Positions 1 through 64,000 are shown, counted from the stretch's first letter. The stretch is DNA of 64,000 nt from an uncultured Arcobacteraceae bacterium (GCA_964022095.1 CAXHZO010000001.1:32001-96000), one strand, 5' to 3'. Made by a program: numbers and translations. Notes: a model not told the origin generated them from the letters alone.

Positions 1-231
1 GTAGAAATTGCAGGAGAAATAAGAGAACTTTCTGATACAGATATTCAAGAAGCAGTTTCAACTAGGTTATTAATATATGCAGCAAAGCTTATCAAAAAAG
101 GTTTTAATCCATATAACGCTTGTATTCACTCAATAGTTGAATCATTAAGTGATGAAGATGATGTTTTAGAAGTTTTAGAAAAATTGATTACACTTCATTT
201 TCTAAAAAAAGAGTTTGATGAAAGTCAATAA
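1..231 (+). CDS. C-terminal fragment of CbbQ/NirQ/NorQ-family AAA+ ATPase (5' end outside window)
   Basis: Frame 1 reads VEIAGEIRELSDTDIQEAVSTRLLIYAAKLI...IVESLSDE...ESQ-stop(229-231); STRLLIYAA is typical of the NorQ/CbbQ C-terminal domain. Confidence 0.8.
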   Translation, partial: VEIAGEIRELSDTDIQEAVSTRLLIYAAKLIKKGFNPYNACIHSIVESLSDEDDVLEVLEKLITLHFLKKEFDESQ

Positions 232-315
232 AAAACTATAGTTTTTAAATTACAATAATAAAATAGTTCACAATCATGGGGTAGTTATGTTTTTTAATTT
301 GTTTAAGAAAAAAGA

Positions 316-471
316 ATGGAAAAATGAAAAAAACCAATTTATGTTTGTAAACATTGTAAACTAACTTGTAAGTCATGTGATACAATTTATTGTTTTACTT
401 GTTATGTAAATGATGCTAATCCATGTCCTAGATGTGGAAAAAGAAATATTGATTATAAAAAAACATTGTAG
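316..471 (+). pseudogene. Small Cys-rich (4x CxxC) zinc-finger-like ORF with a disrupted start
   Basis: Frame from 316 reads MEK-TGA-KKPIYVCKHCKLTCKSCDTIYCFTCYVNDANPCPRCGKRNIDYKKTL; the ATG at 324 is out of frame by one A in an A7 run. Confidence 0.45.
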
Positions 472-514
472 TTTAACTAATTATTAACTAAAATATAAAT
501 AAAAAGAGCTGATT

Positions 515-925
515 GTGAAACTAAATACTACAACTGAATATGCACTTAGGATTTTGATATTTATGGCGAAAAATCAAAATGAATTATTTCATACAAAAGA
601 AATATCTGAAACTTTAAATATATCTTATAAATATATGACTAAAATAATTACACTATTATCTAATAATGAACTTATAATTTCAAAAAAAGGTAAAAATGGG
701 GGTATTACACTCAAAAAAGACAGTGATGAAATATCAATAAAAGACATTTTGATAATTATGAATGATTTAGATGATGATAAATGTATATTGGGTCTTGGTT
801 TATGTAGAGAAAAGAACAAATGTGCTATGCATGAAACTTGGATGGAATCAAAAAACTCTATAAGTCATACTTTTTCCAAAACTACTATAAAAGAGTTAGC
901 TTTAAATCCTAATTCTTTAATTTAA
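515..925 (+). CDS. Rrf2-family transcriptional regulator (probable Fe-S cluster, 3 Cys)
   Basis: N-terminal YALR, HTH, SKKGKNGG wing and C-x6-C-x5-C motif. Confidence 0.9.
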   Translation: MKLNTTTEYALRILIFMAKNQNELFHTKEISETLNISYKYMTKIITLLSNNELIISKKGKNGGITLKKDSDEISIKDILIIMNDLDDDKCILGLGLCREKNKCAMHETWMESKNSISHTFSKTTIKELALNPNSLI

Positions 926-1009
926 CTCACTAAGTCTTGATGTTTTATAAATAACATTATAAAAAAACTTATCTAAAGATGAATGCACATAAACGTAGAA
1001 TTGAATAAC

Positions 1010-1345
1010 TTATGATTTAGTATTGATCAAAAATACTCCGCTGAAAGAACAAATTGAAATACTTGATATTCAAATGAGAAATACTGAAGTAAAAAGTACA
1101 CTCAAAAAGAGTGAAGCTGGAGAGTTCAAACGTCTAAAACGTAAAATAAAATACTTAAACGAAAAGGACGACAGCTTAAAGAATACAAAGGCATAGTTAA
1201 ATACAAAAGCAATCAAATATATAAAATTTTAAAACTCAATCGTATCACTGAGTAAAAGCTACTTGATATTATAAAAAAAGTAGATAATCAACTAAATGAA
1301 CTTGTAAAATTAATATTTGTTTTTGCTAGAAATAATCATAGCCAT
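1010..1345 (+). mobile_element. Highly degenerate IS3-family transposase remnant (tentative)
   Basis: Broken frames read KSTLKKSEAGEFKRLKRKIKYLNEKDDSLKNTKA (resembles the IS3 OrfA coiled-coil C-terminus) and IIKKVDNQLNELVKLIFVFARNNHS (resembles the OrfB N-terminus); multiple stops; no terminal IRs identified. Confidence 0.45.
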
Positions 1346-1463
1346 CTTAAGTATGTTCAAAATAGTGTTTGTTTTATACTATATCATTTACAAAGTTTTC
1401 CATATCACTTCTAAGTAAACTATCACAATTTTCATTTAGAGTAATACTTTCACTTGTGTGCTT

Positions 1464-1492
1464 TAAAAGCAGATTTAAAGTATCTGCTTTTA
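1464..1492 (-). terminator. Intrinsic terminator-like hairpin downstream of tolC
   Basis: TAAAAGCAGAT-N7-ATCTGCTTTTA perfect inverted repeat. Confidence 0.6.
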
Positions 1493-1536
1493 CTTTTAGT
1501 CAAATTTCTTTTGGGAAAACTTGCAAAATTCACCTT

Positions 1537-2802
1537 TTAGTATTTATTCACTTCAAAGATTCTATCTAAACTTGCTATCGCTAGATATTTGTCAAAGTAT
1601 GCTTTATTATATCCTTGTTGTGCTTGAGTTAATAAATAGTTTGCATCAGTTAAATCAGTAGTTGTAGCTAAACCTTCATCAAATCTATTTTTTACTATTT
1701 CATAGTTTTCTTTTGATTGAAGAAGTGAAAGTTTTGAAGTCTCTAAATTATCAATTGCAACTTCAAGATTTGTTTTTGCATTTTCATATTGAAGTTTAAT
1801 ATCTAACTTTGTTTTTTCAAGCTGATTTGCTGCATTTTTGTAATCAATTTTTGCATTTTGAACTTGTGCACTATCATAACCACCACTATATAAATTCCAA
1901 GATGCAGTTACATTTGCTACATTTTGATTATCAACATTTGGTATTGCATCATACTGTTTTAATGAAAATGTATCATAGTATTTATTATGAGATGCACTTA
2001 CATCAATACTTGGATAAAAATTAGATTTAGATGCTTTTTTCTGTTGTTTATATGATTTTAAGGCCATAACTAAAGCTTGAATTTCACTTCTTTTTTCAAG
2101 TTTTGATTCATCATATGTTTTAATATTTAAACTTTTTTCATCTAAACTTTCAATTGTTTCATTTGATAAATCAACACCACCTAAGATGTTTGATAACTCA
2201 TAACTTGCAACTTTTAAATTACCCTTTGCTTGAACAACATTTTGTTTTGCATTTGACATATTTACTTGAACTTGAAGTAAATCATTTTTTGCAATTAAAC
2301 CTTGGTCATATCTATTTTTTGAATCTTCATATTGCTCTTTAAATAATGCATATGCACTATTGTAAGTTTTTAGTGAATTTTGAGCATTTAAATAGTTTAT
2401 ATATGCACTTTTTACACTTAATACAATATCTTGTTTTGTTGCAATTAAAGAGTATTTTGATGATTTCGATAAATATTTTGAAGCATTTTTATTTGCTAAA
2501 TCTTTAAAACCATTAAAAAGATTATATGAAACAGTTGCGCTTAGTGCTGTTGTTTCTGATTGATTATTATTAAAAACTGCTTCATCTGTATTATTATATG
2601 CATATCCCAAATTTAACTTTGGTAAATATGTTGATTTACTAGCTTTTAGATCTTGAACACTTTTCATATATTGATATTTAGATGATTTAATATCTAAATT
2701 TTTATTAAGTGCTATATCTACTGCTTCATCTAAATTTAATGCACTAGCATTCACTATAAATAGTGAACTAAGTGCTAATGATAATATTGAAATTTTTCTC
2801 AT
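1537..2802 (-). CDS. TolC-family outer-membrane efflux protein
   Basis: Signal peptide, two OEP repeats (YLPKLNL..YNLFNG; FYPSIDV..WNLYSGG), last gene of the RND operon. Confidence 0.92.
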   Translation of the reverse strand: MRKISILSLALSSLFIVNASALNLDEAVDIALNKNLDIKSSKYQYMKSVQDLKASKSTYLPKLNLGYAYNNTDEAVFNNNQSETTALSATVSYNLFNGFKDLANKNASKYLSKSSKYSLIATKQDIVLSVKSAYINYLNAQNSLKTYNSAYALFKEQYEDSKNRYDQGLIAKNDLLQVQVNMSNAKQNVVQAKGNLKVASYELSNILGGVDLSNETIESLDEKSLNIKTYDESKLEKRSEIQALVMALKSYKQQKKASKSNFYPSIDVSASHNKYYDTFSLKQYDAIPNVDNQNVANVTASWNLYSGGYDSAQVQNAKIDYKNAANQLEKTKLDIKLQYENAKTNLEVAIDNLETSKLSLLQSKENYEIVKNRFDEGLATTTDLTDANYLLTQAQQGYNKAYFDKYLAIASLDRIFEVNKY

Positions 2803-2813
2803 AAATTTATCCT

Positions 2814-5800
2814 TTATGCTTTACTTACATCAACTGGTTCTTTTGAACTTATTGATGATACTTTATGTTCTAATTTAATAAAGAACATTAAAAGTGCTGG
2901 TGTAACAAATATCGTAAATACTGTTGATAATGCTAATCCACCAGTAATAACAGAACCTAATCCTCTATAAAACTCACTACCAGGTCCAGGAACTAATACA
3001 AGTGGTAACATACCAAATATAGAAGTTAGAGAACTCATATAAATAGGTCTAATTCTAGACTTAGTTGCAGCTATTACTGCATTTTTATGCTCCATTCCTT
3101 CGTTTCTAATGTAGTTTAGACTTTGATGAACAATTAAAATTGCATTATTAACAACAATACCAACAAGAATAATAAACCCTAACATGGTAAGAACATCAAG
3201 GGGTTGTTCTTCTATAAAATTACTTGTTAGTGAAAGTCCTATAAATCCACCAGCAGTTGCTAAAGGCACAGTAAACATAATAACTATTGGATATAAAAAG
3301 TTTCCAAATAGTGCTGACATAAGTAAGTAAATAATTACTAGTGCCAAAATAAAACTTCCACTTAAAGCAGTAATTGTTTCAGTTAATTTATCAGCTGTAC
3401 CACTAATACCAATATTAACATCTTCAGTGATTTTCCCTTCACTTTTCATTTTATTTATTGCACCATCAAGTATTCCCATAGTCTCTTGAATTGTCATATG
3501 TTCAGGAGGAGTTACTTGAAGTGTAATTGTTCTATCACCATTTAAGTGTCTAATCTCACTAATACCTGTTGTATCAACAGAGTTTGCAAGTGAAGACATA
3601 GGAACAAGAGATCCATTTGGTAAGGCAATTTGTGTTGATAAAATATCTTCAGGTGTTTGAATTAATTTATCATTTGCTTTTAATACTAAATCAATTTTCT
3701 TTTTACCATCTTCTTCATAATCAGAAACTTTTCTACCACTCATTAAAACATCAGCCATTACACCTAATTCATTTGAACTCATTCCAAATGCTTTTAGGGC
3801 ATCTTGGTTTGGTTTTATTCTAACTTCTGGATAAAGTAATTCAATAGAAGGAACTGGTCTTACTTGAGCCCCTTTTATAGCCCCACTTGAGGCCATAAAT
3901 AGTTTTGTACCAACACTTGCAATATCTTCAATACTCTCACCACTAATATCAACATTTACTGTTTTTCCCTCACCAATACCACTTTCGAATACTCCTGATT
4001 GAAGTGAAACTCCAAATACAGAGGGAAGCGAATTAACTATTGGCCTAAAAAATGGAATTAACTCTCTAGCTCTACTCTCATGCATAGATGTTCCACCAAA
4101 CAAGTTAAAGTCACCAAAAGATACAAAGAATGCTCTACTAAGTCCAGGAACTCCATCTACATCTTTATTGATATTTGGCTCAACTCTTTTCATTAAATAT
4201 GCACCCATATCATATCTCTCTTGGTAAGAAAGACCAGGAGGTGTAATTAAAATATTAAATACTAAGTTCTTATTTCCTTGAGGAAGATAATCTAACTTAG
4301 GGAATAATAGATAAATCGTAGCTAATGATACAACAGCAAATGAAACAATAGTAATAACTTTTGTCATAGTTGTTTTTAATGACCACTTAACAAATGTCAT
4401 AATAAAGTTTACAAATTTATTTCCAATCTTTGTTAATCTACTCTCACCTCTTGGTTCTTTTCCTGAAATTCCTGCAAACTTTTTCCAAAGCATTGGAATA
4501 ACTGCAATTGAAACAAATAAAGAAAAAGAAACTGCCCCTGTTACTGCAATTGCAATATCTTTAAATAATTGACCTGCTTCATCTTCTAAAAAAATAATTG
4601 GTAAAAATACTGCAACTGTAGTTGAAGCACTTGCGATTAATGCTCCCCATACTTCACTAGCACCTTTATATGCAGCATCAGGTATACTCATACCTTCTTT
4701 TCGGTGCCTATCAATATTTTCTAAAACAACAATGGCACTATCAACTAACATACCAACTGCAAAAGAAATACCAGCTAAAGAGATAGTATTTAAACTTCTT
4801 CCCATAGATTCAAGTATTATAAAAGTACCAACAACTGAAATTGGAATTGCTATTGATACAACAGCAGTTGGAGAAATAGCTCTTAAAAATAGTATTAGTA
4901 CTAATATTGCTAACACACCACCAATCATAATATTTTGCTTAACTAAATCAACAGAACCAACAATATATGGCCTTTGATCATAAAGCCATTTTATAGTTAA
5001 ACCTTGTTCTTTTAATACTGTATCATTTAAGTTATTTACAACTTTTTCAACCTCATTTGTAAGGGCTACAATATTTGCAGATGCACTTGGTTGAACCCCT
5101 AAAAAAATACCATCTTTCCCTAAAAACATTGCAACAGTACTAGGTGTTGCATATCCAAAGTCAACTGTTGCAATATCACCTACAGTAACTCTTTGTTCTC
5201 TATTTGAAATTAAAATCACATCTTTTATATCTTGAGGTGATTTAAACTTATGAACTGTTCTAATTCTATAACTTCTTCTACCCATATTTTGAGTACCAGC
5301 TGAAACATTTACATTTTCTGTTTGTAGTGTTGCTATTACTTGAGAAATTGTAAGATTATAAGAAGCAAGTTTATTAGTATCAAGACTGATTTGCATCTCT
5401 TGTTCTCGTCCACCACCTCCCATAGTTCCTGCAACTCCATTTACTCTTTTAATAGCTGGTTTGATTTCATTTTCAAAATATGTTTTATATTCATCAATAT
5501 GTCTATCATTTTTATCTAAAGTTTGTAACATCATCCAAATAACTGGACTTGCACTTGCTGTTTCAATTACTGGTTCATTTGCATTATCCGGATAGGAACT
5601 AACTTCATTTAATTTATTTGAAACATCTTGAAGTGCTGCTCTTAAATCAGTACCTAATTTAAAAGTAAGTGTAACTTCACCTGAATTATCTTTTGAAGAA
5701 GATTCATACTCTATTAAATTATTTAAACTCTTTAATGCATCTTCTTGTTCTTCAATAATTTCACGTTCAATTTCATAAGGAGTAGCACCTGGCCATGTTG

Positions 5801-5945
5801 TAGTAATTTTTATTTCTGGCTTTGACACATTTGGAGTTAACTGATAAGGTAACTTTGAAAGTGACAAAAACCCAAATAAAACTACAATTAAAACTGAAAC
5901 TATTATTGTTACAGGATTCTTAATTGAAAATTTTATTAAATCCAT
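2814..5945 (-). CDS. RND efflux permease (AcrB/AcrD/AcrF family)
   Basis: 1043 aa, 12-TM pattern, GMLVDSAIVVLENI, GIVVNNAIL and RIRPIYM motifs. Confidence 0.95.
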   Translation of the reverse strand: MDLIKFSIKNPVTIIVSVLIVVLFGFLSLSKLPYQLTPNVSKPEIKITTTWPGATPYEIEREIIEEQEDALKSLNNLIEYESSSKDNSGEVTLTFKLGTDLRAALQDVSNKLNEVSSYPDNANEPVIETASASPVIWMMLQTLDKNDRHIDEYKTYFENEIKPAIKRVNGVAGTMGGGGREQEMQISLDTNKLASYNLTISQVIATLQTENVNVSAGTQNMGRRSYRIRTVHKFKSPQDIKDVILISNREQRVTVGDIATVDFGYATPSTVAMFLGKDGIFLGVQPSASANIVALTNEVEKVVNNLNDTVLKEQGLTIKWLYDQRPYIVGSVDLVKQNIMIGGVLAILVLILFLRAISPTAVVSIAIPISVVGTFIILESMGRSLNTISLAGISFAVGMLVDSAIVVLENIDRHRKEGMSIPDAAYKGASEVWGALIASASTTVAVFLPIIFLEDEAGQLFKDIAIAVTGAVSFSLFVSIAVIPMLWKKFAGISGKEPRGESRLTKIGNKFVNFIMTFVKWSLKTTMTKVITIVSFAVVSLATIYLLFPKLDYLPQGNKNLVFNILITPPGLSYQERYDMGAYLMKRVEPNINKDVDGVPGLSRAFFVSFGDFNLFGGTSMHESRARELIPFFRPIVNSLPSVFGVSLQSGVFESGIGEGKTVNVDISGESIEDIASVGTKLFMASSGAIKGAQVRPVPSIELLYPEVRIKPNQDALKAFGMSSNELGVMADVLMSGRKVSDYEEDGKKKIDLVLKANDKLIQTPEDILSTQIALPNGSLVPMSSLANSVDTTGISEIRHLNGDRTITLQVTPPEHMTIQETMGILDGAINKMKSEGKITEDVNIGISGTADKLTETITALSGSFILALVIIYLLMSALFGNFLYPIVIMFTVPLATAGGFIGLSLTSNFIEEQPLDVLTMLGFIILVGIVVNNAILIVHQSLNYIRNEGMEHKNAVIAATKSRIRPIYMSSLTSIFGMLPLVLVPGPGSEFYRGLGSVITGGLALSTVFTIFVTPALLMFFIKLEHKVSSISSKEPVDVSKA

Positions 5946-5953
5946 AATTTTTC

Positions 5954-7003
5954 CTATTTATTTAAAATTTTTACTGGCATATCAGGGAAAATTCTTTCAT
6001 TTCCTTTTGTTACTAGTTGCATACCTTCAACTAACCCTTGACCACTAATAGCTGCTTTTTGACCAAAAAATGCAATTGGTTTTACAGGAATCATTTTTGC
6101 TTGGTTTTCAACAACTGCAAAAACTACATCCATGTCAAATCTTTTTATAACTGCATCTCTATTTATTACTAAAGCTTGACTTTTTGATTCTTTTGCAAAA
6201 GAAACTTTTGCTTGTGCACCATCAAAAATAAACATATCTTTTATTGTTGCTTTAAATCTAACAGGAAAAGTTCTAGTTAGTTTATCTCCACTTGGAATTG
6301 CTGCAAAAAGTTTTGCTTTTACACTTTTTTCAGATATTTTTACATCATACTGTTGCCCTATTTCAAGTCCATTGATAAAAGATATTGGTAAATTAAAAAT
6401 TACTTCAACATCACTTGTATTAACAACTGTTGCTACTTGTGTTCCTTGATTTAACCACTCATCTTTATTTACATTTTTTTCAACTACAATTCCATTAAAT
6501 GGAGCTTTAATGACTTTTTTAGATTTTTGAATAGTTAACTCATTTAAATTTGCTTTTGCACTTGTTAAGCTCTCTTTTGCAACATCATAATCTAATTTTG
6601 CATCATCAAAAGTTTTTTGTGCGATTGACTTTTTCTCTACTAGTGCTTTATATCTATCATAATTCTTTTTTGCATTTTTTAATTGAACACTATACATATT
6701 TACTGATGATCTTGCAGCTTTTACTTGTGCATTTAAAACATCTGAATCAATCACAACTAAAGTATCACCTTTTTTTACTTTTTGACCAACTTCAAAATTA
6801 ATCTTTTTGGCAATACCATTACTTTGACTTGCTACTTTTGATTTTTTATCAAAATTTACTGTTCCTACAAACTCTTGTAAATCATTTATTTCTTGTTTTT
6901 TTAATGTTTGAACTTCTACTAATGAAGGTGGTTTCCCAGCTGCTTGTATGAAGTTTGCCATCATGAAAAATACAACAAATATTGCTAATCCTATTTTTTT
7001 CAT
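5954..7003 (-). CDS. RND periplasmic adaptor (membrane fusion protein)
   Basis: Lipoyl-like GQKVKKGD and IKAPFNG motifs flanking a coiled hairpin. Confidence 0.93.
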   Translation of the reverse strand: MKKIGLAIFVVFFMMANFIQAAGKPPSLVEVQTLKKQEINDLQEFVGTVNFDKKSKVASQSNGIAKKINFEVGQKVKKGDTLVVIDSDVLNAQVKAARSSVNMYSVQLKNAKKNYDRYKALVEKKSIAQKTFDDAKLDYDVAKESLTSAKANLNELTIQKSKKVIKAPFNGIVVEKNVNKDEWLNQGTQVATVVNTSDVEVIFNLPISFINGLEIGQQYDVKISEKSVKAKLFAAIPSGDKLTRTFPVRFKATIKDMFIFDGAQAKVSFAKESKSQALVINRDAVIKRFDMDVVFAVVENQAKMIPVKPIAFFGQKAAISGQGLVEGMQLVTKGNERIFPDMPVKILNK

Positions 7004-7020
7004 ATTAATCCTTTGTATTA

Positions 7021-7251
7021 TTAATCAATTTTTTTCATTACTCTATGTACAATTTTATGCACAATTGGAGCTACTACTACAATAATAGGAAATGCACACA
7101 TAAAAGCCAATCCAAAAGCTTTCATCCATTTTCCTACGAATCCATCTACTAAACCTAAATTTATAAAACTAATTATAAAGCTCATAATAAAACTCATAAA
7201 AAGTGCCATAAAAAAAGCAAAAACTACTCTTTCGTATTTTCTATTAATCAT
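7021..7251 (-). CDS. Small 2-TM membrane protein, DUF2798-like
   Basis: FFMALFMSFIMS...W.KAF..AF..AFP pattern. Confidence 0.75.
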   Translation of the reverse strand: MINRKYERVVFAFFMALFMSFIMSFIISFINLGLVDGFVGKWMKAFGLAFMCAFPIIVVVAPIVHKIVHRVMKKID

Positions 7252-7846
7252 TTTTTATCTCTATTAATTTAAATATTGTGTCCATAAATTTATCAAAGTT
7301 TTCTTTTTCATCAAAGTTTGATTGAGTCATTTTTCTCAAAGCTAAACCTTTTTGATAAGTCATAATGCCTTCAACTAATTCTAAAGCTTCTGGTTTTAAC
7401 TCACCTGTATCAACGCCTTGTTTAAATATTTTTAATAACTCTGCTGAAAAAAACTCATTTTTACTACAATTAAACTCTTTCATCGCTGTATTCTCTTCAG
7501 ATAAAACTATAGATAAAAACTCTTTATAACCATTAAAATGTTTTGTATTTTCTTCATCATCATTTAAAACGACTTTAAAAAATAGTCTTAATTTTTCTCT
7601 AGTTGTTTGTACCTCTTTTAAAGACTGTATTAAACCTTCATTATGTTTTTCTATATGAATATTAATAATTTCAAAAACAATGTCATCTTTATTTTCAAAA
7701 TATTCGTATACAGTACCTTTACCTATTCCAGCTGTTTTTGCAACTTCTGATATAGTAAGTTTTCTAATACCAACATCATGAATTAAATCTTGACAAGATA
7801 AAGCAATATCTTTTCTTCTTTGCACTTTATCAACTATTTTTGGCAT
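7244..7846 (-). CDS. TetR/AcrR-family regulator
   Basis: HTH TISEVAKTAGIGKGTVYEYFENKDDI; first gene of the efflux operon. Confidence 0.93.
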   Translation of the reverse strand: MPKIVDKVQRRKDIALSCQDLIHDVGIRKLTISEVAKTAGIGKGTVYEYFENKDDIVFEIINIHIEKHNEGLIQSLKEVQTTREKLRLFFKVVLNDDEENTKHFNGYKEFLSIVLSEENTAMKEFNCSKNEFFSAELLKIFKQGVDTGELKPEALELVEGIMTYQKGLALRKMTQSNFDEKENFDKFMDTIFKLIEIKND

Positions 7847-7867
7847 ATTGCAACTCCTTTATAATTT

Positions 7868-7939
7868 TTGACTGAACGTCGGTCAATTTAAATTTTATAG
7901 AAATTTACCTTAATTAACATTTAAACTGACCACTGGTCA
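7868..7939. promoter_or_regulatory. Two TGAC(C/T)...GGTCA palindromes, probable TetR operators
   Basis: TTGACTGA-acg-TCGGTCAA (7868-7886) and TGACCA-c-TGGTCA (7927-7939) upstream of tetR. Confidence 0.65.
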
Positions 7940-8048
7940 TTAAAATACAATTAAATTATTTTTATTTAATATTTATATCTAATATAAGTTACAATTAAAT
8001 AACTTTCTTGTAAATTATATCTACAAAGATAAAAAAAAGGAATAAAAA

Positions 8049-8597
8049 ATGAAAAAAATACTTCTAAGTACAGTTGTATTGTTAAGTTTACTAACTAGTT
8101 CATACTCATATGAATTAAACGGTGATTTACAAGTTAAATGGACAGGTTTTAAAACAGAAAAAAAAGCTCCAGTATCAGGGTCGTTTAATGACATCAAACT
8201 TAATATAGAAAAATCTGATGATTTATCTACTTTTTTAAAGAGTGCAAAAGTAGAAATTACTACTAAATCATTTGAATCAAAAAATCCAGCAAGAAATGAA
8301 AATATAATAACAACTTTATTTTCATTAGCAACATCAAAGATTATTGAAGGCTCAATATCATCTGTTAATACTAAGAATAAAGAATTGACTTTAGATTTAG
8401 TTATGAATGAAGTTAAAAATAGTGTTAGTATGAAATATACAATTGAAAATGGACAGATTAATGCAAAAGGTGTTATTGATATTTTAAATTATGAAATGAA
8501 AGAACCTTATATGAAATTTGCTCAGAAATGTGCATCTTTTCATGAAAACAAGTCATATTCAGATGTTAATATAGAATTTACTATTCCTTATAAATAA
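8049..8597 (+). CDS. YceI-family periplasmic lipid/polyisoprenoid-binding protein
   Basis: Signal peptide; WTGFKT..VSGSF and S.NPARN motifs. Confidence 0.82.
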   Translation: MKKILLSTVVLLSLLTSSYSYELNGDLQVKWTGFKTEKKAPVSGSFNDIKLNIEKSDDLSTFLKSAKVEITTKSFESKNPARNENIITTLFSLATSKIIEGSISSVNTKNKELTLDLVMNEVKNSVSMKYTIENGQINAKGVIDILNYEMKEPYMKFAQKCASFHENKSYSDVNIEFTIPYK

Positions 8598-8622
8598 GTA
8601 TAAAGCCAAAATGGCTTTATAC
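8598..8622. terminator. Bidirectional terminator-like hairpin
   Basis: GTATAAAGCCA-aaa-TGGCTTTATAC between convergent genes. Confidence 0.65.
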
Positions 8623-10077
8623 CTAAGAAGAACAACTTAATTTCATATTTGCGTATTTTATAGGAGTTGGATTTGCATAGTTTTCAAAATTGCTATGCTC
8701 ATCAAATGGATTTTGAGCAATTTTCAATAGATCATTTACAAGTGAATAATCTCCATCATGAGCTTTTTCAATGGCTTCTTGAATCATATAGTTTTTTAGT
8801 ATATATTTTGGATTTACTTTTTTCATAATTTCATATCTTGATTCAAAACCACTACTTTGTTCTTCACAAACTTTTTTATAGGCTTCAAACCATTTTTTAA
8901 TAGGCTCTTGAAAAACTGCTATATCTAAAATTGTATTTAAATCATCAAATGACTTTATGAAAGTTAATCTATAAAAAAATACATTATAATCCATTCTTGA
9001 AGTTTCTAAGGCTCCTAGTAATTCAAGTATTAATTGAAGATTTGAGTCTGAACTTTTATTTGCATTTAATCCTAGTCTTTTATTCATTAAGTTTAAATAT
9101 ACATTTTGATGTTGAGATAAAAATGTCTGCATATAACTTGCTAATTTTTCACCATCACATATTTTACTTAGACAATCCGCTAAAACCATTAAGTTCCATC
9201 TTGCAACATATGGTTGATTGTTGTATGAGTATCTTCCTTCATGGTCTGTATGATTACAAATAGCATTTTTTTCAAAATAATCCATAAATGCATAAGGTCC
9301 ATAATCTATCGTAAGTCCTGCCATTGAAAAATTATCAGTATTCATAACTCCGTGTTGAAAACCATAAGCTTGCCATAAAGCCAAAAGTTCAGCTGTTTTA
9401 TCAACTAGTGAATAAAACATTTTTTCAACTTTATTTTCTACTTCAATTAAGTGTGGATAAGATTGATTAATCACATAATTAGCTAGTTGTTTTAGATTTT
9501 CTTCTTTATTTTTAGTTCTAGCAAAAAACTCAAAAGTACCAATTCTTATCCAAGAAGGACTCATTCGCATGACAATTGCACATGACTCTTGATTCCACTG
9601 TCTGTGTGCATAAGTCTCTGAATCAATTATTCCTAAAGCTCTAGTAGTAGGAATTCCTAAGTGATGCATAGCTTCACCCATAAGATACTCTCTAATACTG
9701 GACCTCAACACTGCCCTGCCATCACCTTGTCTTGAATATTTTGTAAGTCCTGAGCCTTTTGTTTGTAAGTGCCAACTGTTTATACTTCCAAGGTTTATTG
9801 CTCTTCCATCACCAAGTTGTGGTACAAAGTATCCAAACTGATGACCTGCGTAAACCATTGAATATGGCTTACTTCCCTTTAGAATTTTTGTTCCATTTAT
9901 AAAATCAATAAACTCTTGTGTTTCGCAAACTTCATAATCAAGTCCAATTAAATCACACGCTTCTTTATTATAAGAAACAAGTTTTGGATTTAAAAGAGGT
10001 GTTGCATCTAGTTTTTGATATAAACTTTCATCAAATTCAAAGTAATCTACTTCAAGTTTTAGTTCATCTAATTTCAT
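8623..10077 (-). CDS. selO: Protein adenylyltransferase SelO (YdiU)
   Basis: YAGHQFG, LGDGRA, KGSG.T.YSR.GDGRAVLRSSIRE, HGVMNTDN, IDYGP and C-terminal CSS; start reassigned to ATG 10077 (MKLDEL). Confidence 0.95.
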   Translation of the reverse strand: MKLDELKLEVDYFEFDESLYQKLDATPLLNPKLVSYNKEACDLIGLDYEVCETQEFIDFINGTKILKGSKPYSMVYAGHQFGYFVPQLGDGRAINLGSINSWHLQTKGSGLTKYSRQGDGRAVLRSSIREYLMGEAMHHLGIPTTRALGIIDSETYAHRQWNQESCAIVMRMSPSWIRIGTFEFFARTKNKEENLKQLANYVINQSYPHLIEVENKVEKMFYSLVDKTAELLALWQAYGFQHGVMNTDNFSMAGLTIDYGPYAFMDYFEKNAICNHTDHEGRYSYNNQPYVARWNLMVLADCLSKICDGEKLASYMQTFLSQHQNVYLNLMNKRLGLNANKSSDSNLQLILELLGALETSRMDYNVFFYRLTFIKSFDDLNTILDIAVFQEPIKKWFEAYKKVCEEQSSGFESRYEIMKKVNPKYILKNYMIQEAIEKAHDGDYSLVNDLLKIAQNPFDEHSNFENYANPTPIKYANMKLSCSS

Positions 10078-10169
10078 ATTAATTTTCTCTTTTTTCATAA
10101 TTATTCGTATATATGAAATTACTTTATCAAAAAAAAACATAATATAGGATAAAAAATATCCTATTTAAC

Positions 10170-10183
10170 TTGATAACAATCAA
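10170..10183. promoter_or_regulatory. FNR/Dnr (Crp-Fnr family) box upstream of hemerythrin
   Basis: Exact TTGAT-AACA-ATCAA. Confidence 0.7.
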
Positions 10184-10235
10184 TGAAATAAATCTATCTT
10201 TATGTAAAAATATCAAAAAATAAAAAAGGCTAAAT

Positions 10236-10676
10236 ATGTTAATTGATAAAAACAATCTACCATTAGTTGCAGAAGATTTCATGAACGATGTACACCTTGA
10301 AGATGTAGAGATTATAAATGAATTATATGAAAAAGTAATAAGCTATAAAAACAATAACAATGAAGAAAATAAAAAAGAAGTAATAGCTATATATGAAAAA
10401 TGGTATGAACATACAATAAATCATTTCAAAGGAGAAGAAGACAAGATGATAGAAATGCACTTTCCTCCATATATGATGCATAAAGGTGAGCATGAAAAAT
10501 GTTTAGAAGATATGAAACATGTATTAGAAAACTTTTCAAATACAAGTGATGAAGAAGCACTAATTAAATATCTAGAAGAAGATTTAATCAACTGGTTAAT
10601 AAATCATATTCAAACTATGGATACAGTAACAGCAATGTTTTTTAAAACTGGTCTTAGTCCTTGTTCTATGAATTAA
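10236..10676 (+). CDS. Single-domain bacteriohemerythrin
   Basis: H...HFxxEE..M.....P....HKGEH...WL.NHI...D di-iron ligand set. Confidence 0.92.
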   Translation: MLIDKNNLPLVAEDFMNDVHLEDVEIINELYEKVISYKNNNNEENKKEVIAIYEKWYEHTINHFKGEEDKMIEMHFPPYMMHKGEHEKCLEDMKHVLENFSNTSDEEALIKYLEEDLINWLINHIQTMDTVTAMFFKTGLSPCSMN

Positions 10677-10700
10677 GGCTCATAATGAGCCTTAATTTTT
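10671..10700. terminator. Intrinsic terminator between hemerythrin and peroxiredoxin
   Basis: AATTAAGGCTCA-taa-TGAGCCTTAATT followed by a T-run. Confidence 0.75.
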
Positions 10701-10736
10701 AAAATTGTATTATTAATATTTATTTTAAGTCTATTG

Positions 10737-11438
10737 TTAAGACATAATTTCATCAATAGTAATATAATCACCTACTCTTCCAGTCATTTGTTCTACATCT
10801 GTATTTACAGGAAGTGTTTTTTTACCTGGTTTCCATCCTGCTGGACAAACTTCACCTGTTTTCTCTGCATGTTGCCATGCTCTTACTTGTCTAATAAACT
10901 CATGAACATTTCTTCCAACCATTGGTGCTTGTACTTCTTGTGCTACAACAGTTCCTTCTGGATTAATTAAAAATCTACCTCTAAGTGCAATCCCTTCTTC
11001 TTCGATCATAACACCAAATGCTCTACTTACATCACCTTTTGGGTCTGCACCAATTGTTAATTGTAAACCGTCTAATAATGGTTCAGTTTCAACAAATCTT
11101 TTATGAGAAAACTTAGTATCTGTTGATACAGCCAAAATTTCTACTCCAAGTTCATCAAATTCTGATTTCATTGCATTCATAGCTGCAATTTCAGTTGGAC
11201 AAACAAAAGTAAAATCTGCAGGATAAAAACAAACTACACTCCACTTTCCTTCATAATCTTCACTTGATACTGTTTGGTAATGACCTGTTTTTGCATTATA
11301 TGCATCCATTTTAAACTCTGGGGCTTTTCTTAAAACTAAACTTGAACTCATTTTTTCTTCCTTTTTTTTCTCTATATTTTCATTATTTATATTATTTTCA
11401 TTTTCTTCGATTGGTTTTGAACCTGTATCACAAGCCAT
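10737..11438 (-). CDS. ahpC: 2-Cys peroxiredoxin (AhpC/Prx1 family)
   Basis: FYPADFTFVCPTE peroxidatic and GEVCPAGW resolving motifs; start set at ATG 11438 (AAGGAG SD); second SD-ATG at 11351. Confidence 0.9.
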   Translation of the reverse strand: MACDTGSKPIEENENNINNENIEKKKEEKMSSSLVLRKAPEFKMDAYNAKTGHYQTVSSEDYEGKWSVVCFYPADFTFVCPTEIAAMNAMKSEFDELGVEILAVSTDTKFSHKRFVETEPLLDGLQLTIGADPKGDVSRAFGVMIEEEGIALRGRFLINPEGTVVAQEVQAPMVGRNVHEFIRQVRAWQHAEKTGEVCPAGWKPGKKTLPVNTDVEQMTGRVGDYITIDEIMS

Positions 11439-11453
11439 AATATTCTCCTTTTC

Positions 11454-11476
11454 CAAAGGATAATAATTATCCTTTG
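11454..11476. promoter_or_regulatory. Fur/PerR-type operator upstream of ahpC
   Basis: Perfect 11-1-11 palindrome CAAAGGATAAT-A-ATTATCCTTTG with a GATAAT-N-ATTATC core. Confidence 0.65.
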
Positions 11477-11626
11477 ATAAAAATATTATAATACTTATAT
11501 TCTTTACTATAGCTTAAATTATAAATTTTTATTATAAAAATATAATAAGTTTTACTTATACTACTTTCTTTACAAACTCTAAACAAAAAACAAATAAAAT
11601 ATTCCTACAAAAACAAAGGAATAAAA

Positions 11627-11992
11627 ATGAAAAAACTACTATTCATTTTGCTATTTCTTACTTCATCAGTTTTTGCATTTGAAGATTTAACAGATGCAAC
11701 TTTTGATAAAAAAATAGCAAATAAAAAAGTAATAGTAGATTTCTATTCAGTATATTGAGGTTCTTGTAAGATTCTAGGTAAGAATTTAACAAACTTTAGC
11801 ACAAGTACCAAGCCAGCTGATGTAGAAATCTATAAGGTAGAGATATCTGATCAAAAAGCAATTGCAGCTAGATTTAATGCCTTTGCAGTGCCTATGTTAG
11901 TTTATTTTAAAAATGGCAAAGAAGTTGCTAGGGAAATTGGTGTTAGAAGTGTTAAACAACTAGAAGAAAATGTAAACAAATATTTAAAATAA
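11627..11992 (+). CDS. Exported thioredoxin-family selenoprotein (UxxC), 121 aa; not in the ORF track
   Basis: AAGGA SD; ATG 11627; MKKLLFILLFLTSSVFA-FEDLTDATFDKKIANKKVIVDFYSVY-U(TGA 11756-11758)-GSCKILGKNL...AARFNAFAVPMLVYFKNGKEVAREIG...KYLK-TAA; the thioredoxin fold continues in frame across the TGA. Confidence 0.88.
11759..11792 (+). promoter_or_regulatory. Bacterial SECIS-like hairpin
   Basis: Stem UUGUAAGAUUCU (11764-75) / AGAAUUUAACAA (11781-92), 11 of 12 paired, loop AGGUA starting after a 17-nt spacer from the UGA. Confidence 0.75.
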
Positions 11993-12013
11993 AAGAGTCA
12001 TCTCTTTTATTTT
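11986..12013. terminator. Bidirectional terminator after the seleno-thioredoxin
   Basis: AAAATAAAAGAG-tcat-CTCTTTTATTTT. Confidence 0.65.
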
Positions 12014-12206
12014 AAAACTCATTACCATCAATACTATCATATGAGTAACTACTAATTACTCCATCTTCAACACTATATGAAATCTCAATTGGCCTACAAC
12101 AAACTTCACAATCATCTACTAAAGTTGTGTGTTCATAAACTCCTGTATCAATTAAAACTGAAATTGCTTGCAGACAGTATGGACATGTGATATTTAACTC
12201 TTCCAT
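12012..12206 (-). CDS. CPXCG-motif cysteine-rich protein
   Basis: CPYC...DDCEVCCRPI signature. Confidence 0.85.
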   Translation of the reverse strand: MEELNITCPYCLQAISVLIDTGVYEHTTLVDDCEVCCRPIEISYSVEDGVISSYSYDSIDGNEF

Positions 12207-12307
12207 GATTTACCTTTTTTTACATTTAGCATTAATTCTACACTAATTTATACTCTTTTCATACAAAAAACATTAGAATAAACAAAAAAATTATAACTAG
12301 GAACGTT

Positions 12308-13309
12308 ATGCACTTAATACAGAAATTCCGTAAGATACTTAAAAGAAAAGGAATAGACCTACTAATAAATATTTTAAGTTTATTTATTGTCGTATCTTTT
12401 TTATTTGGTATATATATTTATGAATATGAAGATAAAAACTTTATAGATACTCTTTACTATTTATTTACAACTGCTACAACTGTTGGATATGGAGATATCA
12501 GTCCCCAAACAGACCTAGGAAAAATCCTTAGTATCTTTTATATGGTAGTTTCAATAGCTCTTTTAGGGGTAATAATAGGGATTTTCACAGAACAATTTAT
12601 TGCAAAACTAGAAAAAAGAAAAAAAGGAAATATAAGAATGAAGAAGAACATTGACCTTATGATTTTAGGATATCCAAGTGAAGATAAGATTAGAGAAATT
12701 GTTACTCAACTAAGAGGTCACTCTTCATGGGAATACAAAACTATAGTTTGTGTAACTGATAACTTACATGAAAGACCAATTTGGTTTGAAAGTTTAAATA
12801 TTGAGTTCAAAAAAGGAGTTGCAAGTTTAAAAGATGTATTAATTGATGCAGGTATTATGAATACAAAAACGGCTTTGATTCTAGCCCAAGATGCAAATAA
12901 TGTAAAATCAGATGATTATACAAGCTCAATTTCCTTAGTTATTGAAACAATAAATAAAGACGTAAGAACAATAGTTGAAAAAGTAAGAGAAGATGACACT
13001 TTATTTCAAGCTTGCAATGCAGATGTAATAACAAGGGTTTTAAGTCCCCACGTACTTGCTCAAGAAGTACTATATAAAGGTGCTATTCAACTACAAAATG
13101 AGATGTTTGATAATACTACTAAAACTTCACAAATCAATCAAGAAATCAAAGAAGATATAACTTGGGGTGAATTAGCCATAAAACTAATAAAAGAAAATAA
13201 AATCCCTGAGGGTTATTTACTAAAAGGGGAAGATCAATTTAATCTTAGTCCAAAATTTGAAGACACTATAAGTGCAGGCTCATTAATTAAGTTTAGAGGT
13301 CAACTTTAA
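12308..13309 (+). CDS. 2-TM potassium channel with RCK (TrkA-N) domain
   Basis: Selectivity filter TTVGYGD, two TM helices, C-terminal Rossmann-like RCK domain. Confidence 0.92.
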   Translation: MHLIQKFRKILKRKGIDLLINILSLFIVVSFLFGIYIYEYEDKNFIDTLYYLFTTATTVGYGDISPQTDLGKILSIFYMVVSIALLGVIIGIFTEQFIAKLEKRKKGNIRMKKNIDLMILGYPSEDKIREIVTQLRGHSSWEYKTIVCVTDNLHERPIWFESLNIEFKKGVASLKDVLIDAGIMNTKTALILAQDANNVKSDDYTSSISLVIETINKDVRTIVEKVREDDTLFQACNADVITRVLSPHVLAQEVLYKGAIQLQNEMFDNTTKTSQINQEIKEDITWGELAIKLIKENKIPEGYLLKGEDQFNLSPKFEDTISAGSLIKFRGQL

Positions 13310-13402
13310 ACTTAATATATAACTTATTTTTATATTAATTATTACTGTATTTTTTATCAAAGAAAAAATTAGATATAATCCCATTAAAAATATAGGTAAA
13401 TC

Positions 13403-14554
13403 ATGAATAAACATATAGAAACTAACTTAAGCCATATTGCATCATTTGCACCCTTTGTTGATGTTGCAGGAGCTTCACACTTCCCAATATACAATACTGG
13501 AACATTTGATTTAAAAAAACAAAATGGCGATAAAATATATGATTATACAAGAAGTGATAACCCAACAAGAGAGATGTTAGAAAATCTTTTCACTGAAGTT
13601 GAAAAAGGTGCTGGTTGTGTATGTACTCATACGGGAATTGCATCTGTTGCACTTTTATTTGAAACCGTATTAAAAGCAAACTCGCACATCTTAGTGGAAG
13701 CTGATTGTTATGGTGGAACATTTAGATTATTAAAAGTGTTTAAAGAGAAATACAACATCACTGTTCACTTTGCAAACTTTTTAGAGTTTGATGAAATGGA
13801 AAAAATCTTAAGTGAAAATCCTATTGATTTAGTTTTATGTGAAAGCCCAACAAACCCAGGTCTTAAAATTATAGATCTAAAATCAGTTGCAAAACTATCA
13901 CATAAATACCATGCCCTATTTGCAGTTGATAATTCACTTGCAACTTTTATATCACAACGACCTTTAGAGCTTGGTGCTGACTTTAGTCTTTTTTCAACAA
14001 CAAAATATATCTCAGGTCATGGTGCAGTTGTTGCAGGAGCAATAGTAGCTAAAACACAAGAGCTTGCAGATGAAATTCATTACTATGCAAATGCACATGG
14101 TAGAAGCCAAAACCCAATGGATGTATATTTAATAACACTTGGAATTCCAACACTAAAAGTTAGAATGGTAGAGCATGAAAAAGTATCTATTAAAATTGCA
14201 GAATTTTTAGAAGAGCAAGAGTACATCACAAAAGTGACTCACCCAGCATTAAAATCACATCCACAGTATGATTTAGCAAAAGAGCAAATGGATTATATTC
14301 CTGGTGTTTTTTGTGCAGATTTTCAAAGCTTAGAACTTGCAGAAAAGTTTATTGAAAATACTAAAATATTTGGTGAAAAATGTTCATTTGGTAGCCCTGA
14401 TTCAAGAGTTGAAATTCCAGCTAAGATTTCCCATGCTTCTTTTTCTAAAGAAGAACTTGAAGCTATTGGAATAGCAGAAGGAACTGTAAGATTTTCTATT
14501 GGTTTAGAAAATTTTGAAGACCTAATTGAAGATATCAAACAAGCAGTAAAGTAG
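13403..14554 (+). CDS. Cys/Met metabolism PLP enzyme (cystathionine gamma-synthase/beta-lyase family)
   Basis: YDYTRSDNPT, YGGT, ESPTNP, DNS and STTKYISGH motifs. Confidence 0.9.
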   Translation: MNKHIETNLSHIASFAPFVDVAGASHFPIYNTGTFDLKKQNGDKIYDYTRSDNPTREMLENLFTEVEKGAGCVCTHTGIASVALLFETVLKANSHILVEADCYGGTFRLLKVFKEKYNITVHFANFLEFDEMEKILSENPIDLVLCESPTNPGLKIIDLKSVAKLSHKYHALFAVDNSLATFISQRPLELGADFSLFSTTKYISGHGAVVAGAIVAKTQELADEIHYYANAHGRSQNPMDVYLITLGIPTLKVRMVEHEKVSIKIAEFLEEQEYITKVTHPALKSHPQYDLAKEQMDYIPGVFCADFQSLELAEKFIENTKIFGEKCSFGSPDSRVEIPAKISHASFSKEELEAIGIAEGTVRFSIGLENFEDLIEDIKQAVK

Positions 14555-14563
14555 TAAATATAG

Positions 14564-16066
14564 ATGAGCAATAGTTTTTTTAATCATATTCCTTGTGGGC
14601 AAACTCTGCCACAAAACAACATACATGCAGTGTCTGTATCTATGCCAAAACTACAAGATGTAATTGATTATGAAGAGCAAACTCCTGAAATATTGGAGAA
14701 AATAAAAAGTGCATATCCAAGATTTGTGCTACATCCATATTTAAGAGTTCTTGCAAAATATATTGAAGAAAAATACAATATAAACCAAAACTATGAAATA
14801 GTACTTTTAAGTTCACAAAAAGCAGTTGAAATTGTAAGTAATAAATACTATATTCACAATAAAATGGAAATAGATGAACTATTTGGAGTAATTTTAGTTC
14901 AAAAAGATTCAAGACAACTGCAAAATGTTTTAAAATATATTCAACATGTTGGATATAACTTATCTTCAAGATTAGCACAAGATTATCTTTTTGATATAAA
15001 AAAGATTGATAAAAAACATAAAGAAGAGTATGAAAATAGTGAAACTTCATACAATACAGTTATAAAAACTTTAAGTGATGCATATACTCAAGCAAGTGAA
15101 AACATCTGCCTAACTCCATCAGGAATGAATGCTATTTATTGTACTTTAAGAGGTATTAAAAATATTCAAGCAAGAAATGGAAGATCTGTTTTAGTGCAAC
15201 TTGGATGGTTATATTTAGATACTATGAATATAGTTGAACATTATTTTGAAGAGAATGAAAAGTTTTATGATGTATCAAATTTAGATGCCCTAGAGCACTA
15301 TTTAAAAAAAGATGGATTAAGAGTTTCAGCAATTATCACTGAAGTTCCTACAAACCCACTTTTAAAGTGCCCTAATCTACCAAAATTAAGAGCGCTTTGT
15401 GATAAGTATAATATTCCATTGGTGATTGATTCTACTTTTGCAACACCATATTTGCTAGATTTAAAACCTTATGCCGATATCTATATTGAATCTCTTACAA
15501 AATTTGCATGTGGAAATGCTGATGTTTTAATGGGTGCAATTATCTTAAATGGTGATTCTAAAATATCTCATATAAGCCAAGAATTTTTTAAATATGCGGA
15601 TATGCCTTATATCAAAGACATACAAAGAATGGCTTATGAGATAAAAAACTATAAAACTAGAATGAAAAAAGTTAGTTCAAATACTAAAAAGTTAGTTGAA
15701 TACTTCAAGTCAAGTCCAATAATTGATAAGATTTTTTATTGTTTAAGTGAAGAGAATAAGATAAACTATAAAAGTCTAATGATTGATGAAGACTCATGGG
15801 TTGGAATAGTATCTGTTACATTTAAAAAAGAGTTTGAAAAGATTTATGATAATCTAAATATGGCTAAAGGTCCTAGCTTAGGAACAGAGTTTACACTACT
15901 TATGCCTTATACTTATTTAGCTCATTATGATTATTTACAAACAGGTCAAGGACTAAAGTTCTTAGACAAAATTGGTCTACCAAAAGATTTACTTAGAATC
16001 TCTGTTGGTATTGAACCAATTGAAGAATTAATAGCTGAATTTAAAAGAGTTGAGAAACTTATCTAA
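14564..16066 (+). CDS. Long-form Cys/Met metabolism PLP enzyme (cystathionine gamma-synthase-like)
   Basis: HAVSVSMP, YPRF, PSGM, EVPTNP, SLTKF, KGPSLGTEFTL and RISVG motifs. Confidence 0.85.
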   Translation: MSNSFFNHIPCGQTLPQNNIHAVSVSMPKLQDVIDYEEQTPEILEKIKSAYPRFVLHPYLRVLAKYIEEKYNINQNYEIVLLSSQKAVEIVSNKYYIHNKMEIDELFGVILVQKDSRQLQNVLKYIQHVGYNLSSRLAQDYLFDIKKIDKKHKEEYENSETSYNTVIKTLSDAYTQASENICLTPSGMNAIYCTLRGIKNIQARNGRSVLVQLGWLYLDTMNIVEHYFEENEKFYDVSNLDALEHYLKKDGLRVSAIITEVPTNPLLKCPNLPKLRALCDKYNIPLVIDSTFATPYLLDLKPYADIYIESLTKFACGNADVLMGAIILNGDSKISHISQEFFKYADMPYIKDIQRMAYEIKNYKTRMKKVSSNTKKLVEYFKSSPIIDKIFYCLSEENKINYKSLMIDEDSWVGIVSVTFKKEFEKIYDNLNMAKGPSLGTEFTLLMPYTYLAHYDYLQTGQGLKFLDKIGLPKDLLRISVGIEPIEELIAEFKRVEKLI

Positions 16067-16404
16067 AGTTTCAACACTCCTTTAACTCTATTTACACTAT
16101 CAAGCTTACTAAGACTAAGTCTAATTATACAATCACTTGTAGCTTTTAAATCGTGGGGAATATTTCCTTCTAAAGTTAAGATATCACCTTTTACTAAATT
16201 ATGCGTTTTACCTTGAACTCCAAAATCAACACTACCATCAAAAACCTCAACAACTATTGGATATGGTGTTTTATGCTCACGCATAACTTGATTATCTTTT
16301 AAAAGTATTCTTATCTCTTTAGAAAAAGAGCTTTCAAAAAGTACTTTGATGTTTGGTTTAGATTCATTAAAAGTTAGGTCATTTAAAATATTTGTTGAAA
16401 TCAT
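16063..16404 (-). CDS. Small cupin-domain protein
   Basis: EHKTP...V..G and PH.L.A cupin motifs. Confidence 0.82.
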   Translation of the reverse strand: MISTNILNDLTFNESKPNIKVLFESSFSKEIRILLKDNQVMREHKTPYPIVVEVFDGSVDFGVQGKTHNLVKGDILTLEGNIPHDLKATSDCIIRLSLSKLDSVNRVKGVLKL

Positions 16405-16430
16405 AGAATAATCCTTTTTTATTTAAAAGA

Positions 16431-16472
16431 ATTATATCTATTTAAAAAGTAGTAAATATTGATATTAATCAA
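16431..16472 (-). promoter_or_regulatory. Class II FNR/Dnr-type promoter of the cupin gene
   Basis: Exact TTGAT-ATTA-ATCAA (16459-16472) with TATAAT (16436-16431, minus strand); geometry puts the box at about -41.5. Confidence 0.75.
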
Positions 16473-17951
16473 TTAAAAACTTACACTAATAAGTAATAAA
16501 ACTCCAAGGGCAAACATAAATACTGGTGCAAAGATTTCTAAGAAATTAGTAACCTTATGTGATTTTGAAGATACTTTGTTAAGAGAAAGTCCTAAAAATG
16601 ATGAAGCAAAAATCACAATACCCATTCCTAAACTAATAGCAATACTAGCTAGTAGTACAGAAAAATATGTTTGTAAAATAAATGCATAAACAAAAAGTAA
16701 AACAGTTCCTGGACAAGGAATTAACCCAGCAGTTAATACGAAAAACAAGTCTTGTTTTTTTCTTTGTTTTGTATCTATAAATGGCTTATTTACTGATGGT
16801 TTTACAAAATTAATATTATTTGGTTTTACGGCAAAACTTGTTGTATTTATATCCATAACACAACTACAACATTCGCAGGATTTTTTCTTTAGCTTTCTGT
16901 ATAAAATGTAAACTGATAATATCATAATCAATACTGCACAAAGAGCAGTTAAGTATGAAATAGAGTCTTCAATAAAACTATTTAAAACACTTTGTAAAAT
17001 AAATACAGAAACAACAACTAAAACAAATGCACCAATAATATGAACAAATGCTGTTGCTAAAGAGATACTAAAGGCTTGTAAAAAACTACTTTTTTGTGAT
17101 GAAAAATATGAAAAGGCTAAAGCTTTTCCATGACCAGGGCCTAAAGCATGAATAACTCCATATACAAATGATGCAAAAAGTAAAAATAAAAGCGCTAATT
17201 TATCTTCACCTTTTTCAATTTCAACTAAATACTTTTTAATATCTTTTGTATATTTTTCTAAAAATGTTAGCTCTTTTTTCTCTTCTTCTATTGTCAAATC
17301 TTCGATTAACTCTTCTTGTTTTAACTGCTCAGTTTGAGGTTCTTTAACAACATTTGATTCTATTTTTTCTTCAACAGTAGTTGTTTCATCTTTTAATATT
17401 GGAGCATCAATAGTATAAGTTATGCTATTTGGTTTATACTGTTTTTTCACCTTGTAAGGAATGGAGAAAAACTGCTTTTTATTATCAAATAAAATTAAAA
17501 AATATGCTCCATCATCATGGATTTTTATTTGTAATTTATTTTTATCAATAATTTTATAGTTTAAATCTAATTCATATTCAAAGTATAAAGATTTATTTTT
17601 GTAATGTATCTTGTAGTTTTTTACATCAAATTTATCTGTTTGATCTTTTATATTTTGTCCATAAGAGATATTTGTTAGAAAGTTTTTAGTTTCAATATAT
17701 GACACTAAAGAATCTTCAATCATTGTTAATTCTTTACCATCTAGTTTAGAGTCTAGATTCATATCATATAAACTTAAGAGTTCATCAACAAAAGCAGAAG
17801 CAAAAGTCCACCTTACTTCTGCTGTTTTAATAAACTCTTTATCTGCTTTTATATGTATTGCGACATCTGTTCGTGGTGAATATACTGCACAAAGTGAACA
17901 TGCATATATACTGTTTATAAAAAATAAGAAGGTTAATACAATTTTAATCAT
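16473..17951 (-). CDS. DUF1007-like periplasmic domain fused to a NicO/RcnA-type metal transporter (ZevA-ZevB-like fusion)
   Basis: Signal peptide followed by CSLC, EF-hand-like DMNLDSKLD, then YGVIHALGPGHGK and GLIPCPG RcnA/NicO motifs. Confidence 0.8.
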   Translation of the reverse strand: MIKIVLTFLFFINSIYACSLCAVYSPRTDVAIHIKADKEFIKTAEVRWTFASAFVDELLSLYDMNLDSKLDGKELTMIEDSLVSYIETKNFLTNISYGQNIKDQTDKFDVKNYKIHYKNKSLYFEYELDLNYKIIDKNKLQIKIHDDGAYFLILFDNKKQFFSIPYKVKKQYKPNSITYTIDAPILKDETTTVEEKIESNVVKEPQTEQLKQEELIEDLTIEEEKKELTFLEKYTKDIKKYLVEIEKGEDKLALLFLLFASFVYGVIHALGPGHGKALAFSYFSSQKSSFLQAFSISLATAFVHIIGAFVLVVVSVFILQSVLNSFIEDSISYLTALCAVLIMILSVYILYRKLKKKSCECCSCVMDINTTSFAVKPNNINFVKPSVNKPFIDTKQRKKQDLFFVLTAGLIPCPGTVLLFVYAFILQTYFSVLLASIAISLGMGIVIFASSFLGLSLNKVSSKSHKVTNFLEIFAPVFMFALGVLLLISVSF

Positions 17952-18853
17952 TTATAGCTTTTTACAATTTCCTTCGCTGTTTTTACTAATTCTTTACTCC
18001 ATTGTAAACTTAGTGGATCAATTGTAACAACATTTGCATTTAAACTTTTTGAAATTGTTTTTGCACTATTTTGTGAAAATTGAGGTGCAACAAAAACAAT
18101 TTTTATATTATGTTTTTTTGCATCTTCTATCATCTCAACCATCTCATTTGGTTTTGGTTCTTTTCCTTCAACTTCAATTGCTATTTGTTCCAAATCATAT
18201 CTTTTAGCAAAATATCCCCATGATGGATGAAATACCATAAACTCTTTATGAGTAGTCTCTTCTAAAATATTTTTTATATCATTATGTAAGATATTTAACT
18301 CTTTCATAAAGTTTTCATAATTTTTTTCATAAAAATCTTTATTTGAAGAATCAATCTTTACAACTGCATCTAAAATATTTTTAGCTTGCATTTTAACTAA
18401 AACTGGATCTAACCATACATGTGGATCTAAACCAGCATGTTCGTGGTGATCTTCATCATGATCTTCATGTTTTTCATGTTTGTGCTCGTCATGTTCATCA
18501 TGATCTTTTTCTCCATGTGAATGCTTTTCCATTGCAATTTTTTCTATACCATGGGAAGTGTCAACAAAAAGTGTATTTTTTGCATTTTGTTTAAATCTCT
18601 CTAACCATACATTTTCAAATGGAACCCCAATTGAAAAATATACATCTGATTTAACTAAATCTCTCATTTGAGATGACTTTGGTTCATACGTTGCAGGAGA
18701 TGCTCCTGGTTTTACCATTACATTAATATTAAAATTATCACCTACAATTTTTTGTACAAAATATTTTTGAGGTAAGATACTTACTGTAATCTCTTTTGCA
18801 TTTGCAAAAATTGAAACTAATAAAAACATTAAAACTATTGAAATTTTTTTCAC
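17948..18853 (-). CDS. ZnuA/cluster A-I metal-binding protein
   Basis: PGASPATYEP, His/Asp/Glu-rich loop, DPHVWLDP, HPSWGYF. Confidence 0.93.
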   Translation of the reverse strand: MKKISIVLMFLLVSIFANAKEITVSILPQKYFVQKIVGDNFNINVMVKPGASPATYEPKSSQMRDLVKSDVYFSIGVPFENVWLERFKQNAKNTLFVDTSHGIEKIAMEKHSHGEKDHDEHDEHKHEKHEDHDEDHHEHAGLDPHVWLDPVLVKMQAKNILDAVVKIDSSNKDFYEKNYENFMKELNILHNDIKNILEETTHKEFMVFHPSWGYFAKRYDLEQIAIEVEGKEPKPNEMVEMIEDAKKHNIKIVFVAPQFSQNSAKTISKSLNANVVTIDPLSLQWSKELVKTAKEIVKSYK

Positions 18854-18887
18854 TTTATTATTCCTTCTTTAAAACTTTTTAATTTCT

Positions 18888-18947
18888 TGCAACTTAGTTG
18901 CGATTTTGAATTCTATTTAATTTATTCTTTAATGCAACTTAGTTGTA
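18888..18947. promoter_or_regulatory. Two 7-1-7 palindromes, probable Zur boxes
   Basis: TGCAACT-T-AGTTGCG (18888-18902) and TGCAACT-T-AGTTGTA (18933-18947) between the divergent znuA-like and Fur-family genes. Confidence 0.75.
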
Positions 18948-18983
18948 AAACTAATTTTAAATCTAAATTGATATAATATTAAC

Positions 18984-19358
18984 ATGAACAATATAGATAA
19001 AATAACAAACAATACTAATATAAAATTAACAAGTGCAAGAAAAGCTATTTTGGAAGTTTTGATTGAATCAAATAAACCTTTATGTTATGAAGATATAAAA
19101 AGTAATTTATCTATGGATAAAGCAACTTTTTATAGAAACATTACAAAATTTGAAGAAGAAAATATTATAAGTTCATTTGAATCAAATGACAAAAAAAGAT
19201 ACTTTGAAATACAAAAGACACCTCATTCACACTTTATATGCTCTAATTGTTCAAAAATAGAGTGTATTCATGAAAGTTTAGAGTTTAAGTTAGAAAAACA
19301 CCAAATAGATACTATTATAATCAAAGGCTTATGCCCTAATTGTATTAGCAATAATTAA
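18984..19358 (+). CDS. Fur-family regulator, probably Zur
   Basis: KLTSARKAIL, ATFYR, HSHFICSNC and C-terminal CPNC; divergent from zinc-uptake genes. Confidence 0.88.
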   Translation: MNNIDKITNNTNIKLTSARKAILEVLIESNKPLCYEDIKSNLSMDKATFYRNITKFEEENIISSFESNDKKRYFEIQKTPHSHFICSNCSKIECIHESLEFKLEKHQIDTIIIKGLCPNCISNN

Positions 19359-19371
19359 AAGGAATTATAAA

Positions 19372-20697
19372 ATGATCAAAAAAAAGAATGTTGAACATGT
19401 GGTTGAAAATGTAGTTGAAAAATTCAATTCTATGCAATATTTTATAAATAAAGAAGCTCTAAGTGGTATTTTACTTTTCATTGCTACAGTTGCAGCGGTT
19501 ATCGTTGCTAACTCATCATGGGGACAAGAGTATTATGATTTATGGCATATGCCACTTGGTATAACTCTTGGAGATAAAACTATCTCTATGACTTTAACTT
19601 ATTGGATTGATGATGGGTTAATGGCACTATTTTTCCTAATGGTTGGTTTAGAAATAAAAAGAGAAATGGTTATAGGAGAGTTATCTTCTGTTAGCAAAGC
19701 AGCCTTCCCAATAGTTGCTGCTATTGGAGGTATGTTAGTTCCTGCACTTATATATGTAGCATTGAATCCAGATAATCCACTTGGATTTGGTATTCCAATG
19801 GCTACAGATATTGCCTTTGCATTAGGTATTTTAATGCTTCTTGGAACAAAAGTAAATCCTGCATTAAAACTATTTTTAGTTGCCCTTGCTGTTGTTGATG
19901 ACTTAGGTGCTGTTTTAGTAGTAGCAACTGTTTATACATCTGACATCAAAGCAGAATACTTTATACATGCAGCTGTTATCTATGGTTTAATTTGGTTCTT
20001 AAACTTTAGAGGAGTTACAAAACTTTTACCTTATTTATTACTTGGTATTTTATTATGGATTTATATCCATGAAATTGGAATTCATGCAACAATTGCTGGT
20101 GTATTATTAGCATTTGCTATTCCTATTGGTTCAAATATTGATGAAAGAAATTTTATTGAAAATACAAGAAGAGATATTGATGATTTTGAAAATCATATAG
20201 ATGATATACCAGTTTTAAATCATCATCAAATAGATAACCTTGAAAATATAGCCCATGGATATGATAAGGTTCAAAATCCACTTGTAAGACTGGAGCATGA
20301 TTTACATGGTTTATCTGCATTTTTCATTATGCCTTTATTTGCATTTTCAAATGCAGGAGTTTTAATTGACTTCTCAACTATTGATGCAAACTTAATGATT
20401 GTACTTGGGGTAGTATTTGGATTACTAGTTGGTAAGCCAATTGGAGTATTTGGGTTAACTTATCTAGCAACTAAACTAAAAATAGTTAAAAAACCAGATA
20501 ATATCTCATGGTATGAAATTTTTGCAGTTGGTTTCTTAGCGGGTATTGGATTTACGATGTCTATTTTTATCACTCACTTAGCATTCTTAGATGAAAATAT
20601 TATTAGTGCAGTAAAACTTGGAGTATTTGCAGCTTCATTTTTAGCAGCAATTATTGGTGTAGCCTTAATTTTAGCAAAACCTAAAAAAGCTGCTTAA
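19372..20697 (+). CDS. nhaA: Na+/H+ antiporter NhaA
   Basis: GLEIKRE, PMATDIAF, LAVVDDLGA, GKPIG and GIGFTMS motifs. Confidence 0.96.
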   Translation: MIKKKNVEHVVENVVEKFNSMQYFINKEALSGILLFIATVAAVIVANSSWGQEYYDLWHMPLGITLGDKTISMTLTYWIDDGLMALFFLMVGLEIKREMVIGELSSVSKAAFPIVAAIGGMLVPALIYVALNPDNPLGFGIPMATDIAFALGILMLLGTKVNPALKLFLVALAVVDDLGAVLVVATVYTSDIKAEYFIHAAVIYGLIWFLNFRGVTKLLPYLLLGILLWIYIHEIGIHATIAGVLLAFAIPIGSNIDERNFIENTRRDIDDFENHIDDIPVLNHHQIDNLENIAHGYDKVQNPLVRLEHDLHGLSAFFIMPLFAFSNAGVLIDFSTIDANLMIVLGVVFGLLVGKPIGVFGLTYLATKLKIVKKPDNISWYEIFAVGFLAGIGFTMSIFITHLAFLDENIISAVKLGVFAASFLAAIIGVALILAKPKKAA

Positions 20698-20708
20698 TCC
20701 TGTTTTAA

Positions 20709-20726
20709 ATAGCAATTTTATTCTAT
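20709..20726 (+). repeat. 18-bp direct repeat copy 1 (candidate AraC-family binding site)
   Basis: ATAGCAATTTTATTCTAT, identical to 21531-21548. Confidence 0.7.
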
Positions 20727-20757
20727 TTTATTTTTTACCTTTTAGTTATAATAAAAT

Positions 20758-21534
20758 ATGAATAAAATTATGCTAGATAAAATCTCTTTTGAGAATATAA
20801 AAACTTTAGACGAAAGTTTTTCAAAACATTTCCATGATACTTATACTTTAGGTATAACTTATGATGGTGTTTTTAAATCACATAATCTAACTAAAGACTT
20901 CTATTTTTATAAAAAATCTATTAGAATTAATAATCCAGGAGACATACATAGCGGTCAATCAAATTCATGGACCCATGCAAATTTTTATCCAACAGTTGAA
21001 TTACTAAGTTCAATTTATTATCAAATATATGAAGAGTACAAAACACCATATTTTATAAATCATATAATTGAGGATCCAATTTTGTTTTCAAAGCTTCATG
21101 ATTTTTTCTTTGCTTATTTTAATAACTTAGATACTTTAGAAATAGAAACAAAACTACATAATGCCTTATCATACTTAGTTATAAACTATACTTCATATAA
21201 TAAAAAAATCAATAATATATTTGATGATAAAAAGATTGTTAAATTGACATATGAATATATTAAAGACTCTTTAGATACAAAATTCACATTAGATGAACTT
21301 GCTTTAAATTCAAATCTTAGTAAATATCATTTTTTAAGAGTTTTTAAAAAAGAGTTTGGACTTACTCCTCATAATTTTATAATTAACCAAAGAATAAATA
21401 AAGCTTTTGAGCTAATAAAAAGTGGAACTAAAATTTCAGAAGCATGTTTAGATGTAGGATTTAATGATCAATCACACTTTACAAGAAACTTCAAAAAATT
21501 ATATGGATATACACCCTCAAAATTAATTGTATAG
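20758..21534 (+). CDS. AraC-family transcriptional regulator
   Basis: N-terminal KHFHDTY; C-terminal LSKYHFLRVFKK..G.TP and GF.DQSHF.R.FKK.YG.TP. Confidence 0.93.
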   Translation: MNKIMLDKISFENIKTLDESFSKHFHDTYTLGITYDGVFKSHNLTKDFYFYKKSIRINNPGDIHSGQSNSWTHANFYPTVELLSSIYYQIYEEYKTPYFINHIIEDPILFSKLHDFFFAYFNNLDTLEIETKLHNALSYLVINYTSYNKKINNIFDDKKIVKLTYEYIKDSLDTKFTLDELALNSNLSKYHFLRVFKKEFGLTPHNFIINQRINKAFELIKSGTKISEACLDVGFNDQSHFTRNFKKLYGYTPSKLIV

Positions 21535-21548
21535 CAATTTTATTCTAT
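21531..21548 (+). repeat. 18-bp direct repeat copy 2 (candidate AraC-family binding site)
   Basis: ATAGCAATTTTATTCTAT upstream of the DMT gene. Confidence 0.7.
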
Positions 21549-21594
21549 ACAAAATATACTTTTTTATTATATATTTAAAATAAAAAGAGAATAA

Positions 21595-22491
21595 ATGACT
21601 GAAACAAATAAAAACATTTTTTACTTCTTACTATTTTTTGCAATGATTGGATGGGGTGCTTCGTGGGTTAATATAAAAGTACTAAGTTCATATATAAATG
21701 AATTTGAAACTATGTTTTTTAGATTTTTTATAACAGCAATTACTATGATTCCAATAATCTTAGTTTTGAAAAAATCTTTTAAAATTGATTTAAAAAGTTT
21801 AGTACTAGTTGGTATAACTTCAATTGTGTTTATAGCTTATATGAAATATTTCTTTTTAGGTACAAAGTTTGGTACAGCATCACTAGGTGGGGCTTTTGTT
21901 ACAAGTTTAATTCCCATAAATACCTTTTTAATTTTAGCTTTATTAGGAACAAAAAAAATTACAAAAAAAGATAGTTTTGCTTTAGTTTTAGGAATAATAG
22001 GAGTTATGACTATCTTAAATGTTTGGTCTTTTAATTTAGATGAAATATTTGTTATTCATAATTTATACTTTATATTAGCTTCAATTCTTTGGCCAATAGT
22101 TACAATACTTAGTTCTAAATCAGTAAAAATTTCACCTATTGTTTTTACATTTTATTTGTATCTTGTGACTTCACTTTTAAATATAGTTTTCTTTGTAGAT
22201 TTAAAAACAATTGAATATACAAACTTTGATTGGATTTTTTATGTAAATGTTGCTTGCATCTCAATAGCTGCTTCAACTTTTGCAAATACAATTTATTTTT
22301 TAGGAATTGAAAAACTAGGTGCTAGAGAAGTTAGCTCTTTTATATTTTTAGTTCCCTTTGCAGCAATCACATTAAGTGCAATATTTTTAGAAGAAAAGAT
22401 TAGTTACTCAATTGTTATTGGAACTATAATGACAATATTTGCAGTAAAAATATTAAATGATATAAAAATCTTCAAGAATAAGAAGTTTTAA
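21595..22491 (+). CDS. DMT/EamA-family transporter
   Basis: 10-TM, WG.SW, FFRF and FL.EK motifs. Confidence 0.9.
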   Translation: MTETNKNIFYFLLFFAMIGWGASWVNIKVLSSYINEFETMFFRFFITAITMIPIILVLKKSFKIDLKSLVLVGITSIVFIAYMKYFFLGTKFGTASLGGAFVTSLIPINTFLILALLGTKKITKKDSFALVLGIIGVMTILNVWSFNLDEIFVIHNLYFILASILWPIVTILSSKSVKISPIVFTFYLYLVTSLLNIVFFVDLKTIEYTNFDWIFYVNVACISIAASTFANTIYFLGIEKLGAREVSSFIFLVPFAAITLSAIFLEEKISYSIVIGTIMTIFAVKILNDIKIFKNKKF

Positions 22492-22496
22492 AACCT

Positions 22497-23354
22497 CTAT
22501 TCTTGTTTTTCTAAAACTTCTTTTGTAAGTTCACTTCCAAAGTTTATCAACTCATCAGCTCTATGAAAATCATAAAAATCACAAACATCACTAGGAATCT
22601 CTATCATTATATCAGGTCTATGAGATGCTAGTTGATGTCTAGAAATAACTTCTTGCATAGTCTCTATTGATTTATTTATAAGTTGAAAGTAACTCATATT
22701 TTCTTTCTTAGTAACATTTTTTTTAAAGAATTTTTGAATATTTTCTTCAATAAAACTTTGTTCTTTTTTTAGTATCTCTTTATGCTCTTTACTAACTTTT
22801 GTATCACTATTTAAATTAACTGCAATAATGAGATCTGTAAACTGTGAAGCAGTTGGTAAAATAGGTAGTGGATTTAAAATTCCACCATCAAATAAGAGTC
22901 TTTCATTTATTTCAATGGGTGTAAAAACAGTTGGTATTGCAATTGATGCTCTAATTGCATTTTTTAAACTTCCTTTTTGAAGCCAAACCTCTTTTTTATT
23001 TACAATATCCGTTGCAGTTGCTGTAAAATCAATATCTAAATCTTCAATACAAATATCACCAATAATCTCTTCAATTTTAGAAAAAACTTTATCAGCTTTT
23101 ATCATACCTGTACTTTTAAATGAAAAATCTACAAGTTTTAAAACATCGATAACATTAAAGTTTGATACCCACTGTTCATATTCATCTAATTTTCCTGCAG
23201 CATACAATCCACCAATTAAAGCTCCCATTGAAGAACCTGAAATTGATTTTATTTCATAACCTTGTTTTTCAAGCTGCTTTATTACTCCTATATGAGCATA
23301 ACCTCTAGCTCCACCACTTCCTAAAACTAGAGATACTGTTTTTTTATTTTCCAT
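22497..23354 (-). CDS. Patatin-like phospholipase (RssA-like)
   Basis: GSGGARG, GSSMG and DGG motifs. Confidence 0.93.
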   Translation of the reverse strand: MENKKTVSLVLGSGGARGYAHIGVIKQLEKQGYEIKSISGSSMGALIGGLYAAGKLDEYEQWVSNFNVIDVLKLVDFSFKSTGMIKADKVFSKIEEIIGDICIEDLDIDFTATATDIVNKKEVWLQKGSLKNAIRASIAIPTVFTPIEINERLLFDGGILNPLPILPTASQFTDLIIAVNLNSDTKVSKEHKEILKKEQSFIEENIQKFFKKNVTKKENMSYFQLINKSIETMQEVISRHQLASHRPDIMIEIPSDVCDFYDFHRADELINFGSELTKEVLEKQE

Positions 23355-23363
23355 TATAAATGC

Positions 23364-25430
23364 TTAAAAGCTCTCCCACTCATCATCATTTACATTTGAT
23401 GTAATTACTTTTGCAGGTTCACTTTTTGTTACTTTTTTAGCAACAGGTATTTCAAAAGAAGAATTTTGAGGGTTAGGTTTACTTTCTTCTTGTGAATCTA
23501 ATATAGATTTACTAATATCAGATGCTGTAATTTGAACACCTAAATCAACTTTCTTTGCTATTACACTATCTTTACCAGCAAACTCTTTTGCATTTGCATT
23601 TACTACAACAGTATGAGCTATAACTTCAGTAGACTCAGCAATACTTTTAGTATTTGCTGCAACTGCTGCATTTTGTTGTGTTTGTTTATCTAAAGAGTTT
23701 ACAGCATCATTAATTTGTGAAATTCCAGTTAATTGTTCTTTTGATGAACCTTCAACGTCTTTTATTAGTTCTAATGTTTTAGCGATATTTTCATTTAAGC
23801 CACTGTAACCTTCAATCATTTTTGAAGCAATTGATTTACCACTATTTGCTTTTTGTGTTGCATCCTCGACTAAATCTTTAATCTCTTTTGCAGCTTCTGC
23901 AGATCTTGCAGCTAAATTTCTAACTTCTTGTGCAACTACTGCAAATCCTTTTCCAGCTTCGCCAGCAGTTGCTGCTTCAACAGCTGCGTTTAGTGATAAA
24001 ATATTTGTTTGGAATGCAATCTGATCAATGATTGTAATTGCATCATTAATTGCTGTAACTTTATCATTAATTTCATCCATTGATGATGTTGTTTGAGCCG
24101 CTAACTTTTCACCTTCTGTTGAAGAAGTTGCTAAGTCATTTGCATAATTTGACATTTGGACTACTTTGCCATTGTCATTTGAAATAGTAGAAGTTATCTC
24201 TTCAAGTGCTGCTGCTGTTTCTTCTAAAGATGCAGCTGCTTGTGTTGATGAGTTACTTAAATCTTGAACATTATCCATAAGTGATTTAGAATTATCTTCT
24301 AGTGTTAATCCATTAGCTTTATTTTCAACTAACATTGTAGTAATTGCATCACCTAATTCATTTACTGCAACTGCAACTTTTCCATATGCATTCTCAAATC
24401 TTGGCGTATAATCATACTTACTAAAACTCTCTAAGATAAATAATAATCTATTTAAATCTCTTGCAATTGTATTTTCTAAATAATCTTGTAATTCAATAAG
24501 TAGTTTTTTAAGCTCAATAAGACTTGGAGAGTTTGAGTCTTTTTGTATTTTTGCTAACATATTTCCTGATTTTAATTCTTCTACAAATCTTGTTACATCA
24601 GCAATAAACTCTTCATCTTTAAAAATATCTTTTTGAGTTTTTTGGATATTTGCATTTATAACTTTTGACATATTACCTATATCATCATTACTACTATCAT
24701 CTAATAATTCAACATCTTTTGTCTCTTTATTTAAAAAATCGAAAAAATCAATCAAACCTTTTTGGAAAGACTCTAATTTTGGAACAGTTTTATAATATAA
24801 AATTACATAACCTATTGCAATAAACACAAGTAATAAAATCCCTAAGAAGATATTTAAAATAATTGCTGTGTGCAAAGACTTTTCAATATCAACTGAGATT
24901 GTTGTATTTTCCTTAAGCTCAAAGTTAATTATTTCATCAAGTTCACTAGATACTTTTTCTACATAAGGGTCAAATTTTTCCATCATTTTATTACCTGCTG
25001 TTGGACCTTGTTTTATATAAACATTTGCCATTTTTTTGCCCATTTCGTAAAATGCAGATATGTCACTTCTTATTTCATTTAAATTATCGACTTGATTAGT
25101 ATGTCCATTGTTTTTATGCAATTGGATTAATTTATCAATATTTTTATTAGTTAAATCAAAATAGTTTTTAGCTTCAGTAAAACCATCATCATAACCTTCA
25201 GCACCTCTTGTTGCTGAAATATCAGTAAGCCATTGTTGTACTTGAATAACATTTTTTTGTAAATTTAAAAGCTCAAAACTAATAGGTAAAATATCTTTTT
25301 CTTGTTTTAATACTTTTTTATTTACGCTTTGTAAATCATAGTAATTTATTGCCATACTAAAAACTGCTACAATAGTAACAATAGTTGCTACAACAATCAT
25401 TGTTCCTTTAATCGTCAAATTCTTAAACAT
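23364..25430 (-). CDS. Methyl-accepting chemotaxis protein
   Basis: 2 TM with a periplasmic helical sensor; [30 protein letters not shown] hairpin tip. Confidence 0.95.
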
Positions 25431-25453
25431 TCTCTTTCCTTTTTATTTCTTAT

Positions 25454-26158
25454 TTATCTAGGGTAAAAACAGTTATTAATATCTATTGTAATACCGTTTA
25501 TATATTCTGGACAGTCAGTAGCTAACCAAACAATAGCTTTTGCTACTTCTTCTGGTTCAGCAAATCTGTTTGTAACAACTGCAGATTTAAATGCTTTTTT
25601 TCTAGCTTCATCATTATCTTTTTGCATTCCAGTTTCTGCTGCACTTGGGGCAACACAATTTACTGTAATACCATCTGGTCCTAATAATTTTGCATAAATT
25701 TTTGTTGCATTTATAAGTCCAGCTTTTGCAATACCATACCAAACATCAGGGTGGCCTATTTGTCCAGCAATAGAAGCTGTATTTACAATCCTTCCTGATT
25801 TTTTCTTTTTCATTGAAACACTAACTAAATTCATAAGTTCAACAGGAGTGTATAAGTCAACATTCATTAAATGTTCTTTTGCATCTTTAGGGTAGTTATC
25901 ATAAGTATATTTTGGCTGCATATAACCTGCATTATTGATTAGGATATCAACATCTCCTACTTCTTGCATAAGTTGTGGTAAACCTTCAACATTAGATAAA
26001 TCATACTCTATTGCTGTAACCTTTTCAACTCCTACTAGTGGACAATCAGCAAAATCTCTTGCAACAATAGTGATTTCATATCCAAACTCAAGCATAGCTC
26101 GTGATACAGCTAATCCAATTCCTTTATTTCCGCCAGTAATCAGTACTTTTTTTGACAT
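25454..26158 (-). CDS. Short-chain dehydrogenase/reductase
   Basis: TGGNKGIG, NNAG and YGIAK motifs. Confidence 0.93.
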   Translation of the reverse strand: MSKKVLITGGNKGIGLAVSRAMLEFGYEITIVARDFADCPLVGVEKVTAIEYDLSNVEGLPQLMQEVGDVDILINNAGYMQPKYTYDNYPKDAKEHLMNVDLYTPVELMNLVSVSMKKKKSGRIVNTASIAGQIGHPDVWYGIAKAGLINATKIYAKLLGPDGITVNCVAPSAAETGMQKDNDEARKKAFKSAVVTNRFAEPEEVAKAIVWLATDCPEYINGITIDINNCFYPR

Positions 26159-26296
26159 TGCTCTCCCAAAAAATAAATATAAATTATTATATATAAAAAA
26201 GCATTAAATAATAATCAGAAGTAACTTTATAAGTATAGATAAAGTAGATGAGAAAAAGTATAAATAACTAAATGAAAAGTAGTTATATCTTTAGAA

Positions 26297-26986
26297 TTAG
26301 CTTTTAAGTAGTTTTAAAATTCTATCTTTTTCATTTTTTTTGCAACTGTAAATATCTCTTTTTGTTCTTGAACTTTTAAAACAGTTTAATGTTTTTGAGA
26401 AAATAAAAATTTTATCTTTTGAGTTATCAAGCTTAGCCATTTCAACTCTTATTTCATATCTACTAACCAATTCATTTTTGCTAATAATATTTTTTAATCT
26501 TGGATTATCTTCATATGATAGAAATATTTTCTCTAAATTTACTAATTCATTATGCTTACAGGCATTTATGTTTTTTAGTTTTCTTGATTTTTTTATACAA
26601 GTTAATGTTTCAGATAATAATTGTTTTTTTCTTTTTAGTTTTGTTTTTCTTAGTTTTGAGTTATACTCAATTAATAATCTATTTTTTTGAACTATAAACT
26701 CTCTGCTACTATCAAAATCTCTATTAATGTGATCCATCAATCTTTTATGTTCATTAGCTTTACAAACATCAATTTCCCCAGTACTTCTAGAGTTTTTAAT
26801 ACAAGAAAGTGTTTGATTTAGTACTTTAAATCTTAGACTTTTTTTATCAAGTTTTGCTAGCTCAACTCTAATTTCATATCTATTTATTAATTCTTCTTTT
26901 TTATTTTCTAATTCTTTAAATTGATTTTGATAATTTCCAAATAGGTTGATTGTAAGTAATAATAGTATTAAAAAAGAATATTTGAT
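26297..26986 (-). CDS. Secreted hypothetical protein with three Cys-pair repeats; probable ATC start (229 aa)
   Basis: Frame open 82 codons upstream of the track start, up to ATC 26986 after an AAGGAAG SD; N-terminus (M)KYSFLILLLLTINLFG is signal-like; in-frame TAA four codons upstream. Confidence 0.7.
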   Translation of the reverse strand: MKYSFLILLLLTINLFGNYQNQFKELENKKEELINRYEIRVELAKLDKKSLRFKVLNQTLSCIKNSRSTGEIDVCKANEHKRLMDHINRDFDSSREFIVQKNRLLIEYNSKLRKTKLKRKKQLLSETLTCIKKSRKLKNINACKHNELVNLEKIFLSYEDNPRLKNIISKNELVSRYEIRVEMAKLDNSKDKIFIFSKTLNCFKSSRTKRDIYSCKKNEKDRILKLLKS

Positions 26987-27046
26987 GTATCTTCCTTACT
27001 TTTTAACTAATAATACAAGAAAAAAGACAATAAGTAAATAAACTAT

Positions 27047-28168
27047 TTACTTATTGTTTAAAAGATGTTCATATTTCTCATCAGTTAAAAGTTTCATAAA
27101 GGCAACTAATGCTTCTACTTTTCTATCACTTAGTTTTTTTGCTTTTAATTCTTCTAGAGAAATAGTATCTTTTACTTCTGGCTCATCCCACTCTTTTCTA
27201 GTCTCAGGATTTATAGTTCTATCTTTATTATTGTATTTATCATAAAACTCTACTACCGTTTTTAAATCTTTAAATACACCATTATGCATATAAGGAGAAG
27301 TTACAGCTATATTTCTTAGTGTTGGAGTTTTATATTTACCTTTTTGATTTATATCATTTACACTTGGATTGGCTAATAACCCATCATCTTTTAGTTTAAC
27401 TGCATTTTTAGCTCTTAAAATTTTATTTACAGGAACTCCAATATTGTGAAACTCATAGTTTGTAAATGTTTCTCTTGGTGCATCTTCTTTTTTTAGGACA
27501 TGGCAATTTGCACAAGAGTTGTTATTATTTGAGAAAAATATTGTTCTACCTAAATCTTCTAAAACTGTTAAATCATACTCACCTTTTAAAAACTTGTCAT
27601 ACTTTGAATCAAAAGGCGAAAACTGTTCTGTTCTTTCAAAAGTAGCAATTGCACTTGTCATAGCATCATAAGCTTTTTCATCGCTACTGAAAATATTCTC
27701 TCCAAATAGTTCTTTAAAAGTTGATACATAATAACTATTCTCTTTTAATCTTTTTACAACTTCTTTTTTTGAAGCCATTCCCATTTCAATTGGATTTAGT
27801 GGTGGCCCACCTGCTTGCTCTTCTAAAGTATTTACTCTACCATCCCAAAACTGACCACCTTTGTAAACTTTTTTTACTTTATCAAAATGAAACTTTGGTG
27901 AAAACTTTGCATATGCGGCAATTGGAGCATTTCTATCTCCAAGGGATTTTCCATCATCCCCTAAAGATGCCATCTTTGAAATTCCATTTTCTCTATTATC
28001 AACAAAACCTGCATTTGGATTATGACAAGTTGCACAAGACATTGTTCTATTTTTAGATAGGTTTTTATCTAAAAATAGTGCTTGACCTAAGTTTTCTTTT
28101 ACAGCATTTTCACTACTTGCTCCTACACAAAATGAAAATACAAATAATACACCTACTAAATATTTCAT
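27047..28168 (-). CDS. Di-heme cytochrome c peroxidase (bCcP/MauG superfamily)
   Basis: CATCH and CANCH heme sites; QFWDGR, KTPTLRN and PYMHNG motifs; signal peptide. Confidence 0.92.
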   Translation of the reverse strand: MKYLVGVLFVFSFCVGASSENAVKENLGQALFLDKNLSKNRTMSCATCHNPNAGFVDNRENGISKMASLGDDGKSLGDRNAPIAAYAKFSPKFHFDKVKKVYKGGQFWDGRVNTLEEQAGGPPLNPIEMGMASKKEVVKRLKENSYYVSTFKELFGENIFSSDEKAYDAMTSAIATFERTEQFSPFDSKYDKFLKGEYDLTVLEDLGRTIFFSNNNNSCANCHVLKKEDAPRETFTNYEFHNIGVPVNKILRAKNAVKLKDDGLLANPSVNDINQKGKYKTPTLRNIAVTSPYMHNGVFKDLKTVVEFYDKYNNKDRTINPETRKEWDEPEVKDTISLEELKAKKLSDRKVEALVAFMKLLTDEKYEHLLNNK

Positions 28169-29082
28169 ATTTTTCTCCTACTTTTTATTAAAATTAATAC
28201 ATTTAAAAATGGCTTTATCAATACTTTTGAAATAGAATTATAATCACTCATTTGCTCAGCTTTAAGTCCAAACTTTAATGCTTTTACTTCATTTGATAGT
28301 TTTAAACTTCCAAATAAATTATCCCAAATAGCTAAATATCCACCATAATTTTTATTAAAAAACTTCTTACTATGATGAATTTGATGCTGTTTTGGTGAGA
28401 TAAAAAGTTTCTCTAAATATCTTCCATAAGAAAATGGAACATGTGAATGTCTTAAATTTGAACCAAAAATTGAAAATAAAAATAAAATCACATTAACACC
28501 TAGTATCATTTTTATATTTATCATTGCGCCAAAGAAGTAAATAAACACTCCCGTAACTAAACCAATACTTAAACTGTATCTAATACCAAATAGTAAATTC
28601 TCAACTGGATGCACTCTATAAAATGTAAAAGGTGTTAATACTTTTGCACTATGATGAACTTTGTGAAATTCCCATAAAAAAGGAATTGTATGTAAAAGTC
28701 TATGTAGCCAATATCTAGTAAAATCACTTACTAAAAATAAACTCAATGTATACATCACAGTAATTTGTCCATAAGAAAACATTGTATTTTGAAAATAATC
28801 AAACTGTAAGAATAAAAATTTATTTACACTTAAAGCAATAGTTTTTGCACTTAAAATTAATGGTATTAGCAATAACATATTTATAAAATAAGATAAGAAA
28901 AAATAGTAGTAATCTAACTTTGCACTAGGATGTAACCATAGTTTTGCAGAAGTAATTAATCTACTACTTTTTTTTGTATAATAAAAATATCCTATTGCTA
29001 ATAACACAGAAGTAATAATATAAATCCAGTATAATCTCTTACCTGGATTTATAAAATACTCTAAAGCGAAAAAATCATTCAC
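28165..29082 (-). CDS. Sterol desaturase/fatty-acid hydroxylase family membrane di-iron enzyme
   Basis: His boxes HRLLH, HKVHH, HSH and HQIHH; NYG...IWD.LFG. Confidence 0.9.
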   Translation of the reverse strand: MNDFFALEYFINPGKRLYWIYIITSVLLAIGYFYYTKKSSRLITSAKLWLHPSAKLDYYYFFLSYFINMLLLIPLILSAKTIALSVNKFLFLQFDYFQNTMFSYGQITVMYTLSLFLVSDFTRYWLHRLLHTIPFLWEFHKVHHSAKVLTPFTFYRVHPVENLLFGIRYSLSIGLVTGVFIYFFGAMINIKMILGVNVILFLFSIFGSNLRHSHVPFSYGRYLEKLFISPKQHQIHHSKKFFNKNYGGYLAIWDNLFGSLKLSNEVKALKFGLKAEQMSDYNSISKVLIKPFLNVLILIKSRRKI

Positions 29083-29084
29083 AA

Positions 29085-30032
29085 TTAGTCACCATCAGCA
29101 TCTAAAATTTTTGCAGTTACTGATAATTGAGTTGTTAAAGAAAGATAATATGCATTATGTAGTTCAACTGCACTTTTATATAACTTTTTTGCATTTGAAA
29201 AATCATCATTTTTTATTTCCAATAAAGATTTTTTAATAGCTGCAATTGCATTTTGTATTTCTAAAATCTCTTTTGAAGCATCACTATCATTTGCCATACT
29301 TGCAAAATTATAATATGGTTTATTTCCAACTGCTTCTTCATGAGCATTTACAATTGCTTCAATTGCATGAAAAGAGTTTTTACTTAAAAAATACTCTGCT
29401 CTTTTATTATCTAAATCACCTTCATATTTTGAACTCAAACCAGCAGGGTCACCTATTCTCCACTCTTTTAGTTTATAAGTAGAAGCAATTAATGTATTTA
29501 AAATAACTGCATTTTCCCATTTTTCTTCTTTTTGTTCACCAATTAAATAGTTTTCATAAACCTCTTTTATATCAGATAAATGAGATATTAAACTATTAAT
29601 CACAACATTACTTAACTCTTTTTCTCTTTGAGTTATTTTTTCATCATTAAAAAGTAAATATTCAAGTGCATTTATTGATTTAAAAGAGTTTTTAAATAAC
29701 GCAATACTTGCGTCATCTTTTGAATCAATTGCTCTTTGCATTTGTGCTTTTAAATCTTCATTTAAATTATGAAAAACATCAATATATCTTGGAGTATCAA
29801 TATAATCTTCATTTATATCCCCAGCAAAATATAGAGCTTGAACTCTTTTCCATGATCTTAAAAAACTTTCAAAATCTTCTTTTGAATAACTCTTTTTTAG
29901 TTTTTTTGCATCACTTATTGCACCATGAACATCAACTAAAGATACATTTTTTAGTATTGAGGTAAATGCCCTATCTTGAGCAAATAGAACACTACATGTA
30001 ATAGCTAAAATCACTAATATTTTTTTCATCAT
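29085..30032 (-). CDS. Imelysin-like periplasmic protein (second, degenerate)
   Basis: Signal peptide, KSINALEYLL (HxxE-equivalent) and C-terminal DADGD. Confidence 0.8.
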   Translation of the reverse strand: MMKKILVILAITCSVLFAQDRAFTSILKNVSLVDVHGAISDAKKLKKSYSKEDFESFLRSWKRVQALYFAGDINEDYIDTPRYIDVFHNLNEDLKAQMQRAIDSKDDASIALFKNSFKSINALEYLLFNDEKITQREKELSNVVINSLISHLSDIKEVYENYLIGEQKEEKWENAVILNTLIASTYKLKEWRIGDPAGLSSKYEGDLDNKRAEYFLSKNSFHAIEAIVNAHEEAVGNKPYYNFASMANDSDASKEILEIQNAIAAIKKSLLEIKNDDFSNAKKLYKSAVELHNAYYLSLTTQLSVTAKILDADGD

Positions 30033-31423
30033 AATCCTTTTAAGAAGTTAATTAACTTAACTCTTTTTTCTTTTTTTAATTTCATATAATTCTCTTTTGA
30101 TTTTTTTGCTTCGCCACCATGCCATAAAATTGCTTCTTGAAAATCTCTAGCTCTTCCATCGTGTAAAAGTCTTGGTTTTACTTTATTTATTTTTTCATGA
30201 AGTGCTAATCCCCAAAGTGGTGCCGTTCTAAATTCACTTTTAGTTGCATCAAACTCAACTCTACCATCTGCTAAATTTTTACCCATATCATGAAGTAAAA
30301 AATCTGAAAAAGGTTTTATTTCTTTTTTATTTATAGTTTTAAAACTACTAATATGACACTTGGCACAATCAAGTTTTGTGAAAATATCTAAGCCCTCTTT
30401 ATACTTTTCATCTTCTTTTGCACTATAAGTTTTTAGATTGCTTATATAAAAAGTCATAGCATCTAATCTATGATCAGGTATGTCAATAACATCTTTTGCT
30501 TTTGGTGCTTTTAAACACTCTTGCTGATATTGTGTGCAGTTTTCATTTCTATTTAAGGATGTAGTTAATCCCATATCATTATTCGCTGCATTTGCAACTT
30601 GCTCTTTTATTGTTGAAACACTTGCTTTCCATGTGTATCTTCCAAGCTCTTTTTTACCTGTGATTTTTGATATAACAAAATTTGGTTTCCCACTTATTCC
30701 ATCATTATCACTATCATTTATATCAGCATTTTTTAAAATATCTTCATCACTTATTTGTGATATTAGTCCCATACCATTTAAACTATTTGCCATACGATAT
30801 GAGATATTTACATCTTTATGTAATGAACCATAATTTAAATCTTTTAAATTATAAACTGGTTTTAACAAAATATCAATTTCACCATCAGGAAATTTAACTT
30901 CAATCTGCTCAAATTTCAAATCAGCCCTTCCTTCAAAAGGTACTCCATGAACTCCATTAATTGATATTTGAGAACCATATACTGGTTCAGGAACAAACCC
31001 TATATTTGCAAGATAGTTTTTATGTAATTCGCTTCCATTTGAACTTATTGAAGCTTTTAAAACTAAACTTCTTGAAGCATTACCTTTTTTTGAATATAAA
31101 TTTCCTCTTCCATTTCCGGGATGACAACTAACACAAGTATTTGCATCAAATAAAGGACCTAATCCATCTCTTGCAGTTGTAACACTAGGTGCTTCAACCC
31201 AAGGAATTACAAAAAAACTTCTACCTAAAATAAATTTATCATACTGTTCATCACTTAATTTTGTTGAAGGATTAAGTAATAATGACTTATTTTTATCATT
31301 TGATAAATATTCGCCTTGGGTATTAACGACCAAAAGCCCTGTAGCTAAAGTAGCTACAAGGCTTTTGTAAATAGGGAGTTTTTTTACTAAACTTTTAAAA
31401 TTATAATTGTGTTTCTTCAGCAT
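30029..31423 (-). CDS. Di-heme oxidoreductase family (DHOR) cytochrome c
   Basis: DGLGPLF, CVSCH, CAKCH, LLHDMG, FRTAPLWG, LHDGRAR and EAILWHGGEA; exact start uncertain. Confidence 0.9.
   Translation of the reverse strand: MLKKHNYNFKSLVKKLPIYKSLVATLATGLLVVNTQGEYLSNDKNKSLLLNPSTKLSDEQYDKFILGRSFFVIPWVEAPSVTTARDGLGPLFDANTCVSCHPGNGRGNLYSKKGNASRSLVLKASISSNGSELHKNYLANIGFVPEPVYGSQISINGVHGVPFEGRADLKFEQIEVKFPDGEIDILLKPVYNLKDLNYGSLHKDVNISYRMANSLNGMGLISQISDEDILKNADINDSDNDGISGKPNFVISKITGKKELGRYTWKASVSTIKEQVANAANNDMGLTTSLNRNENCTQYQQECLKAPKAKDVIDIPDHRLDAMTFYISNLKTYSAKEDEKYKEGLDIFTKLDCAKCHISSFKTINKKEIKPFSDFLLHDMGKNLADGRVEFDATKSEFRTAPLWGLALHEKINKVKPRLLHDGRARDFQEAILWHGGEAKKSKENYMKLKKEKRVKLINFLKGL
31331..31367 (-). 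other. 17-bp RNA hairpin inside the 5' end of the DHOR gene
   Basis: mRNA CAAAAGCCUUGUAGCUA-cuu-UAGCUACAGGGCUUUUG, fully paired with one G-U. Confidence 0.7.
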
Positions 31424-32753
31424 CCGTCACATCTTCAGTTGTAAGACTAATACCATTTGCATTTGCTACTGTTACCATCTCATCACCAAGTTTTCTCATT
31501 TCATTTTTAAGTTTTACAATAACTTTTGCCATTTTATTATCTGGTCTAATTTGATAATCAAAGTGCGCTTGAGTTTTAGCAACCTCATCAATTTGGTTAA
31601 TTTTTGCTTCAATTGAAGACATAAGTTTTTCAATCTTTGCTTTTGATTCAGTATCAACTGCATCTAATAGTGATGGTCCAAAACTTTTACCCTCATAAGT
31701 TGAAGTTAAAATATTTTTAAATCCTAAATAGTTTGTTAAGATATCTCTGTGTGTATTATCTGAAAAACAAGAGTGTTCATCTTCTTCAGATGGAGTTAAT
31801 ACTGCAACTGCGATTCTTTCATTTGCAAGTTCAGATTTGATAAATACACCAAGTCCTGAAATTACTTGTTTGATTGCTTCATTTTCACTTATATTTTTTC
31901 CTACATTCACACCATCAAGTTTTCCTAAAAATGCTGCAGCATATAAACCAGTATCACCATTTAGTTTTGGTTCCCAAGCACCTTTAATTACTTCTAAATC
32001 TGCAACGATTTTTGCAGCTGCTGCTTGCAAGAAAGCTAATCTTCTAGGAGCATTTTTTTCACTTGTAAAATCAGATAATGCTCTATTTCCTGCTGTTAAT
32101 GCACCATTTGAAATACCATCTTTTAAGAAGTTAGAATAGTCTTGATCTTGTCCCCATAATAAAAACTCAATCGCATGATACCCAGTTGCAACATTTGCAT
32201 CACCACCATTTTCATTTAAAGCAGCAATTGCATCAACTGTTATATTTGTAACATCAACTACAGTTGCATCTTCTCCACCTGGATTAAACTTACCAATAGT
32301 ATCAATAATATTTCCACTAGTTTTAGCACCATTTGCATCAATTGTATAATCAATCATATTTTCATCTAATGGCCATGCATTTAATTGACCTTCAAGTGCT
32401 CCATATGCTTCGGCTATCCATCCCTCTTCTGCATCAATTGGACCATTTGATAGCCTAAATGCTTCTGTTTGTCCGTAAGACTCTCTTGATAATAACCAAG
32501 CTTTTTTAGCTGCATTTAAATTTTCTTGCGTTGGAGCTTTTGCAAAAGTATTAAGTGCTAGTTGTAAAGACTTTGCATCATTTAATGCATCACTATAGTT
32601 TGCATATGCAATAGCTGCATATGAGTTTAATACTGATTTTTTTTGAGTTAACTTAGTATCTTGCGAATTTGTATTTGAAGCAGTACATCCTGTAAGAGCT
32701 ATGGCAGTAACTACAGATACACTAAGTAAAGCTTTTTTAACGTTTTTTAACAT
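31401..32753 (-). CDS. Imelysin/IrpA/IcmP-family iron-regulated lipoprotein
   Basis: Lipobox LTGC; NAWPLDE, GYHAIEFLLWGQD and EDEHSCFSDNT motifs. Confidence 0.93.
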   Translation of the reverse strand: MLKNVKKALLSVSVVTAIALTGCTASNTNSQDTKLTQKKSVLNSYAAIAYANYSDALNDAKSLQLALNTFAKAPTQENLNAAKKAWLLSRESYGQTEAFRLSNGPIDAEEGWIAEAYGALEGQLNAWPLDENMIDYTIDANGAKTSGNIIDTIGKFNPGGEDATVVDVTNITVDAIAALNENGGDANVATGYHAIEFLLWGQDQDYSNFLKDGISNGALTAGNRALSDFTSEKNAPRRLAFLQAAAAKIVADLEVIKGAWEPKLNGDTGLYAAAFLGKLDGVNVGKNISENEAIKQVISGLGVFIKSELANERIAVAVLTPSEEDEHSCFSDNTHRDILTNYLGFKNILTSTYEGKSFGPSLLDAVDTESKAKIEKLMSSIEAKINQIDEVAKTQAHFDYQIRPDNKMAKVIVKLKNEMRKLGDEMVTVANANGISLTTEDVTDAEETQL

Positions 32754-32775
32754 TAGTTGTTTCCTTTTTTATTTT

Positions 32776-32853
32776 TAATATCAATTATCATTAACGAAAT
32801 TAAATCGAAAATAAACTTTAATTCTTCTTAATTATGATAACAATTATCATAAT
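32776..32853. promoter_or_regulatory. Two Fur-box-like sites upstream of the imelysin operon
   Basis: Perfect ATTATGATAA-caa-TTATCATAAT (32831-32853) and minus-strand TAATGATAATTGATATTA (about 32776-32793). Confidence 0.75.
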
Positions 32854-32905
32854 ATATTTTAAAATTGATTTTATGCTATTATTTAAAAATAAAAAAGGAG
32901 TAACA

Positions 32906-33595
32906 ATGAAGTTTATAAGTTTAATATTTTTATTTTCATATAGTTTACTTGCACAAGTAAACCCTATGGCTTTCCAATATAGTGGAGTGAAAGTAAATCA
33001 TATATTTTTAGATGGTAGCAAAGAAAATTATACTATTGAAAGAAAAATTTCAAAAGAGTGTATGAAAATACAAGTAGGTCCTGATAGTTTTGATGATACA
33101 AATATAAAAAATAATATCAGTAATAAATGTAAAAAAGAGTTCATAACTACTACTGGAGTTATTCAACCTTTTGTTTTTGATGAGGAAATAAAAACTATTG
33201 GAGAAAATGAAGTTCTAGAATTTATTTACACTAAAACATTAAAAGAGCCAAATAAATATGCACTAATTGATAGTAGAAAAGCAATTTGGTTTGAGCAAGA
33301 GACAATTCCTAGTGCATTGAGTGTCCCATATGAAGATTTAAAATATGATGAAGACTTTGTAGAAGATTTAAAAAAAGCTTACAAGAATCTTGGAGTAAAA
33401 GTACTAGACAATGATAAATTTGATTTTTCAAATGCTAAAACAGTAGTATTTTTTTGTAATGGAGCTTGGTGTCCTATCTCTTCAAAAAGTATGACTTACC
33501 TAATAAAATTAGGTTATCCAAAAGAAAAAATGATGTGGTATAGAGGTGGAATGACTAGCTGGAAAGTATTATCACTAACAACTACAAAGAAGTAA
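32906..33595 (+). CDS. Periplasmic rhodanese-like protein
   Basis: AAGGAG SD before ATG 32906; signal peptide; IDSR, FCNGAWC and WYRGGM..W motifs. Confidence 0.87.
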   Translation: MKFISLIFLFSYSLLAQVNPMAFQYSGVKVNHIFLDGSKENYTIERKISKECMKIQVGPDSFDDTNIKNNISNKCKKEFITTTGVIQPFVFDEEIKTIGENEVLEFIYTKTLKEPNKYALIDSRKAIWFEQETIPSALSVPYEDLKYDEDFVEDLKKAYKNLGVKVLDNDKFDFSNAKTVVFFCNGAWCPISSKSMTYLIKLGYPKEKMMWYRGGMTSWKVLSLTTTKK

Positions 33596-33614
33596 AGCTA
33601 AAAAGCTTTATTTC

Positions 33615-35696
33615 TTAAAATAGTTTTTTCAAATTATCTAAAATCTCTTTAGAGCCTTCCTCACCAAGCTTACCTTTTAAAGCTTTATCAAGTTTTTCTT
33701 TTATCTTATCTTTGTTTTTTTCAATTTGTTTATTAACTTGTTCTTTTAATAAACCTTTTGTATCAATAGATATTTTTGGATTAGAAGTACTTCCTTTTAC
33801 ATTTACACCAAATTCAGTTGTTTTTATTTTACCTTTAATTTTTGCATCAATACTATTTTTTTCTAAATTCAATATAGAATTAGTCACATCTATAGTTGTA
33901 TTTTTACTTTTCATATTGATTATAGTATTTAAAACCATATTATTTATATCACTATTGATTTTTACTGTTTCATAAACTTCTTTAGTAAGATCGAATTTTG
34001 CTAATTGATTTACTAAACTTGAAAAATCATTAGGTAAAAAATGTCCGCTTAATAAACTTCCTGAAAGTTTTCCTTTACTAAGTAACATATTATAATCTAA
34101 ATCTAAATCTGTCTTTGAATCAAATACTTCTGGATAATAAAGCATATGTGTTACATCTTTTATTTGTGCACCTTTTAATGATGCTTTTAAATTGTCATTT
34201 TTTAGATTGAAATTTAACTTTCCACCTACAACATTTGAATCTCCAGTTAAACTTAATGAGCCTGCTTTTGTAAATAATTCTCCACTAACATTAACTTTTC
34301 CTCTCATTTTTGTTCCAGTAAAATCTTTTAATTTTTCTAAAGAAGGCACATTTAAAATATAATCACTACTTAAAGCTCCATCTTTAAAATCAAAAATAGT
34401 TTCATTTGTAGTTAAATTTGCTAAAGATGTCTGTAGTTTAGAGTTTGTGATTGCCTTATTTGGTACAAGGCTAGTTGATATGTCACCACTAAAAGACACA
34501 TCTTTTTTAAGATTTTGTTTAAATACAGTATTTACAACTTCATTAATTAATTTACCATTTGAAATTGTTGTATTTATTGTTCCTTTTAAAGTATCAATAT
34601 TTGCATTTGGAATATTACCAGTCACTTTTAAATCACCAACTGCATAAACTGGTTCATTTAACATATGAAGAAGCTTATCTATTTTTGCATTTTCAATTTT
34701 GAAATTAACATCTTGAGGAATAGAATCAATAACTTTTAAATCATAACTTGTATTACTTTCAAATATATCTGACTTACCATCTAAATTTATATTTCCATTA
34801 TCAACTATTAAATTACCTTCTAATATAAATTTACCATTTAATTTTGTGCCAATAACACCTTGAAGTTTTGATAGATTTTTTACATTTATTTTATAATCAC
34901 TTGTGATTTTGTTTGTTTTTAAATCAACTACTGAATTATGTGCAAAAACATCAGCCAATGAAGTTATTAAGTCTGATTTCAATTCTATTTTATCACCAAT
35001 TAACTTAGCTTCTACATCACTTTTAAAGCCAATTCTTGATGCAATATTTTGATTTAATTCTTTATTTATTACATCATTTATTAATTTTCCCCTTGAAATA
35101 TTTGCAGTTACTATTCCATCAAGTTGATTTTGTCTTGCGTTGTTTATTTTACCTTTTACATTAACAATACCTGATGCATATACAGGTTGATTAACAAGTT
35201 TTAATAAATCCACAATTTTTGCATCTTTAAGTAAAAAATCAATATTGCTTGGTTCAAAATCTATTAAATTTATTTTATATGTAGTTTCACTTGATGCAAT
35301 ATCACTAACACCTTCGATAAGTGCAGATTTTTCATTTCCTTTAAATATCCCCGAAGTATTAAATGGTCCATTTAACTTTTGGTTTATTAAATTTTCTAAA
35401 TTTGCCAGCTCTTTTACTTTTATATCATATTTCAAATCAACAATTTTTTTAAATAGTTGTAAATCCCCTGAAATATCAATATTAGAGTTATCATCAATTG
35501 TTGCATTAAAAACCATAGTATTAAAAGTTAGTTCAAATTTATTAACTTTTAACTTCACATCATTTTGTTCATTATTTACTTTATTTTCAATATATGAAGC
35601 GATAAAATCATTACCTGTTTTTGTAAATAATACACCATAAATAGATCCAATCACTAATATTATAAATAATGTTAAACCAAAAAATAGTTTTTTCAT
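33615..35696 (-). CDS. Membrane-anchored beta-rich repeat protein, AsmA/TamB-like (tentative)
   Basis: N-terminal TM then TKTGN; internal ~200-aa repeats; C-terminal VKGSTSNPKISID; start at ATG 35696. Confidence 0.55.
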   Translation of the reverse strand: MKKLFFGLTLFIILVIGSIYGVLFTKTGNDFIASYIENKVNNEQNDVKLKVNKFELTFNTMVFNATIDDNSNIDISGDLQLFKKIVDLKYDIKVKELANLENLINQKLNGPFNTSGIFKGNEKSALIEGVSDIASSETTYKINLIDFEPSNIDFLLKDAKIVDLLKLVNQPVYASGIVNVKGKINNARQNQLDGIVTANISRGKLINDVINKELNQNIASRIGFKSDVEAKLIGDKIELKSDLITSLADVFAHNSVVDLKTNKITSDYKINVKNLSKLQGVIGTKLNGKFILEGNLIVDNGNINLDGKSDIFESNTSYDLKVIDSIPQDVNFKIENAKIDKLLHMLNEPVYAVGDLKVTGNIPNANIDTLKGTINTTISNGKLINEVVNTVFKQNLKKDVSFSGDISTSLVPNKAITNSKLQTSLANLTTNETIFDFKDGALSSDYILNVPSLEKLKDFTGTKMRGKVNVSGELFTKAGSLSLTGDSNVVGGKLNFNLKNDNLKASLKGAQIKDVTHMLYYPEVFDSKTDLDLDYNMLLSKGKLSGSLLSGHFLPNDFSSLVNQLAKFDLTKEVYETVKINSDINNMVLNTIINMKSKNTTIDVTNSILNLEKNSIDAKIKGKIKTTEFGVNVKGSTSNPKISIDTKGLLKEQVNKQIEKNKDKIKEKLDKALKGKLGEEGSKEILDNLKKLF

Positions 35697-35801
35697 AAAA
35701 TACCTTTCTTTAATAATCATGATTATTATAACAAATTTTATAATAATATCTAAATGTATTGCTTTAGCTATGTTTTATTTTAATTTATATATAATCTTGT
35801 C

Positions 35802-35896
35802 CAACAAAGTATTAAGTAGGGAGTACTTAGGCATTTATGTTTAGGTCGCTTTATCATTTTGGTAAGGTTACGCAAGCCGAACAAACTTTGTAATAC
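35802..35896 (+). ncRNA. Candidate structured cis-regulatory RNA in the atpE leader
   Basis: Four nested stems between TATAAT (35790-35795) and the atpE SD; GC content higher than flanking intergenic DNA. Confidence 0.5.
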
Positions 35897-35918
35897 AAAT
35901 TTATATAAGGATTCAAGA

Positions 35919-36224
35919 ATGAAAAAAATCGTTCTATTAATGTTAGCTTTAGCTGGTTTTGCATTTGCAGCTGAAGGTGATTCAATGATTCAAGCATACT
36001 CTGTAGTAGCTGCAGGTATTGGTTTAGGTTTAGCGGCACTTGGTGGTGCTATCGGTATGGGTAACACTGCTGCTGCAACAATCGCTGGTACTGCTAGAAA
36101 CCCAGGTTTAGGTGGAAAATTAATGACTACTATGTTCATTGCATTAGCGATGATCGAAGCACAAGTTATTTATGCATTAGTAATTGCTATGATTGCTTTA
36201 TATGCAAACCCATTCTTAGGGTAA
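35919..36224 (+). CDS. atpE: F0F1 ATP synthase subunit c
   Basis: GLAALGGAIGMG, ARNP loop and MIEAQVIY; N-terminal extension typical of Campylobacterota; ATG 35919 after AAGGA. Confidence 0.97.
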   Translation: MKKIVLLMLALAGFAFAAEGDSMIQAYSVVAAGIGLGLAALGGAIGMGNTAAATIAGTARNPGLGGKLMTTMFIALAMIEAQVIYALVIAMIALYANPFLG

Positions 36225-36249
36225 TCAGTCTACACAGATCTGATAACTT

Positions 36250-36284
36250 AAAAGGTCAAGAGGTTTTCCTCTTGACCTTTTTTT
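36250..36284 (+). terminator. Rho-independent terminator of atpE
   Basis: AAAAGGTCAAGAGG-tttt-CCTCTTGACCTTTTTTT. Confidence 0.92.
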
Positions 36285-36370
36285 ATGCCTTTTTTTTTAA
36301 TACTTCAACTTTTATTTTATTTAAGCAAAATCTATGAGATGAACTAGTATTATTGCATCCTTAACTTTTT

Positions 36371-36454
36371 GCGAATGTGGTGGAACGGTAGACACGCGGG
36401 CTTGAGGGGCTCGTGCTTCACGGCGTGGGGGTTCAAATCCCCCCATTCGCACCA
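36371..36454 (+). tRNA. tRNA-Leu (anticodon GAG)
   Basis: Acceptor GCGAATG/CATTCGC-ACCA, anticodon arm CGGGC-TTGAGGG-GCTCG, long variable arm, GGTTCAAATCC T-arm. Confidence 0.96.
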
Positions 36455-36497
36455 TAAAAGATTAAAACAACATACTCTCTTTTACTAATTAATAAGT

Positions 36498-37112
36498 CTA
36501 CAGGTGTCCTGTTTTTACAAAAATTATAGTCTCTTCTTCAACATATGGAAAATGTTCACTCAAATGAGGACTTCTTATCCAACATCCTTTTTTATATTTA
36601 TCATATTCATCAATAAAAGTTCCACTTAATACTAATATTTCTTCACCACCCCAATGTTTATGAGGAATAAACCTTTCATCTTTTGGCCATTTTACCAAAG
36701 CAGTTTGTTCAGATAAAGGAATAACTGTCAAATTCCCTTGTCCTTGCAGCCACTGTGATTTATTAGTATTTACTATTAACTCTTCATTATTATGTTTATA
36801 ATTTATTTTTCTAAAAACTACGCAACCTTCTTGAGATTTTACATATCGTTCATTCTCTTTTGGAAATTTTAAATATGTACCTTTCTCAAAAGAGCCAAAC
36901 TCATTTGTATAAATACCTTCTAATACAAAAATTTCAATACTGTTTACAATATCTTTTTTAGATAAAATGCTATCTTTGTTAATTTTCACTAAAGAAGTTT
37001 CTTCTTTTTGTCTTTTTGAGAACTGTTTTATATATGAATTAAAAGGAGTATACTCTATCCAATCTAATGCATTTGACTCTATTGATATTTTCTTTTCATA
37101 ATCACTATTCAT
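36498..37112 (-). CDS. ChrR-like double cupin protein
   Basis: EIFVLEG and H.HWGGEEILVLSG.F.DE...W.RSPH.S.H.P motifs. Confidence 0.85.
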   Translation of the reverse strand: MNSDYEKKISIESNALDWIEYTPFNSYIKQFSKRQKEETSLVKINKDSILSKKDIVNSIEIFVLEGIYTNEFGSFEKGTYLKFPKENERYVKSQEGCVVFRKINYKHNNEELIVNTNKSQWLQGQGNLTVIPLSEQTALVKWPKDERFIPHKHWGGEEILVLSGTFIDEYDKYKKGCWIRSPHLSEHFPYVEEETIIFVKTGHL

Positions 37113-37131
37113 CTCTTACCTTTATAGATAT

Positions 37132-38097
37132 TTATAGTAAAATCTCTATTTTATCTTTGCCTTCATTTTTTGCTTTATACATTGCCTTATCTGCTCTTGA
37201 AATGAAACTTTCTGGAGTGTCATCTTTTTTAATCAATGTTGCACCTAAACTTGAAGTTAATTTCTTTACATATGAAAATTCAAACTTTTGGATTTTATTT
37301 TTAATATTATTTAATAAACTCTCTAATGAATCTTTTGTTGCAAAAGGAACAATGATCAAAAACTCATCACCTCCCCATCTTCCAATGGTATCTGTTTCTC
37401 TAATTGAGTTTTTCAATAATAAAGAAAACTCTTTTAAAACAACATCACCTACATGATGTCCAAAACTATCATTAATATTTTTGAAGTTATCTAAGTCAAG
37501 AATTATTATTCCATAATTGTTTTCATATCTATTTATAATTTTTTTTGTATCTTCTAATAATGAATCTAAATGGTGTCTATTGTATAAAGTAGTTAGTTTA
37601 TCCGTAACTGAGATTTTTTTTAATTTATCTAAGGTATCTTCTAGTTCTAGAGTTCTTTTTTTAACTTCTAGTTCTAGTATTTCATTAATTTTTTTAAATT
37701 GTGTTATCTCTTTTGAAGTACCAAAAATTCTTACAATATTATTTTGCTTATCTATAACAGGTATTATTGTTGTCTCCCAATGTCTAACACCACTACTATC
37801 TAAAATATTTGTCTCTTCATATGACATAATTTCATTTGAAGATATACATTGGTCATACCTATTTGATATTTTTTCATATGTTTTTTTATCCATAATAGTC
37901 TTTAAAGGTACTTCACAAACTTTATCATCTGTTATATTAAATGTTTTTTTCAAAGCATTGTTAGCTGATTCACTTATATATTCATTACCATCTTTTCTAA
38001 CTATAAACATATTATCATTGCTTGTATTCCAAATAACTCTAAACAGAATTAATTCGCCTTGTGTAACTACATCCGTAAATGTTTCATATATATTCAT
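37132..38097 (-). CDS. PAS-domain diguanylate cyclase
   Basis: D.LT.LYNR, DLDNFK.IND.FGH and RWGGDEF; start probably ATG 38097. Confidence 0.92.
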   Translation of the reverse strand: MNIYETFTDVVTQGELILFRVIWNTSNDNMFIVRKDGNEYISESANNALKKTFNITDDKVCEVPLKTIMDKKTYEKISNRYDQCISSNEIMSYEETNILDSSGVRHWETTIIPVIDKQNNIVRIFGTSKEITQFKKINEILELEVKKRTLELEDTLDKLKKISVTDKLTTLYNRHHLDSLLEDTKKIINRYENNYGIIILDLDNFKNINDSFGHHVGDVVLKEFSLLLKNSIRETDTIGRWGGDEFLIIVPFATKDSLESLLNNIKNKIQKFEFSYVKKLTSSLGATLIKKDDTPESFISRADKAMYKAKNEGKDKIEILL

Positions 38098-38226
38098 TTT
38101 AATACCTAATAAAAAAATATTAAAATTATAATACTGCAAAAAAACAAAAAAAATCTTAAGTATTAACTTTTTATTTCTAAAACTTTGTTACACTTCTAAA
38201 ATAAATTAATTAAAGGATATTTTTTA

Positions 38227-40167
38227 ATGTTAAAAAAACAGATTTTTATACTCATACTATCTACATGCCTACCTATAATACTAGCAGCACAAAATGTAGA
38301 GTTAGAGCCTGTAAAATTAATAAAAAAAGATGAACAAACTATTGAGCAAACTACAACAAACCAAGCAGATACTATTGTTCAAGATAAACAATCAGAGCAA
38401 AATACAGATACGATTACAAAAGACGATATCGAGAACCAAATTGAACAACAAAATAAACTTTTAGAAAAAGTTATAGAAAATATAAATGATGAGTCTTATT
38501 TAAAAACTTTAAGCAGTAATAAAATTTATAATGAACATATTGAGTTTCTAACAAATAGAATAAATATAAATAAAAAACTAAATAATACCTTAGCAGTACA
38601 AAGAGATGAACTAGACTTAATCCTTACAAGAGGAAAACTAAACTATGAGAATACTTTAAAGTCAATAATCCTTGCTAAACAAGAGTACAAAGACAAAAAA
38701 TATTTTGTTGATTTAATAAATAAAAATATTGATTTAATAAATAGTAAAAACTTAGATGAATACAAAGATGTTTATGAATTAGAAAAAAACCATGACAATA
38801 AAATTTCAAGTCAATTTGTTGAAAACTATATTGACCTATACAACCAATCAAATACTCAACAATTTGTCTTAACATATCTTTTAGAAAATATGTCAAAATA
38901 TAGACCTACAAACTTTTTCATTGATGAGTTTAACTTACAATATTTAGTTGATAAAATTGATTCCTTAAAGGGTATATCTTTTGTTTCAAAACTAACTTCA
39001 TACTATTTAAAGTTTTCTATTGGTGAAATTGCTGTAGTTATATTTATTATTTTCTTTTTTAGATTATTAAATAAATACATAATCTCACTACTTGCAAACT
39101 TTATTTCAAGAATATTTGTAAAAGCTAAAGATGAAGATAGTGAGAGTATCAGACAATACTTAAGAATGTCTATTGATTCTCCAATGAAATATGCCCTATA
39201 TACTTTGGCTATTCAGATTTCTATATTTATATTAATAAAAGATGAAGAGTTAATTAATACTTTAATGCCTTGGATAAATACAGTTTATATTGCTATCTTA
39301 ACATGGGCTATTTATGCAGTTATAAATAATAGTATAAATATTTATGCTCATACTTTACTTGAAAAATATCCAAATGTTAGAAAAGAGATGATTGTATTTT
39401 TACTAAGAATTGTAAAAATTATACTAATTATGCTGGTTCTTTTATTTTTACTTTCACAATTAGGAATTGATATCAAAGCGATTGCTGCATCACTTGGGGT
39501 TGGTGGTATCGCTGTTGCTCTTGCTTCTAAAGATACTTTAGCTAACTTCTTTGGATCATTAAATATTATGACTGATAACTCTTTCTCTCAAGGTGATTGG
39601 ATAAAAACACCTGAAGTTGAAGGAACAGTTGTTGATATAAGAATGAGGACTACAAGAATCAGAACATTTGATAATGCAATGATTACAATACCAAATTCAC
39701 AACTTGCCAATTCACATATTATGAACTGGTCAAAAAGAAGAATCGGTAGAAGAATAAAAATGAGTCTTGGAATTACTTATGAAAGTGAAATGAGTGATAT
39801 AAAAAATTTAAAAGACGATATTTTTGAAATGCTAAAAAATCATCCTGAAATTGCTACAGATTTAAATACACATATAACAAAAACAAAAGCTTTTGAAGTT
39901 GCAAAAAGAGAAGATTTACAAGGAGTTAAAAATACACTTTTAGTATATATTGATGAGTTTGCAGGATCATCTATAAATATTTTGATTTATTGTTTCTCAA
40001 AAAGCCCTGCTTGGGAAGATTGGTTAAAAACAAAAGAGGATGTGATTATGAAAATATCTGCTTTATGTGATAAAAACAATTGTGAAATTGCTTATCCAAC
40101 TCAAGCAATTACAATCAAAAACCCAACACAAATTGCAACAATGCAAGATAATAGTAAAGAGAGTTAA
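38227..40167 (+). CDS. MscS-family mechanosensitive channel with a large N-terminal periplasmic domain
   Basis: ASLGVGGIAVALA, GDWI, EGTV.DI..R.T.IRT.D and IPNS motifs. Confidence 0.92.
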   Translation: MLKKQIFILILSTCLPIILAAQNVELEPVKLIKKDEQTIEQTTTNQADTIVQDKQSEQNTDTITKDDIENQIEQQNKLLEKVIENINDESYLKTLSSNKIYNEHIEFLTNRININKKLNNTLAVQRDELDLILTRGKLNYENTLKSIILAKQEYKDKKYFVDLINKNIDLINSKNLDEYKDVYELEKNHDNKISSQFVENYIDLYNQSNTQQFVLTYLLENMSKYRPTNFFIDEFNLQYLVDKIDSLKGISFVSKLTSYYLKFSIGEIAVVIFIIFFFRLLNKYIISLLANFISRIFVKAKDEDSESIRQYLRMSIDSPMKYALYTLAIQISIFILIKDEELINTLMPWINTVYIAILTWAIYAVINNSINIYAHTLLEKYPNVRKEMIVFLLRIVKIILIMLVLLFLLSQLGIDIKAIAASLGVGGIAVALASKDTLANFFGSLNIMTDNSFSQGDWIKTPEVEGTVVDIRMRTTRIRTFDNAMITIPNSQLANSHIMNWSKRRIGRRIKMSLGITYESEMSDIKNLKDDIFEMLKNHPEIATDLNTHITKTKAFEVAKREDLQGVKNTLLVYIDEFAGSSINILIYCFSKSPAWEDWLKTKEDVIMKISALCDKNNCEIAYPTQAITIKNPTQIATMQDNSKES

Positions 40168-40174
40168 TCTCTTA

Positions 40175-40561
40175 CTATTTCTCTTCTAATAGTATATCAG
40201 CTTTAGTTCTTAACTTTTTTTTAGTTAAAAACTCTTTTTCTCTATTTGAAAATTTTTCTTCTTTTTTTATTTCAGTTCTTTTTTTAGTTTCTTTTTTTGA
40301 AGGTTTTTCATCTACTTTTTTAAACATTGTAAGAATTAAATAAATTGAAAAAACTATATTAAAAATTACAATTATCCATTTTGCAATTAATACAACTTCT
40401 AAAAACTCTAACTTTTCTTTTAATTGTAAGTATTGAACTACATCTGTATAAATTGCATTTGCAAATAATGCAATAATAAGTAATAAAGCCACTAAAGAAA
40501 CTCTTCTTCTAAATTTATATAAATAGTACCAAAAAAGTGCAGATTTTACTTGTTTAAACAT
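40175..40561 (-). CDS. Hypothetical 2-TM membrane protein
   Basis: Clean ORF with SD, two hydrophobic segments and a basic tail. Confidence 0.7.
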   Translation of the reverse strand: MFKQVKSALFWYYLYKFRRRVSLVALLLIIALFANAIYTDVVQYLQLKEKLEFLEVVLIAKWIIVIFNIVFSIYLILTMFKKVDEKPSKKETKKRTEIKKEEKFSNREKEFLTKKKLRTKADILLEEK

Positions 40562-40571
40562 TTTTTACTTC

Positions 40572-40853
40572 CTATACAAACATATTTATACCAAGTGCAG
40601 CAAGGGCCACAACTAGTGATTTAGTTTTTAAATCATCAATAATTTTTCTTTCTTCATCTGCAATTATAACTTCTAATTGCTCATCACTATAATCATCAAA
40701 AGTTTTATGATTTTCAGCTAATCTAGCTTTTGTAGCCATTACGGCTTTTTCTCTAATTTTTGAATCAATCATATCTTTTAATTGTTCACTTTTTACTTTT
40801 GGGTAATCTAAGAATTTATTTGTTTTATCTTTTATTTGTTTTTTAATTCCCAT
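40572..40853 (-). CDS. Hypothetical protein
   Basis: Clean ORF, helical, hydrophobic C-terminus; directly upstream of 40175-40561 on the same strand. Confidence 0.7.
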   Translation of the reverse strand: MGIKKQIKDKTNKFLDYPKVKSEQLKDMIDSKIREKAVMATKARLAENHKTFDDYSDEQLEVIIADEERKIIDDLKTKSLVVALAALGINMFV

Positions 40854-41023
40854 ATTTAATCCATATTTTTCTTTTATTATATCATTACAGAATTAACCAA
40901 ATATTTCAAAATAAAAAAAATAAGTAAATAATTTTCCAAAGTGAGTCATTTTTGAGACATTTTGTTGGTATAATTGTTCTAATTACTTAATAAAGTAATC
41001 AATAAATAATTAAAGGAATCATA

Positions 41024-41488
41024 ATGATTAAAACTGGAATTAAATTATCATTAACTGCATTTACAGCATTAGTATTAACTGCGCAAGCTTCACAAGCAAG
41101 AGAATTTGCTGATATCTATACAGAATGTGGATTAGGTGCAATGATTGCTCCTTCAAATGAGGCAGTAGCAGCAGTTACAAATGTAACTTGGGATTTAGGT
41201 ACAACTGCTATTTCATCAAATATCTCTTCTGAAGATACTTGTCAAGGTGGAAAAGCAAAAGTTGCAGCATTCATTAATGATAGTTATGAAAGTATTGAAA
41301 AAGATTTAGCAAGTGGAAATGGAAAATATTTAGAAACATTAGCTACATTAGCTAAAGCTGATTCTCAATCAAAAGAAGAATTTATTGCTTCTTTAAGAAA
41401 AGATTTCTCTTCATTAGTAGCAAGTAATGAGTACTCTAACTTAACTACTTACGAAAAATCTGAAAAATTATACAACGTTATTTACTAA
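41024..41488 (+). CDS. DUF3015-like exported protein
   Basis: Signal peptide; CGLG and D.A.G.G.YL.TLA motifs. Confidence 0.78.
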   Translation: MIKTGIKLSLTAFTALVLTAQASQAREFADIYTECGLGAMIAPSNEAVAAVTNVTWDLGTTAISSNISSEDTCQGGKAKVAAFINDSYESIEKDLASGNGKYLETLATLAKADSQSKEEFIASLRKDFSSLVASNEYSNLTTYEKSEKLYNVIY

Positions 41489-41497
41489 TGTTTATAT

Positions 41498-41527
41498 CAA
41501 GATTTAGTATTTATTTACTAAATCTTG
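41498..41527 (+). terminator. Intercistronic hairpin
   Basis: CAAGATTTAGTA-tttatt-TACTAAATCTTG, with no U-tail. Confidence 0.55.
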
Positions 41528-41540
41528 GCTAAATTTCCCT

Positions 41541-43382
41541 ATGAGAATTATTTATCAACTTATTTTTACTATTTTATTTTCAACTAGTTTGTATGCTACT
41601 CAAATAAAATATAATATTAAAAATAATCAAACTTTAAAAGAGATATCGAATCATAAAACTTGGGAAAGACTTTTATATGTAAAAAACTCAAAAAGTGAAG
41701 TAACAACTAAAGATTTTTTTCTTTCATCTAATCTAAATTTTTCAAAAAAAAATGAACTAATTGCAACTATAAACAATTATGAATTAATTGATAAAAAAGA
41801 TTTTAATAATAGCCCTAGATGTAAGTTTCCAGCTAGATACTTTTGGCTTTCACAGTATATTCAATTTCCAAATTACAAAACTATAGATAAAAGATGTACA
41901 AAACTTTCGAGCTGGAAGGTCTTAAACAATACTACTTCCACTAGTGTAATGCTTGTGAGTGGATATTTAGGAAATCCTGCTTCAACTTTTGGTCATTCAT
42001 TTTTAAAATTAAACTCTAAAAACTCAACAAATGAAAACAATCTTTTCGATTTATCAATAAATTATGGAGCATTAGTTCCCCAAAAAGAACCTATTATTGC
42101 TTATATTTTTAAAGGTATTTTTGGAGGTTATGAAGCAGGTTTTTCTGATAAATACTTTTATACACAAGATTTAGTATATTCAAATAATGAATTTAGAGAT
42201 ATTTGGGATTATAAACTTAATTTATCAAATAAAGAACAAAAGCTACTACTTTTACATTTGTGGGAGATTGTTGGTAAAAAATTTAGATACTTTTTTTTAG
42301 ATAAAAACTGTGGATATAGAGTTTCTCAACTTTTAGAATTAGTTTTAAATAAAGATATTGTAAATAAAGTAAGTGATACATGGTATATACCTGTGGAGAC
42401 ATTTAATTTTTTAGAAGAATCAAATAGATTAAAAGATGTGACTTATGTTCCTTCTATGCAAAAAAAACTATATGAGCAATTTAAAATCTTTTCAAAAAAA
42501 GAGCAAATAAAAATAGATGAAACATTAAAAAAAGGCTTATCTTCTTTAGATAATTTAGAAAAATCATTTTCTCAAAAAAACCAAATAAATATCTTAGATT
42601 TTTTACTTACATATTATAAATATATGATAATAAATGAACCAGAAAATAAATCATTAAAAGATATAAAAAATAAGCTTTTAATAAAAAGATTATCTTTGCC
42701 AATACAAAAAGAGTTGAAAGCTAATATAAAAAAAAGAGCCTCTCCTGCAAAAAATAATAAACCTATAATTTTTTCTACAGGAATTGCTTACAATTCTAAT
42801 ATTCATTTTTACAACAAATTTAATTTTTCAGTTTTTGGTATAGAATCTATTGGCTATAATAATTTAAAATACGATGAATTAGTAGTTTCTGATTTTTCTT
42901 TAGGATATAAAATCAATGACAATAAACTATTTTTAGATAGTTTTGATTTAATTAGAATAAAAAAAATTAAAACCTCACAAGTTGACTTTGATGAAGGGAA
43001 CTTACTGTCATGGAAAATAAAAATTGGAACAAAGATTATAGATCAAAAAAGTAGTAATAAATACAACACTTTTTTCAATGGTTCAATAGGAAAATCATAT
43101 AAAATAAATAACAATATTACAGCTTCATTTATGTTAGATGGCAATGCGCAAACAGAATATCCATATGTAAATACAGTACCAAATATAAATTTTGATTTTG
43201 ATTTTGGAAAACTTAAAAACTCTACACTAGTTGGCTATAAGTTAAATCCATATAACTCATCAAATTCTGAGTTTGTAAAAATACAAACTCAATATAATTT
43301 TAATAAGAATTTTGCAATTTCAAATATAATAGAAAAAGATTTTATGGAAAAATACTCAATTAATTTCAAATGGTTTTTTTAA
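41541..43382 (+). CDS. DUF4105 (Lnb-like) domain protein with a C-terminal beta-barrel-like region
   Basis: C.FPAR..WL, NPASTFGHSFL, E.RDIW.Y.L and YFFLDKNC; ends in alternating beta strands and a terminal Phe. Confidence 0.8.
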   Translation: MRIIYQLIFTILFSTSLYATQIKYNIKNNQTLKEISNHKTWERLLYVKNSKSEVTTKDFFLSSNLNFSKKNELIATINNYELIDKKDFNNSPRCKFPARYFWLSQYIQFPNYKTIDKRCTKLSSWKVLNNTTSTSVMLVSGYLGNPASTFGHSFLKLNSKNSTNENNLFDLSINYGALVPQKEPIIAYIFKGIFGGYEAGFSDKYFYTQDLVYSNNEFRDIWDYKLNLSNKEQKLLLLHLWEIVGKKFRYFFLDKNCGYRVSQLLELVLNKDIVNKVSDTWYIPVETFNFLEESNRLKDVTYVPSMQKKLYEQFKIFSKKEQIKIDETLKKGLSSLDNLEKSFSQKNQINILDFLLTYYKYMIINEPENKSLKDIKNKLLIKRLSLPIQKELKANIKKRASPAKNNKPIIFSTGIAYNSNIHFYNKFNFSVFGIESIGYNNLKYDELVVSDFSLGYKINDNKLFLDSFDLIRIKKIKTSQVDFDEGNLLSWKIKIGTKIIDQKSSNKYNTFFNGSIGKSYKINNNITASFMLDGNAQTEYPYVNTVPNINFDFDFGKLKNSTLVGYKLNPYNSSNSEFVKIQTQYNFNKNFAISNIIEKDFMEKYSINFKWFF

Positions 43383-44656
43383 TCATCTTTTTTAATCTCA
43401 CTAAGTGACTTTATAACATCAACTCCATATTTATCTCTTACTTTCTGAAGTTGGTTTGTCAAGGCTCTTTTTTTTAGATTATCTTCATATTCAAAAAGAT
43501 TATAAGTAAATTCGTTTACCTTCGCAAAGTTTGTTACACTAATCATAAGTTGTACTACTCCATGACTTGGGTGATTATCATTTTGTTCAAATAGTTTTGC
43601 CATATGTTTTTTAAAATCAAGTTCATTGAAAATTGTATTTACATTTATATAGTTTTTTGATTTTATTCGTGATTCATATTTGATTTTTATATGATAACTT
43701 AATGGATTAACATTTGCTTTTTTTATTAAAAAACATAAATACCTTGATAAAATCATAACTCTTCTTCTTAGCTCTTCTCTATCATACAAAGGATCAAAAG
43801 TTCGTCCGATTCCAATAGATTTTTTTTCTCTAAAAGTTGTTAACTTATTATCTCTTATTCCACAAATACGGTTGTATAAATCGATACCTGGTTTTTTCCA
43901 TGAATAAAACAGCTCTTGATTCTTTTTAATGTCCCCAAGAGTTTTTATTCCATAACCTTTTAATTTAGTTTGAAAGCCTTTTCCTATACCTGGAAACTCC
44001 TCTATTGGAATATTTCTAATAAAATTTGCAATATTATCACGATTTACAAACTTTACACCATCTGGTTTTGCATATTCTGTTATTAATTTAGATAGAAACT
44101 TTGTATTTGCAATACCAATTGAAACAGGTAGATTTAGCTCTTTTTGTATTTTTCTTTTTAAATTATACGCAAACTCAACTATCTCATCTTCTTCTATATA
44201 TCCAGTAACATCTCCAAAAAATTCATCAATAGAGAATTGCTCAACTAATGGTATTTCTTTTATAAGTAACTGCTTTAGTTTATTTGATAAATCATGATAT
44301 AAAGGATAATTAGGAGGAAGCATTTTTAATTGTGGGCAGAGTTTTAGTGCTTCATTTACACTCATTGCAGTCTTAACTCCAAAAGCCCTTGCTTCATAAG
44401 ATGAAGTAGTTATTATTCCTCTGATTTTGCCATTTTCATCTACAAAATAGTCTTTAAAAGTTTTCATACCTTCATTTGTCAAAATATTACTAACAAAAGC
44501 ACCACTATTTGCAGAAATTTTTCTAACCTCTTTTTTTGATGAAAATATATTAAGATTGCTTCGTCCTCCAACCGCAACTGGAATATGAAATAAACTCTCA
44601 TCAAGTGTTCTATGAGCTGATACAAAAAAACAATCTAAATCTAGGTGAATAAACAT
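43379..44656 (-). CDS. dinB: DNA polymerase IV (Y family)
   Basis: HLDLDCFF, SYEAR.FGV, SIDE, AKPDG and PGIG motifs; start at ATG 44656. Confidence 0.92.
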   Translation of the reverse strand: MFIHLDLDCFFVSAHRTLDESLFHIPVAVGGRSNLNIFSSKKEVRKISANSGAFVSNILTNEGMKTFKDYFVDENGKIRGIITTSSYEARAFGVKTAMSVNEALKLCPQLKMLPPNYPLYHDLSNKLKQLLIKEIPLVEQFSIDEFFGDVTGYIEEDEIVEFAYNLKRKIQKELNLPVSIGIANTKFLSKLITEYAKPDGVKFVNRDNIANFIRNIPIEEFPGIGKGFQTKLKGYGIKTLGDIKKNQELFYSWKKPGIDLYNRICGIRDNKLTTFREKKSIGIGRTFDPLYDREELRRRVMILSRYLCFLIKKANVNPLSYHIKIKYESRIKSKNYINVNTIFNELDFKKHMAKLFEQNDNHPSHGVVQLMISVTNFAKVNEFTYNLFEYEDNLKKRALTNQLQKVRDKYGVDVIKSLSEIKKDD

Positions 44657-44766
44657 AATACAAGTGTACAATAGATTCTATTTTTTATTTAATTTTATTA
44701 CAATTTGAAATAAAATTTGATTTAAATTTTTTTGTGATAGAATTAGGAAAAATCAAAGGATTTAAA

Positions 44767-44928
44767 ATAGCTACTTGTAAAAATTGCAAAAGAGAGATTG
44801 CCCCTAAAAAAAGACAATGTCCCTATTGTGGAATACTAAACCCTACTGTTACTTTAAAAGATGTATTTATAAGTATGGCTATAGTAATTGTAATTATGGC
44901 TATTGTTACAGTTATTGTAAATATATAA
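44767..44928 (+). CDS. Small zinc-ribbon membrane protein; probable ATA start
   Basis: CKNC..CPYCG plus C-terminal TM; AAAGGA SD 6 nt before ATA 44767; the track's GTG lies inside the extended -10 box. Confidence 0.65.
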   Translation: MATCKNCKREIAPKKRQCPYCGILNPTVTLKDVFISMAIVIVIMAIVTVIVNI

Positions 44929-44941
44929 GTAAAAACTCAAC

Positions 44942-46090
44942 CTAATTAATCAATGGAAGAGTAATAATAAACTTAGCCCCCTTGTAAGAATGTTTATCAT
45001 ATTTAAAAATTTCATTCTCTACTTTTATAGTCCCTTTTAAATTTTTAGTAATAATTGTATGTGTAATATACAATCCTAATCCTGTCCCATCTTTACCTTT
45101 TTTTGTAGTAAAATACGGTTCAAAAACTTTTGGTAATATATTTTCAGGTATTCCTCCAGCATTATCTTTTATAGTTATTACTATATTATTATTCTCATTT
45201 TCTTTAACTGTAAATATAAATACAAGTTTTTTATGTAAATTTGAAGCTTCTCTTAATGCATCCTTTGCATTATTTAATATATTTATAATAGCTTGTAAAA
45301 GTTGATTTGGATTACCATAAGAGTTAATTTTTTGATCTATTTCTTTAATAGTTTCTATTAAATTATTATCAAAAGAAGCACTAACTAAATCTATACATTT
45401 ATTTAAATAGTCATGTAAATTAAATATTTCAAGTTGATTTGAAGAAGTAAAAAAATCTTTGAAATCTTCTATTGTATATGAAAGGAGTTGGCTATTACTA
45501 TTTATAATATCACAGTCTTTGTAAAACTTATTATCCGATAAATTATCATTTTCTTTTAATATTTTCATTCCTGTTGCCGTAGTTGATATAACAGAAAGAG
45601 GTTTTTTCCACTGATATGCTATATTTGTCAACATTTCACCCATAGAAGCTAACTTTGATGACTCTAAAAGCATTTGCTCTTTTTCAAATAATTCTTTCTT
45701 TAATTCTAAGTTATCAATAATACTTAATATTTTCTTTTCTAAAAATTCCAAACTAATCGGCTTTAAGATATAACCCTCAACTTGTAACTCTATTGCCTCT
45801 TGAAAATAATTAACATCACTAAATGCTGTCGTAAATATTATAGGAACATCAGGATTCATTTCTTTTATTTTTTTAGACATTTCTATGCCATCCATTACAG
45901 GCATTTGAATATCTGTAATAATTATATCAGGATTATAAGCTCCATAATATTTTAAGCCTTGCATACCATCATCAACAGTATAAAGTGTTTCACAAAACAA
46001 TTCTAAAACTTCTGATAATTCTTCTTGAATAACTTTCTCATCTTCCACATATAAGATGGATCTAACTTTTTTCATTTTTTCACCTTTCAT
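44942..46090 (-). CDS. Receiver-histidine kinase hybrid with H-box His replaced by Tyr
   Basis: REC (VEDE, TDIQMP, KP), IAYQWKKPL H-box, intact N/G boxes (NNAKDA, DNAGGI, GTGLGL). Confidence 0.88.
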   Translation of the reverse strand: MKGEKMKKVRSILYVEDEKVIQEELSEVLELFCETLYTVDDGMQGLKYYGAYNPDIIITDIQMPVMDGIEMSKKIKEMNPDVPIIFTTAFSDVNYFQEAIELQVEGYILKPISLEFLEKKILSIIDNLELKKELFEKEQMLLESSKLASMGEMLTNIAYQWKKPLSVISTTATGMKILKENDNLSDNKFYKDCDIINSNSQLLSYTIEDFKDFFTSSNQLEIFNLHDYLNKCIDLVSASFDNNLIETIKEIDQKINSYGNPNQLLQAIINILNNAKDALREASNLHKKLVFIFTVKENENNNIVITIKDNAGGIPENILPKVFEPYFTTKKGKDGTGLGLYITHTIITKNLKGTIKVENEIFKYDKHSYKGAKFIITLPLIN

Positions 46091-47724
46091 AGATTAGCTA
46101 TAACTTTATTTTTTCCTTGAGATTTCGCTTTATACAATAATTCATCTACTTCATTATAAAGTTTACTTGTATTATTAATACCTATTGCTTTTTTACAAAC
46201 AAGCCCTGCAGATATTGTTAAATAAGATCCTATGGGACTATTTAGATGATCTATTTTCAAATTTTCAATAGACTTAACTAATATTTTAGCAAATTCATAA
46301 CTTTTATCAGCAGAAATAGTTTTAAATAAAATACCAAACTCTTCTCCTCCCAGTCTAAAAATATAATCATCATCTCTATTAAGTTTATTGTTTATTGTTT
46401 TGGCTACTAATTGTAATGCTTCATCACCTTTTTGATGTCCATAGGTATCATTGTATTGCTTAAAATAATCAATATCAAATATCAAAAAACATACTAATTT
46501 TTTATCTCTTTTTGCACCATTTATATATTTTTCAAAAGTTTGATTAAAAAAATGTCTATTATTAACTTGTGTGAGAGAATCTATTGTTGCTAATTCTTCT
46601 GCAATTTTGAGACTTGTGATATTTTTGTGTATTGAACTATATCCTATCTTTTCAGAATTTTCATTGTAATTTGGATATATTTTTAGATAAACCCAATAGT
46701 CTTTACCATTTTTATCTGTATTTTTTATTTCACCTGTCCAAATTTTATTTTCTTTAATTGTTTTCCACAAATCTTTATATACATTTTCATCTATAGAAGA
46801 ATTCCTTATTAGATTATGTCTATTCCCAATAAGATCTTCTTTTTTATATCCTGATATATTACAAAAAGCACTTGATACATAAGTTATTACTCCTGTTAAA
46901 TCAGTACTTGAAGTTATTATATTTTCATCTATTATTTGTATATATTCATCTATTTTCTTTTGGGAATATATTTCTTTTGTAATATCTTTTGTTGATATTA
47001 AGATTCTTTTGTTGTCAGGCATTAAAGTTATAGAAATATCTAAGAATATTTTTTTACCATTTTTATTAATAAATTTTTGCTGAAAATACTCTACATTATA
47101 AGTTTCAATTACTGAGGAGATAATGTTTTTAAATTTATTTTTATCTTCACTTGTAATCAAATCAATAATTTTTAAACTTTTTAGCTCTTTTAATTCAAAT
47201 CCAATAATATTTTCAAAAGCATTATTTGCATATAGAAAATGTGTTGTAAAATCCAAAACTGCAACACCATCTAGTGTTGTTGCTAAAATAGTCTCCAGTT
47301 CTTCTTTTTGTTTAAGTTTATAATGTATTGCTTTCTCTAGCTGATTACTTAAAAGTTCCTTTTTAATAGTTTTTATTAATATTGATTCTAATTTTTCTAA
47401 ATCTATAGGTTTAACAATATATCCGTCTGCCTGAATCTCTATGGCTTCTTGTAAATATTCTAATTCTGTAAAAGCTGTGAGAAAAACTATATGAATATCC
47501 TTATTTAATTCTAATATGCTTTTTGCAAGTTCAATGCCATTCATTCGTGGCATTCTGATATCTGTAACAACTATTTTTGGTTGATTTGTTTTATATAACT
47601 CTAAAGCTTCAACTCCGTCATCTGCAATATATAATTTGTCACAAAAATCTTCTAAAAATTCTTTAAGCTCAATTTGAATACTCTTTTCATCCTCAACATA
47701 TAAGATTGAATCAATTTTTTCCAT
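46087..47724 (-). CDS. REC-PAS-PAS-GGDEF diguanylate cyclase
   Basis: REC TDIRMP; two PAS domains; RDDD I-site and RLGGEEF. Confidence 0.92.
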   Translation of the reverse strand: MEKIDSILYVEDEKSIQIELKEFLEDFCDKLYIADDGVEALELYKTNQPKIVVTDIRMPRMNGIELAKSILELNKDIHIVFLTAFTELEYLQEAIEIQADGYIVKPIDLEKLESILIKTIKKELLSNQLEKAIHYKLKQKEELETILATTLDGVAVLDFTTHFLYANNAFENIIGFELKELKSLKIIDLITSEDKNKFKNIISSVIETYNVEYFQQKFINKNGKKIFLDISITLMPDNKRILISTKDITKEIYSQKKIDEYIQIIDENIITSSTDLTGVITYVSSAFCNISGYKKEDLIGNRHNLIRNSSIDENVYKDLWKTIKENKIWTGEIKNTDKNGKDYWVYLKIYPNYNENSEKIGYSSIHKNITSLKIAEELATIDSLTQVNNRHFFNQTFEKYINGAKRDKKLVCFLIFDIDYFKQYNDTYGHQKGDEALQLVAKTINNKLNRDDDYIFRLGGEEFGILFKTISADKSYEFAKILVKSIENLKIDHLNSPIGSYLTISAGLVCKKAIGINNTSKLYNEVDELLYKAKSQGKNKVIANL

Positions 47725-47726
47725 TT

Positions 47727-49586
47727 TTACTTAACCTTTAAATCAATAATGAATAAAGCGCCATCAATTTCATTTTTAATACTTAATTTACCACCCATAT
47801 TATCCTCTATAATAGTTTTTGACATATAAAGTCCCATACCTGTACCTTCACCTTGTTGTTTTGTTGTAAAATATGGCTCAAATACTCTATCAATTACATT
47901 AGTAGGGATACCTCCACCGTTGTCTCTTAATTTTATTATATTCTCTTTAATATCTATTTGAATTTTTGGATTTTGTATATTATTTTCTACTATTGCATCT
48001 TTTGAATTACTTATTATGTTTATAATCACTTGTTGAAACTCTGTTTTAAAACCTTTATATAAGAAATTCTCACCATTTAGTTCTAAATTTATATTATGAT
48101 TTTTTAATTGTGCATATTGAATATTTAAAACCTCTTCTATTGCATCTTTTATATAAAACTCTTTTTTATTTTTATCTATTCTAAAAAAGTTTCTAAAGTC
48201 ATCTATTGTTTTACTCATAAAATCTATTGTTTTTTTATTTTTATAAATAAAATCTTTGATAAACTCTTCATCTATTTTTTCTTTTGCGTAGTCATATTTT
48301 AATTTTTGTATTCTTATACTCAATTCATTTAATGGTTGTCTCCACTGATGAGCAATTGCTCCTATCATCTCTCCCATTGAGGCTAATTTGCTTTGTTGAA
48401 TAAGTGCTTTTTCTTTTTCTCTTCTTAGACTTACTTCAATTTTAACTTTTTTTTCTAAGTTTTTTTTATAATCTTCTGTTTGAAGCAATAACTCATTTGT
48501 TTTATTATTTAAAACTTTAAACTCTAAAGCTGCTTTTATTAATTTACCAATAATATCATCTTGTTTATACTCTGGTATATTAACCTCTTTTTTGCCTTTT
48601 AAAATATCCTCAAACATTAAAGTTAGATTCTCAATTGGTCTTAATAAAACTCTTATTAGTATGAAAAAACCTATAAAAACTAAAATAGTATATATAGTAC
48701 TCATATAAAGATTAGAGTTTTTATTTATATTAAGTAGATGGTCTATCTCTTTTTTTATCTCAGCAATCTCTTTAAAACTTATTTGCTTAATACTTTTAGC
48801 ATAATAATCGATTTCATAAATATTTCCTGGCATAATAACTTTAGTAATCATAGAATAAGTTCTATAATGAGAAATGGTTTTATTAGACAATCTAATAAGT
48901 TCAGAAACTTTTTTTTCTAAAACTTTTTTTGTGTTATCATCTAAGTCTTGATTATCTTTAAATAACTCTTTAAAAAAAAGTTTTATATTTAATTGTTCTT
49001 TCTTTAATTTAATAATAAAACTTCCATCATCTGTCTCAAAATATCTAAATACAGATTTTTCAATCTCTAAAATGGACTTTTTAAATAAAACTAAATCAAA
49101 TAAAGACTTTTTAGTTGTTATATTTATTCCTATGTCATCAACTATATTTTCTAAATTTTGTGCTTCGTATCTAACTTTTTTACGAAATTGAAAATTAAGA
49201 GGTATTTGTTTTTCTGCAGTTTTAAAATCTTCTCTAAACCTATCTATATTTTGAATAATCTTTGTAAAAGAGTAATATAATTTTTTATCATCAATAAAAT
49301 TTATATTTTTTTCTTTATCTTTAAAGCTATCCAATATTTGATTGATATATATTAATAATTCATTATTTCCAAAATGTATAAACTCATATACATTTTTATG
49401 TAGTTTTTCAGTTTGAGATACTATTAGCAATAAATTTTGTAAAGAATCATTTTTTTGATTTAATTTTTTTATATTATTAGAGATATTCTTAATATTTGAT
49501 TGATGTACAATAGATGATACTATAAAAAATACTACAAGAAAAAAAGATAAAATATATAGTTTATGGTGAAATTTTATATTATTCAT
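47727..49586 (-). CDS. Membrane sensor histidine kinase (periplasmic sensor, HAMP)
   Basis: 2 TM; IAHQWRQPL H-box; DNGGGI and GTGMGLY. Confidence 0.93.
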   Translation of the reverse strand: MNNIKFHHKLYILSFFLVVFFIVSSIVHQSNIKNISNNIKKLNQKNDSLQNLLLIVSQTEKLHKNVYEFIHFGNNELLIYINQILDSFKDKEKNINFIDDKKLYYSFTKIIQNIDRFREDFKTAEKQIPLNFQFRKKVRYEAQNLENIVDDIGINITTKKSLFDLVLFKKSILEIEKSVFRYFETDDGSFIIKLKKEQLNIKLFFKELFKDNQDLDDNTKKVLEKKVSELIRLSNKTISHYRTYSMITKVIMPGNIYEIDYYAKSIKQISFKEIAEIKKEIDHLLNINKNSNLYMSTIYTILVFIGFFILIRVLLRPIENLTLMFEDILKGKKEVNIPEYKQDDIIGKLIKAALEFKVLNNKTNELLLQTEDYKKNLEKKVKIEVSLRREKEKALIQQSKLASMGEMIGAIAHQWRQPLNELSIRIQKLKYDYAKEKIDEEFIKDFIYKNKKTIDFMSKTIDDFRNFFRIDKNKKEFYIKDAIEEVLNIQYAQLKNHNINLELNGENFLYKGFKTEFQQVIINIISNSKDAIVENNIQNPKIQIDIKENIIKLRDNGGGIPTNVIDRVFEPYFTTKQQGEGTGMGLYMSKTIIEDNMGGKLSIKNEIDGALFIIDLKVK

Positions 49587-49587
49587 T

Positions 49588-50847
49588 TTATACTCTTTTA
49601 CTTATAAGGTTATACCATTTATTTAAACTATAATCAAAATTTGGCATCACAGAATTCCATACTGCAATATTCTCAAATCTATTGATATATGAACCGCCTG
49701 TTCTTTTTGTACCTTTTTTTACAGATATTTTTCCATCTATTCCATATAAATCTTTTTTTGCAATTTTCCCTTTATACCAATAATCCCATTCCTCCTCTTC
49801 CATAAATGCTTTTGAACGATTAGGATTTGATATATAATACCCTTGTTTTGCAATAAATGCTCCAGCCCAACCTGATAACCACCAATTCATATACTCATAA
49901 GCGGCATCTTTTTTTTCACCTTTTGAAGCACTTGACAAACTCATAACCCCATACCATGCACGGTAACCCTCTTTAGGTGCTGCATAAATACAAGGTATCC
50001 CCATACCATTTAAACTACTAGCAGCAGGGGAAAACATACTCTCTATAAATACTTCATTGTTTTTCATCAACTCAACACTATGGGGAACTGAATTCCAAAA
50101 ACCTCTAAAATGACCTTTTTGTTTATATTCAGTTAATATGTCAAATAGCTCATCAAGTTCAACTCTCGAAAGATTTCCTATATCTTTAAACCTTACTAGC
50201 TTTTTTGATTGTGCAGCTAATGCTAAATCAAAAAGTCCAATAGTTGGTTCATTTACAATTGCAACTTTTCCTTTATATTTTTCATCCAATAACCAACTCC
50301 AACTCTCCGTTTCATATGGTATTCCTTGAGCGATTATATTTGAGTTATAACCAAAAGAATCAACATTGTGAACATAAGGCATAAATGAGATGTGGTTTGT
50401 AGGGTTTGAACCTAATGTATTATTTTCTTGTATATATAAAATCTTATTGGGAACATCTCCTGCTCCTTTTTTTGCATTTGGACTAATTTTTCCTGTTTTT
50501 GGTAAGGAGTTAATCTCATCCCAATACTTTAACTTATCTATTTGTATGGGTTGAATTGCCCCTGAATCCCATAACAATCTTGTACTATTTGACCATTGTT
50601 CATATATATCAAAAGAGTTAGGGTTTGAGATTGCCCTTGTTAAAACCTCTGCACTTCCACCAGGATAAAATTCTATATTTATCTTTAGCTCTTCCATAGC
50701 TTTTTGCCTAATTATCTCTTGTAAGGTAACATGAGTTCCTAGTACTTTTATAGTTGGGTATTTGTTTTTTGCTGTTAAAATAGCAGGAAAGCCTATACTA
50801 GAAACAATTGCAGCAGAACTTTTTTTTATAAACTCTCTTCTATGCAT
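49588..50847 (-). CDS. Tat-exported extracellular solute-binding protein (PotD/PotF-like)
   Basis: HRREFIK twin-arginine signal; GYN, SW.WLLD.KYKGKVA, PKEG...W and AYEY.NWW motifs. Confidence 0.85.
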   Translation of the reverse strand: MHRREFIKKSSAAIVSSIGFPAILTAKNKYPTIKVLGTHVTLQEIIRQKAMEELKINIEFYPGGSAEVLTRAISNPNSFDIYEQWSNSTRLLWDSGAIQPIQIDKLKYWDEINSLPKTGKISPNAKKGAGDVPNKILYIQENNTLGSNPTNHISFMPYVHNVDSFGYNSNIIAQGIPYETESWSWLLDEKYKGKVAIVNEPTIGLFDLALAAQSKKLVRFKDIGNLSRVELDELFDILTEYKQKGHFRGFWNSVPHSVELMKNNEVFIESMFSPAASSLNGMGIPCIYAAPKEGYRAWYGVMSLSSASKGEKKDAAYEYMNWWLSGWAGAFIAKQGYYISNPNRSKAFMEEEEWDYWYKGKIAKKDLYGIDGKISVKKGTKRTGGSYINRFENIAVWNSVMPNFDYSLNKWYNLISKRV

Positions 50848-51169
50848 AACTAACCTTTAAGTAAATAATCTATTTTATTCTCTCTTATTTTTTATATATT
50901 TTTCCTTAGGTTTATCTTTATTTATATACTTTATATATTATTTTTTACATAAGCATCTTCTAAATAGTAATATTATTTATTATTATTTCTAAAGTTTATG
51001 TTTTAGATTCATTATTTAAATTATCATTTATGGTTTGAATACTTTCAATAGGGATAGAGTTTATTTGAAAATAATATTTATATAAAAGTTTGATTTATAA
51101 TCTCTATATTTTCACTGTTATCTTTTATTACATCCGTTATAGATAAGATCATACATCATTTTATACCTT

Positions 51170-51712
51170 TTAACGTCTTATAACCCCAAAAATAAAGCCA
51201 ACTGCTAAACCTATAAAGTGTGCATACCAAGCAATTGGAAGACCTATTAAAAGTGGTGCCACAGAAATTAATAGTACCCAAGTAATAATACCACTTCTTT
51301 GAGCTTTGTCATGATATGCAACATATCCTAATAATGCACAAATGGCACCAGAAGCACCCACTAAATTAACCTGATGATCTAAATAATAAATATATCCATA
51401 TGATAAAATTGAAGTTGTAATTCCACATATAAAATAAAGTGCAATTATCTCTTTTATTCCTTTTGATCTTTCAATTAAATTTCCAAACTGCCAAAGTACA
51501 AACATATTCATACCCAAATGAGCAATTCCTCCATGGGCAAACATCGTAGTTAAAGGTTGCCACCAAAAATCATATACACTAAAATATAAATTTAGCCCTA
51601 AAAATAATGAGCCTTGAGTTATATTTATTTGTATAATATACATTAAAACTGTAATACCTATTAGTATGTTTGTAGCAGTTAAGTTATTTGTTGTTCTGAA
51701 GTTTTTTAGCAT
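51170..51712 (-). CDS. Rhomboid-family intramembrane serine protease
   Basis: H...NM, GASG and AH..G motifs. Confidence 0.92.
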   Translation of the reverse strand: MLKNFRTTNNLTATNILIGITVLMYIIQINITQGSLFLGLNLYFSVYDFWWQPLTTMFAHGGIAHLGMNMFVLWQFGNLIERSKGIKEIIALYFICGITTSILSYGYIYYLDHQVNLVGASGAICALLGYVAYHDKAQRSGIITWVLLISVAPLLIGLPIAWYAHFIGLAVGFIFGVIRR

Positions 51713-52280
51713 TATTTTTATATACCTTTATTGTACAATCTATTCTAGATTCTATCTCTTTTTTATTAAAAATCAAAAAATCTGTGTAGTACCTAAATAT
51801 CTCAATATTTCCTGCTCTAAATGAGGTTTGAATAGAACCACTACAAAGTTTACAATCTTTTGATTTCTTTTTTGGATCTTTTTTATCATTTTCAATTAAT
51901 TCATAATTAATAGTCAAAAATTTATTTATATCATCTTTTGGAGCTTTTGAAATAGCTTTGATATAGTAAGTATCAACTTCTTTTAGTGAAATAAAATCTT
52001 CGATAATAGAATCAGAATATTGAGCTTTTATATATCCACCATCAATTTTATAGTAGCCTTTTTCTAAAGCTTTCATAGAATCATTTAGTAGTTTTTGATT
52101 AAATACTTTAAGTGTAGTAAAACTCTCTTTTTGACATTCAAGAGGTTTTACCACTTCTTTTGTAGGCTCTTTATCTCCAAAATATTTAGTATAAAGAGTT
52201 ATTGTTACTGAGATAATTATAATTGAAGCTAGAGTAAAAAAGTTATTTACTATTAAACTCTGCCTCATAGATGTAGCCAT
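51684..52280 (-). CDS. Hypothetical membrane-anchored periplasmic protein
   Basis: Single N-terminal TM; overlaps both lon and the rhomboid gene. Confidence 0.7.
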   Translation of the reverse strand: MATSMRQSLIVNNFFTLASIIIISVTITLYTKYFGDKEPTKEVVKPLECQKESFTTLKVFNQKLLNDSMKALEKGYYKIDGGYIKAQYSDSIIEDFISLKEVDTYYIKAISKAPKDDINKFLTINYELIENDKKDPKKKSKDCKLCSGSIQTSFRAGNIEIFRYYTDFLIFNKKEIESRIDCTIKVYKNNAKKLQNNK

Positions 52281-54700
52281 TAAAGAACTAATGCCTCTTT
52301 TAATACATCTTCTATCACATCAACAGGCTTGATTTCCATAGCATCTTTTACCTCATCAGGAATTTCATCTAAATCTCTTTCAAAATTCTTTCTTGGAATT
52401 AATGCTTTTTTCATCTTAGCTTTATATGCTGCAATTAACTTCTCTTTTAATCCACCAATTGGAAGAACTTTTCCAGATAATGTTAACTCACCAGTCATGG
52501 CAACATCTGATTTAATAGCTTTTTCACTTAAAATTGAAGCAATAGTTAAAGCCATAGTAATACCTGCACTTGGTCCATCCTTTGGTGTTGCACCTTCTGG
52601 GATATGTAAGTGAATATCATATCTTTTATAAACTTCACTTGGATTTACGATAATTTTTTCTTCATCTTCTTTAGGTGTTTTTGGAATAATCTCATTATCA
52701 ATTAAAAGAGCACCATTATCAATTAGTACTTTAACAACTGAGTATGAAATTCTAGAAGACTCTTTCATAACTTCACCAAGATTACCAGTAACAGATAAAA
52801 TACCCTTACCTCTTAATTTAATAGCTTCCGTTTTTAAAACATCCCCACCAACAGCAGTCCATGCTAATCCATTAGCAATACCAATTGAATTTTTCTTATC
52901 AGCTGGGTCTATTTCAAAAATAGGATTTTCTAAATACTCTTTTATATTTTTAGTATTTATAGAGACTTTCTTTAAAGACTCATCAACTAAAAGTTGTCTA
53001 ACTACTTTTCTAAATAGTTTTGCAAATACTCTTCTTAGGTTTCTCACCCCTGCTTCTCTTGTGTATTTAGAGATAATTAAATCAATAGTAGTTTTACTTA
53101 AACTAATTTCTGATTTTTTTAATCCATGTTTGTCTAACTCTTGAGGAATTAGATAATCTTTAGCAATATGATACTTCTCATTTGGTGTATAAGAAGAAAT
53201 TTCAATAAACTCCATTCTATCTCTAAGTGGTGCAGGAATTCTTCTTACATCATTAGCTGTTGATACAAAAATTGTTTGAGATAAATCAATTGGGAAATTT
53301 AAATATAAATCTCTAAATTCATGATTTTGCTCAGGATCTAAGATCTCTAACATAACAGCAGTTGGATCACCTCTGTGATTAGCTCCTAGCTTATCAATCT
53401 CATCTAAAACCATAACTGGATTCATTTTTTTAGCATCAATTAATCCTTTGATTAATCTACCTGGCATTGCTCCAACATATGTTCGTCTATGCCCTCTTAA
53501 TTCATTAACATCTTCCATTCCACCAAGAGCAACTCTAACAAGTGGTCTTTTTAATGCTTTAGAAATAGAGTTTGCAAGTGAAGTTTTACCAACACCTGGA
53601 GGTCCTACAAAACATAAAACTGTACCTTTAGATTTTAAATCTTTGATATCTCTTTGCTCTAACATTTGCTTAACAGCAAAATATTCAGAGATTCTCTCTT
53701 TTGGTTTTTTTAATGAATAGTGATCTTTGTTTAACTGCTCTTCAACAGCATTTACAGAAATTTTTTCATCAGCATAATCACCAAATGGAATATCAAGTAT
53801 TTGCTCAACATATGTTTGAAGCAGTGAGGCATCAGGAGAATCTGGGTTCATTCTACTAAGTTTTTCAATTTGTTTCTTTGTCTCTTTATAACCTTCTTTA
53901 CCCATATGCTTTTTGATTTTTTTAAGTCTCTTTTTATAGGCTTTTATCTCTTCATCTTTTTGATTATCAGCACCAAGCTCTTTTTGAATAGCTTTTATTT
54001 GCTCTTTTAAGAAGTAATCTTTATGAGTTTTTTCAATCTTTGAATTTACTTTTTGAGTGATCTCTTTTTGTATTTTAAATGACTCAATCTCTTTTTTAAT
54101 TACTTCAATAATATCTAAAAGTCTTTTTTCTACATTTGCTTGAGAAAATAGCTTATAAGCTTCATCTTTTTTAACTTTTAAAACAGAAGAGATTAAATCT
54201 GCAATTCTTGTTGCATCATCATTTTCTTCAATAGTTTTAATTAAATCTGCTGGAAACTTAGTATTAAGTCTTGATAGTTTTTTTACGTTTTCAACTAAAA
54301 CATCAATTACTGATTTAATACTCTCTTCATTTGATTCTTCATTCTCTAAGATATCTACCTTTGCAAATAGAGATTGTTCTTTTGCAAAATCACTTATTTT
54401 TCCCTTAACTAAACCTTGAAAAAGTACTTTTATCTTACCATCTGGTAATGCTACTTTTCTCATAATATTTCCAACTACACCTACATCATAAAAAGAGTCT
54501 TCTTCTCTGATATCTTCTTTACCTTGTTTTGATACAGCAACAACAACTAATTGATTGTGTTCTATTGCATATTCCACTGCTTTGATATTCTCTTCATTAC
54601 TTAAAAAAAGTGGAGCTATCATGAAAGGGTATAAAAATATCTCATCTTCAATAACTAGTGGTATTGTTTGAGGAAATTCATCGTAATTTTCTAATTCCAT
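52280..54700 (-). CDS. lon: ATP-dependent protease La
   Basis: GPPGVGKT Walker A, LDEIDK, PKDGPSAG catalytic Ser, IGGLKEK. Confidence 0.97.
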   Translation of the reverse strand: MELENYDEFPQTIPLVIEDEIFLYPFMIAPLFLSNEENIKAVEYAIEHNQLVVVAVSKQGKEDIREEDSFYDVGVVGNIMRKVALPDGKIKVLFQGLVKGKISDFAKEQSLFAKVDILENEESNEESIKSVIDVLVENVKKLSRLNTKFPADLIKTIEENDDATRIADLISSVLKVKKDEAYKLFSQANVEKRLLDIIEVIKKEIESFKIQKEITQKVNSKIEKTHKDYFLKEQIKAIQKELGADNQKDEEIKAYKKRLKKIKKHMGKEGYKETKKQIEKLSRMNPDSPDASLLQTYVEQILDIPFGDYADEKISVNAVEEQLNKDHYSLKKPKERISEYFAVKQMLEQRDIKDLKSKGTVLCFVGPPGVGKTSLANSISKALKRPLVRVALGGMEDVNELRGHRRTYVGAMPGRLIKGLIDAKKMNPVMVLDEIDKLGANHRGDPTAVMLEILDPEQNHEFRDLYLNFPIDLSQTIFVSTANDVRRIPAPLRDRMEFIEISSYTPNEKYHIAKDYLIPQELDKHGLKKSEISLSKTTIDLIISKYTREAGVRNLRRVFAKLFRKVVRQLLVDESLKKVSINTKNIKEYLENPIFEIDPADKKNSIGIANGLAWTAVGGDVLKTEAIKLRGKGILSVTGNLGEVMKESSRISYSVVKVLIDNGALLIDNEIIPKTPKEDEEKIIVNPSEVYKRYDIHLHIPEGATPKDGPSAGITMALTIASILSEKAIKSDVAMTGELTLSGKVLPIGGLKEKLIAAYKAKMKKALIPRKNFERDLDEIPDEVKDAMEIKPVDVIEDVLKEALVL

Positions 54701-54728
54701 TTATCTTACTCCTAAAAATTGTTTATAT

Positions 54729-55385
54729 TTATTCGAAAATTGATCTAAAGAAAGGAACGTCTACATCATCAATCTCTTTTGGGTTAACCCAAGATTGTTT
54801 TACTTTTTCATTGTAAAATTCTGATGCTTTATCTTTTCCCGTTCTTTCATATAAATCAGCTATTTCTTTATCCATTGATGCCTTAGCCATATAAAGTCTT
54901 GAATTAATAGTATCAACTAAAGGCATATAAGGAGAAGTTTTATATTTAGCTTTAAATTCATTAATTTCATTAATTGTATTTTCAATTAATTCTTGATCTC
55001 TGTTTTGATACTTAAACCCTAAAAAGTTTGCTTTGATCTTTAGGTATCTAACATAATCAATATTTTTACTTAGTCCAAATCTCTTTATATACTCATCTAA
55101 ATAGAAGTTTGCTAAAGAGTACTCTTCTTCATCCATATGTCCATTTACTAAAATAAGTAAAGATGTTGGAATAAACGGAGAGTTTCTGTGTTCACTTTCT
55201 AAAGAAGTATATGTATCATCTGCAGAATCTAAATCCCCATTAGAAATTTGCGTCAACATTTTGTTGTACCAGTAAATTGCTGGTTTATTATATTCTTGAT
55301 TTTCATCTTTGCTAGAACAAGCTGTAAAAATAAATATTGTACAAACAACTAATAATATATTTTTAAACGTAAAGCTTTTACTCAT
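54729..55385 (-). CDS. bamD: Outer-membrane assembly lipoprotein BamD
   Basis: Lipobox FTAC, TPR pattern, RDQ and SPY motifs; adjacent to lon. Confidence 0.88.
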   Translation of the reverse strand: MSKSFTFKNILLVVCTIFIFTACSSKDENQEYNKPAIYWYNKMLTQISNGDLDSADDTYTSLESEHRNSPFIPTSLLILVNGHMDEEEYSLANFYLDEYIKRFGLSKNIDYVRYLKIKANFLGFKYQNRDQELIENTINEINEFKAKYKTSPYMPLVDTINSRLYMAKASMDKEIADLYERTGKDKASEFYNEKVKQSWVNPKEIDDVDVPFFRSIFE

Positions 55386-55483
55386 AAAACATCCTTTATT
55401 ATAAAAAAAGATATTTTAGCTAATTGTAGCTTATGTTTTATTTGCTATAATCATCAAAAATAATTATTAATAAAAGGTTGTGT

Positions 55484-56248
55484 ATGAAACTAACTTTAAT
55501 TGGAAATGGTACTATGGCTCAAGCACTTGCAAAGGGATTAGTAAAAAACCATGAAGTAGAAATAATTGGAAGAAATATTGCTAAGCTAAAAGAAGTTCAA
55601 AAAATGATTCCTCAAATTTCTATAAAAGAGTTAGATGATATCGAAAATATCACAGGTAAAAATGTTTTATTTTGTGTAAAACCTTATGTTCTACAAACTG
55701 TTTCAGCAAGACTAACAGGAAAAGCAAATGCTTTATACTCTATTTTAGCAGGAACTACCCTTGATAGTTTAAAAAAGCACATTTCTGCGAACCAATATGT
55801 TAGAACAATGCCAAATGTTGCAGCGAGTGTTTTAAAATCTATGACAACATTAACAGGTGATGAAGAGCTTAAAAATGAAGCACAAGAGATATTTTCAAGT
55901 ATTGGAAAAACTTTATGGTTAGAGTCTGAAAAACAATTAGATATTGCAACTGCTGTTGCAGGAAGTGGTCCAGCACTTTTAGCACTAATTGCAGAAGGAA
56001 TTACAGATGGTGCAGTAAGAGCTGGCCTTCCTAGAGATTTAAGTTCTCAATTAGTACAAGGTTTATTTGATGGAACATCATCACTACTTGATGTACAACA
56101 CCCTGCACTAATAAAAGATTCAGTTATGAGTCCAGGTGGGACAACTGCTGTTGGATATGGTGTTTTAGAAAAAAATGGTGTTAGAAATGCAATGATGGAC
56201 GCAATTGAAGAGACATATAAAAAAGCACAAGAGCTTGGTAAAAAGTAG
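55484..56248 (+). CDS. proC: Pyrroline-5-carboxylate reductase
   Basis: IGNGTMA, VKP, RTMPN, GSGPA and VMSPGGTT motifs. Confidence 0.95.
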   Translation: MKLTLIGNGTMAQALAKGLVKNHEVEIIGRNIAKLKEVQKMIPQISIKELDDIENITGKNVLFCVKPYVLQTVSARLTGKANALYSILAGTTLDSLKKHISANQYVRTMPNVAASVLKSMTTLTGDEELKNEAQEIFSSIGKTLWLESEKQLDIATAVAGSGPALLALIAEGITDGAVRAGLPRDLSSQLVQGLFDGTSSLLDVQHPALIKDSVMSPGGTTAVGYGVLEKNGVRNAMMDAIEETYKKAQELGKK

Positions 56249-56522
56249 TTTTACATTACTTGAAACACTTTTAAGCCTAAGCCTTATCACTTTTATAGTA
56301 ATTGGATTTTTAAACTCCTCTTACTATGATAATACAAATCATGAAAATTTCATGATTTTAAATTCACTTGAAAATAAATTTGATACTAATAATTTTTCAT
56401 CTTTTAACAAATCCTCAAAAACACTAAAAATAACAATCAATGAATCTGATGTAAGATTTATAAATGTAAAACAATACTCATTTAAAAATGAAAATATAAA
56501 GTTAATAAAATATGAAAAATAG
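56235..56522 (+). CDS. Small prepilin-like (type IV/T2SS minor pseudopilin) protein
   Basis: TTG start; KSS|FTLLETLLSL class III signal. Confidence 0.7.
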   Translation: MVKSSFTLLETLLSLSLITFIVIGFLNSSYYDNTNHENFMILNSLENKFDTNNFSSFNKSSKTLKITINESDVRFINVKQYSFKNENIKLIKYEK

Positions 56523-56847
56523 TTTTACGATTTTTGAATTACTTTTAACAACAATATTAAGTTCAATAATAATCATTTATCTATTTAACTTTTCAAAACA
56601 ACTAGTAAAAACAAATAAAGAAGCTTACAAGTTAGAAATACAAAAAACAGATTTGCTAAGTACAAAAATATTTTTACAAAAACACAAAAATAAACTATCC
56701 AAATTAGAATTCAAAGAAAGAAGTCTTTACTTTAAAGATACCCTACTATTAGATAATATTTATAAATTTAATATAAAAAATCTAAATAATACAATAGAAA
56801 TTGAAATAAATTTAGATAATAAAATTAAACAAAAATGGATATTTTAA
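56512..56847 (+). CDS. Small prepilin-like protein
   Basis: MKNS|FTIFELLL class III signal. Confidence 0.7.
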   Translation: MKNSFTIFELLLTTILSSIIIIYLFNFSKQLVKTNKEAYKLEIQKTDLLSTKIFLQKHKNKLSKLEFKERSLYFKDTLLLDNIYKFNIKNLNNTIEIEINLDNKIKQKWIF

Positions 56848-56849
56848 TT

Positions 56850-57161
56850 ATGAAAAAATCTTTTTCACTTCTAATAACACTATTTTTCATATCAATATTA
56901 TCATATATTTCAATAAGCATAATGCAAACAAAATCCTTACAAACAAAAAATATTCAAAATCAGTACTTATATATTCAAGGTAAAAATCATATGAGTTTTT
57001 TTAAAAATTATATAAAAAGTTTAAATTTAAGTGACATTAATAAAGTTCAAATGAATGATGATCTTTTTGAAATATATGCCCTTATTAAAGAAAAACAAAT
57101 AGATATATTTGTAAAAGCAAAGAATTACAATATATCTATTTATGAAAAAATTATTAGATAA
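56850..57161 (+). CDS. Small prepilin-like protein lacking Glu5 (GspK/PilX-like)
   Basis: [11 protein letters not shown]. Confidence 0.62.
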
Positions 57162-57753
57162 TTACATCTAAAACTTTTTTAGCGAGATTCAACGCCTTTG
57201 TTCTATGGGAAAAATCTTTCTTTGCTTCATACCCAAGTTCTCCTAAAGTTTTATCAAAACCTTTTGCAACAAACATTGGGTCATATCCAAAACCACCCTC
57301 ACCTAACTCTTTGTTTATAACTTCTCCATGCATCCAACCATGCACAGTATAAGTGTGCCCTTGATAAACAATTGCAATACAAGCTGTATAAAAAGCTGGT
57401 GTTTTTTCTAAGTTGTTTTCATTTAATTTTGAAATTAGTTTTGCATTATTGTCTTTATCACTTGCATCAACTCCTGCATATCTTGCAGAATAAATTCCAG
57501 GTTCATTATTAAGTGCAGGAACAGTAATTCCACTATCATCAGAAATTACAACAATATCTTTATAAGATTTATTTATTAATTTATCATATATAGTTTCTGC
57601 TTTTTTTACTGCATTTCCTTTAAAACTATCCTTATCTTCTACAATCTCAATATCACCTAGAAGTTCCTTAAAAGCGATAACCTCATCATTTGGCATAAGC
57701 TTTTCAAACTCTTTGATTTTTCCTTTATTTCCCGAAGCTAAAATTATTTTCAC
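57154..57753 (-). CDS. rdgB: dITP/XTP pyrophosphatase (Ham1 family)
   Basis: [25 protein letters not shown] and SHR motifs; GTG start after AAGGA. Confidence 0.95.
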
Positions 57754-57829
57754 ATCTATCCTTTTCAAGCCACAATTAACTATTTTTTAACTATAATCAC
57801 GACAAATTATATTATGTTTAGGATTATAT

Positions 57830-59143
57830 ATGATTAAATCAGTTTTACCTCTAAGTTTAATTATTGCACTTAGATTCTTAGGTTTATTTTTAGTATTACC
57901 AGTTATATCAGTTTATGCAATAAATTTACAAGGAGCAACATCAACTCTAGTTGGAATTGTTGTTGGTGGTTATGCTTTAACTCAAATGATTTTTCAAGTA
58001 CCATTTGGAATCATGAGTGATAAGTTAGGAAGAAAAGGAACAATAATTACAGGACTAATAATATTCGCTATTGGTTCTTTAATATGTGCATTTTCTACAG
58101 ATATCTATACATTAATGCTTGGTAGATTATTACAAGGTGCTGGAGCAATTGGAGCAGTTGTAACAGCAACAATTAGTGACTTAGTAAAAGAAGAGCAAAG
58201 ACCAAAAGCAATGGCAATGATGGGAATGTTTATTGGGATTTCATTTGCTATTTCAATGTTAGCAGGTCCATTAGTAGGTGCTTATTTAGGTGTTGAATCT
58301 TTATTTGTTATTACTATGGTTTTAGCATTAGCTTCAATTTTTATTATTCTTAAAAAAGTCCCAAACCCTCCAAAAATAACTCACACTTACAACGCTAAGC
58401 CTGATTTTGGGCAAGTATTAGGAAACAAAAATCTAATTAAAATGAACATCACAAACTTTTTACAAAAAGGTTTAATGACATTTGCATTTATGATTATTCC
58501 AATTACTTTAACAAAAGCTTATGAGTGGGAAATGACAGAGCTTTGGAAAGTTTATTTACCAGCTATGATTTTAGGTTTTCTTGCTATGGCACCTGCTGCG
58601 ATTATTGCAGAGAAAAAAGGTAAATTCAAAGAAATATTAATTATTGGTATTGCTTTATTTGCTATTTCTTATTTAGTTATTGGATTTAGTGCAGGTAGTA
58701 CAGGTTTTATTATTGGTGTTACTATATTCTTTGTTGGATTTAATATGCACGAACCAATCATGCAATCACTTGCTACTAAGTTTGCAAAAGTTCATCAAAG
58801 AGGTTTAGTTTTAGGGTTCTTTAATTCATTTGGATATTTAGGAACATTCTTAGGTGGACTTATAGGTGGAGCATTTTATCAAGATGTATCTATGAGTGCA
58901 TTAGTTATTGCAATTGCTATAATTTGTGTTTTATGGGCAATTTTAATTTTCACTATGCCAAATCCAGCTAAAAAGAAATTTGTTTATTTATCATTAGATG
59001 AGTATCATTTAGAAAATAGTGTTAACTTCTCTTCAAATGAAGCAATTGATGAGTGGTATTTAAATAATACAGAAAATGTTATTGCTGTTAAATATGATGC
59101 TGAAAAAATAGATGAAGAAGAGATAAAAAATTTATTAAAATAA
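57830..59143 (+). CDS. MFS transporter (YajR-like)
   Basis: LRFLGLF, G.MSDKLGRK motif A, GR.LQG.GAI, 12 TM plus a small C-terminal domain. Confidence 0.9.
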   Translation: MIKSVLPLSLIIALRFLGLFLVLPVISVYAINLQGATSTLVGIVVGGYALTQMIFQVPFGIMSDKLGRKGTIITGLIIFAIGSLICAFSTDIYTLMLGRLLQGAGAIGAVVTATISDLVKEEQRPKAMAMMGMFIGISFAISMLAGPLVGAYLGVESLFVITMVLALASIFIILKKVPNPPKITHTYNAKPDFGQVLGNKNLIKMNITNFLQKGLMTFAFMIIPITLTKAYEWEMTELWKVYLPAMILGFLAMAPAAIIAEKKGKFKEILIIGIALFAISYLVIGFSAGSTGFIIGVTIFFVGFNMHEPIMQSLATKFAKVHQRGLVLGFFNSFGYLGTFLGGLIGGAFYQDVSMSALVIAIAIICVLWAILIFTMPNPAKKKFVYLSLDEYHLENSVNFSSNEAIDEWYLNNTENVIAVKYDAEKIDEEEIKNLLK

Positions 59144-59190
59144 TTTTTTATTAAATATTAGATATTATTTATAAAAATAGGAGAGATGGT

Positions 59191-59832
59191 TTGAATAAAA
59201 TTTTATTAAAATCAATGATAATCATCTTTCTTATATCAATTGGTATTGTTGCATCTAGCAACTTTACATTAACTCCTGCAAAACTATCAAAAATCGAAAA
59301 AAAATATGGCCTAGCTGCAAAAAAAAGAGTTCAAATGTGGGACTCAATGATGCAATCTTCGAAAAATAAAAAAATTCTAACTAAACTTAAAAATGTTAAT
59401 GATTTTTTCAATAAAATTAGATATAGATCAGATGCTAGACATTGGAAGAAGAAAGATTATTGGGCTACACCTTTTGAGTTTATGGGTACAGGCGCGGGTG
59501 ATTGTGAAGATTATGCTATTGCAAAATATTTTAGTTTGAGACAACTTGGTATTCCAGATAGTAAACTTAGAATTACATATGTAACTTATAGAAGATCAAA
59601 TAGTAGATTTGAGCAAGCGCATATGGTTTTAACATATTATCACAAACCAGGTGCAACGCCAATTGTACTTGGAAATATCAATAAAAAACTAAAACTTGCA
59701 ACAAAAAGAACAGACTTAAAACCTGTTTATAGTTTTAATGCAACTGGACTTTGGCAGGCAAAAAACAGAGGTTCAGTTCGAGTTGGAAGAAATAATCTAA
59801 GATCTTGGAAAGATCTTATGAATAGATTTTAA
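59191..59832 (+). CDS. lapG: Periplasmic transglutaminase-like cysteine protease, LapG-like
   Basis: VN.FFN, DYWATP.E, GDCEDYAIAKY and AHMVL motifs; adjacent to lapD. Confidence 0.88.
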   Translation: MNKILLKSMIIIFLISIGIVASSNFTLTPAKLSKIEKKYGLAAKKRVQMWDSMMQSSKNKKILTKLKNVNDFFNKIRYRSDARHWKKKDYWATPFEFMGTGAGDCEDYAIAKYFSLRQLGIPDSKLRITYVTYRRSNSRFEQAHMVLTYYHKPGATPIVLGNINKKLKLATKRTDLKPVYSFNATGLWQAKNRGSVRVGRNNLRSWKDLMNRF

Positions 59833-59845
59833 AAAAGGAATAAAA

Positions 59846-62065
59846 ATGTCTTTATCAAAACAGTTGTATATTATCATATCAATAATATTTTTTATGATCT
59901 TTACAGGTAACTTCATAATAAGTGTTAATAATACAAAAGAGTATTTAGTTACAGAATCAATCACAAAAGCACAAGATACGGCTACCTCAATTGGTATGAG
60001 TTTAAAAGATATCATAAAAGATAAAAAAAATCCAGAAATAGAAACAATAATAAAATCTATAGCAAATAGTGGATTTTATAAAGAGATTAGATTAGAACAC
60101 TCTTTATTTACTATTAGTGAAGGTGATTTAATAAAAGTTGCAAATGATTTAGACAATTCTGTTTGGAAAATTTCTAACTTAACAGTTCCAAAAGAGTATG
60201 GTAAACTTGATAAAATAACTAGTGATTTAGAGATTACACAAGAGCTTTTAGCTTTAGAAGATGAAACATACGAAGAAAACCCAACAACTCAAATAACTGA
60301 AGACACATACAATTTTACTCCAACACAAAAATATAAAAATGGTGGAAATATTCCATTTAGTTTTACTGCAACAAATACAAAAGGTTTAAAAGTTGATTCA
60401 ACTGTAAATTTAGACATTAATAAAATATTAGTTCAAAGTATTAGAGAAGAAAAATTTGATTATGTTCCTAGCTGGTTTTTTAATTTAATATCAATTAATC
60501 TTCCAGAACAATCAAGTGAAATAAATGATGGATGGCAAAATACTGCGGTAATTTATGTAAGTGCAAATGCAGGTGAAGCATATGCAAAACTATATGAGCA
60601 AGCAAAAAGTGCAGTTGTATACTCACTAATTGCATTTATTATATCTGTAATAATCTTATTTGTTTTTGTTCAATATTTATTGAAACCTTTAAAAAGATTA
60701 GAAAAACTTGCAAATAATATCGCAGAAGGAAAATTCGAGCAAATTAAAGAGCTTCCATTTACAACTGAAATAAGAACTGTATCACTTGCATTTAATGATA
60801 TGTCTTCAAAAATTGAAGCAATGATAAATAAATTAAATAAAAATCTTTTAAAAATCACAAAAAAACTATCAAAAGATGAATTGACTCTTCTTCCTTTAAA
60901 ACAGAGTTTTGAAACAGATGTAAAAGATATATTTATTAATAAACTTGAAGGGTATGTATTTATAGTTAGAATTTTTGATCTTGCATCTTTTGCAAAGTCC
61001 CATACAAATAGAGATGTAAATGAGTTTATTAAAGAGTTTGCAGATATATTAAAAAACACACAACTTGAAGATGAAAACAAAAAAGCAACTGCATATAGAT
61101 TTTTTGGTTCAGAGTTTGCAATAATTGGGAAAAACTTTAGTGATGAAGATACAAAAACTTATATAAAATTACTTCAAGATAAAGTTATTGAATTCTCTTA
61201 TAAATGTAATAAAAAAGATATTATGCATATTGGTGCTTCAAAAATTACTACAATTAGTGCAATACCTGATTTACTTCAAAGCTCAACAGAAGCATACGAA
61301 AAAGCTACATTAATTGGCTCAAATGAGGCATTTATTAATGATAATGCAAATAGTTCAAGAGCTATGACACAATGGAGAGACTTAGTATTTGATATTATTG
61401 ATAATACAAAGTTTGATGTAAAATATATTGGTGATTGTTATTGTTTAAAAGATATTAATATCTTACTTATGCAAGAAGCATTTACATCTATAAAAGATGA
61501 GGACAACAAAGATATTCCAATTGGTACATTTGTATCAATTGCAGAAAAATATGAAAAAATATTAGAGTTTGATAAAAAAGTTGTTACAAAAGTAATTAAT
61601 CATATTTTAATCAACAACATACAACATAATATTTCAATTAACTTATCTTTAGAAGCTATTAGCAATACAGCATTTATTGCATGGCTTGAGAAGATTATTC
61701 TTAAACACAGAGAGATTTCAGGTCAATTAATATTCTCTGTTACAGCATATGCAGCAACAAAAGATATTGATAAATTTAAATTCTTTGTTGATGAGATGCA
61801 TAAGTGTGGGGCAAAAGTTATTATGAAAAGATTTGAAACTAAGTTTATTGCATTAGACTCTTTAAAAGATGTAAATATTGATTATATAAGATTAGCAAGA
61901 GATTATACATCTGGAATATCTACAGACTTAGCAAAACAAAGTTTTGTAGAATCAATTCAAGATTTAGCAAGTCTTCTAAATATAAAAGTCTATGCTGAAA
62001 ATGTTAAAGAAGATAATGACTTTGAAATAATCAAAGAATACAACTTAGATGGATCAAGTAGATAA
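59846..62065 (+). CDS. lapD: LapD/MoxY-like c-di-GMP receptor (periplasmic-HAMP-degenerate GGDEF-EAL)
   Basis: MSL.KQL, AQDTATS.G, VP.WF and GW motifs; HAMP; RFFGSEF; QEAF. Confidence 0.88.
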   Translation: MSLSKQLYIIISIIFFMIFTGNFIISVNNTKEYLVTESITKAQDTATSIGMSLKDIIKDKKNPEIETIIKSIANSGFYKEIRLEHSLFTISEGDLIKVANDLDNSVWKISNLTVPKEYGKLDKITSDLEITQELLALEDETYEENPTTQITEDTYNFTPTQKYKNGGNIPFSFTATNTKGLKVDSTVNLDINKILVQSIREEKFDYVPSWFFNLISINLPEQSSEINDGWQNTAVIYVSANAGEAYAKLYEQAKSAVVYSLIAFIISVIILFVFVQYLLKPLKRLEKLANNIAEGKFEQIKELPFTTEIRTVSLAFNDMSSKIEAMINKLNKNLLKITKKLSKDELTLLPLKQSFETDVKDIFINKLEGYVFIVRIFDLASFAKSHTNRDVNEFIKEFADILKNTQLEDENKKATAYRFFGSEFAIIGKNFSDEDTKTYIKLLQDKVIEFSYKCNKKDIMHIGASKITTISAIPDLLQSSTEAYEKATLIGSNEAFINDNANSSRAMTQWRDLVFDIIDNTKFDVKYIGDCYCLKDINILLMQEAFTSIKDEDNKDIPIGTFVSIAEKYEKILEFDKKVVTKVINHILINNIQHNISINLSLEAISNTAFIAWLEKIILKHREISGQLIFSVTAYAATKDIDKFKFFVDEMHKCGAKVIMKRFETKFIALDSLKDVNIDYIRLARDYTSGISTDLAKQSFVESIQDLASLLNIKVYAENVKEDNDFEIIKEYNLDGSSR

Positions 62066-62066
62066 A

Positions 62067-64000
62067 ATGTTTGATAAAGTATTAAAGTTTTTTATTGAAA
62101 ACTCAAGGGTTAACTACACACTGTTTGTATTGATTTTTGCATTGGGAATTTGGTCATACACAAAAACACCTAAAGAGATATTCCCAAGTTTTGATTTAGA
62201 TATGATATCAATTAGTGGTTCATACACTGGAGCTTCAGTTGATATATTAGATAAAATGGCAGTTACAGAAGTTGAAGATAATCTAAAGAATGTTGACTCA
62301 GTTGATACTATGACAACAGTAATTAGTCCAGGAAGATTCTCCATTATCTTAGAATTAAAAAAAGGTTTTGATAAATATCAAGAGAGCGATAAAGTAAAAG
62401 ATATTATTGCCTTAACAAAATCTAATCTTCCAAGTGATATGGATGAGCCAACAGTAAAAACTATGGATAGAACTAGAACTTTACTTGATATTTCTATTAC
62501 ATCAGAAAAGTTAAAACTTGATGAATTAAAACCTCTTGCTGATAAAATCAAAAGCCAACTTCTAAATATTTCAGGAATAAATGAAATAAATATATTTGGA
62601 GATTCGGATAAATATTTTGAAGTACTTTTAGATGACAATAAAATAGATGCATTAAATTTAAATAAATCACAAGTATTTGATGCTATTTCTACAATATCTT
62701 ATATTTTTCCAATAGGAAAGATTGAAGACCCTAAAAAACACTACTATATTTCAACATATAATGGTGCTAAAAATGCAATTGATTTTGGTAATACCTTACT
62801 TAGAATCTCAAATAAGAATATTTATGTAAAAGATATTGCAAAAATATCTAAAAAATATGAAGATTCTACTACAATGTACTCACTAAATGGAAAGAACTCT
62901 ATTTCTTTACAGATAGTTCAAGCAAGTAGTGCAGATGCAATTAAAATTGTTGAAGAAATGAAAAAACTTTTACCAAAAGTTTCAAAACAAAATCCAGATA
63001 TTAGTATAGAAATTTCAGATGATAATAGTGAGAGAATCGTTGATAGATTAAATATTGTAACATCAAATATTCTCTTTGGTATCATAATGATAACAATCTT
63101 AGTCGCACTATTAATTAATGCAAGAATGTCTTTTATTATTGCAGTTGGTATTCCTACATCATTTGTAATTGCAGCAGTTTATATGTACCTTTCTGGATAT
63201 ACAATCAATATGATTTCACTAGTTGGAGTTTTAATTGCAATTGGTATTGTTGTTGATGATGCTATTGTTGTAAGTGAAAATATTCAACAACATATTGAAG
63301 AGGGTTATCCACCAAAAGAAGCAGCCCTTTTGGGTGCAAAAGAGATGGTTAAACCTGTAACTATTGCTTCACTTACAACACTCTTCTCTTTTTTACCTAT
63401 ATTGATGATTAGTGGAACTATGGGTGAAGTTATGAAGCTTATTCCTATTGCATTAAGTGCATTAGTTGTAGCTTCTTTAATTGAATCATTTATTTTCTTA
63501 CCAATTCATGCGACACATGCTCTTAAAAATGGAGCAAAGGTAACTTCATGGGAAAAAGCCAATTATATATACAATAAGATTATTCACTTTTGTATGTACT
63601 TTAAAAAGACATTTATAGTTCTATTTATCATATTGGTTCCCCTTTTAATTTTCTATTTAATAAAAGAATCAAGATTCCAAATGTTCCCAAAATTTGATTC
63701 AACAAATGTTAGAATCACTTTAAAAGCAAATGCTAATACAACATTAGAACAAGCCTTTGAAATAGTAAGAAGTATTGAGTCTGATATTTTAAAAAAGAAA
63801 GATGACTTTTATATTAGAAATATTAACTCAATTGCAGGATATAGAAAAGACTTAGGAAATAACACAGAGAGATTTCCTTATGCAATGTATATGACTATTG
63901 AGCTTATGAAAAATAAACCTGAAAATTTTGTTGATAAATTCATAACACCCAATTTAAGTTTTTATTATGATGATGAGGGAAGAACAAGAGAATTAAATTC
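62067..64000 (+). CDS. RND efflux permease (AcrB family), runs off the window end
   Basis: ATG 62067 MFDKVLKFFIEN...PKEIFP; GIVVDDAIVVSENI motif; no stop seen before the edge. Confidence 0.9.
   Translation, partial: MFDKVLKFFIENSRVNYTLFVLIFALGIWSYTKTPKEIFPSFDLDMISISGSYTGASVDILDKMAVTEVEDNLKNVDSVDTMTTVISPGRFSIILELKKGFDKYQESDKVKDIIALTKSNLPSDMDEPTVKTMDRTRTLLDISITSEKLKLDELKPLADKIKSQLLNISGINEINIFGDSDKYFEVLLDDNKIDALNLNKSQVFDAISTISYIFPIGKIEDPKKHYYISTYNGAKNAIDFGNTLLRISNKNIYVKDIAKISKKYEDSTTMYSLNGKNSISLQIVQASSADAIKIVEEMKKLLPKVSKQNPDISIEISDDNSERIVDRLNIVTSNILFGIIMITILVALLINARMSFIIAVGIPTSFVIAAVYMYLSGYTINMISLVGVLIAIGIVVDDAIVVSENIQQHIEEGYPPKEAALLGAKEMVKPVTIASLTTLFSFLPILMISGTMGEVMKLIPIALSALVVASLIESFIFLPIHATHALKNGAKVTSWEKANYIYNKIIHFCMYFKKTFIVLFIILVPLLIFYLIKESRFQMFPKFDSTNVRITLKANANTTLEQAFEIVRSIESDILKKKDDFYIRNINSIAGYRKDLGNNTERFPYAMYMTIELMKNKPENFVDKFITPNLSFYYDDEGRTRELN

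Follow-up and report, generated by a model that had tools for sequence, protein, structure and literature searches.

A very probable selenocysteine thioredoxin with a predicted export leader, encoded across an in-frame TGA in an uncultured Arcobacteraceae bacterium

The window analysed here is a stretch of 64,000 nucleotides from an uncultured Arcobacteraceae bacterium (GCA_964022095.1, CAXHZO010000001.1:32001-96000), and the gene under study, together with the features assigned to it, lies in its first fifth (Table 1). An earlier note on this DNA had described a 121-codon frame opened by an ATG behind a Shine-Dalgarno sequence and containing a single TGA at codon 44. We found both the coordinates and the frame to be correct. 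The same note held that the gene had been missed by the ORF track, and translation with genetic code table 11 indeed yields an ORF of 43 amino acids alone (11627..11758). When the TGA is read through as selenocysteine (Sec, U), the active-site stretch becomes VIVDFYSVY-U-GSC-K and is followed in the same frame by the cis-proline stretch AVPMLVYFKNGKEV. The promoter-like site upstream of the gene is weak evidence, since eight such sites were found in the region where shuffles lead one to expect 6.5. At the other end, the terminator previously placed at the TAA holds in substance: the hairpin that overlaps the stop codon probably ends transcription in both directions, for this gene and for the convergent one that encodes a CPXCG protein (12012-12206, minus strand). 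The consensus terminator scan of the window listed none, this hairpin included, because it demands three G-C pairs.

Table 1. Features of the gene and its immediate surroundings, with positions counted from the first letter of the window
Feature	Position	Strand	Remarks
Promoter-like site TTGATA, 16 nt, TATATT	11474..11501	+	consensus scan, 10/12 matches
Shine-Dalgarno AAGGA	11616..11620	+	6 nt ahead of the ATG; direct reading of the sequence
Very probable Sec-thioredoxin CDS, complete	11627..11992	+	121 codons plus TAA; translated with TGA=U; ATG 11627-11629, TAA 11990-11992
Predicted Sec-type signal peptide, codons 1-17, MKKLLFILLFLTSSVFA	11627..11677	+	inferred; cut before FED
UGA, codon 44, read as Sec, attacking residue of U-G-S-C	11756..11758	+	shared column in 34/34 TGA-bearing homologues
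Extended stem-loop, this gene only	11756..11798	+	lower stems begin at the UGA
TGT, codon 47, resolving cysteine	11765..11767	+	column C47 invariant in the 37-homologue alignment
Conserved SECIS upper hairpin	11769..11787	+	arms 11769-11775 / 11781-11787; loop AGGUA 11776-11780
Codon 89, cis-proline of the thioredoxin fold	11891..11893	+	column P89 invariant in the 37-homologue alignment
12-bp A/U-rich perfect hairpin overlapping the TAA	11986..12013	.	-10.6 kcal/mol, z -7.54, 0/200 shuffles

Both direct neighbours of the gene are encoded on the minus strand: on the 5' side that for an AhpC-type peroxiredoxin, resembling the cytoplasmic 2-Cys peroxiredoxins, and on the 3' side that for a small zinc-ribbon protein with CPXCG, while genes for hemerythrin and SelO are found further out on the 5' side. 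The redox cluster that had been proposed on these grounds is real in the window as far as AhpC, SelO and hemerythrin are concerned, but it is a local arrangement, and AhpC and hemerythrin accompany the gene in this genome alone. In the 11 other Sec loci that come with 1.5-kb flanks, tblastn searches with the window's neighbours detected AhpC beside none and SelO as a divergent neighbour in four (L021, L022, L025, and L027). Pfam analysis of the ORFs in nine of these loci (L021 and L022 left out) returned a different context in each, including genes for GreA, TruD, an aldo-keto reductase, a flavodoxin and a glycosyltransferase. The cluster was rejected as a general clue to function, since the neighbours are not conserved.

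As for the encoded protein, residues 20-117 match the Pfam Thioredoxin family PF00085 (E 3.7e-19; 69.1 bits against a cut-off of 23.5), and the score with the NCBIfam thioredoxin equivalog TIGR01068 lies below its cut-off (77.9 against 96.8 bits). The protein is a member of the thioredoxin family but not TrxA, as it carries the motif YUGSC in place of WCGPC, possesses a leader, and remains under the TIGR01068 threshold. The AlphaFold model, built with an alignment of 37 homologues (pLDDT 91.3, pTM 0.82), leaves residues 1-20 unstructured (pLDDT 56-69, versus at least 95 for the remainder) and shows the usual thioredoxin order of secondary structure, with a long helix (residues 45-60) directly after residue 44. 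The best PDB matches found by Foldseek are classical thioredoxins with TM scores of 0.92-0.93, such as the S. aureus thioredoxin (TM 0.93, rmsd 1.3 Å), and the best PDB matches by sequence are PDI-type domains, namely TXNDC5 (1.5e-21) and PDIA4. HMMER aligns the protein with chains of PDI and thioredoxin such that the TGA stands opposite the first cysteine of CGHC, and codon 44 is aligned with a cysteine in the CPPC paralogues described below as well as in PDB thioredoxins and PDI domains. Four positions are invariant in the 37 aligned homologues: C44 (U in the Sec forms), C47, K70, and P89. The view that the TGA takes the place of the first cysteine of the thioredoxin CxxC is borne out by the PF00085 match and by the single alignment column in which all TGA codons fall, and the remainder of the fold does continue in frame past the TGA up to and including the cis-proline.

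A leader of the pattern MKK (or similar), hydrophobic run, FA-FE is present in 37/37 aligned homologues. That of the window protein contains neither a lipobox cysteine nor a twin arginine, for which reason export through the Sec pathway with a cut after VFA is the predicted route. Judged from these sequence features, the product is probably exported and periplasmic.

To describe the distribution of the gene, two sets of genomes were used. In 61 related genomes, searched in all six frames, 28 matches were found, and exactly one TGA was present in 12 of these. The second set comprised all 184 genomes of the same taxonomic family (E<=1e-20, rows counted by hand) and gave 127 matches; one TGA was found in 34 of them, spread over 31 genomes and 8 of 22 genera. 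These 34 proteins are 45-58% identical to the window copy. At this codon, close homologues show TGA or else a cysteine codon (TGT/TGC), a point on which the earlier reading was open to refutation, and the TGA occupies one shared alignment column in every one of the 34 TGA-bearing homologues, so chance is excluded. None of 24 other families of the order was matched at E<=1e-15; thus, the subfamily was found in one bacterial family only. The active-site motif is UGSC in 13 of the 34, UYAC in six, UPAC in five, and UGAC and USAC in three each, with UFAC, UPSC, UEAC, and USSC seen once each. The replacement of the motif tryptophan by tyrosine applies to the window copy (YUGSC), yet it is a minority state among the relatives, in which the residue before U is W in 24, Y in seven, T in two and G in one.

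This distribution bears directly on the possibility that the gene is a pseudogene, that is, a thioredoxin gene struck by a nonsense mutation, from which a 43-residue leader peptide or nothing at all is made. Such a reading would agree with the short ORF called under table 11 and with the fact that three of the 16 homologues fetched from public databases are C-terminal fragments of 68 residues (P0033, P0034, and P0037). It is, however, hard to reconcile with a TGA held in one column by 34 genes that come from 31 genomes in 8 genera and have diverged to 45-58% protein identity. The median pairwise dN/dS downstream of the TGA is 0.40, against 0.31 upstream of it (mature part), rough values, given that synonymous sites are almost saturated, which nevertheless argue against decay of the downstream part. 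Moreover, the TGA occurs together with a covarying hairpin (see below) and with selA, the latter being detected in 30 of the 31 TGA-bearing genomes versus 108 of 184 overall, although this co-occurrence, like the shuffle statistics of the hairpin, overstates the support because kin are not independent. The one exception (G201) has the TGA form and no selA match in an assembly that is 86% complete. We consider a pseudogene very improbable.

The hairpin was studied in an alignment of 34 regions, 30 of them distinct, in which 210 cells were scored. A 7-bp stem begins 10 nt past the TGA and is capped by a loop of 5 nt, in which the second position is a G (G31; 11777 in the window) in 34 of 34 regions. 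Standard pairs fill 94.8% of the cells, and compensatory changes account for 32 cells in three pairs (G-C/A-U, U-A/C-G, and U-A/C-G). None of 500 column shuffles equalled the observed pairing or covariation, and controls in which the 3' arm was slid by 1-3 columns were 22.9-69% paired with at most three compensatory cells. The conservation asked of this element in relatives, with compensatory changes, was thus found for the 7-bp stem. Taken by itself, the segment 11769..11787 folds with -3.7 kcal/mol (z -2.49). The earlier note had drawn a 12-bp stem with an AGGUA loop after a 17-nt spacer; the loop and the distance of 17 nt from the UGA to it stand, but the stem is made of 7+3+7 pairs that start at the UGA itself (minimum free energy fold of 11756-11800, -10.2 kcal/mol, z -2.29, with 7/200 shuffles as good). 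The lower pairs of this longer structure (19-45, 20-44, and 21-43) are formed in 10-11 of the 12 sequences compared, show no covariation, and are less conserved than the upper stem.

The evidence for the hairpin is comparative rather than thermodynamic, since the fold energy of the 81-nt stretch is not unusual for its AT-rich context (z -0.16) and that of the 45-nt segment is modest (z -2.29); single-sequence folding energy was accordingly set aside as uninformative as a SECIS test. The Rfam scan of the window at gathering thresholds returned one tRNA only and no match to a bacterial SECIS. Part of the pairing is due to coding, because K-[VI]-L-x-K-N-L written in AT-rich codons is partly self-complementary, and the Cys homologues pair too: in 25 of them aligned at the UGA codon, 72.6% of the same cells are paired, and all seven pairs are formed in four. 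The Sec genes differ from the Cys genes in the strength of the stem and in the loop. One or more G-C pairs occur in the stem of all 34 Sec forms, for which the median local MFE is -3.5 kcal/mol, versus 22 of 25 Cys forms without a G-C pair and a median of 0.0, and the loop is AGGUA or AGGUG in 26 of the 34 Sec forms. A comparable element, a common hairpin of 5/6 bp located a few nucleotides past the UGA and with an invariant loop G, has been described for Epsilonproteobacteria (Cravedi et al., 2015; PMC4607533). The short upper hairpin soon after the UGA, the invariant G and the covariation in the upper stem pairs agree with that description; the present element differs in its seven pairs and in a loop that is mostly AGGUA or AGGUG.

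We determined that the host genome, which is 99.99% complete, is equipped to decode UGA as Sec, and all four of the selA, selB, selC, and selD genes whose presence had been made a check of the earlier proposal were found. The selA match reaches 473 bits. Just downstream of selA, a frame of 615 amino acids contains the winged-helix (wing) domain of selB, and a tRNA adjoining selA is called tRNA-SeC with anticodon TCA by ARAGORN, its Rfam score of 44.9 bits being slightly below the 47-bit cut-off. The selD gene is of the Sec type and has an in-frame TGA of its own within the motif GUAAK. Release factor RF2 is encoded as well (504.5 bits), and TGA terminates 3 of the 32 long ORFs of the window; hence, TGA is an ordinary stop elsewhere in this genome and not a tryptophan codon.

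The last point matters for a further explanation, according to which the TGA stands for tryptophan (code 4) or results from an assembly error, so that position 44 would be W or C. Among the 16 fetched public homologues, ten have full length and carry W at the site (e.g., YWGSC and WWGAC), which counts in favour of a tryptophan reading; the pattern suggests that code 4 had been used by gene callers on contigs that are short and AT-rich. Apart from RF2 and the three ORFs that end with TGA, this reading is opposed by the fact that a tryptophan would remove the nucleophile which every Cys homologue keeps. An error of sequencing or assembly was checked against the many public runs in which the stretch occurs, and independent contigs carry the same TGA. 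A DNA contig of run X7 (630 nt, 11458-12087) and a contig of run X6 (215 nt, 11597-11811) have no differences from the window, the codon included, and a metatranscriptome contig of run X18 (174 nt, 11629-11802) crosses the TGA and leaves it intact, with two differences elsewhere. The two RNA runs, X17 and X18, cover small parts of the stretch only (shares 0.10 and 0.09), and the X17 contig over the TGA, which extends 21 letters past it, was not counted as bridging. These contigs speak for the presence of the sequence and not for the level of transcription or for read-through, and those from RNA libraries may hold DNA. Neither a tryptophan codon nor an assembly error seems at all likely to us.

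Taken with the machinery, the TGA/Cys homologues, the covarying hairpin and the independent assemblies, the proposal that this is a Sec thioredoxin is well supported, and UGA codon 44 is very probably recoded as Sec in a real selenoprotein gene. According to the mechanism we propose, the 7-bp hairpin located 10 nt past the UGA, with the conserved G in its 5-nt loop, would be the binding site for SelB loaded with Sec-tRNA(Sec), and the ribosome would insert Sec at codon 44 rather than stopping. The N-terminal leader would then route the chain through the Sec translocon, to be cut after VFA, which would give a periplasmic thioredoxin of ~104 residues with a U-G-S-C active site.

Sec-containing thioredoxins are not new as a class. 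They are catalogued as PF00085 proteins with UxxC, the Treponema denticola enzyme being a verified case (PMC13188914, Table 1), they appear in the 2006 tables of bacterial genomes (PMC1794560), and the GOS survey lists 321 genes of a 'Trx-like 1' group (COG0526), which is abundant in ocean metagenomes (PMC2398784, Table 2). With the catalogued Sec-thioredoxins, as these are described in such lists, the present subfamily shares the PF00085 domain, Sec at the first and Cys at the fourth position of the CxxC, widespread Cys homologues, and a SECIS hairpin just 3' of the UGA; it differs from them in having a conserved leader, being probably periplasmic, and in not following the WCGPC consensus. 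The 'UGSC-containing protein' family known from ocean metagenomes (PMC2398784) has the motif U-G-S-C and a presumed thioredoxin-like fold in common with the window protein. Compared by description, it appears to be a different family, because it is listed without a Pfam or COG domain, unlike the window protein with its PF00085 match; moreover, UGSC is the motif of 13 of the 34 Sec forms here. For Epsilonproteobacteria, the described set includes one annotated Sec-thioredoxin (PMC4607533), which may or may not belong to the present subfamily, and the only selenoprotein named in the genome paper of A. butzleri is a Sec formate dehydrogenase. Our search of the literature on Arcobacter with selenoprotein, thioredoxin and selenocysteine returned no account of an exported, dsbD-related subfamily, which the supplementary tables of PMC4607533 may nevertheless list. 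Going by the catalogues cited, both Sec-thioredoxins and exported thioredoxin-fold selenoproteins are already on record (PMC13188914; PMC2398784), and the gene adds a member. For a specialist it is therefore useful rather than surprising.

The relation between Sec and Cys forms was examined in a maximum-likelihood tree of 58 of the 59 proteins, L046 being omitted as a longer and divergent form. Proteins with the CPPC motif form a single clade of 20 rows (SH-aLRT 96), with the Sec proteins outside it, and four further Cys forms are placed among the Sec forms. The Sec/Cys label changes four times on the tree, and at least three of the changes are forced by well-supported branches. One of these Cys forms, L069 (CPSC, genome G198), is nested within a Sec clade and has retained the hairpin: its 48 bases from the codon on are identical to those of the Sec gene L027 save for TGT in place of TGA. 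L069 is, by its sequence, a very recent conversion from Sec to Cys with the hairpin still present. Another, L045 (GCSAC), is sister to L066 (GUSAC). The host genome itself encodes a CPPC paralogue (G000:C4:112038-112382, P0002), 45% identical to the window protein, equal to it in length and similar in leader (FGFE / FAFE) and fold elements. It differs in having Cys for Sec and the PP dipeptide, invariant in 20/20 CPPC proteins, in belonging to the separate clade, and in the lack of any G-C pair in the hairpin region, unlike the Sec forms. A pair of paralogues alike in leader and fold, together with repeated switches between the two residues, amounts to a natural Sec-versus-Cys experiment, in which one Cys lineage already has a weak A/U hairpin at the right position.

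We found that the CPPC paralogue is located directly upstream of dsbD in 20/20 CPPC loci, and that of the host genome is directly followed by a gene for a DsbD of 588 amino acids. The window's Sec gene is not linked to dsbD in the host genome, and among the 12 Sec loci that come with flanks of 1.5 kb, a single one (L028, genome G016) has dsbD just downstream of the Sec form. In G193, which belongs to the same genus as G016 (g16), dsbD starts ~80 nt past the Sec gene, and neither of these two genomes has another member of the family at E<=1e-20. In four further genomes (G137, G131, G027, and G150), the Sec form is the sole family member at the same threshold; there, no thioredoxin gene is found within 1.5 kb upstream of dsbD, and that region contains a divergent rhodanese-like ORF, recognized by eye and confirmed by Pfam for the L028 homologue only. 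Overall, the 31 TGA-bearing genomes are divided into 16 with the Sec form or forms alone and 15 with both kinds, counts that include some incomplete assemblies.

The gene linkage in relatives points to a path for the electrons: the selenolate would attack disulfides or sulfenic acids of envelope proteins, and DsbD, an electron carrier of the membrane, would then reduce the selenenylsulfide formed with Cys47. The whole explanation, that is, an exported thioredoxin made as a precursor of 121 residues, with Sec as its attacking residue and acting as a DsbD-fed reductase, has in our estimate a probability of roughly 0.8. Taken separately, the part which makes the Sec-thioredoxin a DsbD client and the selenium version of the dsbD-adjacent CPPC thioredoxin stands at about even odds. 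The stronger proposal, that part of the family relies on selenium for its periplasmic reducing pathway, with the Sec-thioredoxin as a direct client of DsbD, is tentative and rather doubtful. If it were true, thiol repair in the envelope would depend on the selenium supply, and DsbD would reduce a selenenylsulfide in vivo, a reaction which, to our knowledge, has been shown for no DsbD. The subfamily also suggests that selenium and the envelope's DsbD reducing pathway are connected, which can be tested.

A different function for a true exported Sec-thioredoxin should also be weighed. Instead of a general DsbD-fed reductase, the protein might be a thiol oxidase or isomerase of the PDI type, or a specialist of sulfur, selenium or metalloid chemistry that could, for example, reactivate a Sox carrier protein or act as a partner of the rhodaneses near dsbD. 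A role beyond plain reduction is possible because the dipeptide of U-x-x-C varies widely (GS, YA, PA, GA, SA, FA, PS, EA, and SS), as opposed to the fixed PP of the dsbD-linked paralogue, and because the best PDB sequence matches belong to the PDI family. Rhodanese genes do lie beside trx-dsbD loci (by Pfam at L028, by eye at the others), and sulfur oxidation is known to involve periplasmic thioredoxins that receive electrons from a CcdA-type carrier (SoxW/SoxV, the subject of a work cited in PMC2147049). Against this, the Sec form occupies the slot upstream of dsbD in G016 and G193, and its standing as the sole family member in 16 of 31 genomes fits the replacement of the CPPC enzyme. An oxidase, in particular, is disfavoured by general chemistry, a selenenylsulfide being a poorer oxidant than a disulfide, nor is one needed to fill a gap, since DsbB-like and DsbA-like genes are found side by side in the host genome. 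On the latter ground, we rejected the idea of an oxidase replacing a missing DsbA/DsbB pair. The Arcobacter genomes covered in a review of such systems are given there as lacking classical DsbA and DsbB (PMC4460558). All in all, a function other than that of the general DsbD-fed reductase seems unlikely, though less so than a pseudogene or a misread codon.

For annotation, the consequence of recoding at codon 44 is immediate. Public gene calls mis-handle 13 of the 16 fetched homologues, giving either Trp at the active site or fragments of 68 residues, and no NCBIfam selenoprotein model matches the subfamily; if the 34 genes and their hairpin were made into a model, no fewer than 31 genomes would gain a correct annotation. 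The known class of selenium enzymes to which the gene belongs is one routinely missed by gene callers. The other three fetched homologues have the motif CPPC, and two of these are labelled with Aliarcobacter as their source.

Exchange between selenocysteine (Sec) and Cys is illustrated by L069 (G198:C25), a Cys form with a WCPSC motif which is placed within the Sec clade and retains the SECIS hairpin sequence intact. Across the 48 bases compared with the Sec gene L027 of G007, TGT for TGA is the sole difference and, judged from sequence, L069 seems to have been converted from Sec to Cys only very recently. A weak, all-A/U hairpin with an AGCAA loop is also found in genes of the exported Cys paralogues carrying the CPPC motif (L070, L075, L076, and others), at the position occupied by the SECIS in Sec genes. 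The region compared in the CPPC loci comprised 20 nt on the 3' side of the CxxC codons, and all 7 hairpin positions were paired in 4 of 25 Cys homologues. The A/U hairpin of the CPPC genes may have arisen incidentally from the use of AT-rich codons; it could also have made it easier for Sec decoding to evolve. At one further locus (L049, G197:C1:911144-912524), a Sec form with the motif WUGSC lies in tandem, on the same strand, with a divergent, long-branched Cys paralogue whose motif is WCDIC.

In the genome studied here (G000), the CPPC thioredoxin gene is immediately followed by dsbD (588 aa), the stop of the first being adjacent to the start of the second. This pair is present in 20/20 CPPC loci examined, and is often preceded by rhodanese-like genes. 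In 4 of the 11 related loci (L021, L022, L025, and L027), the gene encoding SelO is found divergently oriented next to that for the Sec-thioredoxin. In G000 the two lie 1.5 kb apart, with hemerythrin and ahpC genes between them; this proximity may reflect inherited gene order, or possibly more. The ATG at window position 11438, with AAGGAG ahead, opens an extension of the AhpC ORF translating into a low-complexity stretch, MACDTGSKPIEENENN... A near-palindrome overlaps this AAGGAG ribosome-binding site and, from its sequence, may represent an operator or a 5'-UTR structure of the ahpC/Sec-thioredoxin intergenic region.

Features of G000 discussed in the text
Feature	Location	Strand	Remark
SelO (protein adenylyltransferase) gene	window 8623-10140	-	
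AhpC ORF N-terminal extension	window 11351-11456	-	~34 residues upstream of usual MSSSLVLRK start
Near-palindrome, 33 bp	window 11449-11481		TTTTCCAAAGGATAAT A ATTATCCTTTGATAAA
CPPC exported thioredoxin gene + dsbD	G000:C4:112038-114155; loci L015, L019		
tRNA-Sec	G000:C10:47620-47711; locus L001 1500-1594	+	ARAGORN: tRNA-SeC(tca)
selD	G000:C10:68099-69016; locus L011	-	single in-frame TGA

The selD gene of G000 is itself a selenoprotein gene: its TGA falls within the motif KAAG-U-AAKLGPGDL, and a short hairpin (UUAGG...CUUAA) lies 9 nt 3' of it. The tRNA-Sec gene, adjoined by selA, scores 44.9 bits against the Rfam gathering score of 47, and would thus be overlooked by a gathering-threshold scan. 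Public metagenome calls for the subfamily (P0003-P0012, P0035; P0033, P0034, P0037) either carry Trp at the active-site position, which suggests that code 4 was used on short AT-rich contigs, or start 3' of the TGA as 68-aa fragments.
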